Positions 1 to 64,000 are shown, counted from the first letter of the stretch. The stretch is 64,000 nucleotides of DNA from an uncultured Chloroflexia bacterium (GCA_963746845.1 CAVVCZ010000004.1:224001-288000); one strand, 5' to 3'. Notes: generated by a model from the sequence alone, not told the origin. Program-made: numbers and translations.

Positions 1-2
1 CG

Positions 3-338
3 TCGCCGCGCTGCCGGGATCCCGTAGCAGCGGGCGAAGAAGTCGAGGTACTCCCAGACCTTCATGTCGTCGTACACGCCGAACACGTCCGGCATGAAGC
101 CGAGGACGCGACGGGCCGCGTCGGGGTTCCGGCGGACGTCGATCCCGGCGATCTCGGCGTGGCCGGACGTCGCCGTGAGCAGCGTGGCGAGGATCCGCAG
201 GGTCGTGGTCTTCCCGGCGCCGTTCGGACCGACCAGGCCGAAGATCTCCCCATCGGCCACGGCCAGATCGAGCCCGGCGACCGCGACCGTGCCCGGATAG
301 CGCTTGACGAGGCCGCGGGTGACGACGATGTCGGTCAC
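3..338 (-). CDS. ABC transporter ATP-binding protein (3' end outside window)
   Basis: Manual translation from GTG at 338: MTDIVVTRGLVKRYPGTVAVAGLDLAVADGEIFGLVGPNGAGKTTTLRIL (Walker A); GTGA overlap with the stop of the upstream gene. Confidence 0.92.
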   Translation of the reverse strand, partial: MTDIVVTRGLVKRYPGTVAVAGLDLAVADGEIFGLVGPNGAGKTTTLRILATLLTATSGHAEIAGIDVRRNPDAARRVLGFMPDVFGVYDDMKVWEYLDFFARCYGIPAARR

Positions 339-2917
339 TTCACCGTCCCCTCGATCGCGACGGCAACCGAGAAGCCGACCTGGTCCTGGCTGTCGTTGAC
401 GTAGCGGACCAGGAGGGTCCCGGTGGACGGGTCGACGTACCGCGGCGCATCGGTCAGATCGTAGGTCTCGCCCTGCTCCGCGTGGGCGAGCCGATGCCAC
501 ACACCCGTGGTTCGATCGAAGACCTCGATCTCCGGCAGGCCATCGAACTGGTCGGCCGGCAGCGGGGCCGGGCAGCCTGCAGGCAGCGGGTCGCCGGCCT
601 TCGTCCCCACGCACACGTCGGGGATCGGCGCGATCGGCGGGACGATCCCCGTCCCCGTCGGGATGCCGTCGGGGCTGAAGTTGAAGCCGATCCGGACGTG
701 GCTGACCGTGAGCGCGCCCTCGAACGGGAGCGGCCGATAGCTGACCGTGGCCGAGCCACGTCCGAAGCCGAACGTCGTCGGGTCCTTGGAGAAGAACCCG
801 GCGTCGGTCTCGACGACCGTGCTCTTCAGGAGGTCGCCCTGGAACACGACCTTCCCCCGGATCGGCATCGACAGCGGCACGTAGTAGAGGACGTTGCTGA
901 CCCGCTTCGCGGGCTGGCCCTCGACGGACACATCAAGGACGGGGTCGCGGCCCCACGCGAGCAGGACGGGGCCGTCCGCCGTCAGCCGGCCGAACGTGCC
1001 GAGCTGCGGGTCGCTCGTGAGCTGGTCGATGACCATGTGCCGGACCTGGTCGCGGCGGGTCGCGTCGGTCGTCGCAGAGGTTCCCTCGAAGAAGAGCTGC
1101 CCGAAGATGCGGTCGGAGATGGGCTGCCCGAAGCCGGCCCCGCCGAGCGGGAGCGAGACGGCGACCTCCTCGCCGGGCGCGAGGTCCTTCAGCACCTTCA
1201 CGTTCGTCCCGAGCACGATCGACGGCTTCTCGAGCGTGGTGGCCGCGTCGTTGCGGATCGTCCCGGTGAGCACGCCGTCGACGAGCGCGATGTCCGCATG
1301 GATCTTCGGGACGACGACCTGCGACTCCGCGCGGATCGTGCGCAGGGACTGGACCCCGACGGCCAGGTCGCGGACCCGCGACGGGTCGCCCTGGACGACA
1401 TCGAGGCTTGCCCCGGCGCCGCCGAACATGTCGCCCGAGATCGGCGATGACAGCAGCGCGCCGCCCGGGACCGCGACCTGGTAGGTGCCGCGGATCGGCG
1501 AGAACACGCCGAGGTAGACCTGGGCGGTCCCCTCGGTCGCGTCCGGGGCGCCCCGAACGATCCCGATCTCGTTGACGATCAGCGAGCTGCCGCGGAGCGC
1601 CGATCCAAACGCGTAGGAGCCGAACGCGAAGGCCGCGATCAGGACCGGCATCGTCACCCACGCCCATTCGCGCCGGTCGATCCGACGGAGGATCAGGTAG
1701 TTCAGTGGTCCGATCAGCGCGATGTAGCCGAAGAGGAGCAGGAGCAGGCCGCCGAGCGGCGGCAGCGCGAGGGACGGCAGGTTGCTGACCGCACCGACGA
1801 TCTGCGTGTCGTCGTTCATCGCGACCGTGCCGTCGGAGCGCGGCGGGATCAGCGCGGGCCACAGGTTCGCGACCGCGCTCGACTCGCCGATCCAGCCGAC
1901 GGTCGGGTCCACGCCGAGCAGCGTCACGGAGCCGCTGCCGTACGGCGCCTGTCCGGCGATCGCCCGATCGCCGGATGTGGCGATCGCACGGCCGCGCGTC
2001 AGCTCACCGGCCATCGCCGGGACGTCCGAGGCGCTCTTGGGGAGCGTCCCGAGGAGGCCGCGCAGGGACGCCGGCGCCGCGTCCACGGTCGAGCTCGGCC
2101 GGTACGGGAGGATGTCGTCCGGGAAGCCGCCGAGCGAGCCGATCCCTGCGGTCCCGCCGACGACGATCAGGCGGCCGCCGAGCGCGAGCCAGCCGCGGAG
2201 CGCGGTCAGCTGCTCGGAGCTCAGGCTCGAGGCGTCGACGTCCTGCCACACGAGCCGGTCCATCGCGGACCATGCCTCGATCCGGGTCGGCAGATCCTCG
2301 ATCCCGAGCGGCACGATCACCGCCGGCGCCTGGTTCTGGACCCCCGGCAGGCTCAGCGAACCGACGAGGGGCCCCGGATTGTCGGCCACGACCCCGACCA
2401 CCAGCTGGCCCGTGTCGTGGATCGTCACGGCCACCTTCTGACGGGCGACCACGCTCTCGCCGCTTGCGAACACGACTTCCAGTTGCTGGCCGAACGACGG
2501 CGGTTGCGCGTACAGGATCCAGTCCTTGTCCGATGGGCTGTCGAGCTGGACCGGGGTCGCGTAGCGCGTCCCGCCCTGGGTTCCGCCCTGGAGCCGGAGC
2601 TCGCCCGTGACCGATGGACCCTCGTTGTGGAGATGGACCTGGATCGCGATCCACGATCCGAGGCGGGCGTGGCCCTGGAGGAGGACGCGCGCCGTCATCG
2701 ATGGTGGGTCCGCGGCGGCGGCCGACCCGGCGGTCGCGGTCAGGAGCACGCCGACGAGCACGGCGGCGATCGCGGCGAGCGCGGCGAGGGCGGCGGGCGG
2801 ACGGTTCCGTCGGTGCGCGCGTGGAGACACGGACACTCCAGGTGCGGCGGGCGGTTGCGGTCCCAGCATCGACGCCCCGACCCCCCGAAAAGTTGCGTGC
2901 TCGTCGACGCCCGTCAC
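335..2917 (-). CDS. Large membrane-anchored/secreted hypothetical protein co-transcribed with an ABC transporter
   Basis: 860-aa ORF with N-terminal signal/TM segment and two internal TM helices (LLLLLFGYIALIGPLNYLIL; WVTMPVLIAAFAFGSYAFG); start uncertain. Confidence 0.8.
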   Translation of the reverse strand: MTGVDEHATFRGVGASMLGPQPPAAPGVSVSPRAHRRNRPPAALAALAAIAAVLVGVLLTATAGSAAAADPPSMTARVLLQGHARLGSWIAIQVHLHNEGPSVTGELRLQGGTQGGTRYATPVQLDSPSDKDWILYAQPPSFGQQLEVVFASGESVVARQKVAVTIHDTGQLVVGVVADNPGPLVGSLSLPGVQNQAPAVIVPLGIEDLPTRIEAWSAMDRLVWQDVDASSLSSEQLTALRGWLALGGRLIVVGGTAGIGSLGGFPDDILPYRPSSTVDAAPASLRGLLGTLPKSASDVPAMAGELTRGRAIATSGDRAIAGQAPYGSGSVTLLGVDPTVGWIGESSAVANLWPALIPPRSDGTVAMNDDTQIVGAVSNLPSLALPPLGGLLLLLFGYIALIGPLNYLILRRIDRREWAWVTMPVLIAAFAFGSYAFGSALRGSSLIVNEIGIVRGAPDATEGTAQVYLGVFSPIRGTYQVAVPGGALLSSPISGDMFGGAGASLDVVQGDPSRVRDLAVGVQSLRTIRAESQVVVPKIHADIALVDGVLTGTIRNDAATTLEKPSIVLGTNVKVLKDLAPGEEVAVSLPLGGAGFGQPISDRIFGQLFFEGTSATTDATRRDQVRHMVIDQLTSDPQLGTFGRLTADGPVLLAWGRDPVLDVSVEGQPAKRVSNVLYYVPLSMPIRGKVVFQGDLLKSTVVETDAGFFSKDPTTFGFGRGSATVSYRPLPFEGALTVSHVRIGFNFSPDGIPTGTGIVPPIAPIPDVCVGTKAGDPLPAGCPAPLPADQFDGLPEIEVFDRTTGVWHRLAHAEQGETYDLTDAPRYVDPSTGTLLVRYVNDSQDQVGFSVAVAIEGTVK

Positions 2918-3066
2918 CGGCCGGTGGATGGCTGTGGCCCGCGTGAAGCACCGGCTGGGCCCCGGACGGCACTCCGCGCCCGGCTATCGTACGATGCCGG
3001 TCCGGGCCGACCCGTCTCGGCGTCACCCGAGGATCCGGTCCACCCGAGCCATCCACCGAGGAGCCC

Positions 3067-4390
3067 GTGCCCCAGATTCGCCCGTTCCGTGCCCTCCGCT
3101 ATGCCCCGGAGACCGTCGGCGACCTCGCCCTGGTGGTCGCGCCGCCGTACGACGTCCTGTCGGCCGCGGACCGGCGTCGCCTGGCCGACCGAAGCGACCG
3201 AAACGTCGTTCGCCTGGACGCGCCGTCCGACGAGCTCGGCGACGCGGAAGACGATCGCTACCGGCGAGCGGCACGGACCCTCGCGGCGTGGCGGTCCGAC
3301 GGGACGCTCCACAAGGACCCGCGCCCGGCGATCTACGTGTACGAGCAGACGTACCGCGTCCCCGGATCGGGGAGCGGAGCGGACCCAGCGCGGGTTCTTC
3401 GCGCGGCTCCGGCTCGAGCCGCTCGAGCCCGGCTCGGGTGTGCTCCCGCACGAGCGGACGCTGGCCGCCGCGCGGGAGGACCGCTACCGCCTCCTCCGGG
3501 CGACCGGGGTCAACACCAGCCCGGTCGTCGGCCTGTACGACGACCCGAGCGGACGCGCGAGCGCGATCCTCGCGACGCTGGCGATGCCGGCCCCCGTGCT
3601 CGACGTCGTCGACGACGACGGCGTGCGTCATCGACTCTGGGTCGTCGAGGCCGATGGGCCGGCCTCCGGCGCGGTCGCCGAGCTCGTCGGGGTGGCGTCC
3701 GCGGCGCCCGTCACGATCGCCGACGGCCACCATCGGTACGAGACCGCGCTCCGCTATCGGGACGAGCGACGGATGAGCCGGTCATGCGAGGAGGACCCGG
3801 CGTTCGATTACCTGTTGATGCTGCTCCTCGAGACCACCGCCGAGCCGTTGACCGTCCTGCCGACCCATCGGGTCGTGCGCGGGCTCGGGGACGACGGCGT
3901 CGCCGCCCTCCGGGCGGGTCTCGACGAGCTCTTCGACGTCCGGCCGGCCGACCGCGAGGCCCTGTGCTCGGCGTTCGGTCCCGGTGCGGACGCGCCGGGC
4001 GGGCGGGGGCGGTTCGGGCTCTGGACGCGCGACGGCGGCGTCCTGCTCACCGCGCGCCGGACGGCCTTCGCGCCGCTGCTCGCCGCCGGCGGGTCCGCGC
4101 TCCGCGGGCTCGATGTCGTCCTGCTCGGCGCGGCGCTCGAACGGCTCGCCGGGATCGATCGCGAGGCCGTCGCCGTCGCCGACCGGATCGCCTTCACGAA
4201 GTCCGTCGAGGAGGCGCTCGACCGGGTCGACGGCGGCGTCGACGGGGCCGACGCCGCGTTCCTCCTCGAGCCGACCCCGGTCGAGTCGATCGCCGCCGTC
4301 GCCCGCGAGGGTGACGTGATGCCCCAGAAGTCGACCTACTTCTACCCGAAGGCCCTGACCGGCCTCGTCATCAACCCGCACGAGTGGTGA
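3067..4390 (+). CDS. DUF1015 family protein, split by a +1 frameshift near 3365-3385
   Basis: N-terminus MPQIRPFRALRY...VVAPPYDV in one frame; PHERTL, IADGHHRYETA and C-terminal MPQKSTYFYPK in the next frame. Confidence 0.88.
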
Positions 4391-4427
4391 GCCAGCCGAT
4401 GTCCGTCCCGACCCGAGCACCCCGCCG

Positions 4428-5307
4428 ATGACCGAATCCACGCCCGACCAGATCCTTGCCCGCGCCCAGGTCCCGTCCGCCAATGGCCGGCCCGTCCGCA
4501 AGGACGAGATCGAGCTGCACGACCGCGGGCTGTACATCGAGTCGTGGCTGCCCGAGCGACGCTCGCGGCGCAAGCCGCTCCTGTTCGTCCACGGCGAGCT
4601 CGCGGGCTCGTGGGTCTGGGAGCGCTATCTCGGCTTCTTCGCGTCCCGGGGCTGGGAGGGCCACGCCCTCAACCTCCAGAACCACCACTGGTCGCGGACC
4701 GCCGACCCGACCGAGCTGACGTTCCAGACGTACGTCGACGACGTCGTCGCGGCGTTGAACCGCCTCGGGCCGACGACCGTGGCGATCGGCCACGGGCTGG
4801 GCGGGCTGCTCATCCTCAAGGCGGCCGAGCAGGCACCGATCGGGGGGCTCGTCCTCCTCTCGCCGGAGCTCCCCGCCGAGCTGCGCGATCCGGCCCAGCC
4901 CCACGAGCTGCGCGAGGTGCCGGACGTGTACGGCCGTGGCCGGATCGGCTGGACGACGCTGCCCGAGAAGCTCCAGCGCGACCACCGGGACCTGACGATC
5001 GCCGACGTCCTCCGGATCCAGCATCTCCTCGGCCAGAAGCCGCACGAGAGCGGCCGGGCGCTGCGGACGGTCCTGTCCGGCGTGCCGGTCGACCCGCGAC
5101 CGTTCGCCGAGATCCCGCGGCTCGTCATCGGCGGCGGGCTGGACCGGATGGTCGCGCGAGCCGGACGCGGAGCGACTCGCCGACTGGCTCGGCGCCGAGT
5201 ACGAGCCCTTCGGGGCCCACTCGCACTACGGCCTGATCGTCGGGGAGCAGAGCCACCAGCAGGTCGCGGAGGCGATCCGCATGTTCCTCGAGACGCACCG
5301 GCTCTGA
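4428..5307 (+). CDS. Alpha/beta-hydrolase-fold protein, +1 frameshift near 5150-5162
   Basis: LLFVHGELAGSWVW and GHGLGG elbow; shifted frame continues EPDAERLADWLGAEYEPFGAHSHYGLIVGEQSHQQVAEAIRMFLETHRL*. Confidence 0.82.
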
Positions 5308-5382
5308 GGTCGGTGCTTGGCGAGGTCGGGGGCCGGTTGGTATCATCCCGATCCGGCCGCGACCACCTGCGTCGCCCGCGGA

Positions 5383-5459
5383 GCCGCATTCGTCTAGAGG
5401 CCCAGGACACCGCCCTCTCAAGGCGGAGATCACCGGTTCGAATCCGGTATGCGGTACCA
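5383..5459 (+). tRNA. tRNA-Glu (CTC)
   Basis: Cloverleaf: acceptor GCCGCAT/ATGCGGT, anticodon arm CCGCC-CTCTCAA-GGCGG, T arm ACCGG-TTCGAAT-CCGGT, encoded CCA. Confidence 0.97.
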
Positions 5460-5497
5460 ACTCCCCCCGTCCGTCTCCCCACCGTAGACTCGCCCGC

Positions 5498-6622
5498 GTG
5501 ACCGATCGATCGTCCGCGCCGGTCCGCCGGCATCTCGTGATCCTCGCCGAGGGCAACTTCGGGTTCCACCATGGGAAGACCGCGGTCGGCGTGATCCGCT
5601 ACGGCCCGGACGACGTGGTCGCCGTCATCGACTCCACCCAGGCCGGCGGCAATGTCTCGTCGATCCTGCCCGGGCGCGATATTCCGATCGTCGCGACCCT
5701 CGACGAGGCGCTGGCCCGGGAGCCGCGGCCGGACACGCTCCTGATCGGCATCGCGCCGACAGGCGGCAAACTGCCCGAGAGCTGGCGCGTCACGATCCTC
5801 GCGGCGATCCGGGCGGGGCTGGACGTCCATTCGGGCCTGCACACGTTCCTCGGCGACGACCCGGAGTTCGCGGCCGCCGCCGCGGCCGCGGGCACATCGA
5901 TCGTCGACTACCGGCGGCCCCCGACGCGCATGGAGACCTCGGTCGGGCGGCGCCACGGGCTCGGCAAGCGGGTGATCCTCACGGTCGGCACCGACTGCGC
6001 GATCGGCAAGATGTCGGTCGCCCTCGAGCTCCGCGCTGCGGCTCGTGCCGCCGGGCGGTCGGTCGCGTTCGTCCCGACCGGCCAGACCGGGATGATGATC
6101 GACGGCTGGGGCGCCGCGGTGGATCGGCTGATCAGCGACTTCGCCCAGGGCACCGTCGAGTGGATGGTCGAGGAGGGCGAGGCGCGCGGCGACTGGGTGA
6201 TCGTCGAGGGCCAGGGTTCGCTCGACCATCCGGCCTACTCGTCGGTGACGCTTGCGCTGATCCACGGGGCGACGCCCCAGGCAATGGTCCTCGTCCACAA
6301 GGCCGGCCAGATCGAGCACGACTTCGACCATCTGCCGGACGCCTCGTTCCCGATCGCGGATCTTCGACCGTTCATCGAGCTCCACGAGCGGGTGGCGGGC
6401 CTCATCGCTCCGTCGAAGGTCGTCGCGATCGCGCTCAACACGTCCGGGATCCCCGATGAAGGCGAGGCCCGCGCGGAGATCGCCCGGATCGCGGCCGAGA
6501 CCGGGCTACCGGTGGACGACCCCGTCCGGTTCGGACCCGGGCCGCTCTGGGCGGTCATCGAGGCAGGAGTCGACGCGCTGCCGTGGGTCGCCGGCAGCGC
6601 CGCACCGACCGGCGCGCGCTGA
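5498..6622 (+). CDS. dgcN: DUF1611 family protein (DgcN-like D-glutamate N-acetyltransferase)
   Basis: GKTAVGVIRY, VGTDCAIGKM, PTGQTG and VEGQGSLDHPAYS motifs; adjacent to an enolase-family epimerase. Confidence 0.8.
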   Translation: MTDRSSAPVRRHLVILAEGNFGFHHGKTAVGVIRYGPDDVVAVIDSTQAGGNVSSILPGRDIPIVATLDEALAREPRPDTLLIGIAPTGGKLPESWRVTILAAIRAGLDVHSGLHTFLGDDPEFAAAAAAAGTSIVDYRRPPTRMETSVGRRHGLGKRVILTVGTDCAIGKMSVALELRAAARAAGRSVAFVPTGQTGMMIDGWGAAVDRLISDFAQGTVEWMVEEGEARGDWVIVEGQGSLDHPAYSSVTLALIHGATPQAMVLVHKAGQIEHDFDHLPDASFPIADLRPFIELHERVAGLIAPSKVVAIALNTSGIPDEGEARAEIARIAAETGLPVDDPVRFGPGPLWAVIEAGVDALPWVAGSAAPTGAR

Positions 6623-7672
6623 GTGGCGCTCCACCTTCGCCACGAGGTCCTCCATCTGGGGCTGCGTGACCCATTCCGGATCGCCCGCTCGGACCACGAC
6701 GCGGGGCACGCGGTCACGACGGTCATCGTCGAGCTGACCGACGACCGGTTCCCGGGGCTCGTCGGCATCGGGGAGGGGTTCCCGGATCGCTTCTACGGCG
6801 AGACGGCGGACACCATCGCCGCGGTGCTCCCGCTCCTGCTCGACGCGATCGGCGAACCGGAGGCCGGCCCGGCCGGCCTGAGCGCGGCGGACGCTGCGAT
6901 GGACCGGTTCATCGCCCACAACGGCGCAGCCAAGTGCGCGCTGGACATCGCCCTCCACGACCTCGTCGGCCAGGTGACCGGGCAGCCGCTCGCCGCGCTC
7001 CTCGGGACGGACGGACCGATCCCGCCGACCGACTTCACGCTCGGGATCGACGCGCCGGAGGTCGTCGCCGAGCGTGCCGTCCGCGCCAGCCGGTTCCCGG
7101 CCCTCAAGATCAAGCTCGGTGGGACGGCGGACCTCGCGACGCTCGAGGCGGTCCGGGCGGTGTACGGCGGGGCGATCCGGGTCGACGCGAACACGGGTTG
7201 GGTGCCGGACGAGGCGCTCGAGCTGATCCCGGAGCTGGAGCGCATGGGCGTCGAGCTGATCGAGCAGCCGTTCCCCGCCGATCGGCTGGACCAGCTCGGC
7301 TGGCTCCAGGAGCGCTCGGCCCTCCCGATCGTCGCCGACGAGAGCGCCGTCACGATCCGCGACCTGCGCGGGCTCGTCGGGGTCGTCGCCGGCGTCAACG
7401 TCAAGCTGGCGAAGTGCGGCGGGGTGGGCCCGGCCCGGGCCATGCTCGCCCAGGCGCGGGACCTCGGCTTCCGGACGTTCCTCGGCTGCATGGAGGAGAC
7501 GTCGGTCGGGATCGCGGCCTCGGCCGCGGTCGCGTCGCTGGCCGACTGGGTCGACCTCGATGGCAGCCTGCTCCTCGCGGACGACCCGTTCGCGGGCCTG
7601 GTGCTGGGCGACGATTGTCGCTGGCAGGCCTCGTCGGAGCCCGGCCTCGGCATCCGGCGCCGGGACGCCTGA
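6623..7672 (+). CDS. dgcA: Enolase-superfamily dipeptide epimerase / N-acetyl-D-Glu racemase (DgcA-like)
   Basis: KIKLG, RVDAN, IEQP, IVADES, NVKLAKCGG, GCMEET and DLDG motifs. Confidence 0.85.
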   Translation: MALHLRHEVLHLGLRDPFRIARSDHDAGHAVTTVIVELTDDRFPGLVGIGEGFPDRFYGETADTIAAVLPLLLDAIGEPEAGPAGLSAADAAMDRFIAHNGAAKCALDIALHDLVGQVTGQPLAALLGTDGPIPPTDFTLGIDAPEVVAERAVRASRFPALKIKLGGTADLATLEAVRAVYGGAIRVDANTGWVPDEALELIPELERMGVELIEQPFPADRLDQLGWLQERSALPIVADESAVTIRDLRGLVGVVAGVNVKLAKCGGVGPARAMLAQARDLGFRTFLGCMEETSVGIAASAAVASLADWVDLDGSLLLADDPFAGLVLGDDCRWQASSEPGLGIRRRDA

Positions 7673-7704
7673 CCCGCCCGAACGGACGAGCGGTCCGGAA
7701 CGGG

Positions 7705-7718
7705 CGAACGTCCGTTCG
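7705..7718. promoter_or_regulatory. LexA (Cheo-type) SOS box candidate
   Basis: Palindromic CGAAC-GTCC-GTTCG, intergenic, about 60 bp upstream of a TACCAT -10 at 7781-7786. Confidence 0.55.
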
Positions 7719-7751
7719 TGTGGACAAGTTCGTGGACGAGTTGGTGGACAA
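7719..7751 (-). promoter_or_regulatory. Three tandem DnaA-box-like 9-mers
   Basis: TGTGGACAA (7719), CGTGGACGA (7731), GGTGGACAA (7743) at 12-bp period; reverse complement of the first is TTGTCCACA. Confidence 0.5.
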
Positions 7752-7942
7752 ACCCCCTTCATCGACCGGCCCGTCGGTCCTACCATTGCGCTCCACCGGG
7801 CCGGCGAGAGTTCTCCGGGAGGGACGGAACCCGCGGCCGGTGCGACTCCACGGGGGCATCCCGCGGTCGGCTGATCCCGCCGACCGGTGGGTGGATGGTT
7901 CGTGCTGCCACGCGACGGGATCGACTGGAGGGTCGGCCATCG

Positions 7943-8398
7943 ATGGTTCACAGTAACGGCACCGCCCGAGCTGTCACCGAGCCGCTCGGCGCGGAAGCCG
8001 ACGCGTTGGAGTTCGTCCGCTTCTGCCATCGACGCAAGCACGTCGGCTGGCCCGAGCTCTATGACGAGATGTGCGCCGTCGCGGGTCGCGGCCTCTACCG
8101 GGGCTACGGCACTGACGAGCTCTCCGAGATCGGGATCGGCTTCGGCCTGTTCGAGATGCCGGCTCTGGCCGGCCTCGTGAGCCAGGTCGTCACCGAGGAT
8201 CAGGAGCGCCGTCGGCGCATCGCCGAGGTCCGACCGGTCGTCGTCGCCTCGTCCGAGAGCCAGCCGGTCGCCGAGCCCGGTGAAGCGCCCGAACCCCACC
8301 AGCCGGCGTCCCCAGACGTCGGACCCAACCGGGAGCCGGCCGAACGGGCCACCCCGGACCATGGATCGGTCAGGATCGCGGTGCCCGCCGGAGCCTGA
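7943..8398 (+). CDS. Hypothetical protein (151 aa)
   Basis: GGAGG upstream; globular N-terminal part (EFVRFCHRRKHVGWPELYDEMCAVAGRGLYRG) and Pro/Glu-rich tail; followed by a terminator. Confidence 0.75.
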   Translation: MVHSNGTARAVTEPLGAEADALEFVRFCHRRKHVGWPELYDEMCAVAGRGLYRGYGTDELSEIGIGFGLFEMPALAGLVSQVVTEDQERRRRIAEVRPVVVASSESQPVAEPGEAPEPHQPASPDVGPNREPAERATPDHGSVRIAVPAGA

Positions 8399-8434
8399 AC
8401 GACGTCCGAGATCGTTGCGTCGCTATCCGACGCT

Positions 8435-8473
8435 GAAGGGTCCTCGATTGGTCAGGATCGAGGACCCTTCTTC
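8435..8473 (+). terminator. Intrinsic terminator-like hairpin
   Basis: GAAGGGTCCTCGAT-N8-ATCGAGGACCCTTC followed by TTC. Confidence 0.7.
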
Positions 8474-8754
8474 ATGCCCGGGACCTCTTCATGGCTGTCG
8501 CGCCTCGGCCGGGCGCCGCCGGCCGTCGCCTTCCTCGCCGAATTCCCACGTCGCGAACAGCTTCCGCGGAAACCTCGCCGGATGTGCCTACGCCGGGAAT
8601 CCGGTCAGCAGCGCGCGGTCCGCTGCCCCGATCCGAGCGTGACGGGATCGCGCCTCCCGCCTCGCGGGCCTCGCCGTGTTCTCCCGGTGAGCATTCGGGG
8701 ACGGAGATGTGGCAGAGCCGGGCGAGGGGGCCGGGTGTTCGATCCGATCGGTCG

Positions 8755-8982
8755 TCAGGCCCGGATCCGTCGCCGCGCCATCTCCCCTTCGATCTGGCGC
8801 TCCGCCTCGACGTAGGTGTCGATCTGCTCGCGGATCTGGTTCGCCTCGGGGGTGTAGAGGTGAACCTGCTGCTGGAGGATGTACGACAACCGCCGGCTGG
8901 TCATCCGGACGTGATCCAGGTTCTTCATCAGGACCAGCGGATCCATCGCCGCCAGGTCGGACGGGTGGTACATCAGCTTCAT
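8755..8982 (-). CDS. Small hypothetical protein (75 aa, helical)
   Basis: Non-GC-biased protein composition; TAGAAT-N6-ATG start context. Confidence 0.8.
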   Translation of the reverse strand: MKLMYHPSDLAAMDPLVLMKNLDHVRMTSRRLSYILQQQVHLYTPEANQIREQIDTYVEAERQIEGEMARRRIRA

Positions 8983-9031
8983 GGCGGCATTCTAGCGGCG
9001 GCCCTCGGCGCCGAGCGCGGGGACGGACGGC

Positions 9032-9427
9032 TCAGCGGCGGAAGCCGGCGCGCCGTGGCGGGTCGATGACGATCGTCGCCGCGAGCCCGGCGGCGGCGAG
9101 GAGCGCGAGCCCCCCGACCAGCCATCGCCAGAGCCCGCTGGTCCCGAGCGACAGCTCGACCCCCGCCAGGAGGAAGACCGCGACGTCCGCGGCGCGGAGG
9201 ATCCCGGCACCGCGGCCCATCTGCCAGTCGAACAGGCCGAGCATCACGATCCCGACCATCGGCAGGACGACGAACAGTGCGAACCGGACGTCGCCGACCA
9301 CGGGCACGGCCGCGTCCGTCGATCCCGTCCCGGCCGCGGTCCCGAACATCCCGATGACCGCGAGCAGCCCGACACCCGCGGCGAGGAGCGTGTGAAGCGC
9401 CGGGACGATCGCCGGCCGCGGGTCCAT
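9032..9427 (-). CDS. Small membrane protein (about 4 TM)
   Basis: ATGA overlap with the MTase stop; MDPRPAIVPALHTLLAAGVGLLAVIG... with hydrophobic segments. Confidence 0.7.
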   Translation of the reverse strand: MDPRPAIVPALHTLLAAGVGLLAVIGMFGTAAGTGSTDAAVPVVGDVRFALFVVLPMVGIVMLGLFDWQMGRGAGILRAADVAVFLLAGVELSLGTSGLWRWLVGGLALLAAAGLAATIVIDPPRRAGFRR

Positions 9428-10857
9428 CAGATCGCCCGGAGGCCCCGCGGCGGCCAGTCCCAGTCGATCGGGGTCGCGGCCGCCGACAGGGCGCGCCGCC
9501 GGCCGGCCTCGGTCGCACCGAGGACGACGATCCGATCGGTCTTGGTGGCACGGCCCGCCTCGGCGCCCCACAGCTTCGTCATCTTCCGGTTCGCCGCGAT
9601 CTCGTCCCGGGCGATCCCGGCCAGCCGGTAGCCCTCCGGCTCGGCCGACTCCTCCCAGACCCGCTCGGCCAGCCCGATCGCGCCCGCGATCGGTCGCCCG
9701 CGATCGGTCTCGACGTCGCCGATCACGAGGACGACGATCGCGTCGTCGGCGAGGATCGAGCGGAGGTCCACGAGGACATCGCGCAGGAACGCGAGGTACG
9801 GCTCGCGGTGGTGGGCGTCGTCGAGGCTCGCGTCGATGGCGCGGGCGTCGAAGCCGAGGAACCACGTGCGCAGCCAGTTGTAGTAGCCGTACTTCACGAC
9901 CCGGAGGTAGGGCGGCGATGTCACCACGAGCCGGGACCGCTCCGGCAGCCCGCGGGCGCGCAGCGCCGATCTCGCCCGTCCCGCCGAATCCCGCGCATCG
10001 CCCAGGAGGGCGATCCCCGGCGACGACGGGAGCGCCTCCCGCTGGAGCCGGGCGAGCTTGCGTTCGAGACCCGTGAACACGTCGCGCTCCGGGGCCGAGA
10101 ACCCGGTTCGCGCCGCGTACTCGCGGACGTAGCGCGGGGCCATGCTGAACGTGTTGGGCATCAGCGGCGAGAGATACGACGCGCTCTTGCCGTGGAGGAT
10201 CCCGGTCATCGCGGCGGCGATGAACCGGTCGGTCCGGTCATCGAGGCGGAGCGCGGCCCGGAGGTACAGGAGCTGGGCGAGCGTCCGCGGGTGGAAGGCG
10301 ACCGCGACCTCGGCGGGGACCGGCTCGGTGGCCTCGCCGATGGGACCGCTGCCGGCCGCCGGGACAAGAACGACCGGGCCGCCGTCCGGTGCGATGACGC
10401 GGCTCGCCAGGTCCAGCCAGGCGCCGGACTGCGCCGTCCATCCGAGCCGCAGGCTCGTCACCCGTGGCGCGGTCTCCGCCCGGCCCGCCGGCTCGACCTT
10501 GGCCGCGGTCAGGAGGTGCGCGAACGGGTTCAGATCGTTGCCGACCCCGATCCGTCCCTCGGCGGTCGCCTCGAGGGGGGTCGTGCCGCGTCCGCTGAAC
10601 GGGTCGAAGACCACGTCACCGCGCCGGCTGTAACGTGCGATGAAGGCGTGAGCGAGCGACGCGGGGAAGCTGGCCAGGTACGAGCACATCGGGTGGAGCG
10701 GGTGGCCCCACAGCCGCTGCTGGTCCTTCCACTCGGGCGCGATCGCGATGGCGGGCAGACCCGGGACGGCGACCGGCGGCCCGACGGACGTGTCGTGCTC
10801 CGTCTCGAGCGACAGGGCGAGCTGGGTCGCGGTCGAGGACCGCGGGTCGTTCGTCAC
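9427..10857 (-). CDS. Site-specific DNA methyltransferase (N4-cytosine/N6-adenine type), orphan
   Basis: Motif I VFDPFSGRGTT precedes motif IV VVTSPPY; HPMCSYLASFP near the N-terminus. Confidence 0.85.
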   Translation of the reverse strand: MTNDPRSSTATQLALSLETEHDTSVGPPVAVPGLPAIAIAPEWKDQQRLWGHPLHPMCSYLASFPASLAHAFIARYSRRGDVVFDPFSGRGTTPLEATAEGRIGVGNDLNPFAHLLTAAKVEPAGRAETAPRVTSLRLGWTAQSGAWLDLASRVIAPDGGPVVLVPAAGSGPIGEATEPVPAEVAVAFHPRTLAQLLYLRAALRLDDRTDRFIAAAMTGILHGKSASYLSPLMPNTFSMAPRYVREYAARTGFSAPERDVFTGLERKLARLQREALPSSPGIALLGDARDSAGRARSALRARGLPERSRLVVTSPPYLRVVKYGYYNWLRTWFLGFDARAIDASLDDAHHREPYLAFLRDVLVDLRSILADDAIVVLVIGDVETDRGRPIAGAIGLAERVWEESAEPEGYRLAGIARDEIAANRKMTKLWGAEAGRATKTDRIVVLGATEAGRRRALSAAATPIDWDWPPRGLRAI

Positions 10858-10969
10858 GTCGGTCGGTGGGCTCCTGCGTCTGACGGGCCGCGGAGCATAC
10901 CACGCACGAATCCGGCTTCCGAGAGGGTGGATCGGCCGGTCGATGCCGCGCGGTGCGGGCGGGCACCGC

Positions 10970-13063
10970 TCAGGCGGCGATCACCCGGTTGCGGCCGGCG
11001 CGCTTGGCCATGACGAGGCCCACGTCGGCGCGCGCGATGATGTCCGAGAACCGATGGTCGTCCGCCCCCATCGACGAGACGCCGGCCGAGACGGTCGCGC
11101 TGACGCGCGTGCCGTCGGTGCCCGGGACGTGGGTCGCGGCGAACGACTTCCGGATCTGCTCGGCGAAGCCCGTGGCCTGTTCGGCCGTCGCGCCCTCGAG
11201 GATCGCGAGGAACTCCTCACCGCCGTACCGCGCGACGAGGTCCGACTCGCGGCACCGCGCCCGGAGCACATCGGCGAACGCGCGCAGGATCGCGTCGCCG
11301 GTCTGGTGGCCGTGCCGCTTGTTGATCGACCCGAACTGGTCGAGGTCGAAGATCACCGCAGCTGCCGGCTCTCGATCGGGCGCGGCCCGCCGGGCGCGGC
11401 TGGCCTCCATCCGGGCCATCGCCCCGTCGAGGTGGCGACGGTTGAACAGCCCCGTCAGCGAGTCGCGGACGGACAGCTCGGTCACCTCCATGTGGAGGAA
11501 CGTGTTCGTGATCGCGAGCGCCACGAGGCCGGCGATGATCGGCAGGGCCTCGAGCTCGTCGGGTGCGAACGGCTTCGCGATGTCCATCCGCAGGATCGTC
11601 AGGGCACCGACGACGACGTCGTCGCGGATCAGCGGCACGGCGGCGCCGGCCATCGGCTCGGTCGGCCCCCCGCCGGCCACGATCACCGGGCTCCGCATCG
11701 GGTCGAACCGGTCATCGACGACGAGCACGCGGTCCCGGATCGCCCGGCCGGCGAGCCCCTCGCCGGGCTCGATCGTCATCCCCAGGTGGCCCTTCTCGGG
11801 CCCGGTGACCGCCCGCAGCACGTACTGGGTCGTCGCACGATCGAGGATCGTCAGGGCCACGGAGTCCGCGCCGAGCAGCGAGCACGCCTCCTCGACGATC
11901 GCCTGGTTGAGCCGCTCGGGATCGAGCGTCCCGTTGACGGCCGCCGCGAACGACGTCAGGTGGCGGAACAGCTCGGCGCGTGCGGCGAGACGCTCGCGAT
12001 CCGCGGCCAGGGCGAGGGCCGATGCAAGACGGTCCGCGACGAGGCCCATCGTGCCGACGTCGCTCTCGTCGAGAGCGGATCCGCTGCTCGCCTCGACGTT
12101 GATGATCCCGACGAGCCCCTCGTCGGCCAGCATCGGGGCGCAGATCTCGGCCCGCACGATGCCCGAGGCGCTTCGGTAGTCCGGGTCGGAGGTGACGTCG
12201 GGGACGAACGCCATGGTCCGGGTTCGCATCACCCGGCCGATGACCCCGCTCGTCCCGTCGAATGTGTCGATGACGGTGTCGTAGCCGCGCTGCGCCGCGA
12301 GCCGCATCCGGCCCGGATCCCCGAGATACACGGAGACGAAGTCGTAGCCGAGGTCCTGGCGGACCATCGAGACGATCCGCTCGAGGGTCGTCGCGTCGGG
12401 CCCGGTCGCCGCGAGGAGCCTGCCCACGCTCTCGACGGCCGCGACCTGGCGCGAGCGCCGCCGGTCACGCGCGAGCAGCGTCGACAGCCGGCGAACCGTC
12501 ACGGTCAGCGCGGAGATGGTCCGCCGAGTCCCGATCGAGATGAGAACGGCGGTGCCGCTGAGCGCGACCGCACGCTGGGCGTCGATCGACCACGAGTCCG
12601 GCGTGGCGGACAGGACGGGCAGCAGGTAGAGGGTGACCGCAGCGACACCGACGAGGATCGCCTGGCGTGTGCCCTGGACCGCCGCCAGGGCGACGACCGG
12701 GATGTAGAGGGCAGCGGCCGGGCGGAAGTCGCCCGAGCGGAGCAGGGCCGTGACGGTCGTGACGTACAGGATGGCCAGGACGAACCGGGCGATGTTGATG
12801 ACCGCCCGCTGGCTCGCGCTCGGGTGCAGGTACGGCGCGGCGACGGCGGCGAGCGTCTGGGCCGCGAGGAACTCGACGCTGATCGCCACGACACGCTCGA
12901 TCTCGTCGTGGTCGCCGACGAACGCGATCAGGAGCGACGTCAGGACCAGCCCGACCGCGAGAAGCGCGTGCGGATCCCGGGTCACCCGATGCAGGGTTCG
13001 CCGGCCGAACCGCGCCTGGCCGTGGGCACGCCCCGGCGCGGTCGAGACACGGATCGTCGTCAT
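10970..13063 (-). CDS. Membrane-bound GAF-GAF-GGDEF diguanylate cyclase
   Basis: N-terminal TM helices, two GAF-like regions, RDSLTGLFNRR, RESD I-site, RYGGEEF; start could be 13102. Confidence 0.9.
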   Translation of the reverse strand: MTTIRVSTAPGRAHGQARFGRRTLHRVTRDPHALLAVGLVLTSLLIAFVGDHDEIERVVAISVEFLAAQTLAAVAAPYLHPSASQRAVINIARFVLAILYVTTVTALLRSGDFRPAAALYIPVVALAAVQGTRQAILVGVAAVTLYLLPVLSATPDSWSIDAQRAVALSGTAVLISIGTRRTISALTVTVRRLSTLLARDRRRSRQVAAVESVGRLLAATGPDATTLERIVSMVRQDLGYDFVSVYLGDPGRMRLAAQRGYDTVIDTFDGTSGVIGRVMRTRTMAFVPDVTSDPDYRSASGIVRAEICAPMLADEGLVGIINVEASSGSALDESDVGTMGLVADRLASALALAADRERLAARAELFRHLTSFAAAVNGTLDPERLNQAIVEEACSLLGADSVALTILDRATTQYVLRAVTGPEKGHLGMTIEPGEGLAGRAIRDRVLVVDDRFDPMRSPVIVAGGGPTEPMAGAAVPLIRDDVVVGALTILRMDIAKPFAPDELEALPIIAGLVALAITNTFLHMEVTELSVRDSLTGLFNRRHLDGAMARMEASRARRAAPDREPAAAVIFDLDQFGSINKRHGHQTGDAILRAFADVLRARCRESDLVARYGGEEFLAILEGATAEQATGFAEQIRKSFAATHVPGTDGTRVSATVSAGVSSMGADDHRFSDIIARADVGLVMAKRAGRNRVIAA

Positions 13064-13191
13064 CGCCCTGCACCGTACCGGTGCGCCCACGCGCCGGACC
13101 ACCCGCCGGAGGTCCCGTGCGTGCTGGTCCGTTCGACGGGAGCCCCGGTCATCGCGCCCCGTGTGCCCGGATGGGTAGACTCGCCCCGCAC

Positions 13192-13267
13192 GTCCCCGTA
13201 GCTCAGTGGACAGAGCAGCCGCCTTCTAAGCGGAAGGTCCCGCGTTCGAGTCGCGGCGGGGACGCCA
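13192..13267 (+). tRNA. tRNA-Arg (TCT)
   Basis: Acceptor GTCCCCG/CGGGGAC, D arm GCTCAGTGGACAGAGC, anticodon loop CTTCTAA, T loop TTCGAGT, CCA end. Confidence 0.96.
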
Positions 13268-13280
13268 GCCATCGCCCGAC

Positions 13281-13574
13281 TCAGCCCAGGTCGGCGCCCT
13301 CCATCTCCATCTCGTCGGGGTCGTCGAGGGCTTCGTCTGCGTAGCACCAGCGCCAGGATTCACCGGGCTGGATCGACCGTGCGACGGGGTGGCCGGTCTG
13401 GGCGAAGTGGGCCGACGCGTGACGGTTCTTGCTCATGTCGCAGCAGGCGACGTTGCCGCACGTCGTGCACATCCGGAGATGGACCCACTCGTCGCCGAGG
13501 GCCACGCAGGCGGCGCAGCCCACGCTGGCCGGGACGGCCTCGCGCGTTTCCCAGAGGTGGGGACAGGTGCTCAT
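13281..13574 (-). CDS. UBP-type zinc finger domain protein
   Basis: CPHL...GCAAC...WVHLRMCTTCGNVACCDMSKNRHASAHF...WRWCYAD. Confidence 0.9.
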   Translation of the reverse strand: MSTCPHLWETREAVPASVGCAACVALGDEWVHLRMCTTCGNVACCDMSKNRHASAHFAQTGHPVARSIQPGESWRWCYADEALDDPDEMEMEGADLG

Positions 13575-13664
13575 CGGCCCGCAGCGTACCGCGTGCGGGC
13601 CGATGGGTTCGATCGGCCGTTGGCCGAAGGGCGGCGGCGCCGATGCGACGGCGCCGCGCGGGTC

Positions 13665-14732
13665 TCAGGCGGCGGCTGCGGTCCGGGCCTGGTCGATGAG
13701 GCTCTGGGCCTCCTTGATCGGGATCGCGAAGCCGATCCCCTCGGCGGTCGCGGCGGTGGCGGTGTTGACGCCGACGACCTCGCCGGCCGCGTTCAGGAGC
13801 GGTCCGCCGCTGTTGCCGGGGTTGATCGCCGCGTCGGTCTGGATCAGGCCGCTGAGCGTGACCGGGCGACCGGTCTGCTCGTCCTGGACCTGGATCGAGC
13901 GGTCGAGCGCCGACACGATCCCCTTCGTGACCGTCTCGGTGAACGTCCCGAGAGGGCTGCCGATCGCGATCGCCGTCTGGCCGACCTGGATCGCGTCCGA
14001 GTTGCCGATGGTCGCCGGCTTCAGGCCCGTGGCGTCGATCTTCACGAGGGCGAGGTCCTGCGTGTCCGAGATCTTCACGACGTTCGCGGGGTACTCCGTC
14101 CCGTCGGCCATGGTCGCCTTGAGCGACTGCGAGCCCTCGACGACGTGGCGATTGGTCAATGCGTATCCGTCGGCGGTCAGGACGATCCCGGTGCCGATCC
14201 CGGTCGCGGTGCCGCCACCGAAGAAGCCGCCGCCCCGGCCGGTGCTGATCTCCGAGGTGAGCGTCACGACCGAGTCGCGGACGTTGGCGACGACGCCCGT
14301 GATGTCCTCCTGCTGGATTGACGTCGAGCCGTTCGAGCCGGGGTTCGCGGCGGTGGTCGAGGCGGACGCCGGTGTCGTGGCGGTGGTGCGGGGAAGGGCG
14401 ACCTCGACGAGAGCGGCGGTCGAGACGGACGCCACCAGGGCGGCGACGAGGGCGGTTCCGGCGACGGCCCCGAGCGATCGTCGACCACCGGACGAGCTGC
14501 CACGGGACGAGCTCGCCCCACCTGACGCCTCGAACGCGGGCACCTCGGCGGCACGGGCCGTCGGCCACGCCGCCGGTGCCGGGGCCGGCGTGACGGGCAC
14601 GGAGGCCGCCGCCCAACCGAGCGGCTGCGACGGCGTGGGCGGCCAGGTGGCGCCCGCCTGGGGCTGCCACGGCTGGGTCGGCGGGTTCGGCGGGTTTGGC
14701 GTCGGCTGGCTGAACGGGTCGTTCGGGTTCAT
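13665..14732 (-). CDS. Membrane-anchored HtrA/PepD-like trypsin serine protease lacking a PDZ domain
   Basis: LTNRHVV, DLAL and IQTDAAINPGNSGGPL triad motifs; Pro-rich N-terminus plus TM; ends right after the protease domain. Confidence 0.9.
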   Translation of the reverse strand: MNPNDPFSQPTPNPPNPPTQPWQPQAGATWPPTPSQPLGWAAASVPVTPAPAPAAWPTARAAEVPAFEASGGASSSRGSSSGGRRSLGAVAGTALVAALVASVSTAALVEVALPRTTATTPASASTTAANPGSNGSTSIQQEDITGVVANVRDSVVTLTSEISTGRGGGFFGGGTATGIGTGIVLTADGYALTNRHVVEGSQSLKATMADGTEYPANVVKISDTQDLALVKIDATGLKPATIGNSDAIQVGQTAIAIGSPLGTFTETVTKGIVSALDRSIQVQDEQTGRPVTLSGLIQTDAAINPGNSGGPLLNAAGEVVGVNTATAATAEGIGFAIPIKEAQSLIDQARTAAAA

Positions 14733-14790
14733 CGGGAGACTTCTCCGGTCGCGGACTGGTCGGTGTTGTCTCCCATGACATCGTGCCGGA

Positions 14791-14807
14791 CTGAGAACAG
14801 CCTGAGA
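14791..14807 (-). promoter_or_regulatory. MprA-like direct-repeat box upstream of the htrA-like gene
   Basis: Minus strand TCTCAG-gctgt-TCTCAG. Confidence 0.65.
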
Positions 14808-14875
14808 CATGTCTCCCGGACTTGGAAGCGCGCGAGCCGGTGGGCTCGCGCGCTCGTGCGGAACGGGGTGACGGA

Positions 14876-16054
14876 CTAGCCGGTGCTGCCGCTCGGTGCC
14901 GGGGATCCGTTCGACTGGACCTTCGGCTTGTCAGGGTGATCGCCCTTGGCGCGGGGTTGTCCCGCCCGGACGGCCGTCGCGTCGAGCGAGCCGTCGGTCC
15001 GCTGCGTGCCCTTGACGACGATCACCATGCCGGCCTTGACGTCGGACACGGTGGCCTTGTCGACGCCCCCGACGCCGATCGTCGTGGCGCTCCCGACGTG
15101 GACCGTCAGCTTCGTGCCGTCCCGGCGCAGGACGGTGATCGTGTTGCCGCTCACCGAGTCGACCGTCCCACCGACGCGCGGAAGGATGATTGTCACGCTC
15201 GTCGCGGTCATGTTGCCGGTGTTCGCCTGCTCCCCGGTGACGCTGACGACGGAGCCGACCTTCAGGTCGGACCGGCTGCCGTCCGCGTTGTCCAGGTGGT
15301 ACTTGGTCGAGCTGTTCGTGTTGATCGTCTCGGTCGTGTTGCCACGGACCTTGATCGTGAACGAGTTCGCGTCGACGGCCGTGACCGAGCCCGCGGCCCG
15401 GGGCAGGACGATCGCCAGCGCGGTGATCGTGTAGGTGCCGTCGTCGTTCTTCTTCTGCCCGAACCGCACGGTGTCGCCGACCGAGACGTCGGCGATCGTC
15501 GCGGGCTCGCCGCCCTTCGTGATCTTCGCGTCGGACGGGACGGTGATCGTCCGGGTCCACCCGTCGCTCGTGGCGAGCGAGACCTTGCTGCCGGAGACGG
15601 CGGTGACGGTGATCTTGCCGGACCCGACGCCGCCGAAGCGGTCGCCACGGCCGGCGCCGTTGCCCTTGCCGGCCGAGAACGGAGCGAAGACGCCGAACGG
15701 GCCGAAGCCGCGGGACGCGCCCTGGTCGCCGGCCTTGTCAGGGTCCTTCGAGGGCTGCGCCGCGGCGGCGGACGGATCCGCGCCGGCGTTCGAGGTCGAA
15801 GCGCCGGGGTCCGGCGACGCACCCATCACGACGGCGGTCCCGAGCGCGACCACCAGGGCCGCACCCAGGACGATGCCCGCGCGGATCGCGGAGGTGCGGT
15901 CCGGCGTGCGCCCGCCGAAGGCGGCACTGGAGGCCGGCGCCGGCGCGGCTGGCGTCGAATCGAACGGCTCGATCCGCGTGCTATCGACCCCGCCGAACGG
16001 CTCGGTCACGGGGTCGAGGTCCCGGTTGAGGGCATCGCCGGTATTTTCGTGCAT
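14876..16054 (-). CDS. DUF5666-like repeat, membrane-anchored protein
   Basis: One TM helix then three OB-like repeats (G.VTAV.G...T.T...T......DVKVG..V.V.G......TATSV). Confidence 0.8.
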   Translation of the reverse strand: MHENTGDALNRDLDPVTEPFGGVDSTRIEPFDSTPAAPAPASSAAFGGRTPDRTSAIRAGIVLGAALVVALGTAVVMGASPDPGASTSNAGADPSAAAAQPSKDPDKAGDQGASRGFGPFGVFAPFSAGKGNGAGRGDRFGGVGSGKITVTAVSGSKVSLATSDGWTRTITVPSDAKITKGGEPATIADVSVGDTVRFGQKKNDDGTYTITALAIVLPRAAGSVTAVDANSFTIKVRGNTTETINTNSSTKYHLDNADGSRSDLKVGSVVSVTGEQANTGNMTATSVTIILPRVGGTVDSVSGNTITVLRRDGTKLTVHVGSATTIGVGGVDKATVSDVKAGMVIVVKGTQRTDGSLDATAVRAGQPRAKGDHPDKPKVQSNGSPAPSGSTG

Positions 16055-16117
16055 CGTCGCTCCGATGAAGCGTCGCGGGATGATGGCGGCAGTTCAGGAC
16101 ATCATCTCGCACGAAAT

Positions 16118-16134
16118 CTGAGCGAGTCCTGAGA
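16118..16134 (-). promoter_or_regulatory. MprA-like direct-repeat box upstream of the DUF5666-like gene
   Basis: Minus strand TCTCAG-gactc-GCTCAG. Confidence 0.55.
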
Positions 16135-16183
16135 ATGGTGCATGGATGCCACGCGTCCTCGGGCGAGCCCGGTCGGGACGTGG

Positions 16184-17581
16184 TCAGGCCTGGCGTGGCC
16201 CCCCCGGAGCGAGGATCGGCCCGGGATCGGTGGCCGGAGCCGGAGGCACCTCGGCGGCGGGCAGGCGGACGGTGAACCGCGCGCCTCCCTCGGGCCGGTT
16301 GGCCACCGTGATCCGGCCGTCGTGGAGGTCGACGATCGACTTCGCGATCGCCAGGCCGAGCCCGGTCCCGCCGGCCTGCGCGCCAGGGGCGCGCCAGAAC
16401 CGGTCGAAGATCCGGGGCATGTCCTCGGGGCGGATGCCGGGCCCGTCGTCGTCGACCACGACGGTGACGTCCTGCCGATCGGCCCGGACCCGGACGAGCA
16501 CCGAGCCGCCGCGCGGCGTGTGGCGGATCCCGTTGTCGACGAGGATCACGATCAGCTGCCGCAGCCGGGCCCCGTCGCCACGGACCATCGCCGGCTCCGG
16601 GTCGAGCCCGAGGGAGACGCCGCGTTCTGCGGCGGGCTTCGCCAGCGCTCCGGCGCCGTCAGCCGCGACGTCGCCGAGATCGACCGGCATCCGGTTCAGG
16701 GTGATGGCCCCGGAGTCGGACCGGGCGAGGAGAAGGAGATCGTCGACCAGGGCGGTCATCTGTCCGACCTCGGCGTCGATGTCATCGAGCGCCTCGGTCG
16801 TGGCGGCCGCCTCGCCGCGGTTCCGGCGGAGATGCTCCACGGAGCTGCGGATCACCGTGAGCGGCGTCCGGAGCTCGTGGCTCGCGTCGGCGGCGAACTC
16901 GCGCTGCCGGTGGAGGGCCGACCGCTGGGAATCGAGCGACTCCCGGATCGGCACCAGGGCCCGTCGCGCGTAGATCGTGCCGAAGCCGACCGAGACCAGG
17001 ACCACCACGGCACCGCCGACCAGGAGCACGCGCAGGATCGCGTCGAGCGTCTGCTGCTCGGCCGTCCGGTCCTGGATCACCTGGATGTAGACGGTTCCAA
17101 CGTTCGCGTCCACCCGCTCGGTCATCGCCCGGATCGGCAGCGTGCCGATCGTCGACGGACGGATGTCGGCAGTGCCGCTGTCGACGGCTGCCGCCAGCGA
17201 GTCCTTGACCGGGAGACCCGGCGGGAGCTGGACGCCACGGCCGAGGTTGTTGCCATCGGCATCGACGGCCATCGCGAAGGTGCCGCTCGAGTTGCCGCCG
17301 AAGATGAAGCCGTATTCAGGCCCGCCTGGCCGTCCCCGCGGGTTCTGGATCTGGTCGACGATCTCGTCGGTCCGGTCCTCGAGCTGTTGCACGCCGTTCG
17401 CCTGGAGCGTGCGCGCCGCGCTCCAGTACAGGAGCATGCCGAGGATCGCAAGGACGACGAGGGTCGACAGGCCGCTCCAGAAGACCAGGCGCCACCGGAC
17501 GGTCCGGATCATCCGGGCGTCCGCCGCGATCGCCTCCGCGTCCGCCGGGTCGAGACCCGGCGTCAGCGCGCCGTCAGGCAC
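16184..17581 (-). CDS. Sensor histidine kinase (two TM, HisKA, HATPase)
   Basis: FAADASHELRTPL, ILVDNGIRH, DDGPGI, GGTGLGLAI; overlaps the response regulator stop. Confidence 0.92.
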   Translation of the reverse strand: MPDGALTPGLDPADAEAIAADARMIRTVRWRLVFWSGLSTLVVLAILGMLLYWSAARTLQANGVQQLEDRTDEIVDQIQNPRGRPGGPEYGFIFGGNSSGTFAMAVDADGNNLGRGVQLPPGLPVKDSLAAAVDSGTADIRPSTIGTLPIRAMTERVDANVGTVYIQVIQDRTAEQQTLDAILRVLLVGGAVVVLVSVGFGTIYARRALVPIRESLDSQRSALHRQREFAADASHELRTPLTVIRSSVEHLRRNRGEAAATTEALDDIDAEVGQMTALVDDLLLLARSDSGAITLNRMPVDLGDVAADGAGALAKPAAERGVSLGLDPEPAMVRGDGARLRQLIVILVDNGIRHTPRGGSVLVRVRADRQDVTVVVDDDGPGIRPEDMPRIFDRFWRAPGAQAGGTGLGLAIAKSIVDLHDGRITVANRPEGGARFTVRLPAAEVPPAPATDPGPILAPGGPRQA

Positions 17582-18251
17582 CGTTGAGGCGATACCCGAT
17601 GCCCCGGACCGTCTCGATCCGGTCCCCCTCCGGCCCGAGCTTGGTCCGGAGGTAGTGGACGTAGGCGTCCACGGCATTGGGCGTGACGGCGACCCCGAAC
17701 GGCCAGGCCTGGTCGAGGAGCTGGTCGCGGCTCAGTGCCTGACCGGGGTGGCGGAGCAAGGATTCGAGCAGGGAGAACTCGCGGGGGCTCAGGTCGACCG
17801 GCCGGTCGTGGACCGTGACCGTGCGGGACGCCTCGTCGAGGCTGATCGGACCCGCGATCAGGCGCGGCTCGGGACGCCGGGCGGCGCTCTCGGCGCGCCG
17901 GGCGAGGGCGCGGAGGCGCGCCGCGAGCTCGTCGTAGCTGAACGGCTTCACGACGTAGTCGTCCGCCCCGGAGTCGAGACCGCTGACGCGGTCGCCGACC
18001 GTGTCACGCGCGGTGAGCATCAGGATCGCGAGCTCCTTGCGCTCGCGTCGGATCTGGCGGGCGACCTCGAGGCCGGAGATGTCGGGCAGGCCGATGTCGA
18101 GGATGACGACGTCGATGCCGTTCTCGCCGAGGGCGATCTCGAGCCCGGTCTCTCCGTCGGCGGCGATCTCGACGTTGTGGCGGTCCTGCTCGAGGAGCCG
18201 CGCCAGCGATCTGCTGAGACGCGGGTCGTCCTCGACGAGGAGGATCTTCAT
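17574..18251 (-). CDS. OmpR/PhoB-family response regulator (MprA-like)
   Basis: KILLVEDD, ILDIGLP, MLTARD, GADDYVVKPF, IETVRGIGY. Confidence 0.95.
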   Translation of the reverse strand: MKILLVEDDPRLSRSLARLLEQDRHNVEIAADGETGLEIALGENGIDVVILDIGLPDISGLEVARQIRRERKELAILMLTARDTVGDRVSGLDSGADDYVVKPFSYDELAARLRALARRAESAARRPEPRLIAGPISLDEASRTVTVHDRPVDLSPREFSLLESLLRHPGQALSRDQLLDQAWPFGVAVTPNAVDAYVHYLRTKLGPEGDRIETVRGIGYRLNGA

Positions 18252-18421
18252 CGGGCTGGTGGTCCTTCTCCTGGCGTGCGGTTCACGCGTGCTCGGACGA
18301 TCGTGCCAGAGGTTGTCGAGTCGATGGTGTCGTGGGCCGAAGGTTGTTCCCTGCCATGGGCCGAGGTGGAGGAGGAGAGTCGACCCACGGCAGGGATCGA
18401 GATGGATGCTCGAACGAGCCC

Positions 18422-18438
18422 CTGAGAGGGTCGTGAGA
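18422..18438 (-). promoter_or_regulatory. MprA-like direct-repeat box upstream of the response regulator
   Basis: Minus strand TCTCAC-gaccc-TCTCAG. Confidence 0.55.
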
Positions 18439-18621
18439 TCGCGACGCGTCCCTCCGGGCCTGCGGCCGGCGAGGGACGTTGGTACCAGCGACTAGCCCAA
18501 AGTACGGCTTGGCGACCCTTCGGAGGCACCCATACGCTCCGCCCATCAACAAGCCGCACTCCACCCCGCGCCACCCTTCGGGTGCGGACGCCATCCTCGC
18601 GTACAGAAAGGCAACGACCAT

Positions 18622-18816
18622 ATGGGCTCTATGGCCGTGAATGAGCTGGGGCCGATGCTCACCGCGACGGAAGTCGCCGAGATGCTCCACCTCCACGTGA
18701 ATACGGTGAAGCGACTCGGGGATCGCGGCGAGCTTCCGTTCTATCGCGTCTGCAAGCGGGGCGATCGTCGCTTCCGCCTCGATGACGTGATGAAGTTCCT
18801 CGCCCAGAACCGCTGA
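18622..18816 (+). CDS. Small MerR-like/excisionase-type HTH protein (BldC-like)
   Basis: MLTATEVAEMLHLHVNTVKRLGDRGELPFYRVCKRGDRRF; AGAAAGG RBS. Confidence 0.85.
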   Translation: MGSMAVNELGPMLTATEVAEMLHLHVNTVKRLGDRGELPFYRVCKRGDRRFRLDDVMKFLAQNR

Positions 18817-18913
18817 TCCGAGCCTGATCGGGCGGTTCCGCCGCTGACGACTGTTCTCTCTCACGAGGCGTCCGTCCCATCGTGGCGGGCGCTTCGCCGT
18901 GTCCGGGGGTGCC

Positions 18914-20209
18914 TCAGACCGTCCGGAGCGCCTCGCCGAAGATCTCCACGGCCTCGCTGATCTCGGCCGAGGTGACGTCGATCGGCGCGATCCACCGGAT
19001 CACCTGACCGTTCGGGGCGCAAGTCAGGACCAGGAGCCCGAGGTCGGCCGCCCGCGCGATCAGCGCCTTTGCGAGCGCGCCGTCCGGCTCGCGGGTCTCG
19101 CGATCCTTCACCAGCTCCATGCCGATCATCAGGCCCGGCCCCCGCACGTCGCCGATCCGCGGCTCCTCCGCGGCGATCCGCTCCAGCCCGGCACGCAGCT
19201 CCTCCCCGCGCGCCGCGGCATTCTCGACCAGGCGCTCGCCGGCGATCGTCTCCAGGACCGCGATGCCGGCGGCGCACGCGACCGGATTGCCGCCGTACGT
19301 GGAGCCGTGGGCGCTCCGACCCCAGCGCTCCATGAGCGCGCGCGACGTCGCGATCGCCGAGAGCGGCAGGCCGTTCGCGATCGCCTTCGCGATGACCACG
19401 ATGTCCGGGACGATCCCGGCGTGCTCGAACCCCCACATCCGGCCCGTCCGGGCGTAGCCGGTCTGGACCTCGTCGGCGATCAGCAGGATCCCGTGCTGGT
19501 CGCACAGCCGGCGGAGACCCTGCAGGAAGGACGGGGCGGCCGGGTTGTAGCCGCCCTCGCCGCGCACGGGCTCGATGAGGATCGAACCCACGACGCTCGG
19601 CGCGATGACCGTCTGGAGGAGCGTGTCGAGGAACGACGAGGCCGCCGAGGCGGCCTCGTCGTCGCCCTCGAAGTCGGGGTAGGCGGCGGGATAGGGGGCG
19701 AAGTACACGCCCGGGACGAGCGGCTCGTAACCGGTCCGGTAGTTCAACGACGACGTGGTCACCGACATCGCCCCGAATGTCCGACCGTGGAAGCCGCCCC
19801 GGAACGCGATGATCCCCGGCCGGCCGGTCACGCGCCGGGCGAGCTTCAGGGCCCCGTCGATCGCCTCCGAGCCCGAGTTCAGGAACATCACGCTGTCGAT
19901 CGGGTCCGGCAGCGTCGCGGCGAGCATCGACGACAGCCGGACGACCGGCTCGCTGTAGCCCATCGCCCCGGTCGGGCCGATGAGCTTGTCCGCCTGCGCG
20001 TGGATCGCGGCGGTCACCGCCGGGTGGTGATGGCCCAGCGCCGTGACGGCGATCCCGTTCGCGAAGTCGAGGTAGGCGCGGCCGGCCGTGTCGTACAGGC
20101 GGTGGCCCTCGCCGTGGCTCCAGCTGCGCTCGAAATACCGCCCGAGGACGGGGGTCAGATGGTCGGCGGCCGCGGCCAGATCGAGGGGCATGGGGCTCGA
20201 GTCGGTCAT
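18914..20209 (-). CDS. Class III aminotransferase (4-aminobutyrate aminotransferase-like)
   Basis: NSGSEAI, FHGRT, IADEVQTGYARTG, IAKAIANG, HGSTYGGNP. Confidence 0.92.
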   Translation of the reverse strand: MTDSSPMPLDLAAAADHLTPVLGRYFERSWSHGEGHRLYDTAGRAYLDFANGIAVTALGHHHPAVTAAIHAQADKLIGPTGAMGYSEPVVRLSSMLAATLPDPIDSVMFLNSGSEAIDGALKLARRVTGRPGIIAFRGGFHGRTFGAMSVTTSSLNYRTGYEPLVPGVYFAPYPAAYPDFEGDDEAASAASSFLDTLLQTVIAPSVVGSILIEPVRGEGGYNPAAPSFLQGLRRLCDQHGILLIADEVQTGYARTGRMWGFEHAGIVPDIVVIAKAIANGLPLSAIATSRALMERWGRSAHGSTYGGNPVACAAGIAVLETIAGERLVENAAARGEELRAGLERIAAEEPRIGDVRGPGLMIGMELVKDRETREPDGALAKALIARAADLGLLVLTCAPNGQVIRWIAPIDVTSAEISEAVEIFGEALRTV

Positions 20210-20277
20210 CGCCCGAGTATGCGGTCTGCGCCCGCAACGATGGCGCGTGGGGCGTGGCGCGGGACTAGCATTCGGCC

Positions 20278-21495
20278 ATGGTCGACTTCACCCTGACCGA
20301 CGAGAACCGCCTCGTCCAGGGGGCCGCCCGCGCGTTCGCCGAGGCCGAGATCCTGCCGAACATCCGGCGCTGGGACGAGGACGGCGGCTTCCCCCGCGAG
20401 CTGTTCGCGAAGATGGCCGAGCAGGGCTTCCTCGGCGTGCCGATCCCCGAGACGTGGGGCGGCTCGGGCATGGACTACCTGAGCTTCGCGATCCTGTGCG
20501 AGGAGCTGGAGCGAGCCGACACGTCGTTCCGGGTCGTCCAGAGCGTCCATGTCGGGCTGAACTCGCTGGCGCTCCTGCAGTGGGCGACGGACGAGCAGAA
20601 GGCCCGCTGGCTCGTGCCGCAGGCGAGGGGCGAGAAGCTGGCGACGTTCGGGCTCACGGAGCCCGGGGCCGGCACGGACGCGGCGAACCTGGCCGCAACG
20701 GCACGGCGCGACGGTGACGCGTACCGGCTGAACGGCCAGAAGATCTGGATCAGCCTGGCCGACCTCGCCGACCACTTCCTCGTCTTCGCCTCGACCGACC
20801 GATCGAAGGGCTGGCGCGGGGTCAGCGCGTTCCTGCTCGAGCGCGGGATGCCCGGGCTGTCGACGGGCACGCTCCACGGCAAGCTCGGCATCCGGGCCGG
20901 CAACACCGGGTTGATCCATCTCGACGACGTCGTCGTGCCGGCCGAGCACCGGATCGGCGAGGAGGGCGAGGGCTTCCTGATCGCGATGAGCGCGATCGAC
21001 CAGGGCCGGTACACCGTGGCGGCGGGCGCGGTCGGGCTCGCGCAGGCGTGCCTGGACGCGTCGCTCGCGTATGCCAGGGAGCGCCAGACCTTCGGCGGGC
21101 CGATCGGCCGGCACCAGCTCGTCCAGCAGATGATCGCGAAGATGGCGGCGGGGACGGAGATCGGCCGGCTCCTCGTCTGGCGAGCCGGCTGGCTGAAGAA
21201 CCAGGGCCTCCGGAACACGCGCGAGACGTCGCTCGCGAAGTGGCACGCCACGGAGCATTCGGTCCAGTCCGCGCTGGATGCGATCCAGGTCCACGGCGCC
21301 AATGGCTACTCGAACGAGTTCCCCGTCGAGCGCTATCTGCGGAACGCCAAGGCCGCCGTGATCTACGAGGGCACGAGCCAGCTCCACACGATCATCCAGG
21401 CGGAGTACGCGCTTGGCTACCGCGAGGACAGGCCATTGCGCTGCGAGCCGCTGCCCGCCCAGGGCTGGGAGCGAACCGCCGCGAGGACATCGTGA
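20278..21495 (+). CDS. Acyl-CoA dehydrogenase
   Basis: FGLTEPGAGTD, LNGQKIWIS, QVHGANGY, IYEGTSQ. Confidence 0.93.
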   Translation: MVDFTLTDENRLVQGAARAFAEAEILPNIRRWDEDGGFPRELFAKMAEQGFLGVPIPETWGGSGMDYLSFAILCEELERADTSFRVVQSVHVGLNSLALLQWATDEQKARWLVPQARGEKLATFGLTEPGAGTDAANLAATARRDGDAYRLNGQKIWISLADLADHFLVFASTDRSKGWRGVSAFLLERGMPGLSTGTLHGKLGIRAGNTGLIHLDDVVVPAEHRIGEEGEGFLIAMSAIDQGRYTVAAGAVGLAQACLDASLAYARERQTFGGPIGRHQLVQQMIAKMAAGTEIGRLLVWRAGWLKNQGLRNTRETSLAKWHATEHSVQSALDAIQVHGANGYSNEFPVERYLRNAKAAVIYEGTSQLHTIIQAEYALGYREDRPLRCEPLPAQGWERTAARTS

Positions 21496-21704
21496 AGGCC
21501 ATCCCGTCCGACGGTCGCGAGCGCCTCCTGATCCTCGTCGCCGCGGTCCTCGCCGGCGCGACCGTGTTCGGGCTGTGGCACGTCGTCGTCGGCGGATTCG
21601 TGAACGGCAACGGGGCCGCGGCGGTCTTCGGGCTGGCGCTTGCCACGCTCGCGGGCGCGCTCCTGGTGGTGACGCTCGTGGTGCTTCGCCTGCTCCGTGG
21701 CTGA
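21492..21704 (+). CDS. Small two-TM membrane protein
   Basis: GTGA overlap with upstream gene and overlap with downstream start; two hydrophobic helices. Confidence 0.65.
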   Translation: MKAIPSDGRERLLILVAAVLAGATVFGLWHVVVGGFVNGNGAAAVFGLALATLAGALLVVTLVVLRLLRG

Positions 21705-23760
21705 TCCCGCGGCCTCGCCACCGCAGTTCGGCTGGTCCGCCGAGGACATGACCACGCTCGCGCAGCTCGCCGAGACGTTCGTGCGTGGCGGCTCCGGTCG
21801 CCGTGCGGACCTCGCGGCGGAGGCGCTCGTCCGGGCGGCCGATCCCGCCCAGGTCCGACAGCTCCGATTGGTCCTCCGTCTGTTCCAGTCGCGGCTCGTC
21901 AACCTGCTCCTGACCCGTCGGGCGACCGCCTTCCGCGACCTCTCGCCGCGCGACCGCGAGCGCTACCTGCTCGGCTGGGCCCACTCGCGGCTCGCCCTCC
22001 GGCGGTCGGCGTTCCAGGCCTTCGCCGGTCTGATGACCTTCCTGGCCTATGCCGATCCCGGGTCGCGCGAGGCGCCGAACCCTCTGCACGCGGCGATCGG
22101 CTACAGGCCGGAGCACCCTCCGGTCAGCGCGGATCGCACGACCGTCCGGCCGCTGTCCGTCGATGCCGGCGATGGGCCGGTGACGCTGGAGGCCGACGTC
22201 GTCGTGGTCGGGTCCGGGGCCGGCGGAGGCGTCGTCGCCGCGGAGCTGACCCGGGCCGGGCGTTCGGTCGTCGTCGTGGAGGCGGGCCCGTTCGTCGACG
22301 AGGCGACGATGCCGCCGGACGAGCTGGACGCCTACCGCCGGGTGTACCTCAACCACGGCCTGCTGACGACGTGGGACGGGTCGATCACGATGCTCGCGGG
22401 GACCGCGGTCGGTGGCGGCACGGTCGTGAACTGGATGACGAGCATCGCCGCGCCGCACGACGTCCGCGCCGAATGGGCCAGACGGCACGGGATCGACGGG
22501 ATCGACGGTCCGGAGTTCGACGCCGATGCCGTGGCGATCGAGAAGGACCTCGGGGTCAGCCGGTCGACGGTCATCCCGCCGAAGGACCAGGTGATCCTCC
22601 GCGGCGCCGGCATCCTCGGCTGGGAAGCGGCCCCGACGCGTCGGAACGCCCGGGACTGTGGCGACTGCGGGAGCTGTCCGTTCGGCTGCACACGCGGCGC
22701 GAAGCAGTCCGGGATCCGGGTCCATCTCGCCGCCGCGCATGCCGGCGGAGCGCGGATCGTCGAACGGGCGCGGGTCACGCGGATCCTGCGCGAGGGCGGC
22801 CGGGCCGTCGGCGTCGAGGCGAACCTGCTGCGCGTCGATCCGACGACGGGCGTTCCGGTGGCGGGTCCCGACGGGGACCCCCTCAAGCCGGCGACGCGGC
22901 AGCTGGTCGTCCGTGCGCCGCAGGTCGTCGTCGCGGCCGGCGCGCTTCGGACGCCGGCGATCCTCATCGAGTCCGGGCTCGACCACCCGGCCATCGGCCG
23001 GCATCTTCGGCTCCATCCGGTGCCCGTCGTGGCCGGCATCTTCGACGAGCCGATCGACATGTGGCTGGGGACGATGCAGGCCGCCCGGTCGCTCCAGTTC
23101 GCGACACCCGAGAAGGGCCGGAACGGCTACGCGATCGAGTCGGCGCCCGGTCATCCCGGCCTGATCGCGCTCGCGCTCCCGTGGGAGGGCACCGACGCGC
23201 ACGCCGACCTGTTGCGGACCATCCGCCGGGTCGCGCCGCTGATCGCGATCACACGGGACGGCGGCGAGGGGCGAGTGCGCCCGACGAAGGCCGGCCGGGT
23301 TCGCGTGGACTACCGCCTCGACGCGACGGGGATCGCGACGATGCGTCACGCGCTGGTGTCGATGGCCGAGATGGCCCGGGCGGCGGGAGCCCGCCAGGTC
23401 GTCGCGCTCGGAACGCCGCCGCAATGGCACGGCCGGGGCGGGTTCGCGGCCGGGCAGGAGGAGCGCCGGTTCGTCGTCTTCCAGGACGCGTTGCGCGCGT
23501 TCGACTTCGGGCCGAATCGGGGGAGCGTGTTCTCGGCCCACCAGATGGGCACGGTCCGGATGGGCGGCGCGATCGACGATCCGGCCGATCCCCACGGCCG
23601 GGTCCGGACGAAGGGCGGTGCGATCGTGCCGGGTCTCTACGTCGCCGACGGCTCGCTGTTCCCGACGGGTCTCGGCGTCAACCCGATGATCACGGTCATG
23701 GCGCTGGCGCGCCGGGTGGCCCGCACCGTCGCGGCGGAGGGCTCGGCCCGATCCGGGTGA
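21697..23760 (+). CDS. GMC oxidoreductase (long-chain alcohol oxidase-like)
   Basis: VVVGSGAGGG, GGGTVVNW, CGDCGSCPFGC, SAHQMGTVRMG, GVNPMIT. Confidence 0.9.
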   Translation: MADPAASPPQFGWSAEDMTTLAQLAETFVRGGSGRRADLAAEALVRAADPAQVRQLRLVLRLFQSRLVNLLLTRRATAFRDLSPRDRERYLLGWAHSRLALRRSAFQAFAGLMTFLAYADPGSREAPNPLHAAIGYRPEHPPVSADRTTVRPLSVDAGDGPVTLEADVVVVGSGAGGGVVAAELTRAGRSVVVVEAGPFVDEATMPPDELDAYRRVYLNHGLLTTWDGSITMLAGTAVGGGTVVNWMTSIAAPHDVRAEWARRHGIDGIDGPEFDADAVAIEKDLGVSRSTVIPPKDQVILRGAGILGWEAAPTRRNARDCGDCGSCPFGCTRGAKQSGIRVHLAAAHAGGARIVERARVTRILREGGRAVGVEANLLRVDPTTGVPVAGPDGDPLKPATRQLVVRAPQVVVAAGALRTPAILIESGLDHPAIGRHLRLHPVPVVAGIFDEPIDMWLGTMQAARSLQFATPEKGRNGYAIESAPGHPGLIALALPWEGTDAHADLLRTIRRVAPLIAITRDGGEGRVRPTKAGRVRVDYRLDATGIATMRHALVSMAEMARAAGARQVVALGTPPQWHGRGGFAAGQEERRFVVFQDALRAFDFGPNRGSVFSAHQMGTVRMGGAIDDPADPHGRVRTKGGAIVPGLYVADGSLFPTGLGVNPMITVMALARRVARTVAAEGSARSG

Positions 23761-23766
23761 GGGGCG

Positions 23767-24798
23767 CTACGCAGCCGCCGGTTCGTCGGTGGGCGACGCC
23801 GGTGTGCCCGCCCGGCCGGTCCGTCCCACGGGCTCCGCGGCCGGATGCTCCACCGACGGCATCCGGCTCCGCGCCAGGATGATCAGGGCCACACCGGCGA
23901 CGATGACGCCGCCCGCGACGAGCTGGACCGGCGACACGGACTCGGCAAGGATCAGCCAGCCGAGGAACACGGCGATCACCGGGTTGACGAACGCGTAGGT
24001 CGCGATCAGCGGCAGCGGCGCGTGCCGGAGCACCCAGGCGTAGGCGGTGAACGCGATCAGGCTGCCGACCGCGAAGAGATAGACGAACGCGGCGATCGAG
24101 GCGCCCGAGACGTCGGCCGGGTGGAAGGTCGCGAGCTCGCCCGACAGGACCGACACGATCGCGAGCACGAGGCTGCCCGACAGCATCTGCATGCCGGTCG
24201 TGACGAACGGGTCGCGCGGGAGGCGGGCGCGGTGCGCCGAGAACAGCGAGCCCGTGGACCAGGCGATCGGCGAGAGGATGAGGGCGGCCACGCCGGCCGG
24301 GTTGAGCGAGCCGTCGATCGCGATCCCGTGGCCGACCAGCAGGGCGACGCCGAACATGCCGGTGGCGATCCCGACGATCGCGACGCCGGGCAGCCGTTCG
24401 CCGAGGAAGACCCGCCCGAGCACGGCGATCCAGACCGGCATCATCGCGATCAGGACACCGGCGATCCCTGACGGGACCGTCTGCTCGCCCCAGGCGACCA
24501 GCCCCATGCCGCCGCCCATCAGGAGAGCGCCGATGATGAAGCTGTCGCGCCACTCGCGGCGGCTCGGCATGGGCACCTGGCCGCGCCGCAGGATCGCGAC
24601 GGCGGCGAGCATGACCGTTCCCGCGATCGCGAACCGGGCCGCCGCCATGACGAACGGGGGGATCGTCTCGATCGCGACCCGGATCCCGAGGTACGTCGAC
24701 CCCCAGACGACGTACAGGATCAGGATCGCGGTCCAGACGAGCACCGGCGACGCCGCGGTCCGGGGCAGGCTCACGCCGACGTCGGCCGTGGTTGGCAT
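23767..24798 (-). CDS. EamA/DMT family transporter
   Basis: LYVVWGSTYLGIR, TYAFVNPVIAVFLG; about 10 TM helices. Confidence 0.9.
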   Translation of the reverse strand: MPTTADVGVSLPRTAASPVLVWTAILILYVVWGSTYLGIRVAIETIPPFVMAAARFAIAGTVMLAAVAILRRGQVPMPSRREWRDSFIIGALLMGGGMGLVAWGEQTVPSGIAGVLIAMMPVWIAVLGRVFLGERLPGVAIVGIATGMFGVALLVGHGIAIDGSLNPAGVAALILSPIAWSTGSLFSAHRARLPRDPFVTTGMQMLSGSLVLAIVSVLSGELATFHPADVSGASIAAFVYLFAVGSLIAFTAYAWVLRHAPLPLIATYAFVNPVIAVFLGWLILAESVSPVQLVAGGVIVAGVALIILARSRMPSVEHPAAEPVGRTGRAGTPASPTDEPAAA

Positions 24799-24876
24799 AG
24801 TCGGCTGGTCCAAAGTACGAGGAGTGTACGACGCCCGCGCCGACAGCGCTACCCCCGTCTCGACCCGACTGCGTTC

Positions 24877-24989
24877 GTCGCGCCCGGGCGTCGAGGGCAA
24901 GGCGGAGCCGAGCACCGGAGCGAGCGGGCTTGAAGGCCCGTGAGCGAGGAGCAGAGGCTCCAACGCAGCCATCGGCGTTCGGGCGCGAC
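24877..24989 (+). repeat. Structured intergenic repeat element, copy 1
   Basis: Nested stems (18-bp outer stem with G-U pairs) and loops shared with copy 2 at 33258-33377. Confidence 0.8.
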
Positions 24990-24994
24990 AGCCT

Positions 24995-25795
24995 TCAGGC
25001 GACGGCGATGTTCCCGATCGGGCGGCAGTGGAGACACGGGCGGTAGCCGGCAGAGGATGCCGCCTTCGCCGATCCGAACGTCACGAGGTGGCGCTCCGTG
25101 ACCCGTCGCGCATCGCGGCAGGTCGGCATGCAGTAGATGCGCGTCGTGTCCGAGCCGAAGTAGCGGATCCCGGCCCGCGCCAGCGTCTCGAGCTCGTCCG
25201 GATCGGCGCCCTCCTCGGCGAGGATCGTCCGCTTGTTGTCCGGCCCGCCGAGCGAGTACTGGCCGATCGTCCCGTCGCTCCGCACGACGCGATGGCAGGG
25301 CACGATCAGCGGCACCGGGTTGTGGCCCAGCGCCGTTCCGACGGCCCGGACCGCCTTCGGTCGCCCGATCTCGGCGGCGATCCAGCCGTACGGCCGGACC
25401 TCCCCACGCGGAATCTCGAGCGCCTTCATCCAGACCGCCCGCTCGAACTCGGTCGAGCCGCGCAGGTCGAGGTCGATCCGGTTGTGTCGGTCGCCCGCCA
25501 GCCGTCGCCCGATCTTCCGGGCGAGGTCGTCCGGCAGCGTGTCGCGCCGGCGGGCGACGCGGCCCGTCCGGGCGTGGAAGCGGGTCTCGAAGGCCGCATC
25601 GTCGACCGCCTCCTCGACCGCGGACACGCCCCGGGCGTTCCAGGCCACGCGGAGCGGGCCGACGGGCGAGTCCATGACGGCATAGTCGTCCGCCAGGCCG
25701 ACCGCGACCAGCGTCGCGTGGGCGAGGCCCGGAGGTGCCGGCTCGCGGAGGCCGGCGAGCGAGGCCTCCAGCGTGGGTTCGTAGGTGTCGGTCAT
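24995..25795 (-). CDS. ogt: Methylated-DNA--protein-cysteine methyltransferase with C-terminal Ada metal-binding domain
   Basis: IVPCHRVV active site, AVRAVGTALGHNP; C-terminal IYCMPTC...AGYRPCLHCRP. Confidence 0.92.
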   Translation of the reverse strand: MTDTYEPTLEASLAGLREPAPPGLAHATLVAVGLADDYAVMDSPVGPLRVAWNARGVSAVEEAVDDAAFETRFHARTGRVARRRDTLPDDLARKIGRRLAGDRHNRIDLDLRGSTEFERAVWMKALEIPRGEVRPYGWIAAEIGRPKAVRAVGTALGHNPVPLIVPCHRVVRSDGTIGQYSLGGPDNKRTILAEEGADPDELETLARAGIRYFGSDTTRIYCMPTCRDARRVTERHLVTFGSAKAASSAGYRPCLHCRPIGNIAVA

Positions 25796-26364
25796 GCGGG
25801 GATCTCCTCGCGCTCGTGCCGCTCGGCGGCGAGGAGCGCTGTGCGCAGGGCGGCCAGTCCGCGGTGGACATGGGCCTTGACGGTGCCCTCGGGCCGGCCG
25901 GTCGCCTCGGCGATCTCGGCGTACGACAGCCCGTCGACGTGGCGGAGGACGACGGCCGTCCGCTGGGCCGGACTCAGACCGGCGAGCAGACGTGCCCAGG
26001 TCTCCCGTGCGTCGCGACGGGTGAGCGGGTCGTCGATGGGCTCGGCGCCGGGATCGAAGGCCAGCTCGGTGGTCGGAACCCGCCGGACGCGGGCGCGGTT
26101 GCGGCCGGCGTTCAGCAGGATCGTGGTGAGCCAGCCGCGGAGGCGCAGCTCGCGGATCCGGGCCGGCGGGTACGTGGCGAGCGCTCGGTAGGCCCGGACG
26201 AAGCAGTCCTGGACGAGATCCTCCGCCTCCTGCCGATCCCCGCCGGTCCGCCAGGCGATCGTGAAGAGGCGGTCCTGGTGGGCGAGCACGAGCGCCTCGA
26301 ACGCCCCGTCGAGGTCGGTCGCGAGACGAGCGGCGAGCGGTGCATCCGCTGTGGGTTCGTGCAT
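25792..26364 (-). CDS. ECF sigma-70 factor
   Basis: EAEDLVQDCFVRAY (sigma2), LSYAEIAEATGRPEGTVKAHVHRG (sigma4); ATGA coupling to ogt. Confidence 0.92.
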   Translation of the reverse strand: MHEPTADAPLAARLATDLDGAFEALVLAHQDRLFTIAWRTGGDRQEAEDLVQDCFVRAYRALATYPPARIRELRLRGWLTTILLNAGRNRARVRRVPTTELAFDPGAEPIDDPLTRRDARETWARLLAGLSPAQRTAVVLRHVDGLSYAEIAEATGRPEGTVKAHVHRGLAALRTALLAAERHEREEIPA

Positions 26365-26374
26365 CACATCCGAT

Positions 26375-26403
26375 TCAACACCCCCGTCCGACCCGGAGTT
26401 GCA
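26375..26403 (-). promoter_or_regulatory. ECF-type promoter (autoregulatory candidate)
   Basis: Minus strand TGCAAC-N17-TGTTGA just upstream of the ECF start. Confidence 0.5.
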
Positions 26404-26460
26404 CCCCGGCGACGCCGTCCGTCCGCCGAGAGCGGCATCCGTGCATGGCACAATCGGCCG

Positions 26461-27486
26461 ATGGGGCGAGCCGATCGGTTCGAGCTGCTGGCGGCGTCGG
26501 TCGCGGGGTTCTACGAGAGCTGGGCCATCTACCTCGGCCTGGAGCTCGGGCTGTTCGCCGCGATCGGTGATGCGGGGCCCGCGGGCATCGCGCCCGATGC
26601 GCTCGCGACCGCGACCGGTTGCCGGCCGGAGCCGGTCCGGGCGTGGGTCCGGGCGGCCCATGCCGCCGACCTCGTCATCCTCGACGGGGATCGGGTCCGG
26701 CTCCAGGACGACGTCGTCTCGGTGCTGCTCGACGACACGCACCCGGAGTTCCTCGGCGGCCAGTTCGTCGTGGCCGTCGTGTCGAGCCTCGACTACGCCG
26801 GTCTGGCCGAGTTCTTCCGGACCGGCCGGACGACGGGCGAGCGGCCGCCGCGCTTCCATCGGGCCATCGAATCGGTCACCGTCCAGGACATCGCGGTCTT
26901 CTTCCAGGAGGGCCTCGCCCAGCTCCCGGAGCTCGTCGCGACGCTCAGCCGGGGCGCTCGGGTCCTCGACGTCGCGTGCGGCGGCGGCAAGTGGCTGATC
27001 GCGATCGCCCGGCGCTTCCCGGCGACCGAGCTGGTCGGCGTGGAGTACGAGCCGGACTCGGTCGCGCGGGCGATGCGCCACGTGAGCGAGACCGGGCTCG
27101 GGCCACGGATCCGGATCGAGCCGCGGACGATCCCGGACATGCCGTTCCGTGAGCAGTTCGAGCTCGTCTACCTGCAGGACGCGCTCCACGAGCTGCCCGA
27201 GCCAGTCGAGTCGCTCCGGGCGTCATGGACGGCGGTCGCGCCCGGCGGCACGCTCGTCGTCCTCGAATGGTGCCTGCCGGAGGACACGGCGGACGGCCAG
27301 ACGCTCCAGGCCCAGCTCCTCTGGGGGATCCACATCGACGAGCTGTACCAGGGGACCCGGATGGAGACCCATTCCGGGTTCGCCCGGATGTTCGCCGCCG
27401 CCGGCGTCCCGGCGCCGACCGTCATCGACCTGCTGTCGGGCGCGACCCTGTTCGTCGCTCAGCGCGACGGCGGATCACCGCGCTGA
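26461..27486 (+). CDS. Class I SAM-dependent methyltransferase with N-terminal wHTH
   Basis: VLDVACGGG, LQDALHE; CACAAT-N6-ATG start context. Confidence 0.88.
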   Translation: MGRADRFELLAASVAGFYESWAIYLGLELGLFAAIGDAGPAGIAPDALATATGCRPEPVRAWVRAAHAADLVILDGDRVRLQDDVVSVLLDDTHPEFLGGQFVVAVVSSLDYAGLAEFFRTGRTTGERPPRFHRAIESVTVQDIAVFFQEGLAQLPELVATLSRGARVLDVACGGGKWLIAIARRFPATELVGVEYEPDSVARAMRHVSETGLGPRIRIEPRTIPDMPFREQFELVYLQDALHELPEPVESLRASWTAVAPGGTLVVLEWCLPEDTADGQTLQAQLLWGIHIDELYQGTRMETHSGFARMFAAAGVPAPTVIDLLSGATLFVAQRDGGSPR

Positions 27487-27493
27487 GCCTCGC

Positions 27494-27901
27494 CTACTGC
27501 ACGACGACGGTGTAGTCCTTCATCTGCGTCGGATGGATCGCACAGTGATAGGTGTACGTGCCGGGCGCGGTGAAGACCAGCATCGCGGTGGCCCCGCCGG
27601 CGATCGTCTTCGTGTCGCACGTGCCGCTGTCCATCGTCGCGCTGTGCGGCGTGCTGCCGTCCTGGTTCGACCAGGCGACGACGTCGCCGACCTTCGCCTG
27701 GACCGGCTGCGGCGCGAACTTGAAGTCCTTGATCGTGACGGTCGTGGCCGCGGCCCCGGCAGGCGCCGCGGCACAGGCCTGCGCTCCGCCTCCGCCGCCG
27801 GCCACGGAGGGCGCCGCAGCCGACGGCGTCGCCGCGCTGCTCGAACACGCGGCCAGCATCAGGATGGCAGCCAGGGCAGGAAGCACGGTGAGACGGCGCA
27901 T
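27494..27901 (-). CDS. Cupredoxin/plastocyanin-like lipoprotein
   Basis: Lipobox LAAC; PHSAT and YHCAIHPTQM type-1 copper ligands. Confidence 0.88.
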   Translation of the reverse strand: MRRLTVLPALAAILMLAACSSSAATPSAAAPSVAGGGGGAQACAAAPAGAAATTVTIKDFKFAPQPVQAKVGDVVAWSNQDGSTPHSATMDSGTCDTKTIAGGATAMLVFTAPGTYTYHCAIHPTQMKDYTVVVQ

Positions 27902-28014
27902 GACGGAGTCCTCCGGGAGGACCGGGCGACCGATGTGAAGCCGCTCGGATTGGGGCAGATATCGCATCGTACGCCCGGCCCGTCGGGGCGGTTTCTCGCG
28001 GGTATCGTTCGGCC

Positions 28015-28902
28015 ATGGTTGCCGAGGGCTCCCCGCTCCTCGCCCCGCCGAATGGCCGGCGGCGGCCCGCCGAGTTCTCGGCGTCCGACATCCGCTGGCT
28101 CGCGTGGCACGAGGCGCGCTCGCACGCGCTGATCGGCCGCGAGGTCCGGGACCTCGGCGACGGGTGGCTCCTCCACGATCCCACCGATCGAGAGCCGTTC
28201 TGGAACCGCCTCGCGGGCATCGCCTGGCCCGCCGAACCGGCCGCGTTCGACGCGCGTCTCGCGGAGATCCTCGCCCTGTTCGCCGGTCTCGACCGGATCC
28301 CCCATCTCTGGCCGTTCCCGGGCTTCGACGACCCGCCGGACCTCGTGGATCGGCTCGTCGCGTTCGGGTTCGAGGACCACGGGGGCGGCCTGATGATGGC
28401 GCTCGATGTCGATCGGGTCTCGGCGGATGCGATCGTCCTGCCGGACGCCGATGGCCGGCAGGTGTCGGTGGAGCGCGTCCATCGTGTGGCGGGCATCGAC
28501 GCCGAGGTCGCCGCCCGGGCCATCACGGACGTCCTCGTGACCTCCTTCGCGGTCGAGCCGGAACGGCGGCTCGCGATCGAGCTGGAGACCGTGCTCGGCC
28601 TCGAGACCGAGCCATATCACGCGATCATCGTCCGCGTCGACGGGCAGCCGGCCGCCGTGGCGCGAAGGACGTCGTTCGCCGGCGGGAGCTACCTCTCGTC
28701 GATCGGGACCGTTCCCGAGCTGCGCGGGCTGGGTCTCGGCCGTCTCGCGACCTCGCTCGCGATCGTCGACGCGATCGCGGACCGCTCGCTGCGGATCTAC
28801 CTCGGGGTGTTCGAGGACAACGACGTGGCGCAGCGGCTGTACGAGTCCCTGGGCTTCGAGCGGGTCGGCGGGGTGAACCCCGATCTCCTGCTGCGGCCGT
28901 GA
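28015..28902 (+). CDS. GNAT N-acetyltransferase
   Basis: IGTVPELRGLGLG, AQRLYESLGF. Confidence 0.88.
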   Translation: MVAEGSPLLAPPNGRRRPAEFSASDIRWLAWHEARSHALIGREVRDLGDGWLLHDPTDREPFWNRLAGIAWPAEPAAFDARLAEILALFAGLDRIPHLWPFPGFDDPPDLVDRLVAFGFEDHGGGLMMALDVDRVSADAIVLPDADGRQVSVERVHRVAGIDAEVAARAITDVLVTSFAVEPERRLAIELETVLGLETEPYHAIIVRVDGQPAAVARRTSFAGGSYLSSIGTVPELRGLGLGRLATSLAIVDAIADRSLRIYLGVFEDNDVAQRLYESLGFERVGGVNPDLLLRP

Positions 28903-29396
28903 GCGGTGCCGACCAGGCCGGCCGGGTCGCGAACGAGCCGTCGGTCCTGGCCGGGCTGACGACGCTGGCGACGATCGTCGCGACCGTCGATCTCGAACGA
29001 GCCCTCGCGGATCTCGGCGAGCCGGCATCCGGGGTGGACGCCGTGTCGGCGATCGACGACCCGCATCTCGGGGCGGGCGTCGTCGTCGTGGACGCCGATC
29101 TCGACGGATGGATCGCCCTCGCCGAGCCCCGGACCGAGGGCCGCCTCACGGCGTGGCTTGCCCGGAACGGCGAAGGGATCGCTGGCCGCTACCTGGCGGC
29201 GGCGACCGGCGGACCGGAGGCGCCCGGCGCACCCGACGCGCTCGACGCGTTCCGGTCCCGGGCGGCGGCCGCCGGCGTCGACACCAGCCGCGTGGAGGTG
29301 GGCCCGTTCGGTCGATCGGTCCTGGTTCTCGCCGGTTCGGTCACCGGTCCGCACCTCGTCGTGGCCGAGCGGCGGACGCTACCATCGCGGCCATGA
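28899..29396 (+). CDS. Hypothetical protein (VOC/glyoxalase-like fragment)
   Basis: GTGA and ATGA overlaps; IALAEPRTEGRLTAWLARNGEGI resembles a VOC motif. Confidence 0.6.
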   Translation: MSGADQAGRVANEPSVLAGLTTLATIVATVDLERALADLGEPASGVDAVSAIDDPHLGAGVVVVDADLDGWIALAEPRTEGRLTAWLARNGEGIAGRYLAAATGGPEAPGAPDALDAFRSRAAAAGVDTSRVEVGPFGRSVLVLAGSVTGPHLVVAERRTLPSRP

Positions 29397-29833
29397 CCGA
29401 ACGCAACCCGACCACGATCCGTCCGGCCACCGCCGCCGATGCGGAGCGGATCGCCGCGCTGTTCACCGACGAGGGCTATCCGGCCGGGCCGAGCGACATC
29501 GTCGAGCGTCTCGCGCGCTTCGACTCCCCGCACTCACGGGTCCTCGTCGCCGATCACGACGGTGAGGTCCTCGGTTTCGTCGCCGTCCACGCCCTGCCCC
29601 GGTTCGAGCACTCGGACCGGATCATCCGCGTCATGGCCCTCGTCGTCGACGCCGCGGTCCGCGAGCGAGGGATCGGCCGGCTCCTGATGGAGGCGGCGGA
29701 GGATCTCGGCCGGGAGGTCGGCGCGGCATTCGCGGAGGTCACCGCGGGTCATCACCGTCCCGACGCGCGCCGCCTGTACGAGGAGATCGGCTACGACGGC
29801 ACCGTTGCCGCCTACCTCCGGAAGCGGCTCTGA
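29393..29833 (+). CDS. GNAT N-acetyltransferase
   Basis: LVVDAAVRERGIGRLLM, ARRLYEEIGY. Confidence 0.9.
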   Translation: MTERNPTTIRPATAADAERIAALFTDEGYPAGPSDIVERLARFDSPHSRVLVADHDGEVLGFVAVHALPRFEHSDRIIRVMALVVDAAVRERGIGRLLMEAAEDLGREVGAAFAEVTAGHHRPDARRLYEEIGYDGTVAAYLRKRL

Positions 29834-29870
29834 GCCCAGCGCCGACGATCGTCCCTGGCGCGGCGGACCG

Positions 29871-31220
29871 ATGACGGCCTTTCCGCGTCTGCGGCTGCGC
29901 GACACCGCGATCGATCTGGTCGACCTGCCGTGGGAGGCGGCCCTGGCCGACTGGCCGGCCGAGACGCTCGACTTCCGACATGTTCCGGTCGGCCCGTCGC
30001 GGCACCTCGTCCGGTTCCTCGCCGCGGGCGGCGTCCTGTACGCGCTGAAGGAGCTCCCGCTCGGGCCGGCCCGCCGGGAGTACCGCGTCCTCCTCCATCT
30101 CGAGGGCCTGCGCCTGCCGACCGTCGAGGCGGCGGGGATCGCCGAGGACCCGTCGGCGGATCGGGCGATCCTCGTGACGAAGTTCCTGCCGCACTCGCTC
30201 CAGTACCGGCGGCTGATGATGCGGCTCCCGCCGACGAGCGTGACCTACCGCGACCGGCTCCTCGACGCGATGGCCTTCCTCCTCGTCGACCTCCACCGCA
30301 CCGGCGTCTTCTGGGGCGACTGCTCACTCGCCAACACCCTGTTCCGCCGCGATGGCGACCGGATCCAGGCGTACCTCGTCGACGCCGAGACGAGCGAGGT
30401 CTTCCCGGCGCTGTCCGATGGGCAACGCGCCTACGACCTCGAGATCCTCGTCGAGAACGTCGCGTTCGGCCTGGCCGACCTGGCCGCGATGCAGGGCTGG
30501 GACGGGGAGTTCGACGAGTCGATCGCGGCCGCCGAGCGGGTCCGCGACCAGTACGGGCAGGTGTGGTCGCTGATCCATGACGAGCCGATCCTCCAGCCTG
30601 GCGACCGCCAGGCGATCCGGAGCCGCGTGCGGAAGCTGAACGAGCTGGGCTATTCGGTCGACCTGGAGGTCGACCCCGACGCAGCGGACGGACGGGTCCG
30701 CCTCCGGATGGGGGTGACCACGCGTCGCTTCCACGCCCGTGCGCTGGAACGGCGGACCCGGATCCGGGCGCTCGAGGGCCAGGCCCGGATGCTCCTCAAC
30801 GACCTCAACGAGTTCGAGGCCTGGAATGCCTGGCACGACGGTCACCCGTCGAGCCCGGAGGACGCCGCCGACCGATGGCTCCGCGAGGTCTACCGTCCGA
30901 CCCTCGCCCGGATCGCCGCCGCGGTCGGCCCGGATCGCGACCTCGTCCAGGCGTACTGCGACGTCCTGGAGGAGAAATGGTACCTGTCCGAGGGCGCCCA
31001 ACGCGACGTGGGCCTCGCCGAGGCGATCGACACGTACCTGGCGCTCGGTGCCCCGGCCCCCGAGACCGGCCGACGGGGCGACCCGACCGACGCCCTCGAC
31101 CCGGTGGAGCTGGATCTCGTCGAGCTGGGGTCGTTCCGGGACGAGCCGGCCGAGCCGCTCGTGGCGGGCGGAATCCCCGACGACGACCCGGACGAAGACG
31201 TGGCACCATCGGGCCGGTGA
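29871..31220 (+). CDS. DUF4032 domain protein (LPS-kinase-like fold)
   Basis: GPSRHLVRF, YALKEL, FWGDCSLANTLFRRD, AYLVDAETSE, EKWYLSE. Confidence 0.85.
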   Translation: MTAFPRLRLRDTAIDLVDLPWEAALADWPAETLDFRHVPVGPSRHLVRFLAAGGVLYALKELPLGPARREYRVLLHLEGLRLPTVEAAGIAEDPSADRAILVTKFLPHSLQYRRLMMRLPPTSVTYRDRLLDAMAFLLVDLHRTGVFWGDCSLANTLFRRDGDRIQAYLVDAETSEVFPALSDGQRAYDLEILVENVAFGLADLAAMQGWDGEFDESIAAAERVRDQYGQVWSLIHDEPILQPGDRQAIRSRVRKLNELGYSVDLEVDPDAADGRVRLRMGVTTRRFHARALERRTRIRALEGQARMLLNDLNEFEAWNAWHDGHPSSPEDAADRWLREVYRPTLARIAAAVGPDRDLVQAYCDVLEEKWYLSEGAQRDVGLAEAIDTYLALGAPAPETGRRGDPTDALDPVELDLVELGSFRDEPAEPLVAGGIPDDDPDEDVAPSGR

Positions 31221-32158
31221 ACCAGGGATCGGGGGCCGTCGCGGACGCCGTCATCCGCGTCGAGAACCTGCACAAGGCCTACGGCGACACGCGCGCCGTC
31301 GACGGCGTCAGCTTCGAGGTCGGGGCGGGAACGATCTTCGGCCTGCTCGGGCCGAACGGTGCCGGCAAGTCGACCACCGTCGAGATCCTCGAGGGGCTGC
31401 GCGAGCCGGACAGTGGCACCGTCAGCGTCCTCGGGATCGACGCCGTCCGCGACGCGGACGCCCTGCGCGCCCGGGTCGGCGTCTCGCTCCAGACCGCGGC
31501 GCTGTACCCGAAGCTCACCGTCACCGAGGTCCTGACCCTGTTCCGCGGGTTCTATCCATCGGGCCGGACGCCGAACGAGCTGATCGAGCTCATGGACCTC
31601 GGCGAGAAGCGCTCGACGCGGACCCAGAACCTGTCCGGCGGGCAGCGGCAGCGCCTGTCGGTCGCCCTGGCCCTCGTCAACGACCCCGAGCTCGTGTTCC
31701 TCGACGAGCCGACGACGGGCATGGATCCAGCCGCCCGGCGGGCGCTGTGGGACGTCGTCCTCGGGTTGCGCTCGGCCGGCCACACGGTGCTCCTGACGAC
31801 GCACTACCTCGAGGAGGCCGAGGTGCTGTGCGACCGGGTCGCGATCATGGACCACGGCAGGATCCTCGAGGAGGGCACGGTCGAGGAGCTCGTCAGCCGC
31901 CGGTTCAAGGAGCGGGCCGTCCGGTTCGACCCGATCGACGCGCTGCCGGACGCGCAGCTGACGGCCATGCCGGGTGTCACCCACGTCAAGCGCGAGGACG
32001 GGGAGGTGCTCGTGTACACGGCGGACGTCGCGGCAACGATCGGCGCCGTGATCGCCGCCGCCGAGGCCGTCGGCGTCGAGCCGGCCAACCTCGGCGTGCG
32101 GCGGGCCACCCTCGAGGACGTCTTCCTCGAGCTGACCGGCCGGGCTCTCCGGGACTAG
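31217..32158 (+). CDS. ABC transporter ATP-binding protein
   Basis: GPNGAGKST, LSGGQRQR, FLDEPTTG. Confidence 0.95.
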   Translation: MNQGSGAVADAVIRVENLHKAYGDTRAVDGVSFEVGAGTIFGLLGPNGAGKSTTVEILEGLREPDSGTVSVLGIDAVRDADALRARVGVSLQTAALYPKLTVTEVLTLFRGFYPSGRTPNELIELMDLGEKRSTRTQNLSGGQRQRLSVALALVNDPELVFLDEPTTGMDPAARRALWDVVLGLRSAGHTVLLTTHYLEEAEVLCDRVAIMDHGRILEEGTVEELVSRRFKERAVRFDPIDALPDAQLTAMPGVTHVKREDGEVLVYTADVAATIGAVIAAAEAVGVEPANLGVRRATLEDVFLELTGRALRD

Positions 32159-32166
32159 CCGGACCG

Positions 32167-33249
32167 ATGCGCGCGCTCCTGCTTCTGACCGAGGCGAACA
32201 TCAAGAGCTTCACGCGCGACCGTGCGGCGCTCTTCTGGACCCTGGCGTTCCCGCTGATCTTCGTCGTCCTCTTCGGGTCGATCTTCTCGGGCGGCAACAA
32301 CGACCGAACGATCGGGTTCGCCGACCTGGACGGCAGCGCGACTTCGCAGAAGCTGGCCGACGCGTTCGCCGCGGTCGACGGGGTGAAGCTGGAGACGGGC
32401 GATCCGACCGAGCTCCAGGCGAAGATGAAGGACGGCCAGCTGTCGGCGGTCATCGTCGTCCCGAAGGGGTTCGAGGCGACCGTCACGTCGAAGACGGCCC
32501 CGGCCCAGGTGACGATCTACACCGATCCGAGCCAGAGCGCGGCCGATGGCGCCACCCGGCAGCTCGTCGGGTACGTGCTCGCCGCCGTGAACCAGCAGGC
32601 GGCCGGCGTGCCGCCCGCGGTCCTGCCGACGTTCGCGGCGATCCAGACGAACGACCTCTCGTTCATCTCGTACCTCGTGCCGTCGATCCTCGGGATGTCC
32701 CTCATGCAGGTCGGGATCTTCGCCGCGATCCCGCTCGTCGCCGACCGCTCGAAGCTGATCCTCAAACGCCTCCAGGCGACGCCGCTGCGGCGCTGGCAGC
32801 TGGTCGGCAGCAACGTGCTGATGCGCCTGCTGATCGCCGTCATCCAGACGATCATCATCGTCGGCGTCGGGGCCACGTTCTACGGCGTCGAGATCGCGGG
32901 GTCGTGGTGGATGATCTCCGGCCTGATCCTGCTCGGGTCGGTGACGTTCATCGCCTTCGGCTACGTCATTGCGTCCTTCGCCAAGACGGAAGACGCCGCG
33001 AACGCGATGACGAGCGCCGTCCAGTTCCCGCTGATGTTCCTGTCGGGGACGTTCTTCCCGATCGCGGCGATGCCGGACGCCCTCAAGGCGGTCGCCCGGA
33101 TCCTGCCGCTCACGTACCTGAATGACGCCCTGCGGCAGGTCATGGTCGACGGGACGCCGTTCGCGCCGCTCTGGTTCTGCGTCGCGTTCCTGTTCGCCTG
33201 GCTCTTCGGCTGCCTGGCCATCGCCGCCCGCTACTTCAAGTGGCAGTAA
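32167..33249 (+). CDS. ABC-2 type permease
   Basis: LFWTLAFPLIF, LKRLQATPL, PLMFLSGTFFP. Confidence 0.92.
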   Translation: MRALLLLTEANIKSFTRDRAALFWTLAFPLIFVVLFGSIFSGGNNDRTIGFADLDGSATSQKLADAFAAVDGVKLETGDPTELQAKMKDGQLSAVIVVPKGFEATVTSKTAPAQVTIYTDPSQSAADGATRQLVGYVLAAVNQQAAGVPPAVLPTFAAIQTNDLSFISYLVPSILGMSLMQVGIFAAIPLVADRSKLILKRLQATPLRRWQLVGSNVLMRLLIAVIQTIIIVGVGATFYGVEIAGSWWMISGLILLGSVTFIAFGYVIASFAKTEDAANAMTSAVQFPLMFLSGTFFPIAAMPDALKAVARILPLTYLNDALRQVMVDGTPFAPLWFCVAFLFAWLFGCLAIAARYFKWQ

Positions 33250-33257
33250 CCGAAGAA

Positions 33258-33377
33258 ACGCCCCTCCAGGGGCGCCGAGGCCAAGGCGGCGGCGAGCACC
33301 GGAGCGAGCGCACTTCAGGGTGCGTGAGCGAGGAGCGGAGTCGCCAACGCGGGCATCGGTGCATCCTGGAGGGGCGT
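33258..33377 (+). repeat. Structured intergenic repeat element, copy 2
   Basis: Near-identical loop sequences to copy 1 with compensatory stems; about 21-bp outer stem; lies between convergent genes. Confidence 0.8.
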
Positions 33378-33916
33378 CACCAGCGCTCGTCGTGGACGAT
33401 GTCAGCGAGGGCGACCCGCCCGCCGGCCTTGTTCGGCCGGGTGAGGTCGTCGGGGTCCGCCGGGTAGCCGAACGAGAGCAGGTACTCGCACCGGTGGTCC
33501 TCCGGGTAGCCGAGGAGCTCACGGGCGAGATCGTGCTCGTAGACCGTCGCCGGGACGCTCCCGATCCCGAGCTCCCAGGCGACCAGCATCATGTTCCCGG
33601 CGGCCATCCCGAGGTCGAACATCACCGAGAGCGGGCTGTCGGCGGCCGTCGGGTCGGGCGTCACGAGCGCCACCGCGACCGACGCTCCGGCGATGTGTCC
33701 GGCCCACGGCCCGACCGCCGCGAGCGCGCGCAGGTGGACCGGGTCCCGGCAGACGATGAAGTGCCAGCGCTGGAGGTTCTTCGAGCTCGCGGCTCGGCGA
33801 CCCGCATTGAGGATCCGGACGAGCTCGTCGGCCTCGATCGGGCGGTCGGAGAACCGCCGGATGACCCGCTTGTGCTCGACGGCGTCCCAGACCGACAGCG
33901 TGGGCTCGCCGTTCAC
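33377..33916 (-). CDS. Nitroreductase family protein
   Basis: KRVIRRFSDRPI, AASSKNLQRWHF, AGNMMLVAWELGIGS. Confidence 0.9.
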   Translation of the reverse strand: MNGEPTLSVWDAVEHKRVIRRFSDRPIEADELVRILNAGRRAASSKNLQRWHFIVCRDPVHLRALAAVGPWAGHIAGASVAVALVTPDPTAADSPLSVMFDLGMAAGNMMLVAWELGIGSVPATVYEHDLARELLGYPEDHRCEYLLSFGYPADPDDLTRPNKAGGRVALADIVHDERW

Positions 33917-35091
33917 CGCACCACGCCCGCGGGGGGTGGATTGGCGGGGCTGGACCACGTCGCAGCATCGCTTTCGGGGTCCTCGATGTCGGCGATGCCC
34001 TGACCGGCCGCCCGGAACGGAACCGCGAGCGCGACGAGGGAGCGGAGCCCGCCGGGCTCGCGCTGGACCGCCGTCGGCGGGCGGGGCGTGTCGGGCATGC
34101 GATGGGCGTCCGCCGCCGCCGCGGCGGCCGCGGCCTCGTCCGGTATGAGCGGCCCACCGAGGGTCTCGGCCAGGAAGCCCGCGACGACCCGCCGGTACTC
34201 GGGGAACTCGTAGAGCCAGGAGTGCTGGCCGCCCTCGATCGTCAGGGTCCGGACGTTCGCACCCGCCGACTCGGCGATGCCGGCGAGCCGGCGCAGGTGG
34301 GCCACGGGGACCACGGGGTCCGCGGATCCATGGATCAGGAGGATCGGCCGGTCGATCGTCCGCAGCGCCGCGCTCGCGGAGATCTCACCGACGTGATGGC
34401 CACGGGGCCGGAGGTAGACGCGGGTCGTCAGCCAGGCGAGGGGCCAGGCGATGAACCCCGGGAACGGCAGCCGGGCGAGCCGGAACGTCTGGCGGGTCAG
34501 GCGCCACGGGTCGGCGGGTGCCGACGTCGCCACGACCGCGGCGACCCGCGGTTCAGCGGCGGTCGCGAGGATCGCCCCGATCGCCCCCATCGAGTGCCCG
34601 GCGATCGCCCCGGTCGTCACCTCGGGCCGGGCGTCGAGCGCATGGAAGGCTGCCAGCGCATCCGACCCGAACTCGCCGGCGGTGATCGGCAGGCTCTCGG
34701 CGGCATTGGCGCCGTGGCCGCGGACGTCGATCGCGAGGCAGTGGAAGCCCGCGGCGTGGAGGAAGACGGCCATCGGCAGGAGCCGGTCGCGGGCGGACTC
34801 CCAGCCGTGGACCAGGGCGACCCCGGGTCCCGGCTTGCCGCCTCGGGCGGGGATGAACCAGCCCGGCAGCGTCAGGTCGCCGGACGGCACGTCGACGGCC
34901 TCGAAGGGAAGACCGAGGTCCGCGGGCGTGATCTGCGGTGGACGCGGGACGGGAAAGCCGGCCCGGACGCGATACAGGACCGCGAAGCGATAGGCGAGGG
35001 CGAACGGGGCGGCGCCGATCGCGGCGACGAGGCCCGCCCGGCGGAGGGTCGGCACCTCGCTATGGGACGGCCCACCGGCCGCCCCTGTCAA
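33913..35091 (-). CDS. Alpha/beta hydrolase
   Basis: VHGWES, GHSMG nucleophile elbow, HGSADPVV, GGQHS; start uncertain. Confidence 0.88.
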   Translation of the reverse strand: MTGAAGGPSHSEVPTLRRAGLVAAIGAAPFALAYRFAVLYRVRAGFPVPRPPQITPADLGLPFEAVDVPSGDLTLPGWFIPARGGKPGPGVALVHGWESARDRLLPMAVFLHAAGFHCLAIDVRGHGANAAESLPITAGEFGSDALAAFHALDARPEVTTGAIAGHSMGAIGAILATAAEPRVAAVVATSAPADPWRLTRQTFRLARLPFPGFIAWPLAWLTTRVYLRPRGHHVGEISASAALRTIDRPILLIHGSADPVVPVAHLRRLAGIAESAGANVRTLTIEGGQHSWLYEFPEYRRVVAGFLAETLGGPLIPDEAAAAAAAADAHRMPDTPRPPTAVQREPGGLRSLVALAVPFRAAGQGIADIEDPESDAATWSSPANPPPAGVVR

Positions 35092-35135
35092 GCGTGCGGG
35101 CGTGTCGGTCCGGACGCGGCCGATATCATCGACGC

Positions 35136-35903
35136 GTGGCCAAGCGCGATCCGCACGCCGTCCTCGGCATCGAGCCCGGGGCGTCGCCGACCCAGATCAA
35201 GGCGGCATGGCGCCGGCTCGCCCGCCAGCATCACCCCGACCTGATCGGCGACGATCCGGCCGCGTCCCGGGTCGCTACGCGGCAGATGGCCGAGATCAAC
35301 GAGGCCTATGCGGCCCTGACGCGGGCCGACGGGGTCCAGGGCAGTCGATGGCGCGACGGTGCGGCGGGGACGAGAACCGGGCCTGGAGGCGACGACGGCG
35401 CCGCCGGTTCGACCGGCGCCCGGCGCGGCGGTCCCCCGCGACCGCGTCCTTCGCGTCCCGTGACCGCCCGCGTCGACACGACGGAGACCTTCCGCCCGCG
35501 CAACCAGCCGCTCCGACCGGCGACGGCGACCGGCGGCGCCGCGAGCCCGCTGCCCGGCCAGCCGCCGTACCGGGTTCCGATCGACGAGCGGGAGCCGCCG
35601 CGCGCCAGCACGCCGACCGGACCCCTTGCTCGGTCGCGGATCCGCAACTTCCGTCGCCCGGCCGGTCCGCCGCTGGGCGATGCCCTCGATGTCGAGCTGG
35701 CGTTCGGCAAGTTCCACGGGCACACCCTCGGCCAGGTCGCGGCATTCGAGCCGTCCTACATCGACTGGCTGGCGGCGACGATCACCCGCGACCCCGAGCT
35801 CGTCGCGGCCGCCCGCGTCGTCCGGGACGATCTCGACGACCGGGGTGTCGTCCGGCGGTCGCGTCCGCCGACGACTACGGCGAGGACCGGCCAGACCGCC
35901 TGA
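35136..35903 (+). CDS. J-domain protein with C-terminal ExoX-C/DUF3820-like motif
   Basis: DPHAVLG...AWRRLARQHHPD...INEAY; C-terminal LAFGKFHGHTLGQVAAFEPSYIDWL. Confidence 0.85.
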   Translation: MAKRDPHAVLGIEPGASPTQIKAAWRRLARQHHPDLIGDDPAASRVATRQMAEINEAYAALTRADGVQGSRWRDGAAGTRTGPGGDDGAAGSTGARRGGPPRPRPSRPVTARVDTTETFRPRNQPLRPATATGGAASPLPGQPPYRVPIDEREPPRASTPTGPLARSRIRNFRRPAGPPLGDALDVELAFGKFHGHTLGQVAAFEPSYIDWLAATITRDPELVAAARVVRDDLDDRGVVRRSRPPTTTARTGQTA

Positions 35904-35924
35904 GGGTCACACCGCCGGACATGA

Positions 35925-35959
35925 AACGATCGCCTCCGGATACCCGGATGGCGATCGTT
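35925..35959. terminator. Hairpin terminator (U-tract on minus strand)
   Basis: AACGATCGCC-TCCGG-ATAC-CCGGA-T-GGCGATCGTT. Confidence 0.65.
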
Positions 35960-36335
35960 GAGATGGCGACGGTGACGTTCGAGCGATGAGCTCTGCCGTA
36001 TCGCGGCTCGGGCCTGCTGGCCGATGATCCGTGGTTACTCGGCTCGTGGCCTGGATCCGGGATCCGCGGCGCTCCAACCGTCATGGAGAACCGAAGGCCG
36101 TTCCCTGGCCCGTGACCGACGCCCCAGGTTGTCCCCGAGTGTGTCGCGTTACGGCACGGTGCAACCCTACGCCCGATGGATCACCCGGCTCAATGGGCGA
36201 TCCGTCCCGGACGGCCTGCGGCGATGGTCGGGCGCACGAGCGCACCAATCCGGGACGGCCGTACCAGGTGCCAGGTGGCACCACCCCGCAACGGGTGAAC
36301 GGCGCTGATCGGGGCGCTCGTGTGGGGCCACGCCC

Positions 36336-37619
36336 TCAGAGGACGTCATGCCGGCCGGCTGTCATCGGCCGGTCGAGACGGAACGGGTTGGCCCCCGGGA
36401 CGTCGGCCCGCAACCCCCACGCGGGCCCGCTCGGGCGGCCGCTGATTGCGTCGAGCAGAAGCCGGCTGCCGCCGCCGCTGCCCATCACCCCGTGGCCGCT
36501 CCACCCGCCGTTCAGCCACAGCCCCTCGATTCGCGTGGCGCCGACGAACGGGCGATGGTCGGGCGTGTACTCGTACTGGCCGGCCTGGATCACCCAGGTG
36601 ACACCCCGCTCCCAGAGATCGGCCCAGAACGGGGCGACGGCCGCGAGGCTGTCCGGCGAGGCGGGATCCAGCAGCCGGAAGGCAAAGTCGGCCGAGGTCG
36701 GCACGCTCCAGACCGGGTCGCTCGCCGGCGTGCCCCCCTCGGTCAACAGGGCGAACGCGCCCCGGAGCGCCGGTCGCCAGTGGGCGCCGGTGGACTCGTC
36801 GATCGTCATCGGGGCGTCCTGGGGCACGTCCGGGGCGTCGGCGATGACGACCTTCTGCCGGCGGGTCGGTGCGATCGGGACCTCGACGCCCGCGAGCGCG
36901 GCGGTCCGGCCGAGGAACGGACCCGTCGCGAGGATGACGATGGGTGCGGCGACCGCTCCGTCATGGGTCTGGACTGCGACGATCCGGTCCGCAACCACCC
37001 GCAGCTCCGTGACGCGCTGGCCGAAGGCGAACGTCGCGTCGGCGGCGCCGGCCGGCCGGTCCACGCCCGGGCCGCCGGACGCGGCGAGCGCGTAGCCCCA
37101 CGCGAGCCGGACCTGGTCGATGAACCCGTCGCCCGCCCGGAAGCGCGCCTGGAGAACCGTGTCCGCGACATACGGGAACCGTCGCCGCACTTCGTCGCCG
37201 TCGAGCAGCTCCACGTCGTCGAGGCCGAACGCCCGCTGCCGCCCGACCAGGTCGCGCTGGCGTGCCACCGCCTCGTCGTCGAGCGCGCAGAACAGGTAGC
37301 CCTGCTTGCGCAACCCGAGGTCGTACCCGGGCAGTCCGGCCCGGTCCGCGAACGCCTCGTACAGCTCGATCCCCTCGCGGACGAGGGCCACCTCCTCGGG
37401 GTTGTCGAACTGGAGGCGGAAGGCGCCGGTCGCGGCGGGCGTCGTCAGCGTCGCCGGCCGCGGCCGGGCATCGAGGACGACGGTCCGGTAGCCGGCGCGC
37501 GCGGCCCGGAACGCGGTGGCGCAGCCGACGACCCCGGCGCCGACGACGACGACGTCGGCCGTCGCGGGGAGCAGGTCGGTCGTCCGCAACCGGAACGCGC
37601 CGAGGGGCTGTGGCGGCAT
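36336..37619 (-). CDS. FAD-dependent oxidoreductase (DAO/sarcosine oxidase beta-like)
   Basis: VVVGAGVVG, YEYTPDHRP, GWSGHGVMG. Confidence 0.9.
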   Translation of the reverse strand: MPPQPLGAFRLRTTDLLPATADVVVVGAGVVGCATAFRAARAGYRTVVLDARPRPATLTTPAATGAFRLQFDNPEEVALVREGIELYEAFADRAGLPGYDLGLRKQGYLFCALDDEAVARQRDLVGRQRAFGLDDVELLDGDEVRRRFPYVADTVLQARFRAGDGFIDQVRLAWGYALAASGGPGVDRPAGAADATFAFGQRVTELRVVADRIVAVQTHDGAVAAPIVILATGPFLGRTAALAGVEVPIAPTRRQKVVIADAPDVPQDAPMTIDESTGAHWRPALRGAFALLTEGGTPASDPVWSVPTSADFAFRLLDPASPDSLAAVAPFWADLWERGVTWVIQAGQYEYTPDHRPFVGATRIEGLWLNGGWSGHGVMGSGGGSRLLLDAISGRPSGPAWGLRADVPGANPFRLDRPMTAGRHDVL

Positions 37620-37638
37620 CGCGCCGTATCATCGCCCC

Positions 37639-38361
37639 ATGCCCCCTCGTTCGCGACCTGGTTCTCGCATGGCCGCAGCCCGCCTCCGTGGGGGCCTCGT
37701 GCTGGCCGTCGCCCTCGTCGCGCTCGCCGTGGCCGGCTGCGGGAGCAACTTCGATCCGACCGGTCCGTGCACGAGCGACGGACGGGCCCCGGGCGCGTAC
37801 CCGGAGCTGGAATCGGTCATCCCGAAGACCTTCCGGGGCGGTCCGCCGCGCCAGCTCGACTCGGGCCGCACGTGCTCCACGGATGGGCTCGCGACGCTGA
37901 AGCCGCACGGGATCGACGAGCTGCACTACGCAGGTGCCGTCTGGGACACCGGCGACGACAGCGGCATCTCCCTCGCGACGTTCCGGAGCGGCGGTACGAC
38001 CGCCCTGCGGCCGGAGTGGGTCAGCGAGTTCTACGAGACGGGAGCTCGGAACGGCAAGAACGTCACGAGCGTCAACACGGCGCCGTACCCCGTCGCTCCG
38101 GGCATCAGCGGAACCAAGACCGACGTGCTCAACGACGAGTCGTACCAGAGCGTCGTGATCTGGGAGCGGGGAGGGCGCATCGAGATCGCGCTGATCGCCG
38201 ACTTCATCCGCGAGATCCAGACCCGCGAGGCGCACGAGAAGGTCGTTCGCGAAGCGGTCGATGCGTGGCTCACCGCCGACGGCATCCTGCCGAGCCCCGC
38301 AGCATCGCCGATGCCGAGTTCAGGGGCGCCCGCCTCGGCGACGCCGTCAGGAGGCGAGTGA
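37639..38361 (+). CDS. Hypothetical lipoprotein
   Basis: Lipobox VAGC after a hydrophobic stretch; TATCAT-N6-ATG start context. Confidence 0.78.
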   Translation: MPPRSRPGSRMAAARLRGGLVLAVALVALAVAGCGSNFDPTGPCTSDGRAPGAYPELESVIPKTFRGGPPRQLDSGRTCSTDGLATLKPHGIDELHYAGAVWDTGDDSGISLATFRSGGTTALRPEWVSEFYETGARNGKNVTSVNTAPYPVAPGISGTKTDVLNDESYQSVVIWERGGRIEIALIADFIREIQTREAHEKVVREAVDAWLTADGILPSPAASPMPSSGAPASATPSGGE

Positions 38362-38362
38362 C

Positions 38363-38575
38363 ATGTTGAGATGGGCCCTCCGGTTCTTCCTGATCCGGGT
38401 CCTCCCGGGTCGGGTGATCCTGCTCATGAGCCTGGCCGATTTGTTCTTCCTCATCCGATCCCTCCGACGCCGCGCCCGGCCGCTCTTCTCGGGCGATGGC
38501 GGGACCGCGGAGACGGGGCGGCCGGGGAGGGCATCCGGCGTCGATCAGGCGGCGCCTCGTCCCCGCCGGGGCTGA
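38363..38575 (+). CDS. Small hypothetical membrane-associated protein
   Basis: GGAGG RBS, start 1 nt after the previous stop, amphipathic N-terminus. Confidence 0.5.
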   Translation: MLRWALRFFLIRVLPGRVILLMSLADLFFLIRSLRRRARPLFSGDGGTAETGRPGRASGVDQAAPRPRRG

Positions 38576-38632
38576 TCCGGGGCGCTGACCCGGGCCATCG
38601 GGCCGACCCACCCCCCGTGCTAGCGTAGGCCC

Positions 38633-40399
38633 ATGACCTGGTCGGCCCGGAAGCGCGCGTGGGAGGCTCGCCGGCTGGCGCCGGCGATGGAGCGCGCGCC
38701 GGAGCGGAAGCCGCGGTTCTCCACGATCAGCGACACGACCGTGGATCGGCTGTACGGCCCGTGGTCGTGGAGTCCCGCGCCGGACGGCAGCCCGGCCGGT
38801 GGCGGCGGTCCGACCCGCCTCGATCAGCACGGGGGACACCTCCGTCCGGAGCCGGGACGCTGGGACGACCTGGACCCGCTCCGGGACATCGGCCTGCCCG
38901 GTGAGCCGCCGTTCACCCGGGGCATCCACCCGACGGGCTACCGGAGCCGGCTGTGGACCATGCGGATGTTCGCCGGGTTCGGCGCGGCCGAGGACACGAA
39001 CGGCCGCTTCCGGTCGCTGCTGGCCGCCGGCCAGACGGGCCTGTCCATCGCCTACGACATGCCGACCCTGTACGGCTACGACACCGACGACCCGGAGGCC
39101 GAGGGCGAGTTCGGGACGTGCGGCGTGGCAGTGAGCAGCCTGGCCGACATGGAGGTCCTGCTCGCCGGTCTGCCGCTCGACCGCGTCAGCACGTCGATGA
39201 CGATCAATGCGCCCGCGGCCCCGATCTGGGCGATGTACATCGTGGCAGCCGAGAAGGCGGGCGTGCCCCGCGGGGTGCTCGAGGGAACGACCCAGAACGA
39301 CATCCTCAAGGAGTTCGTGGCGCAGAAGGAGTTCCTCTTCCCGATCGAGCCGTCGATGCGGCTCGTGACGGATACGATCGAGTTCGGGACGCGCGAGCTG
39401 CCGCGCTGGAACACGGTCTCGATCAGCGGCTACCACATCCGGGAGGCCGGCTCCACCGCGATCCAGGAGCTGGCGTTCACGATCGCCGACGGGATGGCCT
39501 ACGTCGAGGCGTGCCTGGAACGCGGGCTGCGCATCGACGACTTCGCGCCGCGCCTCAGCTTCTTCTTCAACTCCCACAGCGACTTCTTCGAGGAGATCGC
39601 CAAGTTCCGGGCGTCGCGACGGATCTGGTTCAAGCTGATGACGGAGCGCTACCACGCGGAGAGCGAGCGCTCGACCTGGATGCGCTTCCACACCCAGACC
39701 GCGGGCGTGTCGCTGACGCCGCAGCAGCCGCTGAACAACCTGACCCGGGTCGCGACCCAGGCGCTCGCGGCGATCCTCGGCGGGACCCAGTCGCTCCACA
39801 CGGACGCGTACGACGAGGCCCTTGCCGTGCCGACCGCCGAGGCCGCCCTCCTGGCGCTCCGCCAGCAGCAGATCCTTGCGGAGGAGACCGGCGTCGCCAA
39901 CACGATCGATCCGCTCGGCGGGAGCTGGTTCGTCGAGGCGCTGACGAACGAGACCGAGCGCGAAGTCTGGCGCTATCTCGACGAGATCGACCGCCGCGGG
40001 GGCATGGTCGCCGCGGTCGCCGAAGGCTATCCCCAGCACGAGATCGCGGACGCGGCCTATCGCTTCCAGCGCGAGTTCGACGCGGGTGAGCGGCGGATCG
40101 TCGGGGTCAACGCGTACGTCGACGACGCGGAGGACACCCCCATCCCGGTCCTTGCCGTCCCGCCGGGCTCGCTCGAGGCGCACCTCGCCCGGCTCGACCG
40201 GACGCGCCGCGAACGCGACGCTGGCGCGGTGGAGAGCGCCCTTGCCGGGCTGCGGGACGCGGCCTCGCACCCCGGGTCCTCGGACACGAACCTGATGCCG
40301 CACTTCATCCGGTGTGCCGCCGCCTATGCGACGCTCGGCGAGCAATGCGGCGTCCTGCGCGGCGTCTTCGGGGAGTACCGCGAACCGGTGCTGGTCTAG
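38633..40399 (+). CDS. icmA: B12-dependent acyl-CoA mutase large subunit (isobutyryl-CoA mutase-type)
   Basis: [42 protein letters not shown]; no B12-binding domain. Confidence 0.85.
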
Positions 40400-40415
40400 C
40401 GGCTAGGATCGCGCC

Positions 40416-40901
40416 ATGTACTTCGAAGCCCTGTCATTCCTCGAGGACGAGCGCGACGCGTGGCGGCCGTACGAGGCCCTGGCGGCGCTGACCGACGAGC
40501 AGCTCGAGGCGCCGGTCGCGGCCGCCCACGGCTGGTCCGGGCGCGACCTCATGGGTCACCTGCTGCATGGGCAGCAGCTGTCGCTCGATGTCGCGCGGGA
40601 GCTGGCGGTGGGTGAGGGGTCGCCGTCGCGCGAGCGGGCGGACGCGGACTGGGAGACGCGGGGCGAAGACGTCGTCAACGCCGAGGCCCTTGCTGCCTGG
40701 GCCGCGAAGCCGATGGACGAGGTCCGCGCGGAATTCGCCCGCGTCGCCGGGGAGCTGCGCGGCTACCTGACGGTCGTGCCCGAGACGCGCTGGGTCAAGA
40801 ACGCGGACGAGCAGCAGTTCTTCTACTCGGAAACGATCGAGCACTACGACGATCACCAGGCGGACCTGGCGGCCGTCCTCGAGGCGGCCGGCGCCGGATG
40901 A
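40416..40901 (+). CDS. DinB/MDMPI-superfamily protein
   Basis: GWSGRDLMGHL...EHYDDH. Confidence 0.75.
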   Translation: MYFEALSFLEDERDAWRPYEALAALTDEQLEAPVAAAHGWSGRDLMGHLLHGQQLSLDVARELAVGEGSPSRERADADWETRGEDVVNAEALAAWAAKPMDEVRAEFARVAGELRGYLTVVPETRWVKNADEQQFFYSETIEHYDDHQADLAAVLEAAGAG

Positions 40902-41239
40902 CCGACGACGAGCCCGTCTCGGACCTCACCCTCCTCGATGTCCTGGTGGCGGCCGGCGAGGGCCTCGAGGGCATTCGGAGCATCGACGAGGGCACGGCCG
41001 TGAGCTGGTCGGCGTGCGACCAGACGTTCGCGGCCCTGGACGACCGAGGTGCCGAATTCCGCCTGGACCCGATGGTCGCCCGGGCGGCCCTGCGTACGCC
41101 GGACACGGCTCCGTCCGGACGCGGGCCGGACTGGGTCGCCTTCGCGCCGGCAGTGCTCGACGACGGCGCCGTCGATCGGGCCGAGGCCTGGTTCCTCAGC
41201 GCACACCGACGCGCAACGGCGGCCGGCAGCCGCGGGTAG
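40898..41239 (+). CDS. Hypothetical protein
   Basis: ATGA overlap; 113-aa ORF with plausible composition. Confidence 0.65.
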   Translation: MTDDEPVSDLTLLDVLVAAGEGLEGIRSIDEGTAVSWSACDQTFAALDDRGAEFRLDPMVARAALRTPDTAPSGRGPDWVAFAPAVLDDGAVDRAEAWFLSAHRRATAAGSRG

Positions 41240-41482
41240 GCCCGCGCCAGTTGCCCCGTGGGCTGGCCACCCAGCGGTCCGAACGACCGCAGCAGACGGC
41301 CGAGGCCCGCCGCGAAGGCCGGAGCAGTCGCACCTGGGCCGCCCAGTGGCCAGGATCGGCGGGTTGGCGCGTCGACGATGCCCGATCCCGGTCGGTTGGG
41401 CCACCAGGTGGACATCCGCTCGGGAATCGAACGACGCCGCCCGGATCGGACGGCGTCGCGCTGTGTGCGGGTTCGACGGGGA

Positions 41483-41842
41483 TCAGGCCTCGGTCTGTGC
41501 CGGGGCCTCGGACTCCACCGCGTACTGCTCGAGACCGAACTGCGCCTCGAGGAACTCCATCGGACGCGCGCCGGCCACGCCGAGCGGCTGCTGTCCGGGG
41601 CGGAAGAAGGCGATCGTGGGGATGCTCATGATGTTGAACGCCTGTGAGATCCGCGGGTTGGCGTCCACGTCGACCTTGACGACGTCGACGGCGCCCTCGT
41701 ACTTCTCGGCGATCTTCTCCATCTCCGGCGCGACCATCTTGCACGGCCCGCACCAGGTGGCCCAGAAGTCGACGACGACCGGCTTGTCGTTCTTGAGCAC
41801 GAGCTGGTCGAACGTCTCGTCCGTTGCGTGCTGGATGGCCAT
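41483..41842 (-). CDS. trxA: Thioredoxin
   Basis: DFWATWCGPCK, IMSIPT; AGAAAGGA RBS. Confidence 0.95.
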   Translation of the reverse strand: MAIQHATDETFDQLVLKNDKPVVVDFWATWCGPCKMVAPEMEKIAEKYEGAVDVVKVDVDANPRISQAFNIMSIPTIAFFRPGQQPLGVAGARPMEFLEAQFGLEQYAVESEAPAQTEA

Positions 41843-41901
41843 GGAATGCGATTCCTTTCTGCCCGCGGATGCGCGCGGGTGCGCCTGTGATGGGCGGGGC
41901 G

Positions 41902-42222
41902 TCAGGCGCCCTGGCCGGCCAGGCTCTGGATGAGCCGGTAGGCCTCGAGGACGCGGACGTCGGCGAGGCGATAGAACACCGTCGACCCGTCACGCCGGCT
42001 CTGGACGAGACCCGCGCTGCGGAGGACGGCGAGGTGCTGGCTCATGTTGGGCACCTGGCAGCCGACCTTCGTCGACAGGTCACCGACCGACAGCTCCCCG
42101 GCGGCGAGCGACTCGAGGACGCACAGCCGCTTGGGGTCTGCGAGCGCACGGCCGACGGCGGCATAGCGCTGCCGGTCGAACTCGCTCGAGGTCGGGACGG
42201 TGGTGTCCAACATCGCCATCAT
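41902..42222 (-). CDS. ArsR/SmtB family transcriptional regulator
   Basis: RALADPKRL, NMSQHLAVLRSAGLVQSRRDG. Confidence 0.92.
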   Translation of the reverse strand: MMAMLDTTVPTSSEFDRQRYAAVGRALADPKRLCVLESLAAGELSVGDLSTKVGCQVPNMSQHLAVLRSAGLVQSRRDGSTVFYRLADVRVLEAYRLIQSLAGQGA

Positions 42223-42233
42223 GATGTCACTGA

Positions 42234-42249
42234 TTGCGCAAACACGCAA
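42234..42249. promoter_or_regulatory. ArsR operator candidate
   Basis: Inverted repeat TTGCG-CAAACA-CGCAA immediately upstream of the arsR-like start. Confidence 0.45.
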
Positions 42250-42300
42250 GTTCAACCGGACCTCGGAGGTGTGCGCAGGCGTCGCTGCCATACTCCGCGC

Positions 42301-43335
42301 GTGACCGATGACCTGATCGTTCCCCTCGACGCCATCCGCGCCGCCCGGGAGCGCGTCGCCGGGCGCGTCCACCGGACGCCTCTCCTGTCCAGCTCGACCG
42401 CCGCCCGGATGATCGCCGCTGCCGGTGGGCCGCGACTCGCCGACGACCGGGTGTTCGTCAAGGCCGAGAACGTCCAGAAGACCGGATCGTTCAAGGCCCG
42501 CGGCATGATGAACCGGATCCTGACCCTCACCGCGGATCAGCGTGCCGCCGGAGGGATCACGATGTCGGCCGGCAACGCCGGCCAGGCCTTCGCGTGGGCC
42601 GCGCACGAGGCCGGCGTCCCGATGACGACCGTGATGGCGACGACGGCGAACCCGCTCAAGGTCCAGGCGTGCCGGGACTACGGCGCGGAGGTGGTGCTCG
42701 AGGGCGATCACGTCGGCGACGCGTTCCTGGCGCTCGAGCGGATCCGCGACGAGCGGGGGCTCGCGTTCCTCCACCCGTTCAACGACGAGGCGGTCATCGC
42801 GGGACACGGCACGGTCGGGCTCGAGCTGCTCGACGACCTGCCGGACGTGGACGTGGTCGTCGTCGGGATCGGTGGCGGCGGGTTGATCTCCGGTGTTGCC
42901 GCGGCCGTCCGCGAGACCCGCCCGGCGACCCGCGTCTACGGCGTGGAGCCGTCGGGCGCCGACGCCATGACGCAGGCCTACCGCGCGGGAGAGGTCGTGC
43001 AGATCGAGCCCCACACGGTCGCCGACGGGCTCGCGGCGCCGTTCGCCGGCGATCGAACGCTCGCGATGTGCCATCGGTATCTCGAGGACATCGTCATCCT
43101 CGACGACGCGGACATCCTGACCGGCGTCCGGTTCGCGATGGAGCGGATGAAGCAGGTGCTGGAGCCCGCCGGCGCCGCGGCGTTGTCGGCCGTCCTCCAT
43201 GGGCGGATCCCGATCCGCGACGGCGAGCGGGTCGCGGTCGTCGGGTCCGGGGGCAACGTCGACGTCGGCCGGCTGGGCGAGCTGCTCGCCGCGGCCTCGC
43301 CGCTGCCGGTCGCCTGGCCCGCCCGCGTGGGATGA
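42301..43335 (+). CDS. PLP-dependent threonine/serine dehydratase or racemase
   Basis: KAENVQKTGSFKARG, SAGNAG, GIGGGGL, SGGNVD. Confidence 0.92.
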   Translation: MTDDLIVPLDAIRAARERVAGRVHRTPLLSSSTAARMIAAAGGPRLADDRVFVKAENVQKTGSFKARGMMNRILTLTADQRAAGGITMSAGNAGQAFAWAAHEAGVPMTTVMATTANPLKVQACRDYGAEVVLEGDHVGDAFLALERIRDERGLAFLHPFNDEAVIAGHGTVGLELLDDLPDVDVVVVGIGGGGLISGVAAAVRETRPATRVYGVEPSGADAMTQAYRAGEVVQIEPHTVADGLAAPFAGDRTLAMCHRYLEDIVILDDADILTGVRFAMERMKQVLEPAGAAALSAVLHGRIPIRDGERVAVVGSGGNVDVGRLGELLAAASPLPVAWPARVG

Positions 43336-43369
43336 CGGAGGCGAACAAGCCGCCACCCCTCTGGTTCCG

Positions 43370-44458
43370 GTGTGGGAGCCACCCGCCGCGCCCGAGCCGG
43401 CCGCGTTCGTGCCCCTGGCGCCGCCCCCACCGACGTCGCCTCCCGGCATGGTCGAGATCATCGGCCGGGGGATCGACCTCAACGTGTCGCTTTCCGGTGA
43501 GATCCGCCGGATGTCGCTGTTCGTCGGCGGGCTGTTCCTGGCCGCGCTCGGTCCGATCGCGGCGATCGTCATCGTCCAATCGATCCAGCTCGGCGGGTTT
43601 GCGTGGCTGATCGACGCGCTCGTCGGGCCGGCCGGGCTCGGAGATGCCGCCCTCGGTGTGACCGGGCGGGCGGCCCTCGGGCCGTGGGCCGCGATCGCGT
43701 TCTTCGTCGGCCTCACGTGCATCGTCGCGATCTCGGTCGACATCCAGCTGATGACCACCGCGCTCCTCGGCGGCCGGGTCGGTGGCCACACGCTCGACCT
43801 CCGCCATGCCGTCGGCTGGGCGCGCCAGGGGTTCTGGCGGTTGATCTTCGCCTCGTTCACGGTCGGGCTGATCCTGATCATCCCGCGCGAGATCCTCGGA
43901 AGTCTGCTGATCCGTGGGGCACCGGAGGCGCGGCTCGCCCTCGCGACCGCGCTGGACGTCCTCCTGTCGGCGCCGTTCGCCTACGTTGGGGCGGCCGTCA
44001 TCCTGGCGCGGGCGTCCCCGTTCGGGGCGGTCGGGCAGTCGTGGGCGATGGCCCGGCGTCGATGGCGCCTCGCGTTCGTGATCGGGATCGTGAACACGGC
44101 GGTCTCGTACCTGACCACCTTCGCGATCGGGGTCGGGCTCGACATCCTCGTCCGGATCGCGACCGCGCTCGGGATCGATCGGGGGCTGGGCCCGGCCCAG
44201 TCCGTCGAGCTCGTCGCCATCGTCGCCTTCGCGATCGTCGCGGTCGGCTCGCTCACCGTGACGGTCGCCGCGCTGTCGGTTGCCCCGCAGGTGATCGCCT
44301 GGATCCGGCTCGGCGGGCCGTCGTTCGGCGTCGTGGATCCCACGTCGGACGACCCGTCCCTGCGTCCGGCCGCGACTCGGCTGGTCTCCCTCCCGATGCA
44401 GGGCGCCTTCATGGCCGCGGCGATCGCGGCCGTCGTCTGGATCGTCGGTCGCGTCTGA
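43370..44458 (+). CDS. Multi-pass membrane hypothetical protein
   Basis: About 7 hydrophobic segments; start uncertain (GTG 43370 or ATG 43448). Confidence 0.7.
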   Translation: MWEPPAAPEPAAFVPLAPPPPTSPPGMVEIIGRGIDLNVSLSGEIRRMSLFVGGLFLAALGPIAAIVIVQSIQLGGFAWLIDALVGPAGLGDAALGVTGRAALGPWAAIAFFVGLTCIVAISVDIQLMTTALLGGRVGGHTLDLRHAVGWARQGFWRLIFASFTVGLILIIPREILGSLLIRGAPEARLALATALDVLLSAPFAYVGAAVILARASPFGAVGQSWAMARRRWRLAFVIGIVNTAVSYLTTFAIGVGLDILVRIATALGIDRGLGPAQSVELVAIVAFAIVAVGSLTVTVAALSVAPQVIAWIRLGGPSFGVVDPTSDDPSLRPAATRLVSLPMQGAFMAAAIAAVVWIVGRV

Positions 44459-44469
44459 CTCAGGCGCCC

Positions 44470-44880
44470 TCAGACGCCGAGCTCGTCGAGCCGGTCGTCG
44501 TCGATGCCGAGGTGGTGGGCGAGCTCGTGGATCACCGTGATCCGGACCTCCTCGGCGAGGTCCTCCGGGTCGGGGAAGTCCTCCTCGAGCGCGAGCCGGA
44601 AGAGCGTGATCCGGTTGGGCGCGGTCACCCAGTCGGCGCCCCACTCGGTCCGCGGCACGCCCTCGTACAGCCCGTACAGGTCGTCGTCCGGTCCCAGGTC
44701 GTTCTCGCGCCGCTGGGCCGGGCTCGGCTCGTCGTCGATGACGATCGCGACCTCGTCGAGGGCGTCGCGGAATGGCGCCGGGATGTCCGCGACGGCCCGT
44801 TCCACCAGCCGTTCGAAGCCGACATGGTGGCCGTGGACGGGACGGCGGGCTCGCTGGCTCCCGCGGCGGGGCTTCGGCAT
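44470..44880 (-). CDS. Zincin-like metallopeptidase
   Basis: LYGLYEGVP, ITVIHELAHHLG. Confidence 0.9.
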   Translation of the reverse strand: MPKPRRGSQRARRPVHGHHVGFERLVERAVADIPAPFRDALDEVAIVIDDEPSPAQRRENDLGPDDDLYGLYEGVPRTEWGADWVTAPNRITLFRLALEEDFPDPEDLAEEVRITVIHELAHHLGIDDDRLDELGV

Positions 44881-44899
44881 GGCGGCCTATCGTAGACGC

Positions 44900-45763
44900 G
44901 TGCCGTCCCTCTCCGAGCCCGCCGGTGAGCCGGACGGGTTCGTCGTCTTCGTCGAGCCGGGAGACCGGATCCACTTCCTCGACTGGGGTGGGGAAGGTGC
45001 GCCGGCGGTCCTCCTCGTCCATGGGCTCGCGGGGAGTGGACTCGCCTGGGCGGCCGTGGCCCGGCGGCTGGTCGCGCGCCGGCACGTGGTCGCGATGGAC
45101 CTGCGCGGCCACGGCCTCTCTGACGCACCGACGGAGCCCGGCGCGTACGACCTCGACGTCCTCGCGGCCGACGTCGTCGCGGTCGCGGAGGGCTCGGACG
45201 CGCTCGACGAGGGGCCCGTCGTGCTGGCCGGTCACGGGTTCGGCGCGATCGTCGCGGCGGCCGCCGCCGCGCGTCTCGGTGAACGTTGCGCGAGGCTCGT
45301 GCTCGTCGACGGCGGTCTCGTCGAGGTCGAGGCGGCGACCGGGCAGGACGCGGACGAGTTCCTCCGCGGGCTCGACGAACCGCCCGAGGTCCTCCGGTCG
45401 ATGACCGCGTTTCTCGCCGACCGCCGCTCCTGGGACCCGGCGTCGTGGGACGCGGACCAGGAGCGAGCGGCGCGGGCGGCGGTCGTGGAGACGCCGGCCG
45501 GCCGGCTCGTGCCGTCCACGCGGCCGCATGCCCTCGAGGCCTGTGTCCGGGCGATGTTCGAGTACCGTCCGTCGACGGTGCTTCCGCTCGTCTCCGCTCC
45601 GATCGTCGCGGTCCGCCGCACGACCGCGGGCGAGGACGACACCGCGACCGGGATCGGCGATCGGGTGCCGCCGGAGGTCGTGGTCGTCGACGTCGCGGCG
45701 CCCGGCCACAACCTGCTCCGCTACCGCCCCGACGAAGTGACGGCGGCGATCCTCGGCCGCTAG
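44900..45763 (+). CDS. Alpha/beta-hydrolase-fold protein
   Basis: LLVHGLAG, DLRGHGLSD, GHGFGA elbow, PGHNL. Confidence 0.85.
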   Translation: MPSLSEPAGEPDGFVVFVEPGDRIHFLDWGGEGAPAVLLVHGLAGSGLAWAAVARRLVARRHVVAMDLRGHGLSDAPTEPGAYDLDVLAADVVAVAEGSDALDEGPVVLAGHGFGAIVAAAAAARLGERCARLVLVDGGLVEVEAATGQDADEFLRGLDEPPEVLRSMTAFLADRRSWDPASWDADQERAARAAVVETPAGRLVPSTRPHALEACVRAMFEYRPSTVLPLVSAPIVAVRRTTAGEDDTATGIGDRVPPEVVVVDVAAPGHNLLRYRPDEVTAAILGR

Positions 45764-45807
45764 GCTTCGGGCGGGCCGTCCGGCCCGGTGGAGGAGGGTC
45801 GGCCCGC

Positions 45808-46921
<1,114 letters not shown>

Positions 46922-47007
46922 TCGCGGCTTGACCGCGGCCGCACCTGGCCTCGAGTCGCCGGACCATCGGAGAACCGCGATCGGCCGCTCCGCGTACCAT
47001 CGCCCGG

Positions 47008-47721
47008 ATGCCCAAGCCCACCGAGCTCCCGCCCCACGTCCGCCGCCTCGTCGACGAGATCGAATCCGAGATCGGCGAGACGGAAGTTGCGGTCGACGAG
47101 ATCAGCGGCGACGCCGGTCGTCCGTCCGGGAACGGCAGCGACGGCGTGCACGACAACGGCCGAGTCGAGGAGGCTGTCCGCCAGATCCTCGCGGAGATCG
47201 GCGAGGACCCGACCCGCCAGGGGCTGCTCGGGACGCCCGAGCGGGTCCACCGGATGTACATCGAGCTGACGGCCGGCTACCACGTCGATCCGGATCGCCT
47301 GATCAACAACGCGGTCTTCGACGTGGCCTACAGCGAGATGGTCGTCGTCAAGGACATCCCGTTCTACTCGCTCTGCGAGCACCACCTGCTGCCGTTCTTC
47401 GGGACGGCGTCCGTCGCGTACATCCCGCGCGGCCGGGTGATCGGGCTGTCGAAGATCCCGCGGATCGTCGAGATGTACGCCCGCCGGCTGCAGGTCCAGG
47501 AGCGCCTCACCCAACAGATCGCCGACTTCCTCCAGGAGCGACTGAGCCCGCAGGGCGTCGGGGTCGTCTTGGAGGCGACCCACCTCTGCGCGGTGATGCG
47601 GGGCGTGCGCAAGCCGGGCACGGTCATGACCACGTCCGCGGTCCTCGGGCTGTTCCGGACCCGCGACCGCACCCGTGCCGAGTTCTTCGCGCACCTCGAC
47701 CGGCCTGCGCCGGGGGCCTAG
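47008..47721 (+). CDS. folE: GTP cyclohydrolase I
   Basis: [36 protein letters not shown]. Confidence 0.96.
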
Positions 47722-49082
47722 GGCGGCCTGGAACCCGGCTGCCAGAAGAATGTTCGACCGGGATCGCCTGGAGCGCCATACGTCGAGACCCTGCTCGGCA
47801 GCGAGTCGGCCAGATCCGCGAGCAACCGAGGCTCGGCTGGGGTGGCACCGAGCGTCGCGAGCCAGAATCGGCCCGGGTTCGTCGGGTCCCCGACGCGAAG
47901 ATGGGTGTCGTCAATCCATTCGGCGCAGCACAGCTGGCGATCGGCTGTGTTCGATCCCGTCGTGACGCGCTCGACATGTCCCGAGGCGATGTCGGCAACG
48001 TAGACGGCCGAATCCGACACCGTCACCGACGGCCACCTCAATGAGGTGAACGAGACACGGGTGCCGTCGGGCGACCAGCGAGGCTCCATCACCGAGACAT
48101 CGGCGTCCAACTCGACCTTCGAGGGATTCGTGCCGTCGGCGTTGACGATCCACAGCTCGCGGATGTCGAGGCCCTGATCCAGACGGGTATAGGCGATCTT
48201 CGTGCCATCGGGCGACCACGCCGGCAGCTCCAGCGCCAGGTTCTGATGAGCGGTTTGGTCCTTGACGAGCGTCTCGCGCAGTTCCGTCCGCTTTCCGCTG
48301 CGCAGGTCCAGGGTGCTCAGGACCCAGCAGTTGGCTCCAGCCGTATCGGCCACATAGGCCGCCAGGACCACGCCGGACGATCCAGAACCGGTGGCGGACG
48401 ATCCCTTCGGGCACTTCGACCTCTGGACGAAGACCACTCGCTCATTGTCCCGAGCGAAGTCGAACGCCTCCCACTGCGCGCCGTCGGCCACGGCGATCCC
48501 GGTTTCGGCGAAGGGACCGACGTCGTCGCCGACCTCGGCCACGAGAAGGTGGCCGTTGTTCATCAGCAGACGGGTCCCGTCGGGGGACCAGGCGACGGGG
48601 CCGGCGCCGCCTTCGATCGCATGGGCGCCACTCCCGTCCGGCCGGATCGCCCACAGCTGGTTGTGCGATCGGGTGCCCGATCCTTCGTGGACATCGAAAA
48701 GAATCCACCCAGCGTCTCGGCCGGAGGCGATCACCGAAGGCTCCGGCGTATTCGAGGCGACAGGCGTCGACGGAGCCGGCGACGGCGCCAACGACGCCGA
48801 TTCGCTGGGGGCCGGCACGATCGCGGGCAGCCTCACCAGGCCGGACCCGACGGCCGCGGCGCCCGCGACCAGCGCCACGAGGCATGCGGCCGCGGCCAGG
48901 TAGACGAGAACCGACCGGGCGCCCGAGCGACGTGGTCGCACTGACACGGGAGTGACGACTCCGCTCACGCGGGCGACGGGTTCCATGGCCGTGGCCCGCT
49001 GCTCGATCTGGGCCCACAGATCCGGTGCCGGCAACCGGTCCAGACTTGCGAAGCGCCGTCGAAGTTCATCCATCGCGATCAC
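47718..49082 (-). CDS. TolB/PD40 beta-propeller membrane protein (putative anti-sigma factor)
   Basis: Short cytoplasmic N-terminus, TM helix, repeated WSPDGT motifs; overlaps the ECF gene. Confidence 0.8.
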
Positions 49083-49551
49083 CCAGGAGCTCTCGGAGGC
49101 GACGCCGCCCGCGGCTGAGGTTGGCTCGCACCGCCAGGCTGTTGGTGCCCAGCCGCGCGGCGATCTGGCGGATCGGAAGATCCGCGAAGTAGAAGAGGAT
49201 CACCGCCGCCCGCTGGCCATCGGGCAGCCGGCGGACCGCGGTCAACAGGTCCTCGTCGACGTAGGCATCCGTGTGCTCGGCCACGCCCACCGATGCGTCG
49301 TCGTCGAGCCGGCGCGTCTTCAGGGCTCCACGGCTGATCTGGAATGCGGTGCGCCACACCCAGGCCGCCGGGTTGCCAACGGCTGCGCCGCGGCGCAGGA
49401 GCTGCGCGTAGGCCTCGGCGACGGCGTCGCTCGCGATCTCCGCGTCACCGGCGAAGGCGTAGACGGCACGCCAGAGCCGATCGGCATCGGTCCGGTAGAG
49501 GGCCTCGATGTCGCTCTGCGCGTCGACCACTGCGAGTGCGCTATCCATCAC
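49066..49551 (-). CDS. ECF sigma-70 factor
   Basis: IASDAVAEAY, LPDGQRAAVILFYFADLPIRQIAARLG. Confidence 0.88.
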   Translation of the reverse strand: MMDSALAVVDAQSDIEALYRTDADRLWRAVYAFAGDAEIASDAVAEAYAQLLRRGAAVGNPAAWVWRTAFQISRGALKTRRLDDDASVGVAEHTDAYVDEDLLTAVRRLPDGQRAAVILFYFADLPIRQIAARLGTNSLAVRANLSRGRRRLRELLGDRDG

Positions 49552-49671
49552 ATCGAAAGGGCGCGGTTGCGGTCAAAAGGTGACATGGCGGGCGCCACGC
49601 CGCGTCTGGCAGGGCAGCCGACCGATCCAATCTGGTCGACTCGCTCGTGATCGAAGCGGGCGGATGCGCTC

Positions 49672-50760
49672 TCAGCCCGGGCGGGACACGATGTCGATCG
49701 AGTGCACGCCGCCGACGACCGACAGGTGGATCCGATCGCGGTCCGGCCCCCAGCCCGTTGACTTGAGCGACGTCGGGCCGCCGCGCTTCTCGATCCGCGT
49801 CCCGTCGAGCACGATCGACTCGGCGCCGCCGGCGACCTCGAGCCGCATCGGGACGCCTTTCGGCCGCTCAACCCGCAGCGTCTTCACGCCGCCGACGATC
49901 CTGATCGCCGTCTCGCCCACCGGCTGCCCGAGCTCGAGCTGGACCCGCTCGGACCCCCCGACGATGTCGAGCGTCCGCAACTGGATCGACCGCAGGTCCG
50001 CCTCGACCTTCTGGACCCCACCGACGACCTCGATCGTCCACGGGATCGTCGTGTTCAGCCCGAACGTCGCGGTGCGACCGCGCCAGTCGAAGCCGAAGCC
50101 CTTGAACTGGACCAGGACCCGGCCGTCGCGGAGCCGGACCTGCGGCGTGGAGCCTTCGAACGAGGCCCGGTAGAGGTCGGCCGGATCGTCGCCCGGCCGG
50201 AGACGGAGCGACGAGAGGCCCGAGCGGATCGCAAGCCGCGCCTCGGTCAGCCCGCCGAGGGGCGCGAAGTGCTCCGACATCGCCCGGCTCCCGTCGGCCG
50301 GCGACCCGGATGCCTCGCGGATGGCCTCGGTCTCCTCGCGCGTGACCGCCTCCATGCGGGTGAGGAAGTCGGCGATCAGCTCGAGCTGCTCGTCGCTGTA
50401 GTCGCGGATCTCCTTGGCACTCGCGGTCGAGACCTGGTCCAGCGTGACCTGGATGTTCGCGATCTTCTCGGGCACGACCTCGACGATCACCCGCCGCCGA
50501 TCGGTGGGGTCGGGGACCCGCCGGACATAGCCGGCCTGTTCGAGCCGGTCGATCACGCGGGTGACGGCGCCCGTCGTGAGCCCGGTGATCTCCGACAGCT
50601 TGCCGGCGCTCGTCGCGCCCATGTCGATCAGCTGCTCGAGGGTCTCGATGTCGCTCTCGGAGAGGCCGAAGCGGATCGCCACGGTCTGTCCGAGGAACGA
50701 GCCCTGGATGTTCACGCGCCGGAGCGAGCGGAGGACGGAATCGATGTTCTCGCGGTTCAT
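49672..50760 (-). CDS. MarR regulator fused to a C-terminal beta-rich domain
   Basis: GLTTGAVTRVIDRLEQAGYVRRVPDPTDRRRV followed by about 190 aa of repeated beta motifs. Confidence 0.88.
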   Translation of the reverse strand: MNRENIDSVLRSLRRVNIQGSFLGQTVAIRFGLSESDIETLEQLIDMGATSAGKLSEITGLTTGAVTRVIDRLEQAGYVRRVPDPTDRRRVIVEVVPEKIANIQVTLDQVSTASAKEIRDYSDEQLELIADFLTRMEAVTREETEAIREASGSPADGSRAMSEHFAPLGGLTEARLAIRSGLSSLRLRPGDDPADLYRASFEGSTPQVRLRDGRVLVQFKGFGFDWRGRTATFGLNTTIPWTIEVVGGVQKVEADLRSIQLRTLDIVGGSERVQLELGQPVGETAIRIVGGVKTLRVERPKGVPMRLEVAGGAESIVLDGTRIEKRGGPTSLKSTGWGPDRDRIHLSVVGGVHSIDIVSRPG

Positions 50761-50788
50761 GGTTGACAACGGCTCCTGACTGGGCAAC

Positions 50789-50807
50789 TATCTGCACTGC
50801 GCAGATA
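50789..50807. promoter_or_regulatory. MarR operator candidate
   Basis: Palindrome TATCTGC-ACTGC-GCAGATA between the divergent marR-like and ABC genes. Confidence 0.6.
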
Positions 50808-50878
50808 ATGACCCATGATGTTGAACCGTGCAAGTAGTGCCGCGGCCAGCATCGGGCACCAAGGCAAGGAGCGTCAAC

Positions 50879-51865
50879 ATGACGACACCCACCCCGATCC
50901 GCAGCACGATGATCGACACGACCGATCTGCGGCGGACGTTCAAGACCCGGACCGGACCGGTCGAGGCCGTCGCGGGCGTCGACCTCCACGTGGGCGGCGG
51001 CGAGATCTTCGGCTTCCTCGGCCCGAACGGCGCCGGCAAGACGACAACCCTCCGGATGCTGGCGACGCTGATCACGCCGACCGCCGGCGAGGCGACCGTC
51101 GCCGGTGCCGACCTCCGGCGGCAGCCGCAGCTGGTCCGACAGCGGATCGGCTACGTGCCGCAGGGCGGCTCGACCGACCCGGCCGAGACCGGCCGCGGCG
51201 AGCTCGTCCTCCAGGGGCGGCTCTACGGCCTGACGGGCGCCGAGGCGAAGGCCCGTGCGGTCCAGGTCCTCGACGCCCTCGACCTGCAGAGTGCCGCCGA
51301 TCGCCCGACCGGCACGTACTCCGGCGGGATGCGCCGCCGCCTGGACGTCGGGCTGGGCATCGTCCACCGACCGCAGGTGCTGTTCCTGGACGAGCCGACC
51401 ACCGGGCTCGACCCGCAGGCTCGCGCCCGGATGTGGGACGAGATCCGCGCTCTCCGCGAGCTCGGGACGACGGTCTTCCTCACGACCCACTACCTCGAGG
51501 AGGCCGACGCCCTGTGCGATCGCCTCGCGATCATCGACCACGGCCGGATCGTCGCCGAGGGCACGTCCGACCAGCTCAAGCAGAAGGTCGCCGGCGACGT
51601 CGTCACGATCGGCGTCAACGGCGCCGGAGCGTCGGTCCTGACGCTCGTCGAGGCGATGTCGTTCGTCCGCGAGGCCTCCCACGACGACGAGACGGGTCTC
51701 GTGCGGCTGTACGTCGACCATGGCGAGACCGCCGTCCCGCAGCTGCTCCGGAGCCTCGACGCCGCGGGCTTCGCCCCGACCTCGATCTCACTCAACAAGC
51801 CGAGCCTCGACGACGTCTTCCTCCGCCAGACGGGTCGCTCGCTGCGCGAGGAGGAGGCGGCATGA
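50879..51865 (+). CDS. DrrA-like ABC exporter ATP-binding protein
   Basis: GPNGAGKTT, YSGGMRRRLD, FLDEPTTGLDP. Confidence 0.94.
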   Translation: MTTPTPIRSTMIDTTDLRRTFKTRTGPVEAVAGVDLHVGGGEIFGFLGPNGAGKTTTLRMLATLITPTAGEATVAGADLRRQPQLVRQRIGYVPQGGSTDPAETGRGELVLQGRLYGLTGAEAKARAVQVLDALDLQSAADRPTGTYSGGMRRRLDVGLGIVHRPQVLFLDEPTTGLDPQARARMWDEIRALRELGTTVFLTTHYLEEADALCDRLAIIDHGRIVAEGTSDQLKQKVAGDVVTIGVNGAGASVLTLVEAMSFVREASHDDETGLVRLYVDHGETAVPQLLRSLDAAGFAPTSISLNKPSLDDVFLRQTGRSLREEEAA

Positions 51866-51922
51866 CCGCGAACACCGCCGCCCAGAGTCGTCTTCACCTC
51901 CAGCATCGAAAGGACCCCACGC

Positions 51923-52681
51923 ATGCGCGCCGTTCGCGACACCTGGCTGATCTTCCGCCGATCCCTCATCCTCACCATCCGCCAGCCCACCTGGATCGTC
52001 ATCGGGATCATGTATCCCGTCATCTACCTCGTGTTGTTCGGGCCGCTCCTCGATGGCGCGATCAAGGGGGCCGGGGCCGGCGTCAGCGCCTACAACTGGT
52101 TCGTGCCGGGCCTCCTGATCCAGGTCGCCCTGTTCGGAACGGCGTTCGGTGGCTTCGGCCTGATCGCCGAGCTGCGGTACGGCGTCGTCGAGCGGATGCG
52201 GGTGACGCCGATGAGCCGGTCCGCGATGCTCCTGGGCCGGTCGCTCCGGGACGTCGTCATCCTGCTCTTCCAGGCGCTGATCATGATCGGGCTGGCGATC
52301 CCGTTCGGCCTCCACATCGACGTCGCCGGCGTGGCCGTGACGCTCGCGCTGCTCGCCCTGATCGGGCTGGTCGTCGCGCCGCTGTCGTACGCCGCCGCGC
52401 TGATCCTGAAGAGCGAGGACGCGTTCGCGCCGCTCGTCCAGAGCCTCGTGATGCCGCTGCTCCTCCTGTCCGGGATCCTGCTCCCGATGGCGCTCGCTCC
52501 GGACTGGCTCCGGTTCCTGAGCAACCTCAACCCGTTGACGCATGCGACGGACGCCGCCCGGGCGCTGTTCAACAGCGACTGGGGCAACCCGGAGATCCGG
52601 ATCGGTGTCGCGATCACGGCGGCCCTCGCCGCGTTCGCCGTCTGGATCGCGTCGCGGACCTTCGGTCGGGCCAACGCCTGA
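51923..52681 (+). CDS. DrrB-like ABC-2 permease
   Basis: [24 protein letters not shown]. Confidence 0.92.
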
Positions 52682-52703
52682 TCCGTTCCTTCCCTCTTCC
52701 TCG

Positions 52704-52735
52704 ACGACGCCGGCGCCTGCGGGCGCCGGCGTCGT
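52704..52735 (+). terminator. GC-rich hairpin after the ABC operon
   Basis: ACGACGCCGGCGCC-TGCG-GGCGCCGGCGTCGT. Confidence 0.6.
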
Positions 52736-52760
52736 GCTGTCCGCATGGCACAATCGGCGC

Positions 52761-53165
52761 ATGTCCGACCGCCCGATCAAGGTCCTGATCGCCAAGCCCG
52801 GTCTCGACGGCCATGACCGCGGCGCGAAGGTCCTCGCCCGTGGTCTTCGCGACGAGGGCTTCGAGGTCGTCTACACGGGCCTCCGCCAGACGCCCGAGAT
52901 GATCGCGACCGCGGCCCTCCAGGAGGACGTCGACGTCGTCGGGCTGTCGATCCTGTCCGGCGCGCACATGACGCTCCTCCCGCGGATCACGAAGCTCCTG
53001 AAGGAGCGCGGCCTCGACGACGTCCTGGTGACCGCCGGCGGGATCATCCCCGACGACGACGTGCCCGCCCTGGCGGAGATCGGGGTCGCCCGGGTCTTCG
53101 GGCCGGGGACGACGATCGCCGAGGTCGCCGACTACCTGCGGGCGAACGCGCGTCCGCGCGACTAG
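52761..53165 (+). CDS. icmB: Cobalamin-binding small subunit of acyl-CoA mutase
   Basis: [26 protein letters not shown]. Confidence 0.9.
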
Positions 53166-53166
53166 G

Positions 53167-54225
53167 GTGGGGGAGCCGGGCGCCGCGTCCGCGCCGGATG
53201 CCGCGGCCCGGGCCGCGCTCCTCGCCGATGCCGCGATCGCGGGCGATCGGCGGGCCCTTGCCCGGCTGCTGACCGCGGTCGAGAACCGGACGGAGATCGC
53301 GGAGCCGGCGCTGCGGATCCTCTATCCGCGGGCCGGCAATGCCCACGTCGTCGGGATCACCGGCCCGCCCGGCGCCGGCAAGTCGACGCTCGTGGCCGCG
53401 CTGATCGGCGAGGTTCGGGCGGCCGGGCGGTCGGTCGCGGTCGTGGCGGTGGACCCGTCGTCTCCGATCACCGGCGGGGCGCTCCTCGGTGACCGGGTCC
53501 GGATGCAGAGCCACGCGGGCGACGACGGCGTGTTCATCCGGTCGATGGCCGCGCGGGGCCACGCCGGCGGTCTGGCCTCGACGACCGGCGCCGCCGCCGC
53601 CGTCCTCGACGCGGTCGGGTTCGACCTGGTGCTCGTCGAGACGGTCGGGACCGGCCAGAGCGAGGTCGAGGTCGCCGCGGCCGCCGACACGACCGTCGTT
53701 CTCGAGGCGCCCGAGATGGGCGACGAGGTCCAGGCGATCAAGGCCGGGCTGCTCGAGGTCGCCGACCTCGTCGTCGTCAACAAGGGCGACAAGCCCGGTG
53801 CCCAACGAACGGCCGCTCAGCTGCGGGCGATGCTGGTCGCCGGGGGTGGGCCGGCGGCCGGCGGACGTGACGCGGGATCCACGCCCGAACGGCCCCGGCC
53901 GAAGCGACCCGAGGTCCTGATCACGACGGCGGCGACCGGCGCCGGCGTCCCCGAGCTGCTCGCGGCGCTGGACCGGCATCGCGCGGCGCTGACTCCGGAC
54001 GTCGCCGCGGAGGCGCGGCTCGCCCGGGCGGAGGCCCAGGTCTGGGCGATCGTGGCCGACCGGCTCCGTGACCGGCTCCACGACCCGGCCGTGCGCGACG
54101 GGACGCGCGACACCCTCGCCGCCGTGGCGGCCCACCGGCTCGATCCGTACGCCGCCGCTGACGAGCTCCTGGCCCGGGTGGCGGGAGCCCGCGACCATCA
54201 CGCGCCCGACCGGACGCGGCGCTAG
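53167..54225 (+). CDS. meaB: Mutase-associated GTPase
   Basis: GITGPPGAGKST, AVDPSS...GDRVRM, ETVGTGQSE, VNKGD. Confidence 0.93.
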   Translation: MGEPGAASAPDAAARAALLADAAIAGDRRALARLLTAVENRTEIAEPALRILYPRAGNAHVVGITGPPGAGKSTLVAALIGEVRAAGRSVAVVAVDPSSPITGGALLGDRVRMQSHAGDDGVFIRSMAARGHAGGLASTTGAAAAVLDAVGFDLVLVETVGTGQSEVEVAAAADTTVVLEAPEMGDEVQAIKAGLLEVADLVVVNKGDKPGAQRTAAQLRAMLVAGGGPAAGGRDAGSTPERPRPKRPEVLITTAATGAGVPELLAALDRHRAALTPDVAAEARLARAEAQVWAIVADRLRDRLHDPAVRDGTRDTLAAVAAHRLDPYAAADELLARVAGARDHHAPDRTRR

Positions 54226-54234
54226 GCTGGGCCG

Positions 54235-55098
54235 ATGCGGCTCGATCGGACGTTCGTCGCGGGCGCCGGCCTGATGGGCCACGGGATCGCCCAGGCGCTC
54301 GCCGCCACCGGCCGCCAGGTCACGCTCTACGAGCCGGACCTCGTCCGGGCGAACGCCGGCCGCGACCGGATCGCCGACAACCTCGCGCGGTCTGTCGCCA
54401 AGGGCCGGCTGACGGAGCACGACCGGGAGGCCATCCTCGAGCGGATCCGGCCGACGAACGAGATGGCGGGCGCCCGGGATGCAGCCCTCGTGGTCGAGGC
54501 GGTCTTCGAGGATGTCGCCGTCAAGACCGTGCTGTGGTCCGGGCTGGACGGGCTCGCGCCCGCCCACGCGATCTTCGCGACCAATACGTCGTCGATCTCG
54601 ATCGACCGGCTCGCCGACGCAGTCGAGCCCGACCGGCGCGCCCGGTTCATCGGCATGCACTTCTTCAGCCCCGTTCCGGTGATGCCGCTGATCGAGGTGG
54701 TCCGCGGGGCGGCGACGAGCGACGCCACGGACGGCGCCGTCCGCGATCTGGCGGCCGACATGGGCAAGCAGGTCATCGTCTCCGCGGACCGGCCCGGCTT
54801 CATCGTCAATCGGATCCTCATGCCGTTCCTCGCCGAGGCGATGCGCGCCTACGAGCAGGACGTGGCCACCGCCGAGGACATCGACGCGGGCGCCCGGCTC
54901 GGGCTCAACCACCCGATGGGGCCGCTCGAGCTCGCCGACTTCATCGGCCTCGACGTCTGCCTCGGGATCATGGAGATCCTCGACGAAGGGTTCGGGCGGG
55001 ACCAGTTCGTTCCGCCGGCGATCCTCCGGAGCCTGGTCGAGGCGGGCCACCTCGGCCGGAAGACGGGTCGCGGGTTCCACGTCTATCCACGGCCCTGA
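54235..55098 (+). CDS. hbd: 3-hydroxyacyl(butyryl)-CoA dehydrogenase
   Basis: GAGLMGHGIA, TNTSSISI, GMHFFSPV, PGFIVNR, HPMGPL. Confidence 0.9.
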   Translation: MRLDRTFVAGAGLMGHGIAQALAATGRQVTLYEPDLVRANAGRDRIADNLARSVAKGRLTEHDREAILERIRPTNEMAGARDAALVVEAVFEDVAVKTVLWSGLDGLAPAHAIFATNTSSISIDRLADAVEPDRRARFIGMHFFSPVPVMPLIEVVRGAATSDATDGAVRDLAADMGKQVIVSADRPGFIVNRILMPFLAEAMRAYEQDVATAEDIDAGARLGLNHPMGPLELADFIGLDVCLGIMEILDEGFGRDQFVPPAILRSLVEAGHLGRKTGRGFHVYPRP

Positions 55099-55125
55099 CG
55101 GCCGGCGGCGACGTCCTCGGGTCCG

Positions 55126-58100
55126 CTAGCCCTCGGGGGCCAGGACGAGCGCCCGGACCGTCGCGTCGACCGTGGCGATGTCGAACGGCTTGGCGAGGAG
55201 CTGCACGCCGCGGGCCGTCGCGAAGTCGCGCAGCTCCGGGTTCAGGACGTCGCCGCTCATGAACGCGAACCGCCGGCCGAGGGACGGGTCGATCTCGACG
55301 ACCAAGGCGTGGAACTCGGTGCCGGTCATGCCGGCCATCCGGTGGTCGCACAGGATCGCGGTCGGTGGGTCGGACCGGACGATGTCGAGCGCGGCGACCC
55401 CCGTCGAGGCCAGCACCGGCTCGTAGCCGGACCGCGACAGGACGCGAGCGAGAAACTCGCGGATCGCGGGCTCGTCGTCGAGGACGAGGATCCGGGGGCC
55501 GGTCGTGGCGCCGGCGTCGTCGCGTCGGCGGAGGTCGTCCAGGGCGAGATCGTCGGCCGTCCCGACGGCGGCGTCGCCCGATCCATTCGATCCGTCCGAT
55601 CCGTCGGACGCGTCCGCCGGCGGACCGTCGGCCGGCGCGGGGCGGCCGACCGGCAGCTCGATCACGAACGTCGCCCCACCGTCGGCGTTCGGCTCGTGGT
55701 GGATCGACCCGCCATGGGCCGCGACGATCCCGAACGACACGGACAGCCCGAGACCCGTCCCGGAGCCCGGCGGCTTCGTCGTCACGAACGGCATGAACAG
55801 CCGGTCGAGGACCTCGGCGGGGATGCCCGGACCGTCGTCGGCGATCGTGATCCGGACGACCCTGCCGGCATTCCGCCCCTCGACCCGCGCCCGGATCGTG
55901 AGCCGGCCGGGTCGTCCGGCTTCGCGGACGGCCTGGGCCGCGTTGACCGTCAGGTTGACGAGGACCTGCTGGAACTGCGATCGGTCGACCGACAGCGTCG
56001 GCAGGTCGGCGGGGATGTCGATCTCGACCGTCAGGCGGTCGCGTGTCAGCAGGTACGACTGGAGGCCGAGCACGCTGTCGACCAGCGGGCGCAGCTCCGT
56101 CTCGACCCGCTCGGGCGGCCGCTGCCGGGCGAAGTCGAGCAGGTTGCCGACGATCGTCCGCGTCCGGTTCGCCTCCTGGACGAGGAGGTCCGCCTGGGTC
56201 CGCAGGTCGGGCGGCAGGCGGGGATCGGACCGGATGAGCTGACTGAATGCGACGATCGAGGCCAGCGGGTTGTTCAGCTCGTGCGCGACGCCGGCCACGA
56301 GCAGCCCGATCGCGTCCATCTTCTGGGCCTGGACGAGCTCCGCCTGGAGGCGGCTCCGATCGGTCAGGTCGCGCACGATCGCGAGCATCCGCGGCTCGCC
56401 GTCGAGCTCGATCCGGCGGACGTCGACCTCCTCGGGGAACGTCGAGCCGTCGAGCCGGTGGCCGATGCCCGTGTAGTGCGCCACGCCGTCCTCGTCGACG
56501 GTCGTCGTGTCCTCGTCGTCGCTCACGAGCTCGTCGACGCTGTGGCCGATCAGGTCGTCGCCGTACAGCCGCCGCGCGGCCGGGTTCGCGTCGAGCACGA
56601 CGCGGTCCAGGGACTGCACGACGAGGGCATCCGGCGACGCCTCGAAGAGCTCCCGGTAGCGGCGCTCGCTGGCCTCCGCTCCTTCGCGGAGCCGGCGGTT
56701 GGCGAACGAGATGTCGAGGACGCGGCCGATCGCATCGAGGGTGCGGGTGTCCAGCTCCAGCTCGTCCACGGTCTCGCGGAAGACCGAGTAGACGATCCCG
56801 ACGAGGCGGTCCTCCTCCCGGATGGCGAACGCCGCCACGGAGCGGAACCCATCCTCCACCGCGGTCCTGCTGCCGGCGGTCGTGACCGTCGCCGAGGTGA
56901 TCGGCAGGAGGACCGAGTGCCCGCCCGCGATCAGGCTCGCGGCGACCGGCAGGGTCGAGAGCGGCCGGGCCATCAGCGGCTCGATCCGCGCCGGATCCAG
57001 GTTCGCGACCGCGATCGGGCGGAGGTGGTCGCCCTCGACCTGCCCGAGGACCGACCCGGCCGCGCCGATCACCGCGTTGATCTCGGCGAGCAGGCCGTCG
57101 AGCGGGCGCTCCTCGGCCGGAGCCACCGTCGGGAGGCGGGTGAGCTCGACGAGCGCCCGCATCCGGCGGGTGAGCAGCCGCTCCTCCTCGAGCCCGCGCT
57201 CGACGATCGCGATGAGCCGGGCGTTCTCGAGCGCGGCCGCGATCAGGGCAGCGGACTGGCGGAGGACGGCCGTCGACGGCTCCGTCCGGACCTCGCGGCG
57301 CCAGCCGAGGGCGATCGCCCCGATCAGCTCCCCGGACACGTGGAGGCCGAAGACCATCAGATGCCGGAGGCCGTCCGCGGCGATCGCGGCCCGGACGTCC
57401 TCCGGGAGCGAGACGGTGTCGACGTCCCCGCTGATGAACGCGTCGGGCGAGCGCAGCGCATCGACGACGGCCGCATCGGGCTCGCCCGACGCCTCGATCG
57501 CCCGGATCGTCTCTGGCCGGAGGCCGTGCGCCGCGATCGCCTCGTACGTTCCCTCTGCCGAGATCACCGCGCCCGCGTCCGCGCCGATCGCTCGACCGAC
57601 GATGTCGAGCGCCGCGTCCGCGACCTCGGCGACGCTCCTGGCACGGCCGGTTGCGGCCACGAGGGTGGCCAGCGCCGCCATCTCGGCCTCGAGGCGGGCG
57701 CTGGCGGTGACGTCACGGTTCGTGACGAGCATCCGGGGCGCCGGTTGGTCCGGGTCGTGGACGAAGATCGTCGTCGTGTCGACGATCAGCTCGGTGCCGG
57801 CGAGCGGGCCGCGTTGGATCCGCTGGACGATCCGGCCGCTCCAGAACCCCGTCCGGGCGAGGGTCGGACGGATGATCCGGCCGACGACGTCCGGTTGGCC
57901 GGGCATCTCGACCGAGAGGCTCTTCCGGAGGTTGACGCCGACCGCGTCGGCTGCCGGGATGCCATAGAGACGCTCCGCGGCCGCGTTCCACGCGAGGACG
58001 GTCAGGTCGGCATCGAGGAGGCCGATCGCGTCCTGCGAGGCATGGATCGCCTCGGCGGCACTGCCGGGGCCGAGGACCGGTCCATCGTCCGGCTCGGGCT

Positions 58101-58152
58101 CGCTCGTCGGGGCGGCTCGCCGCCCGGCGGCCGCCGGTTCGTGGTCGGACAC
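55126..58152 (-). CDS. Cytoplasmic hybrid histidine kinase (PAS-GAF-GAF-PAS-HisKA-HATPase-REC)
   Basis: WNAAAERLYG, QAQKMDAIGLLVAGVAHELNNPL, GTGLGLSV, ILVLDDE...KPF; TAGGAT-N7-GTG start context. Confidence 0.9.
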   Translation of the reverse strand: MSDHEPAAAGRRAAPTSEPEPDDGPVLGPGSAAEAIHASQDAIGLLDADLTVLAWNAAAERLYGIPAADAVGVNLRKSLSVEMPGQPDVVGRIIRPTLARTGFWSGRIVQRIQRGPLAGTELIVDTTTIFVHDPDQPAPRMLVTNRDVTASARLEAEMAALATLVAATGRARSVAEVADAALDIVGRAIGADAGAVISAEGTYEAIAAHGLRPETIRAIEASGEPDAAVVDALRSPDAFISGDVDTVSLPEDVRAAIAADGLRHLMVFGLHVSGELIGAIALGWRREVRTEPSTAVLRQSAALIAAALENARLIAIVERGLEEERLLTRRMRALVELTRLPTVAPAEERPLDGLLAEINAVIGAAGSVLGQVEGDHLRPIAVANLDPARIEPLMARPLSTLPVAASLIAGGHSVLLPITSATVTTAGSRTAVEDGFRSVAAFAIREEDRLVGIVYSVFRETVDELELDTRTLDAIGRVLDISFANRRLREGAEASERRYRELFEASPDALVVQSLDRVVLDANPAARRLYGDDLIGHSVDELVSDDEDTTTVDEDGVAHYTGIGHRLDGSTFPEEVDVRRIELDGEPRMLAIVRDLTDRSRLQAELVQAQKMDAIGLLVAGVAHELNNPLASIVAFSQLIRSDPRLPPDLRTQADLLVQEANRTRTIVGNLLDFARQRPPERVETELRPLVDSVLGLQSYLLTRDRLTVEIDIPADLPTLSVDRSQFQQVLVNLTVNAAQAVREAGRPGRLTIRARVEGRNAGRVVRITIADDGPGIPAEVLDRLFMPFVTTKPPGSGTGLGLSVSFGIVAAHGGSIHHEPNADGGATFVIELPVGRPAPADGPPADASDGSDGSNGSGDAAVGTADDLALDDLRRRDDAGATTGPRILVLDDEPAIREFLARVLSRSGYEPVLASTGVAALDIVRSDPPTAILCDHRMAGMTGTEFHALVVEIDPSLGRRFAFMSGDVLNPELRDFATARGVQLLAKPFDIATVDATVRALVLAPEG

Positions 58153-58177
58153 GCCCGGTATCCTACGCTGGCCGTCC

Positions 58178-59392
58178 GTGGCGCCCGGGAACGCGGGCCG
58201 TGCGGCGCGCGAGGAGGACGGATCGCTGAGCTGGCCGCTGACGGACGAGGAACGGCTCCTCCGCGACACGGCCCGCGAGTTCGCCCGCCGGGCGATCGCC
58301 CCGACGGCGATCGAGCGCGACGAGGCAGAGCGGTTCGATCGCACGATCTTCACCGGCATGGGCGAGCTGGGGCTGGCGGGCGCGCCGCTCCCGGAGTCGG
58401 TCGGCGGCTCCGGGTTCAGCTACGTCGGCTGGTCGCTCGTCATGGAGGAGATCGGCGCGGTCGACCTGGCGTCGGCCGTCACCCTGTCGGTCCACATCCT
58501 GTCGCAGTACCCCGTGGTGACCTGGGGCACGCCCGACCAGCAGGCCCGCTGGCTGGCCCCGATGGTGACTGGCGAGGCGCTCGGGGCATTCGCGCTGACG
58601 GAACCGCACGCGGGATCCGATGCCGCGGCGATCCGGACGCGCGCGGAGCGGGTGGGGCCGGCCGATTCGCCCGAGGGGTACCGCCTCACAGGGACGAAGA
58701 TCTGGATCACGAACGCCCCCGAGGCCGACCGCTACCTGGTGTTCGCGGTCGTCGACCCGTCGCTCGGGTCGAAGGGGATCGGCGCGTTCCTCGTCGAGAA
58801 GGGGATGGCCGGGTTCACGTTCGGTGCCCACGAGAAGAAGATGGGGATCCGGGCGTGTCCGGCCGCGGAGCTCGTGTTCGAGTCGTGCTTCGTCCCTGTC
58901 GCGAACCGGCTCGGGGCGGAGGGCGACGGATACCGGATCGCCCTCTCGGCGCTGGCGGAGGGCCGGATCTCGATCGCGGCCGCGTGCGTGGGGCTGGCGC
59001 GCTCCGGGCTGGAGGCGGCGGCGGCCTATCTCCGGCAGCGGAAGGCGTTCGGCGGCGTGCTCGCCGAGCAGCAGGGCCTGCGGTTCATGGTCGCGGAGCT
59101 GGCACGGGACGTCGAGGCGGCACGGGCGCTGACCCGCCAGGCGGCGGCGATGAAGGACCGGGGCGAGCCGATCGGGGTCGCCGCGTCGCTGGCGAAGTGG
59201 ACGGCCTCGGACACGGCGATGCGCGTGGCGACGGACGCCGTCCAGCTGTTCGGGGCGAGCGGGTATTCGCGCGAGACGGGCATCGAGCGGCTGATGCGCG
59301 ACGCGAAGGGCGCCCAGATCTATGAGGGCACGAACCAGATCCACCGCGGGATCGTGGCGGACTCGGTGTTCGAGGGGCTGCCGCCCGAGTAG
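58178..59392 (+). CDS. Short/branched-chain acyl-CoA dehydrogenase
   Basis: FALTEPHAGSD, GTKIWITN, QLFGASGY, IYEGTNQI. Confidence 0.92.
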   Translation: MAPGNAGRAAREEDGSLSWPLTDEERLLRDTAREFARRAIAPTAIERDEAERFDRTIFTGMGELGLAGAPLPESVGGSGFSYVGWSLVMEEIGAVDLASAVTLSVHILSQYPVVTWGTPDQQARWLAPMVTGEALGAFALTEPHAGSDAAAIRTRAERVGPADSPEGYRLTGTKIWITNAPEADRYLVFAVVDPSLGSKGIGAFLVEKGMAGFTFGAHEKKMGIRACPAAELVFESCFVPVANRLGAEGDGYRIALSALAEGRISIAAACVGLARSGLEAAAAYLRQRKAFGGVLAEQQGLRFMVAELARDVEAARALTRQAAAMKDRGEPIGVAASLAKWTASDTAMRVATDAVQLFGASGYSRETGIERLMRDAKGAQIYEGTNQIHRGIVADSVFEGLPPE

Positions 59393-59446
59393 CGCACGCG
59401 GCGTTCCTCACCTGAGCCGGGCTGCGCGGACGTGTAGATTCGCGGC

Positions 59447-60985
59447 ATGACCGACCTCGCCACGCCGAGCTCCCGGGACTCCTCGTCCGTCGCAGCCGCC
59501 CCGCCCACCTTCCGCCACTTCATCGCCGGGGAGTGGTGCGAATCCACGTCCGGCGCCACGTTCGAGAGCCGGAACCCCGCCGACACGCGCGACGTGATCG
59601 GCCGGTTCCAGCAGGGGACCCCCGCGGACGTCGCCATGGCGATCCGTGCGGCCGACGTCGCGGGGGGGATGTGGCGCCGGACGCCGGCCCCGAAGCGCGG
59701 CGAGATCCTCTACCGCTTCGGCGCCCTGATGGCCGAGCACAAGGAGCGCCTGGCCCGGGCGATGACGCGCGAGATGGGCAAGGTCCTCGCGGAGGCCCGC
59801 GGCGACGTCCAGGAGGGCATCGACATCGCGTTCCTGATGGCCGGCGAAGGCCGTCGGATGTTCGGCGACACCGTGCCGTCCGAGCTGCCCGACAAGTGGG
59901 CGATGAGCATCCGCGAGCCGATCGGCGTGGCCGGGATCATCACGCCCTGGAACTTCCCGATCGCCATCCCGTGCTGGAAGTCGATGCCGGCCCTCGTCGC
60001 AGGCAACACCGTCGTCTTCAAGCCGTCGAGCGACACGCCCCACTGCGCCACGCTCCTCGTCGAGCTGATGGCCGAGGCCGGCTTCCCGGCCGGAACGATC
60101 AACCTGGTCACGGGCGCCGGCGCCGAGGTCGGGAACGCGATCGTCGACAACCCGGACGTCCAGGTCGTGTCGTTCACCGGCTCGTCGGACACGGGCCGTC
60201 TCCTCGCCGAGCGCGCCGGGCGGAAGCTGAAGCGCCTCAGCCTGGAGCTGGGCGGCAAGAACGCGATCGTCGTCATGGCCGACGCCGACCTCGACCTCGC
60301 CACCGACGGGATCACCTGGTCGGCCTTCGGGACCACCGGCCAGCGCTGCACGGCGGCGAGCCGGGTGATCGTGGAGCGCGCGGCCGTCGAGCCGCTGCTG
60401 GAGCGTCTCGAACGACGGGCGCGCACCCTCAGGCTCGGGTCAGGGCTGGACGAGACCGTCGACGTCGGGCCGTTGATCAACCCGGCCGCCGTCGACAAGG
60501 TCGGACGCTACGTCGAGATCGGGCGAGGGGAGGGCGAGCTGATCCTGGGCGGCGAACCGGCCCGCGACGGCGCCCTCGCCAACGGCCACTTCTTTGCGCC
60601 GACGATCTTCCGCGACATCGCGCCGATGGATCGGCTGGCCCAGGAGGAGATCTTCGGGCCGGTGCTGTCGGTCATCCCCGTCGACGACTACTCGTCGGCC
60701 GTCACGGCGGTCAACCAGACGAAGTACGGCCTGAGCTCGTCGATCTTCACCTCGGACGCGAACACCGCGTTCCGGGCGATGCGCGACTTCGAGACCGGCA
60801 TCGTCTACGTCAACGCGGGCACGACCGGCGCCGAGACGCACCTCCCGTTCGGCGGCTGGAAGGAGACCGGCAACGGTCACCGCGAGGCGGGTCACGCGGC
60901 GCTCGACACGTTCACCGAGTGGAAGTCGATCTACGTCGACTTCAGCGGCAGGCTCCAGCGGGCACAGATCGACAACCAGGAGTGA
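59447..60985 (+). CDS. Aldehyde dehydrogenase
   Basis: ITPWNFP, FTGS, LELGGKN, GQRCT, EEIFGP. Confidence 0.95.
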   Translation: MTDLATPSSRDSSSVAAAPPTFRHFIAGEWCESTSGATFESRNPADTRDVIGRFQQGTPADVAMAIRAADVAGGMWRRTPAPKRGEILYRFGALMAEHKERLARAMTREMGKVLAEARGDVQEGIDIAFLMAGEGRRMFGDTVPSELPDKWAMSIREPIGVAGIITPWNFPIAIPCWKSMPALVAGNTVVFKPSSDTPHCATLLVELMAEAGFPAGTINLVTGAGAEVGNAIVDNPDVQVVSFTGSSDTGRLLAERAGRKLKRLSLELGGKNAIVVMADADLDLATDGITWSAFGTTGQRCTAASRVIVERAAVEPLLERLERRARTLRLGSGLDETVDVGPLINPAAVDKVGRYVEIGRGEGELILGGEPARDGALANGHFFAPTIFRDIAPMDRLAQEEIFGPVLSVIPVDDYSSAVTAVNQTKYGLSSSIFTSDANTAFRAMRDFETGIVYVNAGTTGAETHLPFGGWKETGNGHREAGHAALDTFTEWKSIYVDFSGRLQRAQIDNQE

Positions 60986-61485
60986 GCGCCACCCCGCCCG
61001 CGATCGAGATCCGGCCCGTCACGCTCGACGATCTCGAGGTCCTGATCGACATCTACCTCGACACCGCCATCCACCACGCGGCGATCGATCCGGAAGTGTT
61101 CCGGATTCCGGCGCGCGACGACGTTGCGGTCCGCCTGCGGCATCGCATCGAAGGCCGTGGCGACACCGCCGAATACGTGGCCGCGATGCTCGACGGCGTC
61201 ATGGTCGGCTCCGCGTCGGTCGACCTCGAGGAGCCGCCCAGTCCGGGCAACATGTTCCGGGCCGTGCCCACGGCCGAGTTCGGCGTGTCGGTCGTGGACG
61301 GCTACCGCGGTCGGGGGATCGGCCGGGCCCTGATCGGCCACCTCGAGGGCTGGGCCGCGGATCACGGGGTCGAGCGGATGGTCCTGAACGTCGCCGAGGC
61401 GAACGTGGACGCGATCCGGCTGTATCACGCCCTCGGCTACCAGGACTACGACCGGGCGATGCGCAAGGACCTCCGACGCCCGTGA
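60982..61485 (+). CDS. GNAT N-acetyltransferase
   Basis: YRGRGIGRAL, AIRLYHALGY. Confidence 0.88.
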   Translation: MSATPPAIEIRPVTLDDLEVLIDIYLDTAIHHAAIDPEVFRIPARDDVAVRLRHRIEGRGDTAEYVAAMLDGVMVGSASVDLEEPPSPGNMFRAVPTAEFGVSVVDGYRGRGIGRALIGHLEGWAADHGVERMVLNVAEANVDAIRLYHALGYQDYDRAMRKDLRRP

Positions 61486-61817
61486 CCTTCGACGACGTCC
61501 GGCGGATCGCGCTCGGGCTGCCGGAGGTGGAGGAGCGCGTGACGTGGGAGACAGACATCACGTTCCGCGTCCGCGACCGGATCTTCGCGATCGGCGGCGA
61601 CGGGAGCGACCGGGTCTCGATCAAGGCGAGCCTCGAGACGCAGGCGGAGCTGGTCGAGCTGGACCCCGAGACCTTCGCCCCGTCGGCGTATGTCGGCCGG
61701 TTCGGCTGGGTGACGGTGGTGCTTGGGCGAATCGACGAGGACCTGCTCACGAGCCTCCTCCGGGAGGCGTGGCGACGGACGGCACCGAAGAAGCTCGGAG
61801 CGACCCTGGAGGGGTGA
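61482..61817 (+). CDS. MmcQ/YjbR family protein
   Basis: RIALGLPEVEE, FRVRDRIFA, YVGRFGWV, LREAWRRTAPK. Confidence 0.88.
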   Translation: MTFDDVRRIALGLPEVEERVTWETDITFRVRDRIFAIGGDGSDRVSIKASLETQAELVELDPETFAPSAYVGRFGWVTVVLGRIDEDLLTSLLREAWRRTAPKKLGATLEG

Positions 61818-61821
61818 AGGA

Positions 61822-62604
61822 GTGACACCGACCGACAAGCCGCTGCCGGACCACGTCCTGCGCAACCGCGCAGCGTGGGATCGCTGGGCAGCCGACTACG
61901 TCGCGAACGGCGAGGTGAGCTGGCGGCTCGCGCCCGGCGACGAGAAGTGGGGGACCTGGGACATCCCGGAGGGGGACCTCCACCTGTTCCCGGACGACCT
62001 GACCGGCCGCGACACGATCGAGCTCGGGTGCGGGACGGCGTACATCTCCGCCTGGCTGGCCCGGCGCGGCGCGCGCCCGGTCGGAATCGACAACTCGGAG
62101 GGGCAGCTCGCGACCGCCCGTCGCCTCCAGGCGGAGCACGGGCTCGAGTTCCCCCTCGTCCACGGCAACGCCGAGCACGTGCCGTATCCCGACGCGAGCT
62201 TCGACCTCGCGATCTCCGAGTACGGCGCGTCGATCTGGGCCGATCCGTACGCCTGGATCCCGGAGGCCGCCCGCCTGCTGCGGCCCGGTGGCCGGCTGAT
62301 CTTCCTGATCAACTCGACCCTGCTGATGCTCTGCATGCCGGACGAGGAGCGGCCCGCCACGAACGAGCTCATCCGGCCGCTTCGCGGGCTCCATCGGCTC
62401 GAGTGGTCCGACGACGAGTCGGTCAACTTCGCGCTGGGTCACGGCGACTGGATCCGGCTGCTGCGCGGGAGCGGCTTCGAGATCGAAGACCTTCGCGAGC
62501 TCTGGCCGCCCGACGGCGCGACGACGGACTTCCCCTACGTCACCCCGGACTGGGCTGCGCAGTGGCCCAGCGAGGAGGTCTGGATCGCCCGCAAGCGCGG
62601 CTGA
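61822..62604 (+). CDS. Class I SAM-dependent methyltransferase
   Basis: IELGCGTA, FDLAISEYGA, RLLRPGG; AGGAG RBS. Confidence 0.9.
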   Translation: MTPTDKPLPDHVLRNRAAWDRWAADYVANGEVSWRLAPGDEKWGTWDIPEGDLHLFPDDLTGRDTIELGCGTAYISAWLARRGARPVGIDNSEGQLATARRLQAEHGLEFPLVHGNAEHVPYPDASFDLAISEYGASIWADPYAWIPEAARLLRPGGRLIFLINSTLLMLCMPDEERPATNELIRPLRGLHRLEWSDDESVNFALGHGDWIRLLRGSGFEIEDLRELWPPDGATTDFPYVTPDWAAQWPSEEVWIARKRG

Positions 62605-62714
62605 CTCAGCCGGGCCGTGACGGGCGCTCGGAAGTCCGATCCGCCGCGGTTCGACGTATGGGCTCGCATGTCCATGCCGCCCCGAAACCGCCGCCTCCGT
62701 TACCCTTCCCACCC

Positions 62715-64000
62715 GTGACCGACGACGCCCGCGCCTCGCTCCCGACCTCGCAGCCGGACCCGCAACCCGTCGACCGTCCCGGTCGACCGTGGACCGTGCG
62801 CGTCGCGGCCTGGAGCGCCCGGCATCGATGGCCGGTGTTCGTGCTCTGGTTCGTCGCGACGATCGGCCTGTTCGTCGGCAGCCTGGCGTCCGGCGGCACG
62901 CGGGCCGTGGACGCGGTCTCGCGGGACCAGCGCTCGCGCTACGAGTCCAGCGAGGCGTACCTGGTCTACAGCGACGCCAACGCCTCGGCCGGCCAACTGG
63001 CGCCCGCGTCCCAGCAGTTCCTCCTGCTGGTGTCCACGCCATCGGGCGCCGTCACGGATCCTGCGTTCAAGGCGGCGATCGCGGACATCATGGATCGGCT
63101 GACCGCGCTCCAGTCGACGGTCGACGGAGTGTCCGGGCCCGTGTTCCAGGACTTCGTCGATCCGACGACCGCGCCGCCCCAGGCGGGCCTCGTCTCGCCG
63201 GACCGGACCACCGCCGAGATCGTCGCCCGGGTCCTCGGCGACGGCGCCGCCCTGACGGCGCGACTCGGACCGGTCAAGGCTGCCCTCGACGAGATCCGGG
63301 CGGCCCATCCGGACCTCCAGATCCACGCGTTGAACAACGCCCTCGCGAACAACGAGATCAGCGAGCTGATCACGGGCGGGCTGGACAAGTCGCTGATGCT
63401 GACGATCCCGATCACGTTCCTGATCCTGCTGATCGCCTTCGGAGCGGTCGTCGCGGCGATCGTCCCGCTCGTCCTCGCGGTGACCGCGTTGCTGGCGGCG
63501 TTCGGGATCCTCGGTCTCTACAGCCAGCTGGTCACGCCCGTCAGCCCGTATGCCAGCCAGCTCGTCGTCCTGATCGGACTGGCCGTCGCCGTCGACTACT
63601 CGCTGTTCATGGTCACCCGGTTCCGGACGGAGCGCCGGCACGGTCGGAAGAAGCTCGGCGCGATCGAGGCATCGAGTGCGACCGCCGGCCGGGCGGTCTT
63701 CTTCTCGGGCCTCGCGGTGATGATCTCGATCGGCGGGCTGTTCCTGCTCGACGACCCGCTGTTCCGCTCGATGGCCGTCGGAACGATCTCGGTCGTGCTG
63801 GTGGCGGTCATCGGGTCGCTGACGTTCCTGCCGGCGACCCTCGCGATCCTCGGCGACGGCGTGAACCGCCTCCGGATCCCGATCATCGGCCGCGAGCGCC
63901 CGGAGGGCAGCGGGATCTGGGCGACCGTCGTCCGCGCGGTCATGCGTCGGCCCGTGATCGCCGCTGTCGGCAGTGGCGCGCTCCTGCTGGTGCTGGCGTT
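62715..64000 (+). CDS. MMPL family transporter (3' end outside window)
   Basis: Manual translation: AWSARHRWPVFVLW, IGLAVAVDYSLFMVTRFRTE, TAGRAVFFSG, SLTFLPA. Confidence 0.9.
   Translation, partial: MTDDARASLPTSQPDPQPVDRPGRPWTVRVAAWSARHRWPVFVLWFVATIGLFVGSLASGGTRAVDAVSRDQRSRYESSEAYLVYSDANASAGQLAPASQQFLLLVSTPSGAVTDPAFKAAIADIMDRLTALQSTVDGVSGPVFQDFVDPTTAPPQAGLVSPDRTTAEIVARVLGDGAALTARLGPVKAALDEIRAAHPDLQIHALNNALANNEISELITGGLDKSLMLTIPITFLILLIAFGAVVAAIVPLVLAVTALLAAFGILGLYSQLVTPVSPYASQLVVLIGLAVAVDYSLFMVTRFRTERRHGRKKLGAIEASSATAGRAVFFSGLAVMISIGGLFLLDDPLFRSMAVGTISVVLVAVIGSLTFLPATLAILGDGVNRLRIPIIGRERPEGSGIWATVVRAVMRRPVIAAVGSGALLLVLA

Follow-up and report, generated by a model that had tools for sequence, protein, structure and literature searches.

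A large uncatalogued family of intergenic hairpins that fold well on one strand only in soil bacteria

Introduction

Integron attC sites are imperfect palindromes that are more conserved in structure than in sequence, fold on the bottom strand and start near a stop codon; they carry paired R''/R' core sites (RYYYAAC ... GTTRRRY) and occur in arrays of promoterless cassettes. PATE elements derived from IS200/IS605 have separate subterminal hairpins at their left and right ends and conserved cleavage tetranucleotides. MIRU, RPE and Correia elements are repeats tolerated in operons or at gene ends, and MIRU keep a fixed orientation relative to the flanking genes; to our knowledge, none of the three has been reported to span phyla. 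REPs are dispersed intergenic palindromic repeats of 20-40 bp that lie mostly downstream of genes, between co-directional or convergent genes, and are sometimes clustered (PMC3733652). They have an unpaired GTAG or CGTC tag, occur in head-to-head pairs, are linked to RAYT genes and are considered to act as single strands (PMC3733652).

Here, we analysed two hairpins of an uncultured Chloroflexia bacterium together with their relatives. They resemble REP/BIME/REPIN repeats in being dispersed, intergenic and palindromic, mostly downstream of genes with co-directional or convergent neighbours and sometimes clustered, and in a proposed single-strand action. However, the element is 126-180 nt long rather than 20-40 bp, conservation is concentrated in an internal non-canonical core and not in an end tag, and its arrays are head-to-tail rather than head-to-head. 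It has no GTAG tag, and CGTC is found only within the paired stem TTCGTCGCG of one subfamily and is absent elsewhere. In the DNA examined there was no linked transposase, and the element is kept at orthologous sites across species. Membership in the REP/REPIN family was rejected on length, tag and dimer orientation.

Like an attC site, the element is an imperfect palindrome with more conservation of structure than of sequence; it folds on one strand, the bottom one relative to the preceding ORF, and begins at or near a stop codon. In contrast to attC, its conserved CAAC lies opposite AAGGCG and not a GTT-type site, its core is a G·A zipper rather than a set of extrahelical bases, and no integrase was seen at the loci examined. 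An assignment to integron attC was rejected because the R''/R' core-site consensus and cassette arrays are lacking and the element occurs mostly as single copies beside housekeeping genes. The IS200/IS605-derived PATE was likewise rejected, since the element is one nested hairpin with no conserved flanking tetranucleotide, as was a MITE, since no direct repeats flank the 21 sharp-ended copies and the interior is conserved across subfamilies while the ends differ. MIRU, RPE and Correia elements share the tolerance inside operons and at gene ends but are recognised by their sequence, small ORFs or terminal inverted repeats, whereas the present element is a covarying rod with purine-purine modules. 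No known repeat or RNA family accounts for the combination of one-strand folding and antisense placement.

Results

Two copies in the window

The window is the whole stretch of DNA that was analysed (64 kb; GCA_963746845.1, CAVVCZ010000004.1:224001-288000). A preliminary description had placed one structured copy between two minus-strand genes and another between convergent genes, and both the positions and the gene context were borne out in the sequence. The features are as follows.

23767-24813, minus strand: unnamed gene (codon-usage gene call; no Pfam family), antisense to copy 1, with its start about 55 nt from the 5' end of that copy
24868-24993, plus strand: copy 1, a complete element of the Chloroflexota subfamily with the ends ACTGCGTTCGTCGCG...GGCGCGACAGCC
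24899-24904, plus strand: module 1 of copy 1, 5' side, AAGGCG (near-invariant columns of the 125-copy alignment, outside the search pattern)
24910-24923, plus strand: 5' core arm of copy 1, GAGCACCGGAGCGA (exact match)
24924-24941, plus strand: apical stem-loop of copy 1, closed by the conserved G·U pair, with covarying stem pairs
24942-24952, plus strand: 3' core arm of copy 1, GAGCGAGGAGC (exact match)
24961-24966, plus strand: module 1 of copy 1, 3' side, CAACGC (near-invariant columns outside the search pattern)
24995-25795, minus strand: Ada/Ogt-type methyltransferase gene (Pfam DNA_binding_1, 4e-31; Ada_Zn_binding), antisense to copy 1, with its stop codon 1 nt past the 3' end of that copy
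32167-33249, plus strand: ABC-2 permease gene (Pfam ABC2_membrane_3, 1e-51, on a long open frame; gene call), co-oriented with copy 2 and ending 8 nt short of it
33258-33377, plus strand: copy 2, a complete element (hairpin span) whose outer stem differs from that of copy 1
33283-33288 and 33345-33350, plus strand: module 1 of copy 2
33294-33307, plus strand: 5' core arm of copy 2 (exact match)
33308-33325, plus strand: apical stem-loop of copy 2
33326-33336, plus strand: 3' core arm of copy 2 (exact match)
33377-33916, minus strand: nitroreductase gene (Pfam Nitroreductase, 2e-22; gene call), antisense to copy 2, with its stop codon directly adjoining the 3' base of that hairpin

The family ends of copy 1 are sharp at 24868-24993, and the hairpin pairs cover 24873-24992. 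G-C and tandem G·A pairs join its two core arms, and the pairs inside the 5' arm are backed by compensatory variants in other copies. Folded as RNA, the plus strands of both copies gave the same nested rod, with energies of -81.0 kcal/mol for copy 1 and -84.1 kcal/mol for copy 2 (z -8.2 and -8.4) that none of 200 shuffles equalled, and the reverse strands reached only -63.4 and -72.0 kcal/mol. The conserved rod was the minimum-energy fold of both copies under RNA parameters (ensemble frequencies 0.33 and 0.21); under DNA energy parameters, the inner folds of the two copies differed. Both core arms without mismatch occurred exactly twice in the 64 kb, and matches at two to three mismatches were at chance level in the window (8 against 4.6 expected; 8 against 6.25).

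A dispersed family

A scan of species-representative genomes identified at least 126 exact-core copies in at least 120 loci, and the proposal of a two-copy element was thereby refuted. The taxon labels among the loci listed were 93 Chloroflexota, 15 Dormibacterota, 3 Saccharibacteria and 9 others, some of which may reflect binning errors. A covariance model built from 125 members scored copy 1 at 119.4 bits and copy 2 at 96.8 bits, with the next match in the window at 16 bits, and it retrieved further copies beyond the search pattern. Element length is about 126 nt for the Chloroflexota copies and about 180 nt for those of Dormibacterota. In the search of Rfam 15 with the whole window, only two tRNAs passed the gathering threshold; around the two copies, with E values up to 10, the best scores were 12.8, 12.3 and 10.8 bits against thresholds of 40-50, and eight loci covering all subfamilies returned only a tRNA. 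The window hairpins are thus members of a large uncatalogued family of intergenic hairpins in soil bacteria, and the dispersed motif that had been suggested turned out to be a dispersed family without an Rfam 15 match.

Covariation and strand polarity

The consensus over 125 copies contains 27 pairs, 20 of which show changes on both sides. Paired cells made up 91.8% compared with 72.4% in shuffles, and the covariation score was 0.467 compared with 0.144 in shuffles (0 of 500 reached 0.467) and 0.05-0.08 in slid controls. Watson-Crick stems that covary alternate with conserved purine-purine modules. These comprise a GAGCGA/GAGCGA unit with two-fold symmetry that lies among tandem G·A pairs, the AAGGCG/CAACGC module, an A·A pair, one bulged G and the closing G·U pair; the closing pair was G·U in 102 of the 125 copies, A-U in 12 and G-C in 9. 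The 25 core bases are invariant by construction of the search pattern. Among copies found by the model and not by that pattern, the core pair CC/GG was replaced by GC/GC (L070b and L035b) and GC/GC by GG/CC (L034b and L072b). What had been described as purine-rich internal loops are therefore helices of Watson-Crick and tandem G·A pairs, with compensatory changes within them. These non-canonical modules are conserved from Chloroflexota to Saccharibacteria, and every stem differs.

The purine strand was more stable in 118 of the 125 copies, by 10 kcal/mol on average, and it was favoured in the outer stems alone (108 versus 15) and in the apical stem alone (106 versus 15). Outside the core, this strand contained 387 G·T pairs but 25 isolated A·C mismatches, and A·G (109) likewise outnumbered C·T (13); in the outer helix, G·U numbered 171 and A·C 34. 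The earlier suggestion that selection acts on a folded single strand, the purine-rich plus strand, was supported by the covariation, the wobble pairs and the strand stability. We are highly confident that this is a genuine family with a one-strand structure. The element would be strand-polar because its purine-purine and G·U(T) pairs are predicted to find no stable counterpart on the complementary strand: one strand would zip into a long rigid rod, whereas the complement would form short helices separated by pyrimidine loops.

Placement at genes and retention at orthologous sites

The genes at the loci were called with a simple custom caller, and the strand of the downstream gene was confirmed by Pfam in 66 of 74 cases. 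The gene on the 3' side was on the strand opposite to the element in 61 of 77 cases, and in 29 of 62 an opposite-strand stop codon was no more than 10 nt from the edge of the element, an arrangement shared with attC sites. Co-directional gene pairs had 40 antisense and 5 sense copies. The loci are not independent of one another, and 11 orthologous groups were collapsed to leave 60 units; the 3'-side gene was then opposite rather than on the same strand by 43 to 13 (p 7e-5), and co-directional pairs were antisense rather than sense by 30 to 4 (p 6e-6). Two Saccharibacteria loci inspected by hand were antisense to both neighbours. The predominantly antisense placement of the folding strand relative to its neighbours is a feature absent from the preliminary description. 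The element lies beside housekeeping genes, among them rpsJ, rplQ, rpsI, relA and lexA. A sense-oriented copy lies directly before truA at two loci (L035 and L005), indicating that the sense orientation is not always blocking. No replication-strand signal was found in third-position GC skew (-0.114 for same-strand genes and -0.121 for opposite-strand genes).

Twenty-nine of 78 loci fell into 11 groups with homologous neighbours in different species. The element was kept in the rpsJ-rplC spacer of seven species, which it fills from 1-4 nt after the TGA to about 15 nt before the ATG. The third-codon identity of the flanking genes was only 0.745 and 0.657, 79 of the 174 spacer columns were invariant, and the outer stem changes were compensatory. 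Such orthologous positions across species point to host-level retention rather than pure mobility. The presence of many copies at orthologous positions had been missed in the preliminary description.

The flanking operons must transcribe the complement of the folding strand, and the functional molecule could instead be this mRNA complement, a scaffold hairpin directly downstream of the stop codon. Its exposed C/U-rich internal loops could, for example, load Rho, be bound by a pyrimidine-binding protein or bridge stop and start codons in translational coupling. On this view, selection would favour a transcript rich in C and poor in G, and the apparent preference for the other strand would follow from that indirectly. 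Consistent with this, among antisense/antisense cases the next start codon was within 40 nt of the element in 19 of 41 and both gaps were within 40 nt in 13, the rpsJ-rplC spacer is filled by the element, and C takes part in nearly all mismatches of the complement strand (130 A·C and 120 C·U). However, if the complement were selected, G·U would be expected to prevail among its variants and A·C to be rare; the opposite was found, as the excess of G·U over A·C given above lies on the purine strand. The closing pair also alternates between G·U, A-U and G-C, and an invariant core of 25 nt is more than Rho-type recognition would require. We consider this explanation improbable.

Promoters and terminators

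The element is not accompanied by a promoter: across the 120-nt upstream regions of 120 copies, TANNNT hexamers numbered only 16, and their weak peak accounts for about 13 copies; no promoter-like site was found near either window copy. The upstream flanks of same-subfamily copies are unrelated and have no promoter at a fixed distance, and an independently transcribed small RNA gene was rejected on this basis.

The element resembles a terminator in being a G+C-rich hairpin right after stop codons, including those of the convergent genes at copy 2. On this account, the hairpins would be ordinary long terminators or mRNA stabilisers, similar through shared descent without specific recognition; their position at gene 3' ends (with the close opposite-strand stop codons noted above) and their great stability are in its favour. 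However, the T fraction was only 0.20 over the first 12 nt past the 3' edge and the A fraction 0.17 over the 12 nt preceding the 5' edge, so that there is no U-tract on either side. Because of the low T content after the rod, a canonical intrinsic terminator was ruled out, and no terminator-like site was called at the window copies. Separate canonical terminators occur beside some copies (L009, L054 and L034), and one at 8436-8472 precedes a remnant in the window. In addition, copies lie inside operons, the stronger fold is opposite to the gene strand, the stems are far longer than terminators need, and the core is conserved across phyla while every stem differs. The earlier impression that the structure is more elaborate than a terminator was correct, and this account is very unlikely.

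Repeat-like dynamics and mobility

Repeat-like dynamics were seen as near-identical copies in one genome, tandem arrays, half copies and a decayed copy. Near-identical copies were found at unrelated loci of one assembly (L030, L031 and L045). Most loci hold a single copy, but head-to-tail arrays of two or three copies on one strand were found at L021, L031, L034, L037, L061, L070, L078, L096 and L099, and adjacent half copies also occur. The sole inverted pair seen is 1.6 kb apart and flanks truA, rplM and rpsI (L035). In one subfamily, 21 copies (copy 1 and 20 others; 125-133 nt) have sharp conserved ends and unrelated flanks. The remnant in the window is the following.

8492-8563, minus strand: candidate decayed third copy, termini kept and central core deleted (weak model match, flank synteny)

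The weak model match in the window scan covers 8520-8626 on the minus strand (11.4 bits), and the flanks of the remnant are syntenic with L034, which holds three intact tandem copies there. From the reading of its termini, we tentatively regard this remnant as a probable decayed third copy.

These dynamics are compatible with a selfish, non-autonomous mobile element that moves as single-stranded DNA and is mobilised by a hairpin-recognising enzyme encoded elsewhere, of the HUH/RAYT type or a tyrosine recombinase (compare REP/REPIN and integron attC). The near-identical copies, sharp ends, head-to-tail arrays with half copies and core-deleted remnant all fit such an element, which needs no promoter; it would also fit the occurrence, among the loci listed, in distant phyla of differing G+C content and the folding of the bottom strand relative to the upstream ORF, as in attC. 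The antisense bias would then reflect either the purging of sense insertions or the persistence of copies at sites that seldom expose the active strand. However, no transposase, integrase or reverse-transcriptase family recurred in the 553 neighbouring proteins predicted at 78 loci; ABC ATPases formed the largest cluster, and no family recurred beyond orthologous housekeeping sets. Neither target-site duplications nor a target consensus was found, the neighbours are not cassettes, and no copies were found in plasmid and phage collections. Furthermore, the orthologous loci have a conserved core and stem compensation in place, unlike a decaying passenger. The defining features of REPs are also lacking: the length, the missing shared GTAG/CGTC tag, the head-to-tail arrays and the absence of a recurring transposase-like neighbour at the loci examined lend no support to the HUH/RAYT mobilisation that had been proposed. 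A mobile element is unlikely, though to be taken seriously.

Discussion

The analysis shows the family, its structure, its strand specificity and orientation bias, its orthologous retention and its repeat-like dynamics. Our best explanation, to which we give somewhat less than an even chance, is a strand-polar hairpin retained by its hosts whose active form would come from the non-coding strand, either antisense RNA or single-stranded DNA. The element is kept at gene ends, often filling the spacer directly after the stop codon, and the strongly folding strand is usually the template (antisense) strand; the mRNA would therefore carry the weak complement, which can be read through. The rod would form only when the non-coding strand is single-stranded, either in an antisense or divergent transcript or in DNA opened during replication. 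A conserved host factor would recognise the invariant non-canonical core; we infer both the binding of the rod by protein and its role.

If the element is retained by its hosts in this way, the active form is slightly more probably RNA from the non-coding strand, which would act as a one-way block or cap against transcripts entering from the 3' side of the gene. The copy in the S10 operon argues against such RNA, as it sits where steady antisense transcription is not expected, and an invariant core would be unnecessary for a generic block; the lack of an accompanying promoter and the sense-oriented copies before truA also speak against it. Under the same host-retained reading, single-stranded DNA read in replication or repair is almost as plausible an active form; against it, the template strand is the one least often single-stranded, and third-position GC skew gave no replication-strand signal.

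It is conceivable but rather doubtful that the family represents a new class of one-way element, a long G·A zipper rod that forms on a single strand, is kept on the template strand both at gene ends and within operons from Chloroflexota to Saccharibacteria, and is read by a conserved putative factor. If this is true, such a one-way element would be a polar insulator against antisense or divergent transcription, or a single-stranded DNA mark for replication or repair.

Copies of the element in the window

Both hairpins of the preliminary description were real and lay at the positions it had given, and their gene context, according to our own gene calls and the Pfam assignments, was also as it had been read. 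The elements and accompanying features of the window were as follows.

Features of the window
24868-24993, plus strand: copy 1, between two minus-strand genes; the Ada/Ogt stop codon is 1 nt past its 3′ end
33258-33377, plus strand: copy 2, between convergent ABC-2 permease and nitroreductase genes; both stop codons are ≤8 nt from the hairpin
about 8492-8563, minus strand: probable decayed copy, with both termini kept and the core lost
5383-5456 and 13192-13264, plus strand: two tRNA genes; Rfam matched nothing else in the window
25792-27486, both strands: overlapping open frames with ambiguous gene boundaries; an ECF-type sigma factor (Pfam regions 2 and 4) on the minus strand and a long call by our own gene caller on the plus strand

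Folded as RNA, the plus strands of copies 1 and 2 formed the same nested rod, at −81.0 and −84.1 kcal/mol, with z-scores of −8.2 and −8.4 and none of 200 shuffles as stable; the minimum-energy structure made up 0.33 and 0.21 of the ensemble, respectively. The reverse strands were weaker (−63.4 and −72.0 kcal/mol). The 16-base and 13-base core words occurred without mismatch in the window only at these two copies, and looser matches were at chance level. A covariance model built from the 125-copy alignment described below found only these two as intact copies in the window (119 and 97 bits; the next match scored 16 bits).

Family size and spread

Species-representative genomes were scanned once for the two core arms at a spacing of 14-26 nt. 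The scan returned at least 120 loci (numbered L below, with the suffix b for a further copy at a locus) carrying at least 126 exact-core copies, in place of the two-copy element first proposed. The loci are mutually related and not independent.

Loci among the matches listed, by taxon in the record title
Chloroflexota (including Limnocylindrales): 93
Dormibacterota: 15
Saccharibacteria: 3
Eisenbacteria: 2
Methylomirabilota: 2
Actinomycetes: 2
Verrucomicrobiia: 1
Nitrosopolaris: 1
Sulfomarinibacteraceae: 1

All source genomes of the listed loci were metagenome-assembled, so binning errors may account for the rarer taxon labels. The Saccharibacteria copies were clearly distinct, with their own stems and surrounding DNA of about 50% G+C. 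In one of them (L055, 3933-4086), the element lay on the opposite strand to a TraG/VirD4-like ORF, within its final 51 codons. No family of Rfam 15 matched the element at gathering or permissive thresholds, a blastn search of plasmid and phage collections with three family members gave no copy but only chance fragments (≤38% query coverage), and a literature search found no paper describing the element.

Comparison with known classes likewise set the element apart. It has none of the size, tag, and dimer type that define REP/REPIN sequences (PMC3733652). MITEs have target-site duplications and a variable interior, and attC sites have core sites and cassettes, whereas the element has neither pair of features.

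A conserved helix folding on one strand

The alignment comprised 125 copies, 123 from the loci and 2 from the window; three locus copies with a flank of <42 nt were left out. The RNAalifold consensus contained 27 pairs, 20 of which had changes on both sides. Paired cells on the consensus reached 91.8%, compared with 72.4% in shuffles, and the covariation score was 0.467 versus 0.144 in shuffles, with 0 of 500 shuffles reaching the observed value; it fell to 0.05-0.08 when partners were slid by 1-3 columns. The invariance of the 25 core bases follows by construction from the search pattern; outside the pattern, the positions conserved across the 125 copies were AAGGCG and CAACGC, together with the closing G·U pair of the apical stem.

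Searching the loci with the covariance model recovered extra copies that the pattern had missed. Inside the core, L070b and L035b carried CC/GG changed to GC/GC, and L034b and L072b carried GC/GC changed to GG/CC, all compensatory. Therefore, what had been described as internal loops is a helix. As we read the folds and variants, alternating G-C and tandem G·A pairs surround a two-fold symmetric GAGCGA/GAGCGA unit, and the core also contains a bulged G and an A·A pair. This symmetric module is a compact natural case of a helix that only one of the two strands can form. A resemblance may exist between the 5′ core arm and the 3′ strand of the 23S sarcin-ricin loop, and likewise between the GAGC repeats and a parvoviral Rep-binding element. 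In all copies, the purine strand (the purine-rich, better-folding strand, plus in both window copies) also carries words that look like Shine-Dalgarno sequences (GGAG and AGGAG; 24910-24923 and 24942-24952), and the complement of the core arms carries CUCCU, which looks like an anti-Shine-Dalgarno sequence.

Of 125 distinct copies, 118 folded more stably on the purine strand than on its complement, with a mean difference of 10 kcal/mol. The same preference held when the outer stems (108 versus 15) or the apical stem (106 versus 15) were taken by themselves. Outside the ascertained core, G·T pairs outnumbered isolated A·C mismatches by 387 to 25 in purine-strand folds, and A·G outnumbered C·T by 109 to 13; the apical closing pair was G·U in 102 of the 125 copies, A-U in 12, and G-C in 9. 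Selection for folding acts on one strand only. The known deamination biases would place G·T on the sense strand, the reverse of what was observed, and therefore mutational bias does not explain the G·T excess. A coding role of the complement was also ruled out, since the core length varied (41-45 nt) and the stems covaried, so that no reading frame was kept.

DNA energy parameters gave a minimum-energy fold other than the conserved rod, with inner folds that differed between copies 1 and 2. This result is weak evidence for RNA, as those parameters may handle tandem G·A pairs poorly.

Subfamilies, arrays, and decayed copies

Copy 1 belonged to a sharp-ended subfamily (ACTGCGTTCGTCGCG ... GGCGCGACAGCC) of 21 members, each measuring 125-133 nt; their flanks were unrelated to each other and showed neither target-site duplications nor a target consensus. 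The Dormibacterota subfamily, of about 180 nt, had an extra covarying outer stem and a symmetric CAGATG/CAGATG module. Head-to-tail arrays of two or three copies were common, and near-identical copies occupied separate loci of one assembly (L030, L031, and L045). Half copies, recognizable only in the 3′ part that starts at the apical stem, lay beside complete ones.

Half copies beside complete copies
L033, 4084-4211
L049, 3040-3169
L037, 4214-4340

The probable decayed copy in the window sits past the terminator of gene 7718-8398, and at the syntenic position L034 held three intact tandem copies (3839-4215), with flanks 77-79% identical to the window (5.5-10.8 kb). L034 was the sole syntenic locus found, and it did not provide a clean empty site of the kind the preliminary description had proposed to look for, because the region was rearranged, with a small gene inverted, and the window retained the remnant. 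Near these copies, a conserved gene of about 75 codons was inverted between the genomes (window 8755-8982, minus strand; L034 4258-4483, plus strand; 88% nucleotide identity). In both, a TAGAAT hexamer lay a few bases 5′ of its start codon, suggesting a leaderless transcript.

Terminator-type hairpins, some followed by T-rich tails, adjoined family members in the window (8436-8472), in L034 (3801-3833), and just beyond the element in L009 and L054. Neighboring genes thus have their own terminators.

Orientation and neighboring genes

Genes were called with our own codon-usage caller trained on the loci.

Orientation of the element relative to neighboring genes
3′-side gene: opposite strand 61, same strand 16
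5′-side gene: opposite strand 52, same strand 24
Co-directional gene pairs: element antisense 40, sense 5
Gene-pair arrangement: convergent 19, divergent 9

The strand of the 3′-side gene was confirmed by Pfam in 66 of 74 cases, and both window copies obeyed the 3′-side antisense rule. When the 11 orthologous groups were collapsed (60 units), the 3′-side split was 43 to 13 (p 7e-5) and the co-directional antisense/sense split was 30 to 4 (p 6e-6). The 3′-side genes were housekeeping genes, among them relA, radA-like, lexA, truA, rpsJ, rpsI, cytochrome b, aspS, lysS, mreB, purB, and gdhA. Third-position GC skew, a weak test, was alike for same-strand (−0.114) and opposite-strand (−0.121) genes; no replication-strand signal was seen, and the replication-strand explanation was set aside on this basis.

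Of 62 opposite-strand stop codons, 29 lay ≤10 nt from the edge of the element. Such a position would suit ordinary terminator or stabilizer hairpins; however, intrinsic terminators have a U-tract and the element is without one, and we regard this explanation as very improbable. The next start codon was ≤40 nt off in 19 of the 41 cases in which the element was antisense to both neighbors, so the complement must be transcribed through. That the function resides in this mRNA complement, the weaker-folding strand, seems to us improbable.

No protein family recurred among 553 neighboring proteins beyond orthologous sets, and the largest cluster consisted of ABC ATPases at varying distances; no transposase family, for which the preliminary description had proposed to look, recurred among them. 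A linked gene was also rejected on the diversity of the housekeeping neighbors of the Saccharibacteria copies (ABC/FtsX, TraG-like, and GyrB) and of 74 other copies. Two inverted copies in L035 were considered as a REPtron-like layout, which was rejected since the genes between them were truA, rplM, and rpsI.

Inverted copies in L035
2214-2338, plus strand: after rplQ, sense
3959-4085, minus strand: after rpsI, antisense

Retention at orthologous sites

Homologous immediate neighbors in different species were found for 29 of 78 loci, in 11 groups. The clearest orthologous site was the rpsJ-rplC spacer of seven species (133-169 nt), where the element extends from 1-4 nt past the TGA to about 15 nt short of the rplC start codon. 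The flanking genes were only 0.745 and 0.657 identical at third codon positions, yet 79 of 174 spacer columns were invariant. In our reading of the alignment, the outer stem showed compensatory changes; three species had G·T on the purine strand, and none had A·C. Such divergence would have erased a neutral core of 25 nt, and the core is therefore selected in place, on the template strand of a ribosomal-protein operon.

Interpretation

The structure of the family is conserved on one strand; its orientation is biased toward antisense, copies are retained at orthologous sites, and its dynamics are repeat-like. We tentatively read it, at somewhat under even confidence, as a host-retained, strand-polar element working through the non-coding strand. 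The purine-purine design would render the element polar, with the mRNA bearing the weak complement; the rod would form only where the non-coding strand is single-stranded, and the invariant core may be recognized by a conserved putative factor. A selfish element moving as single-stranded DNA, which would account for the sharp-ended copies in unrelated flanks and the arrays and has the retention in the rpsJ-rplC spacer against it, is in our view rather unlikely. A small share of the probability goes to none of the explanations considered here.

For the active form of the host-retained, strand-polar element, we slightly favor RNA. A conservation pattern of RNA type and the outcome of the energy models speak for it, whereas no promoter was found to travel with the element (only 16 TANNNT hexamers upstream of 120 copies), and one copy lies within the S10 operon. 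Single-stranded DNA, to which we give a little less than an even chance, would fit the repeat dynamics and make a promoter unnecessary, but the template strand is seldom exposed and no enzyme was linked among the neighboring proteins.

The covariance model provides an annotation marker for a repeat that occupies many intergenic spacers in these genomes, and among uncultured soil lineages its hosts (Limnocylindria-type Chloroflexota and Dormibacterota) rank with the most abundant. Should the strand polarity prove functional, these lineages would carry a widespread element, regulatory or chromosomal, that works through the non-mRNA strand, which raises the question of which conserved factor reads the G·A-zippered rod, as RNA or as single-stranded DNA.
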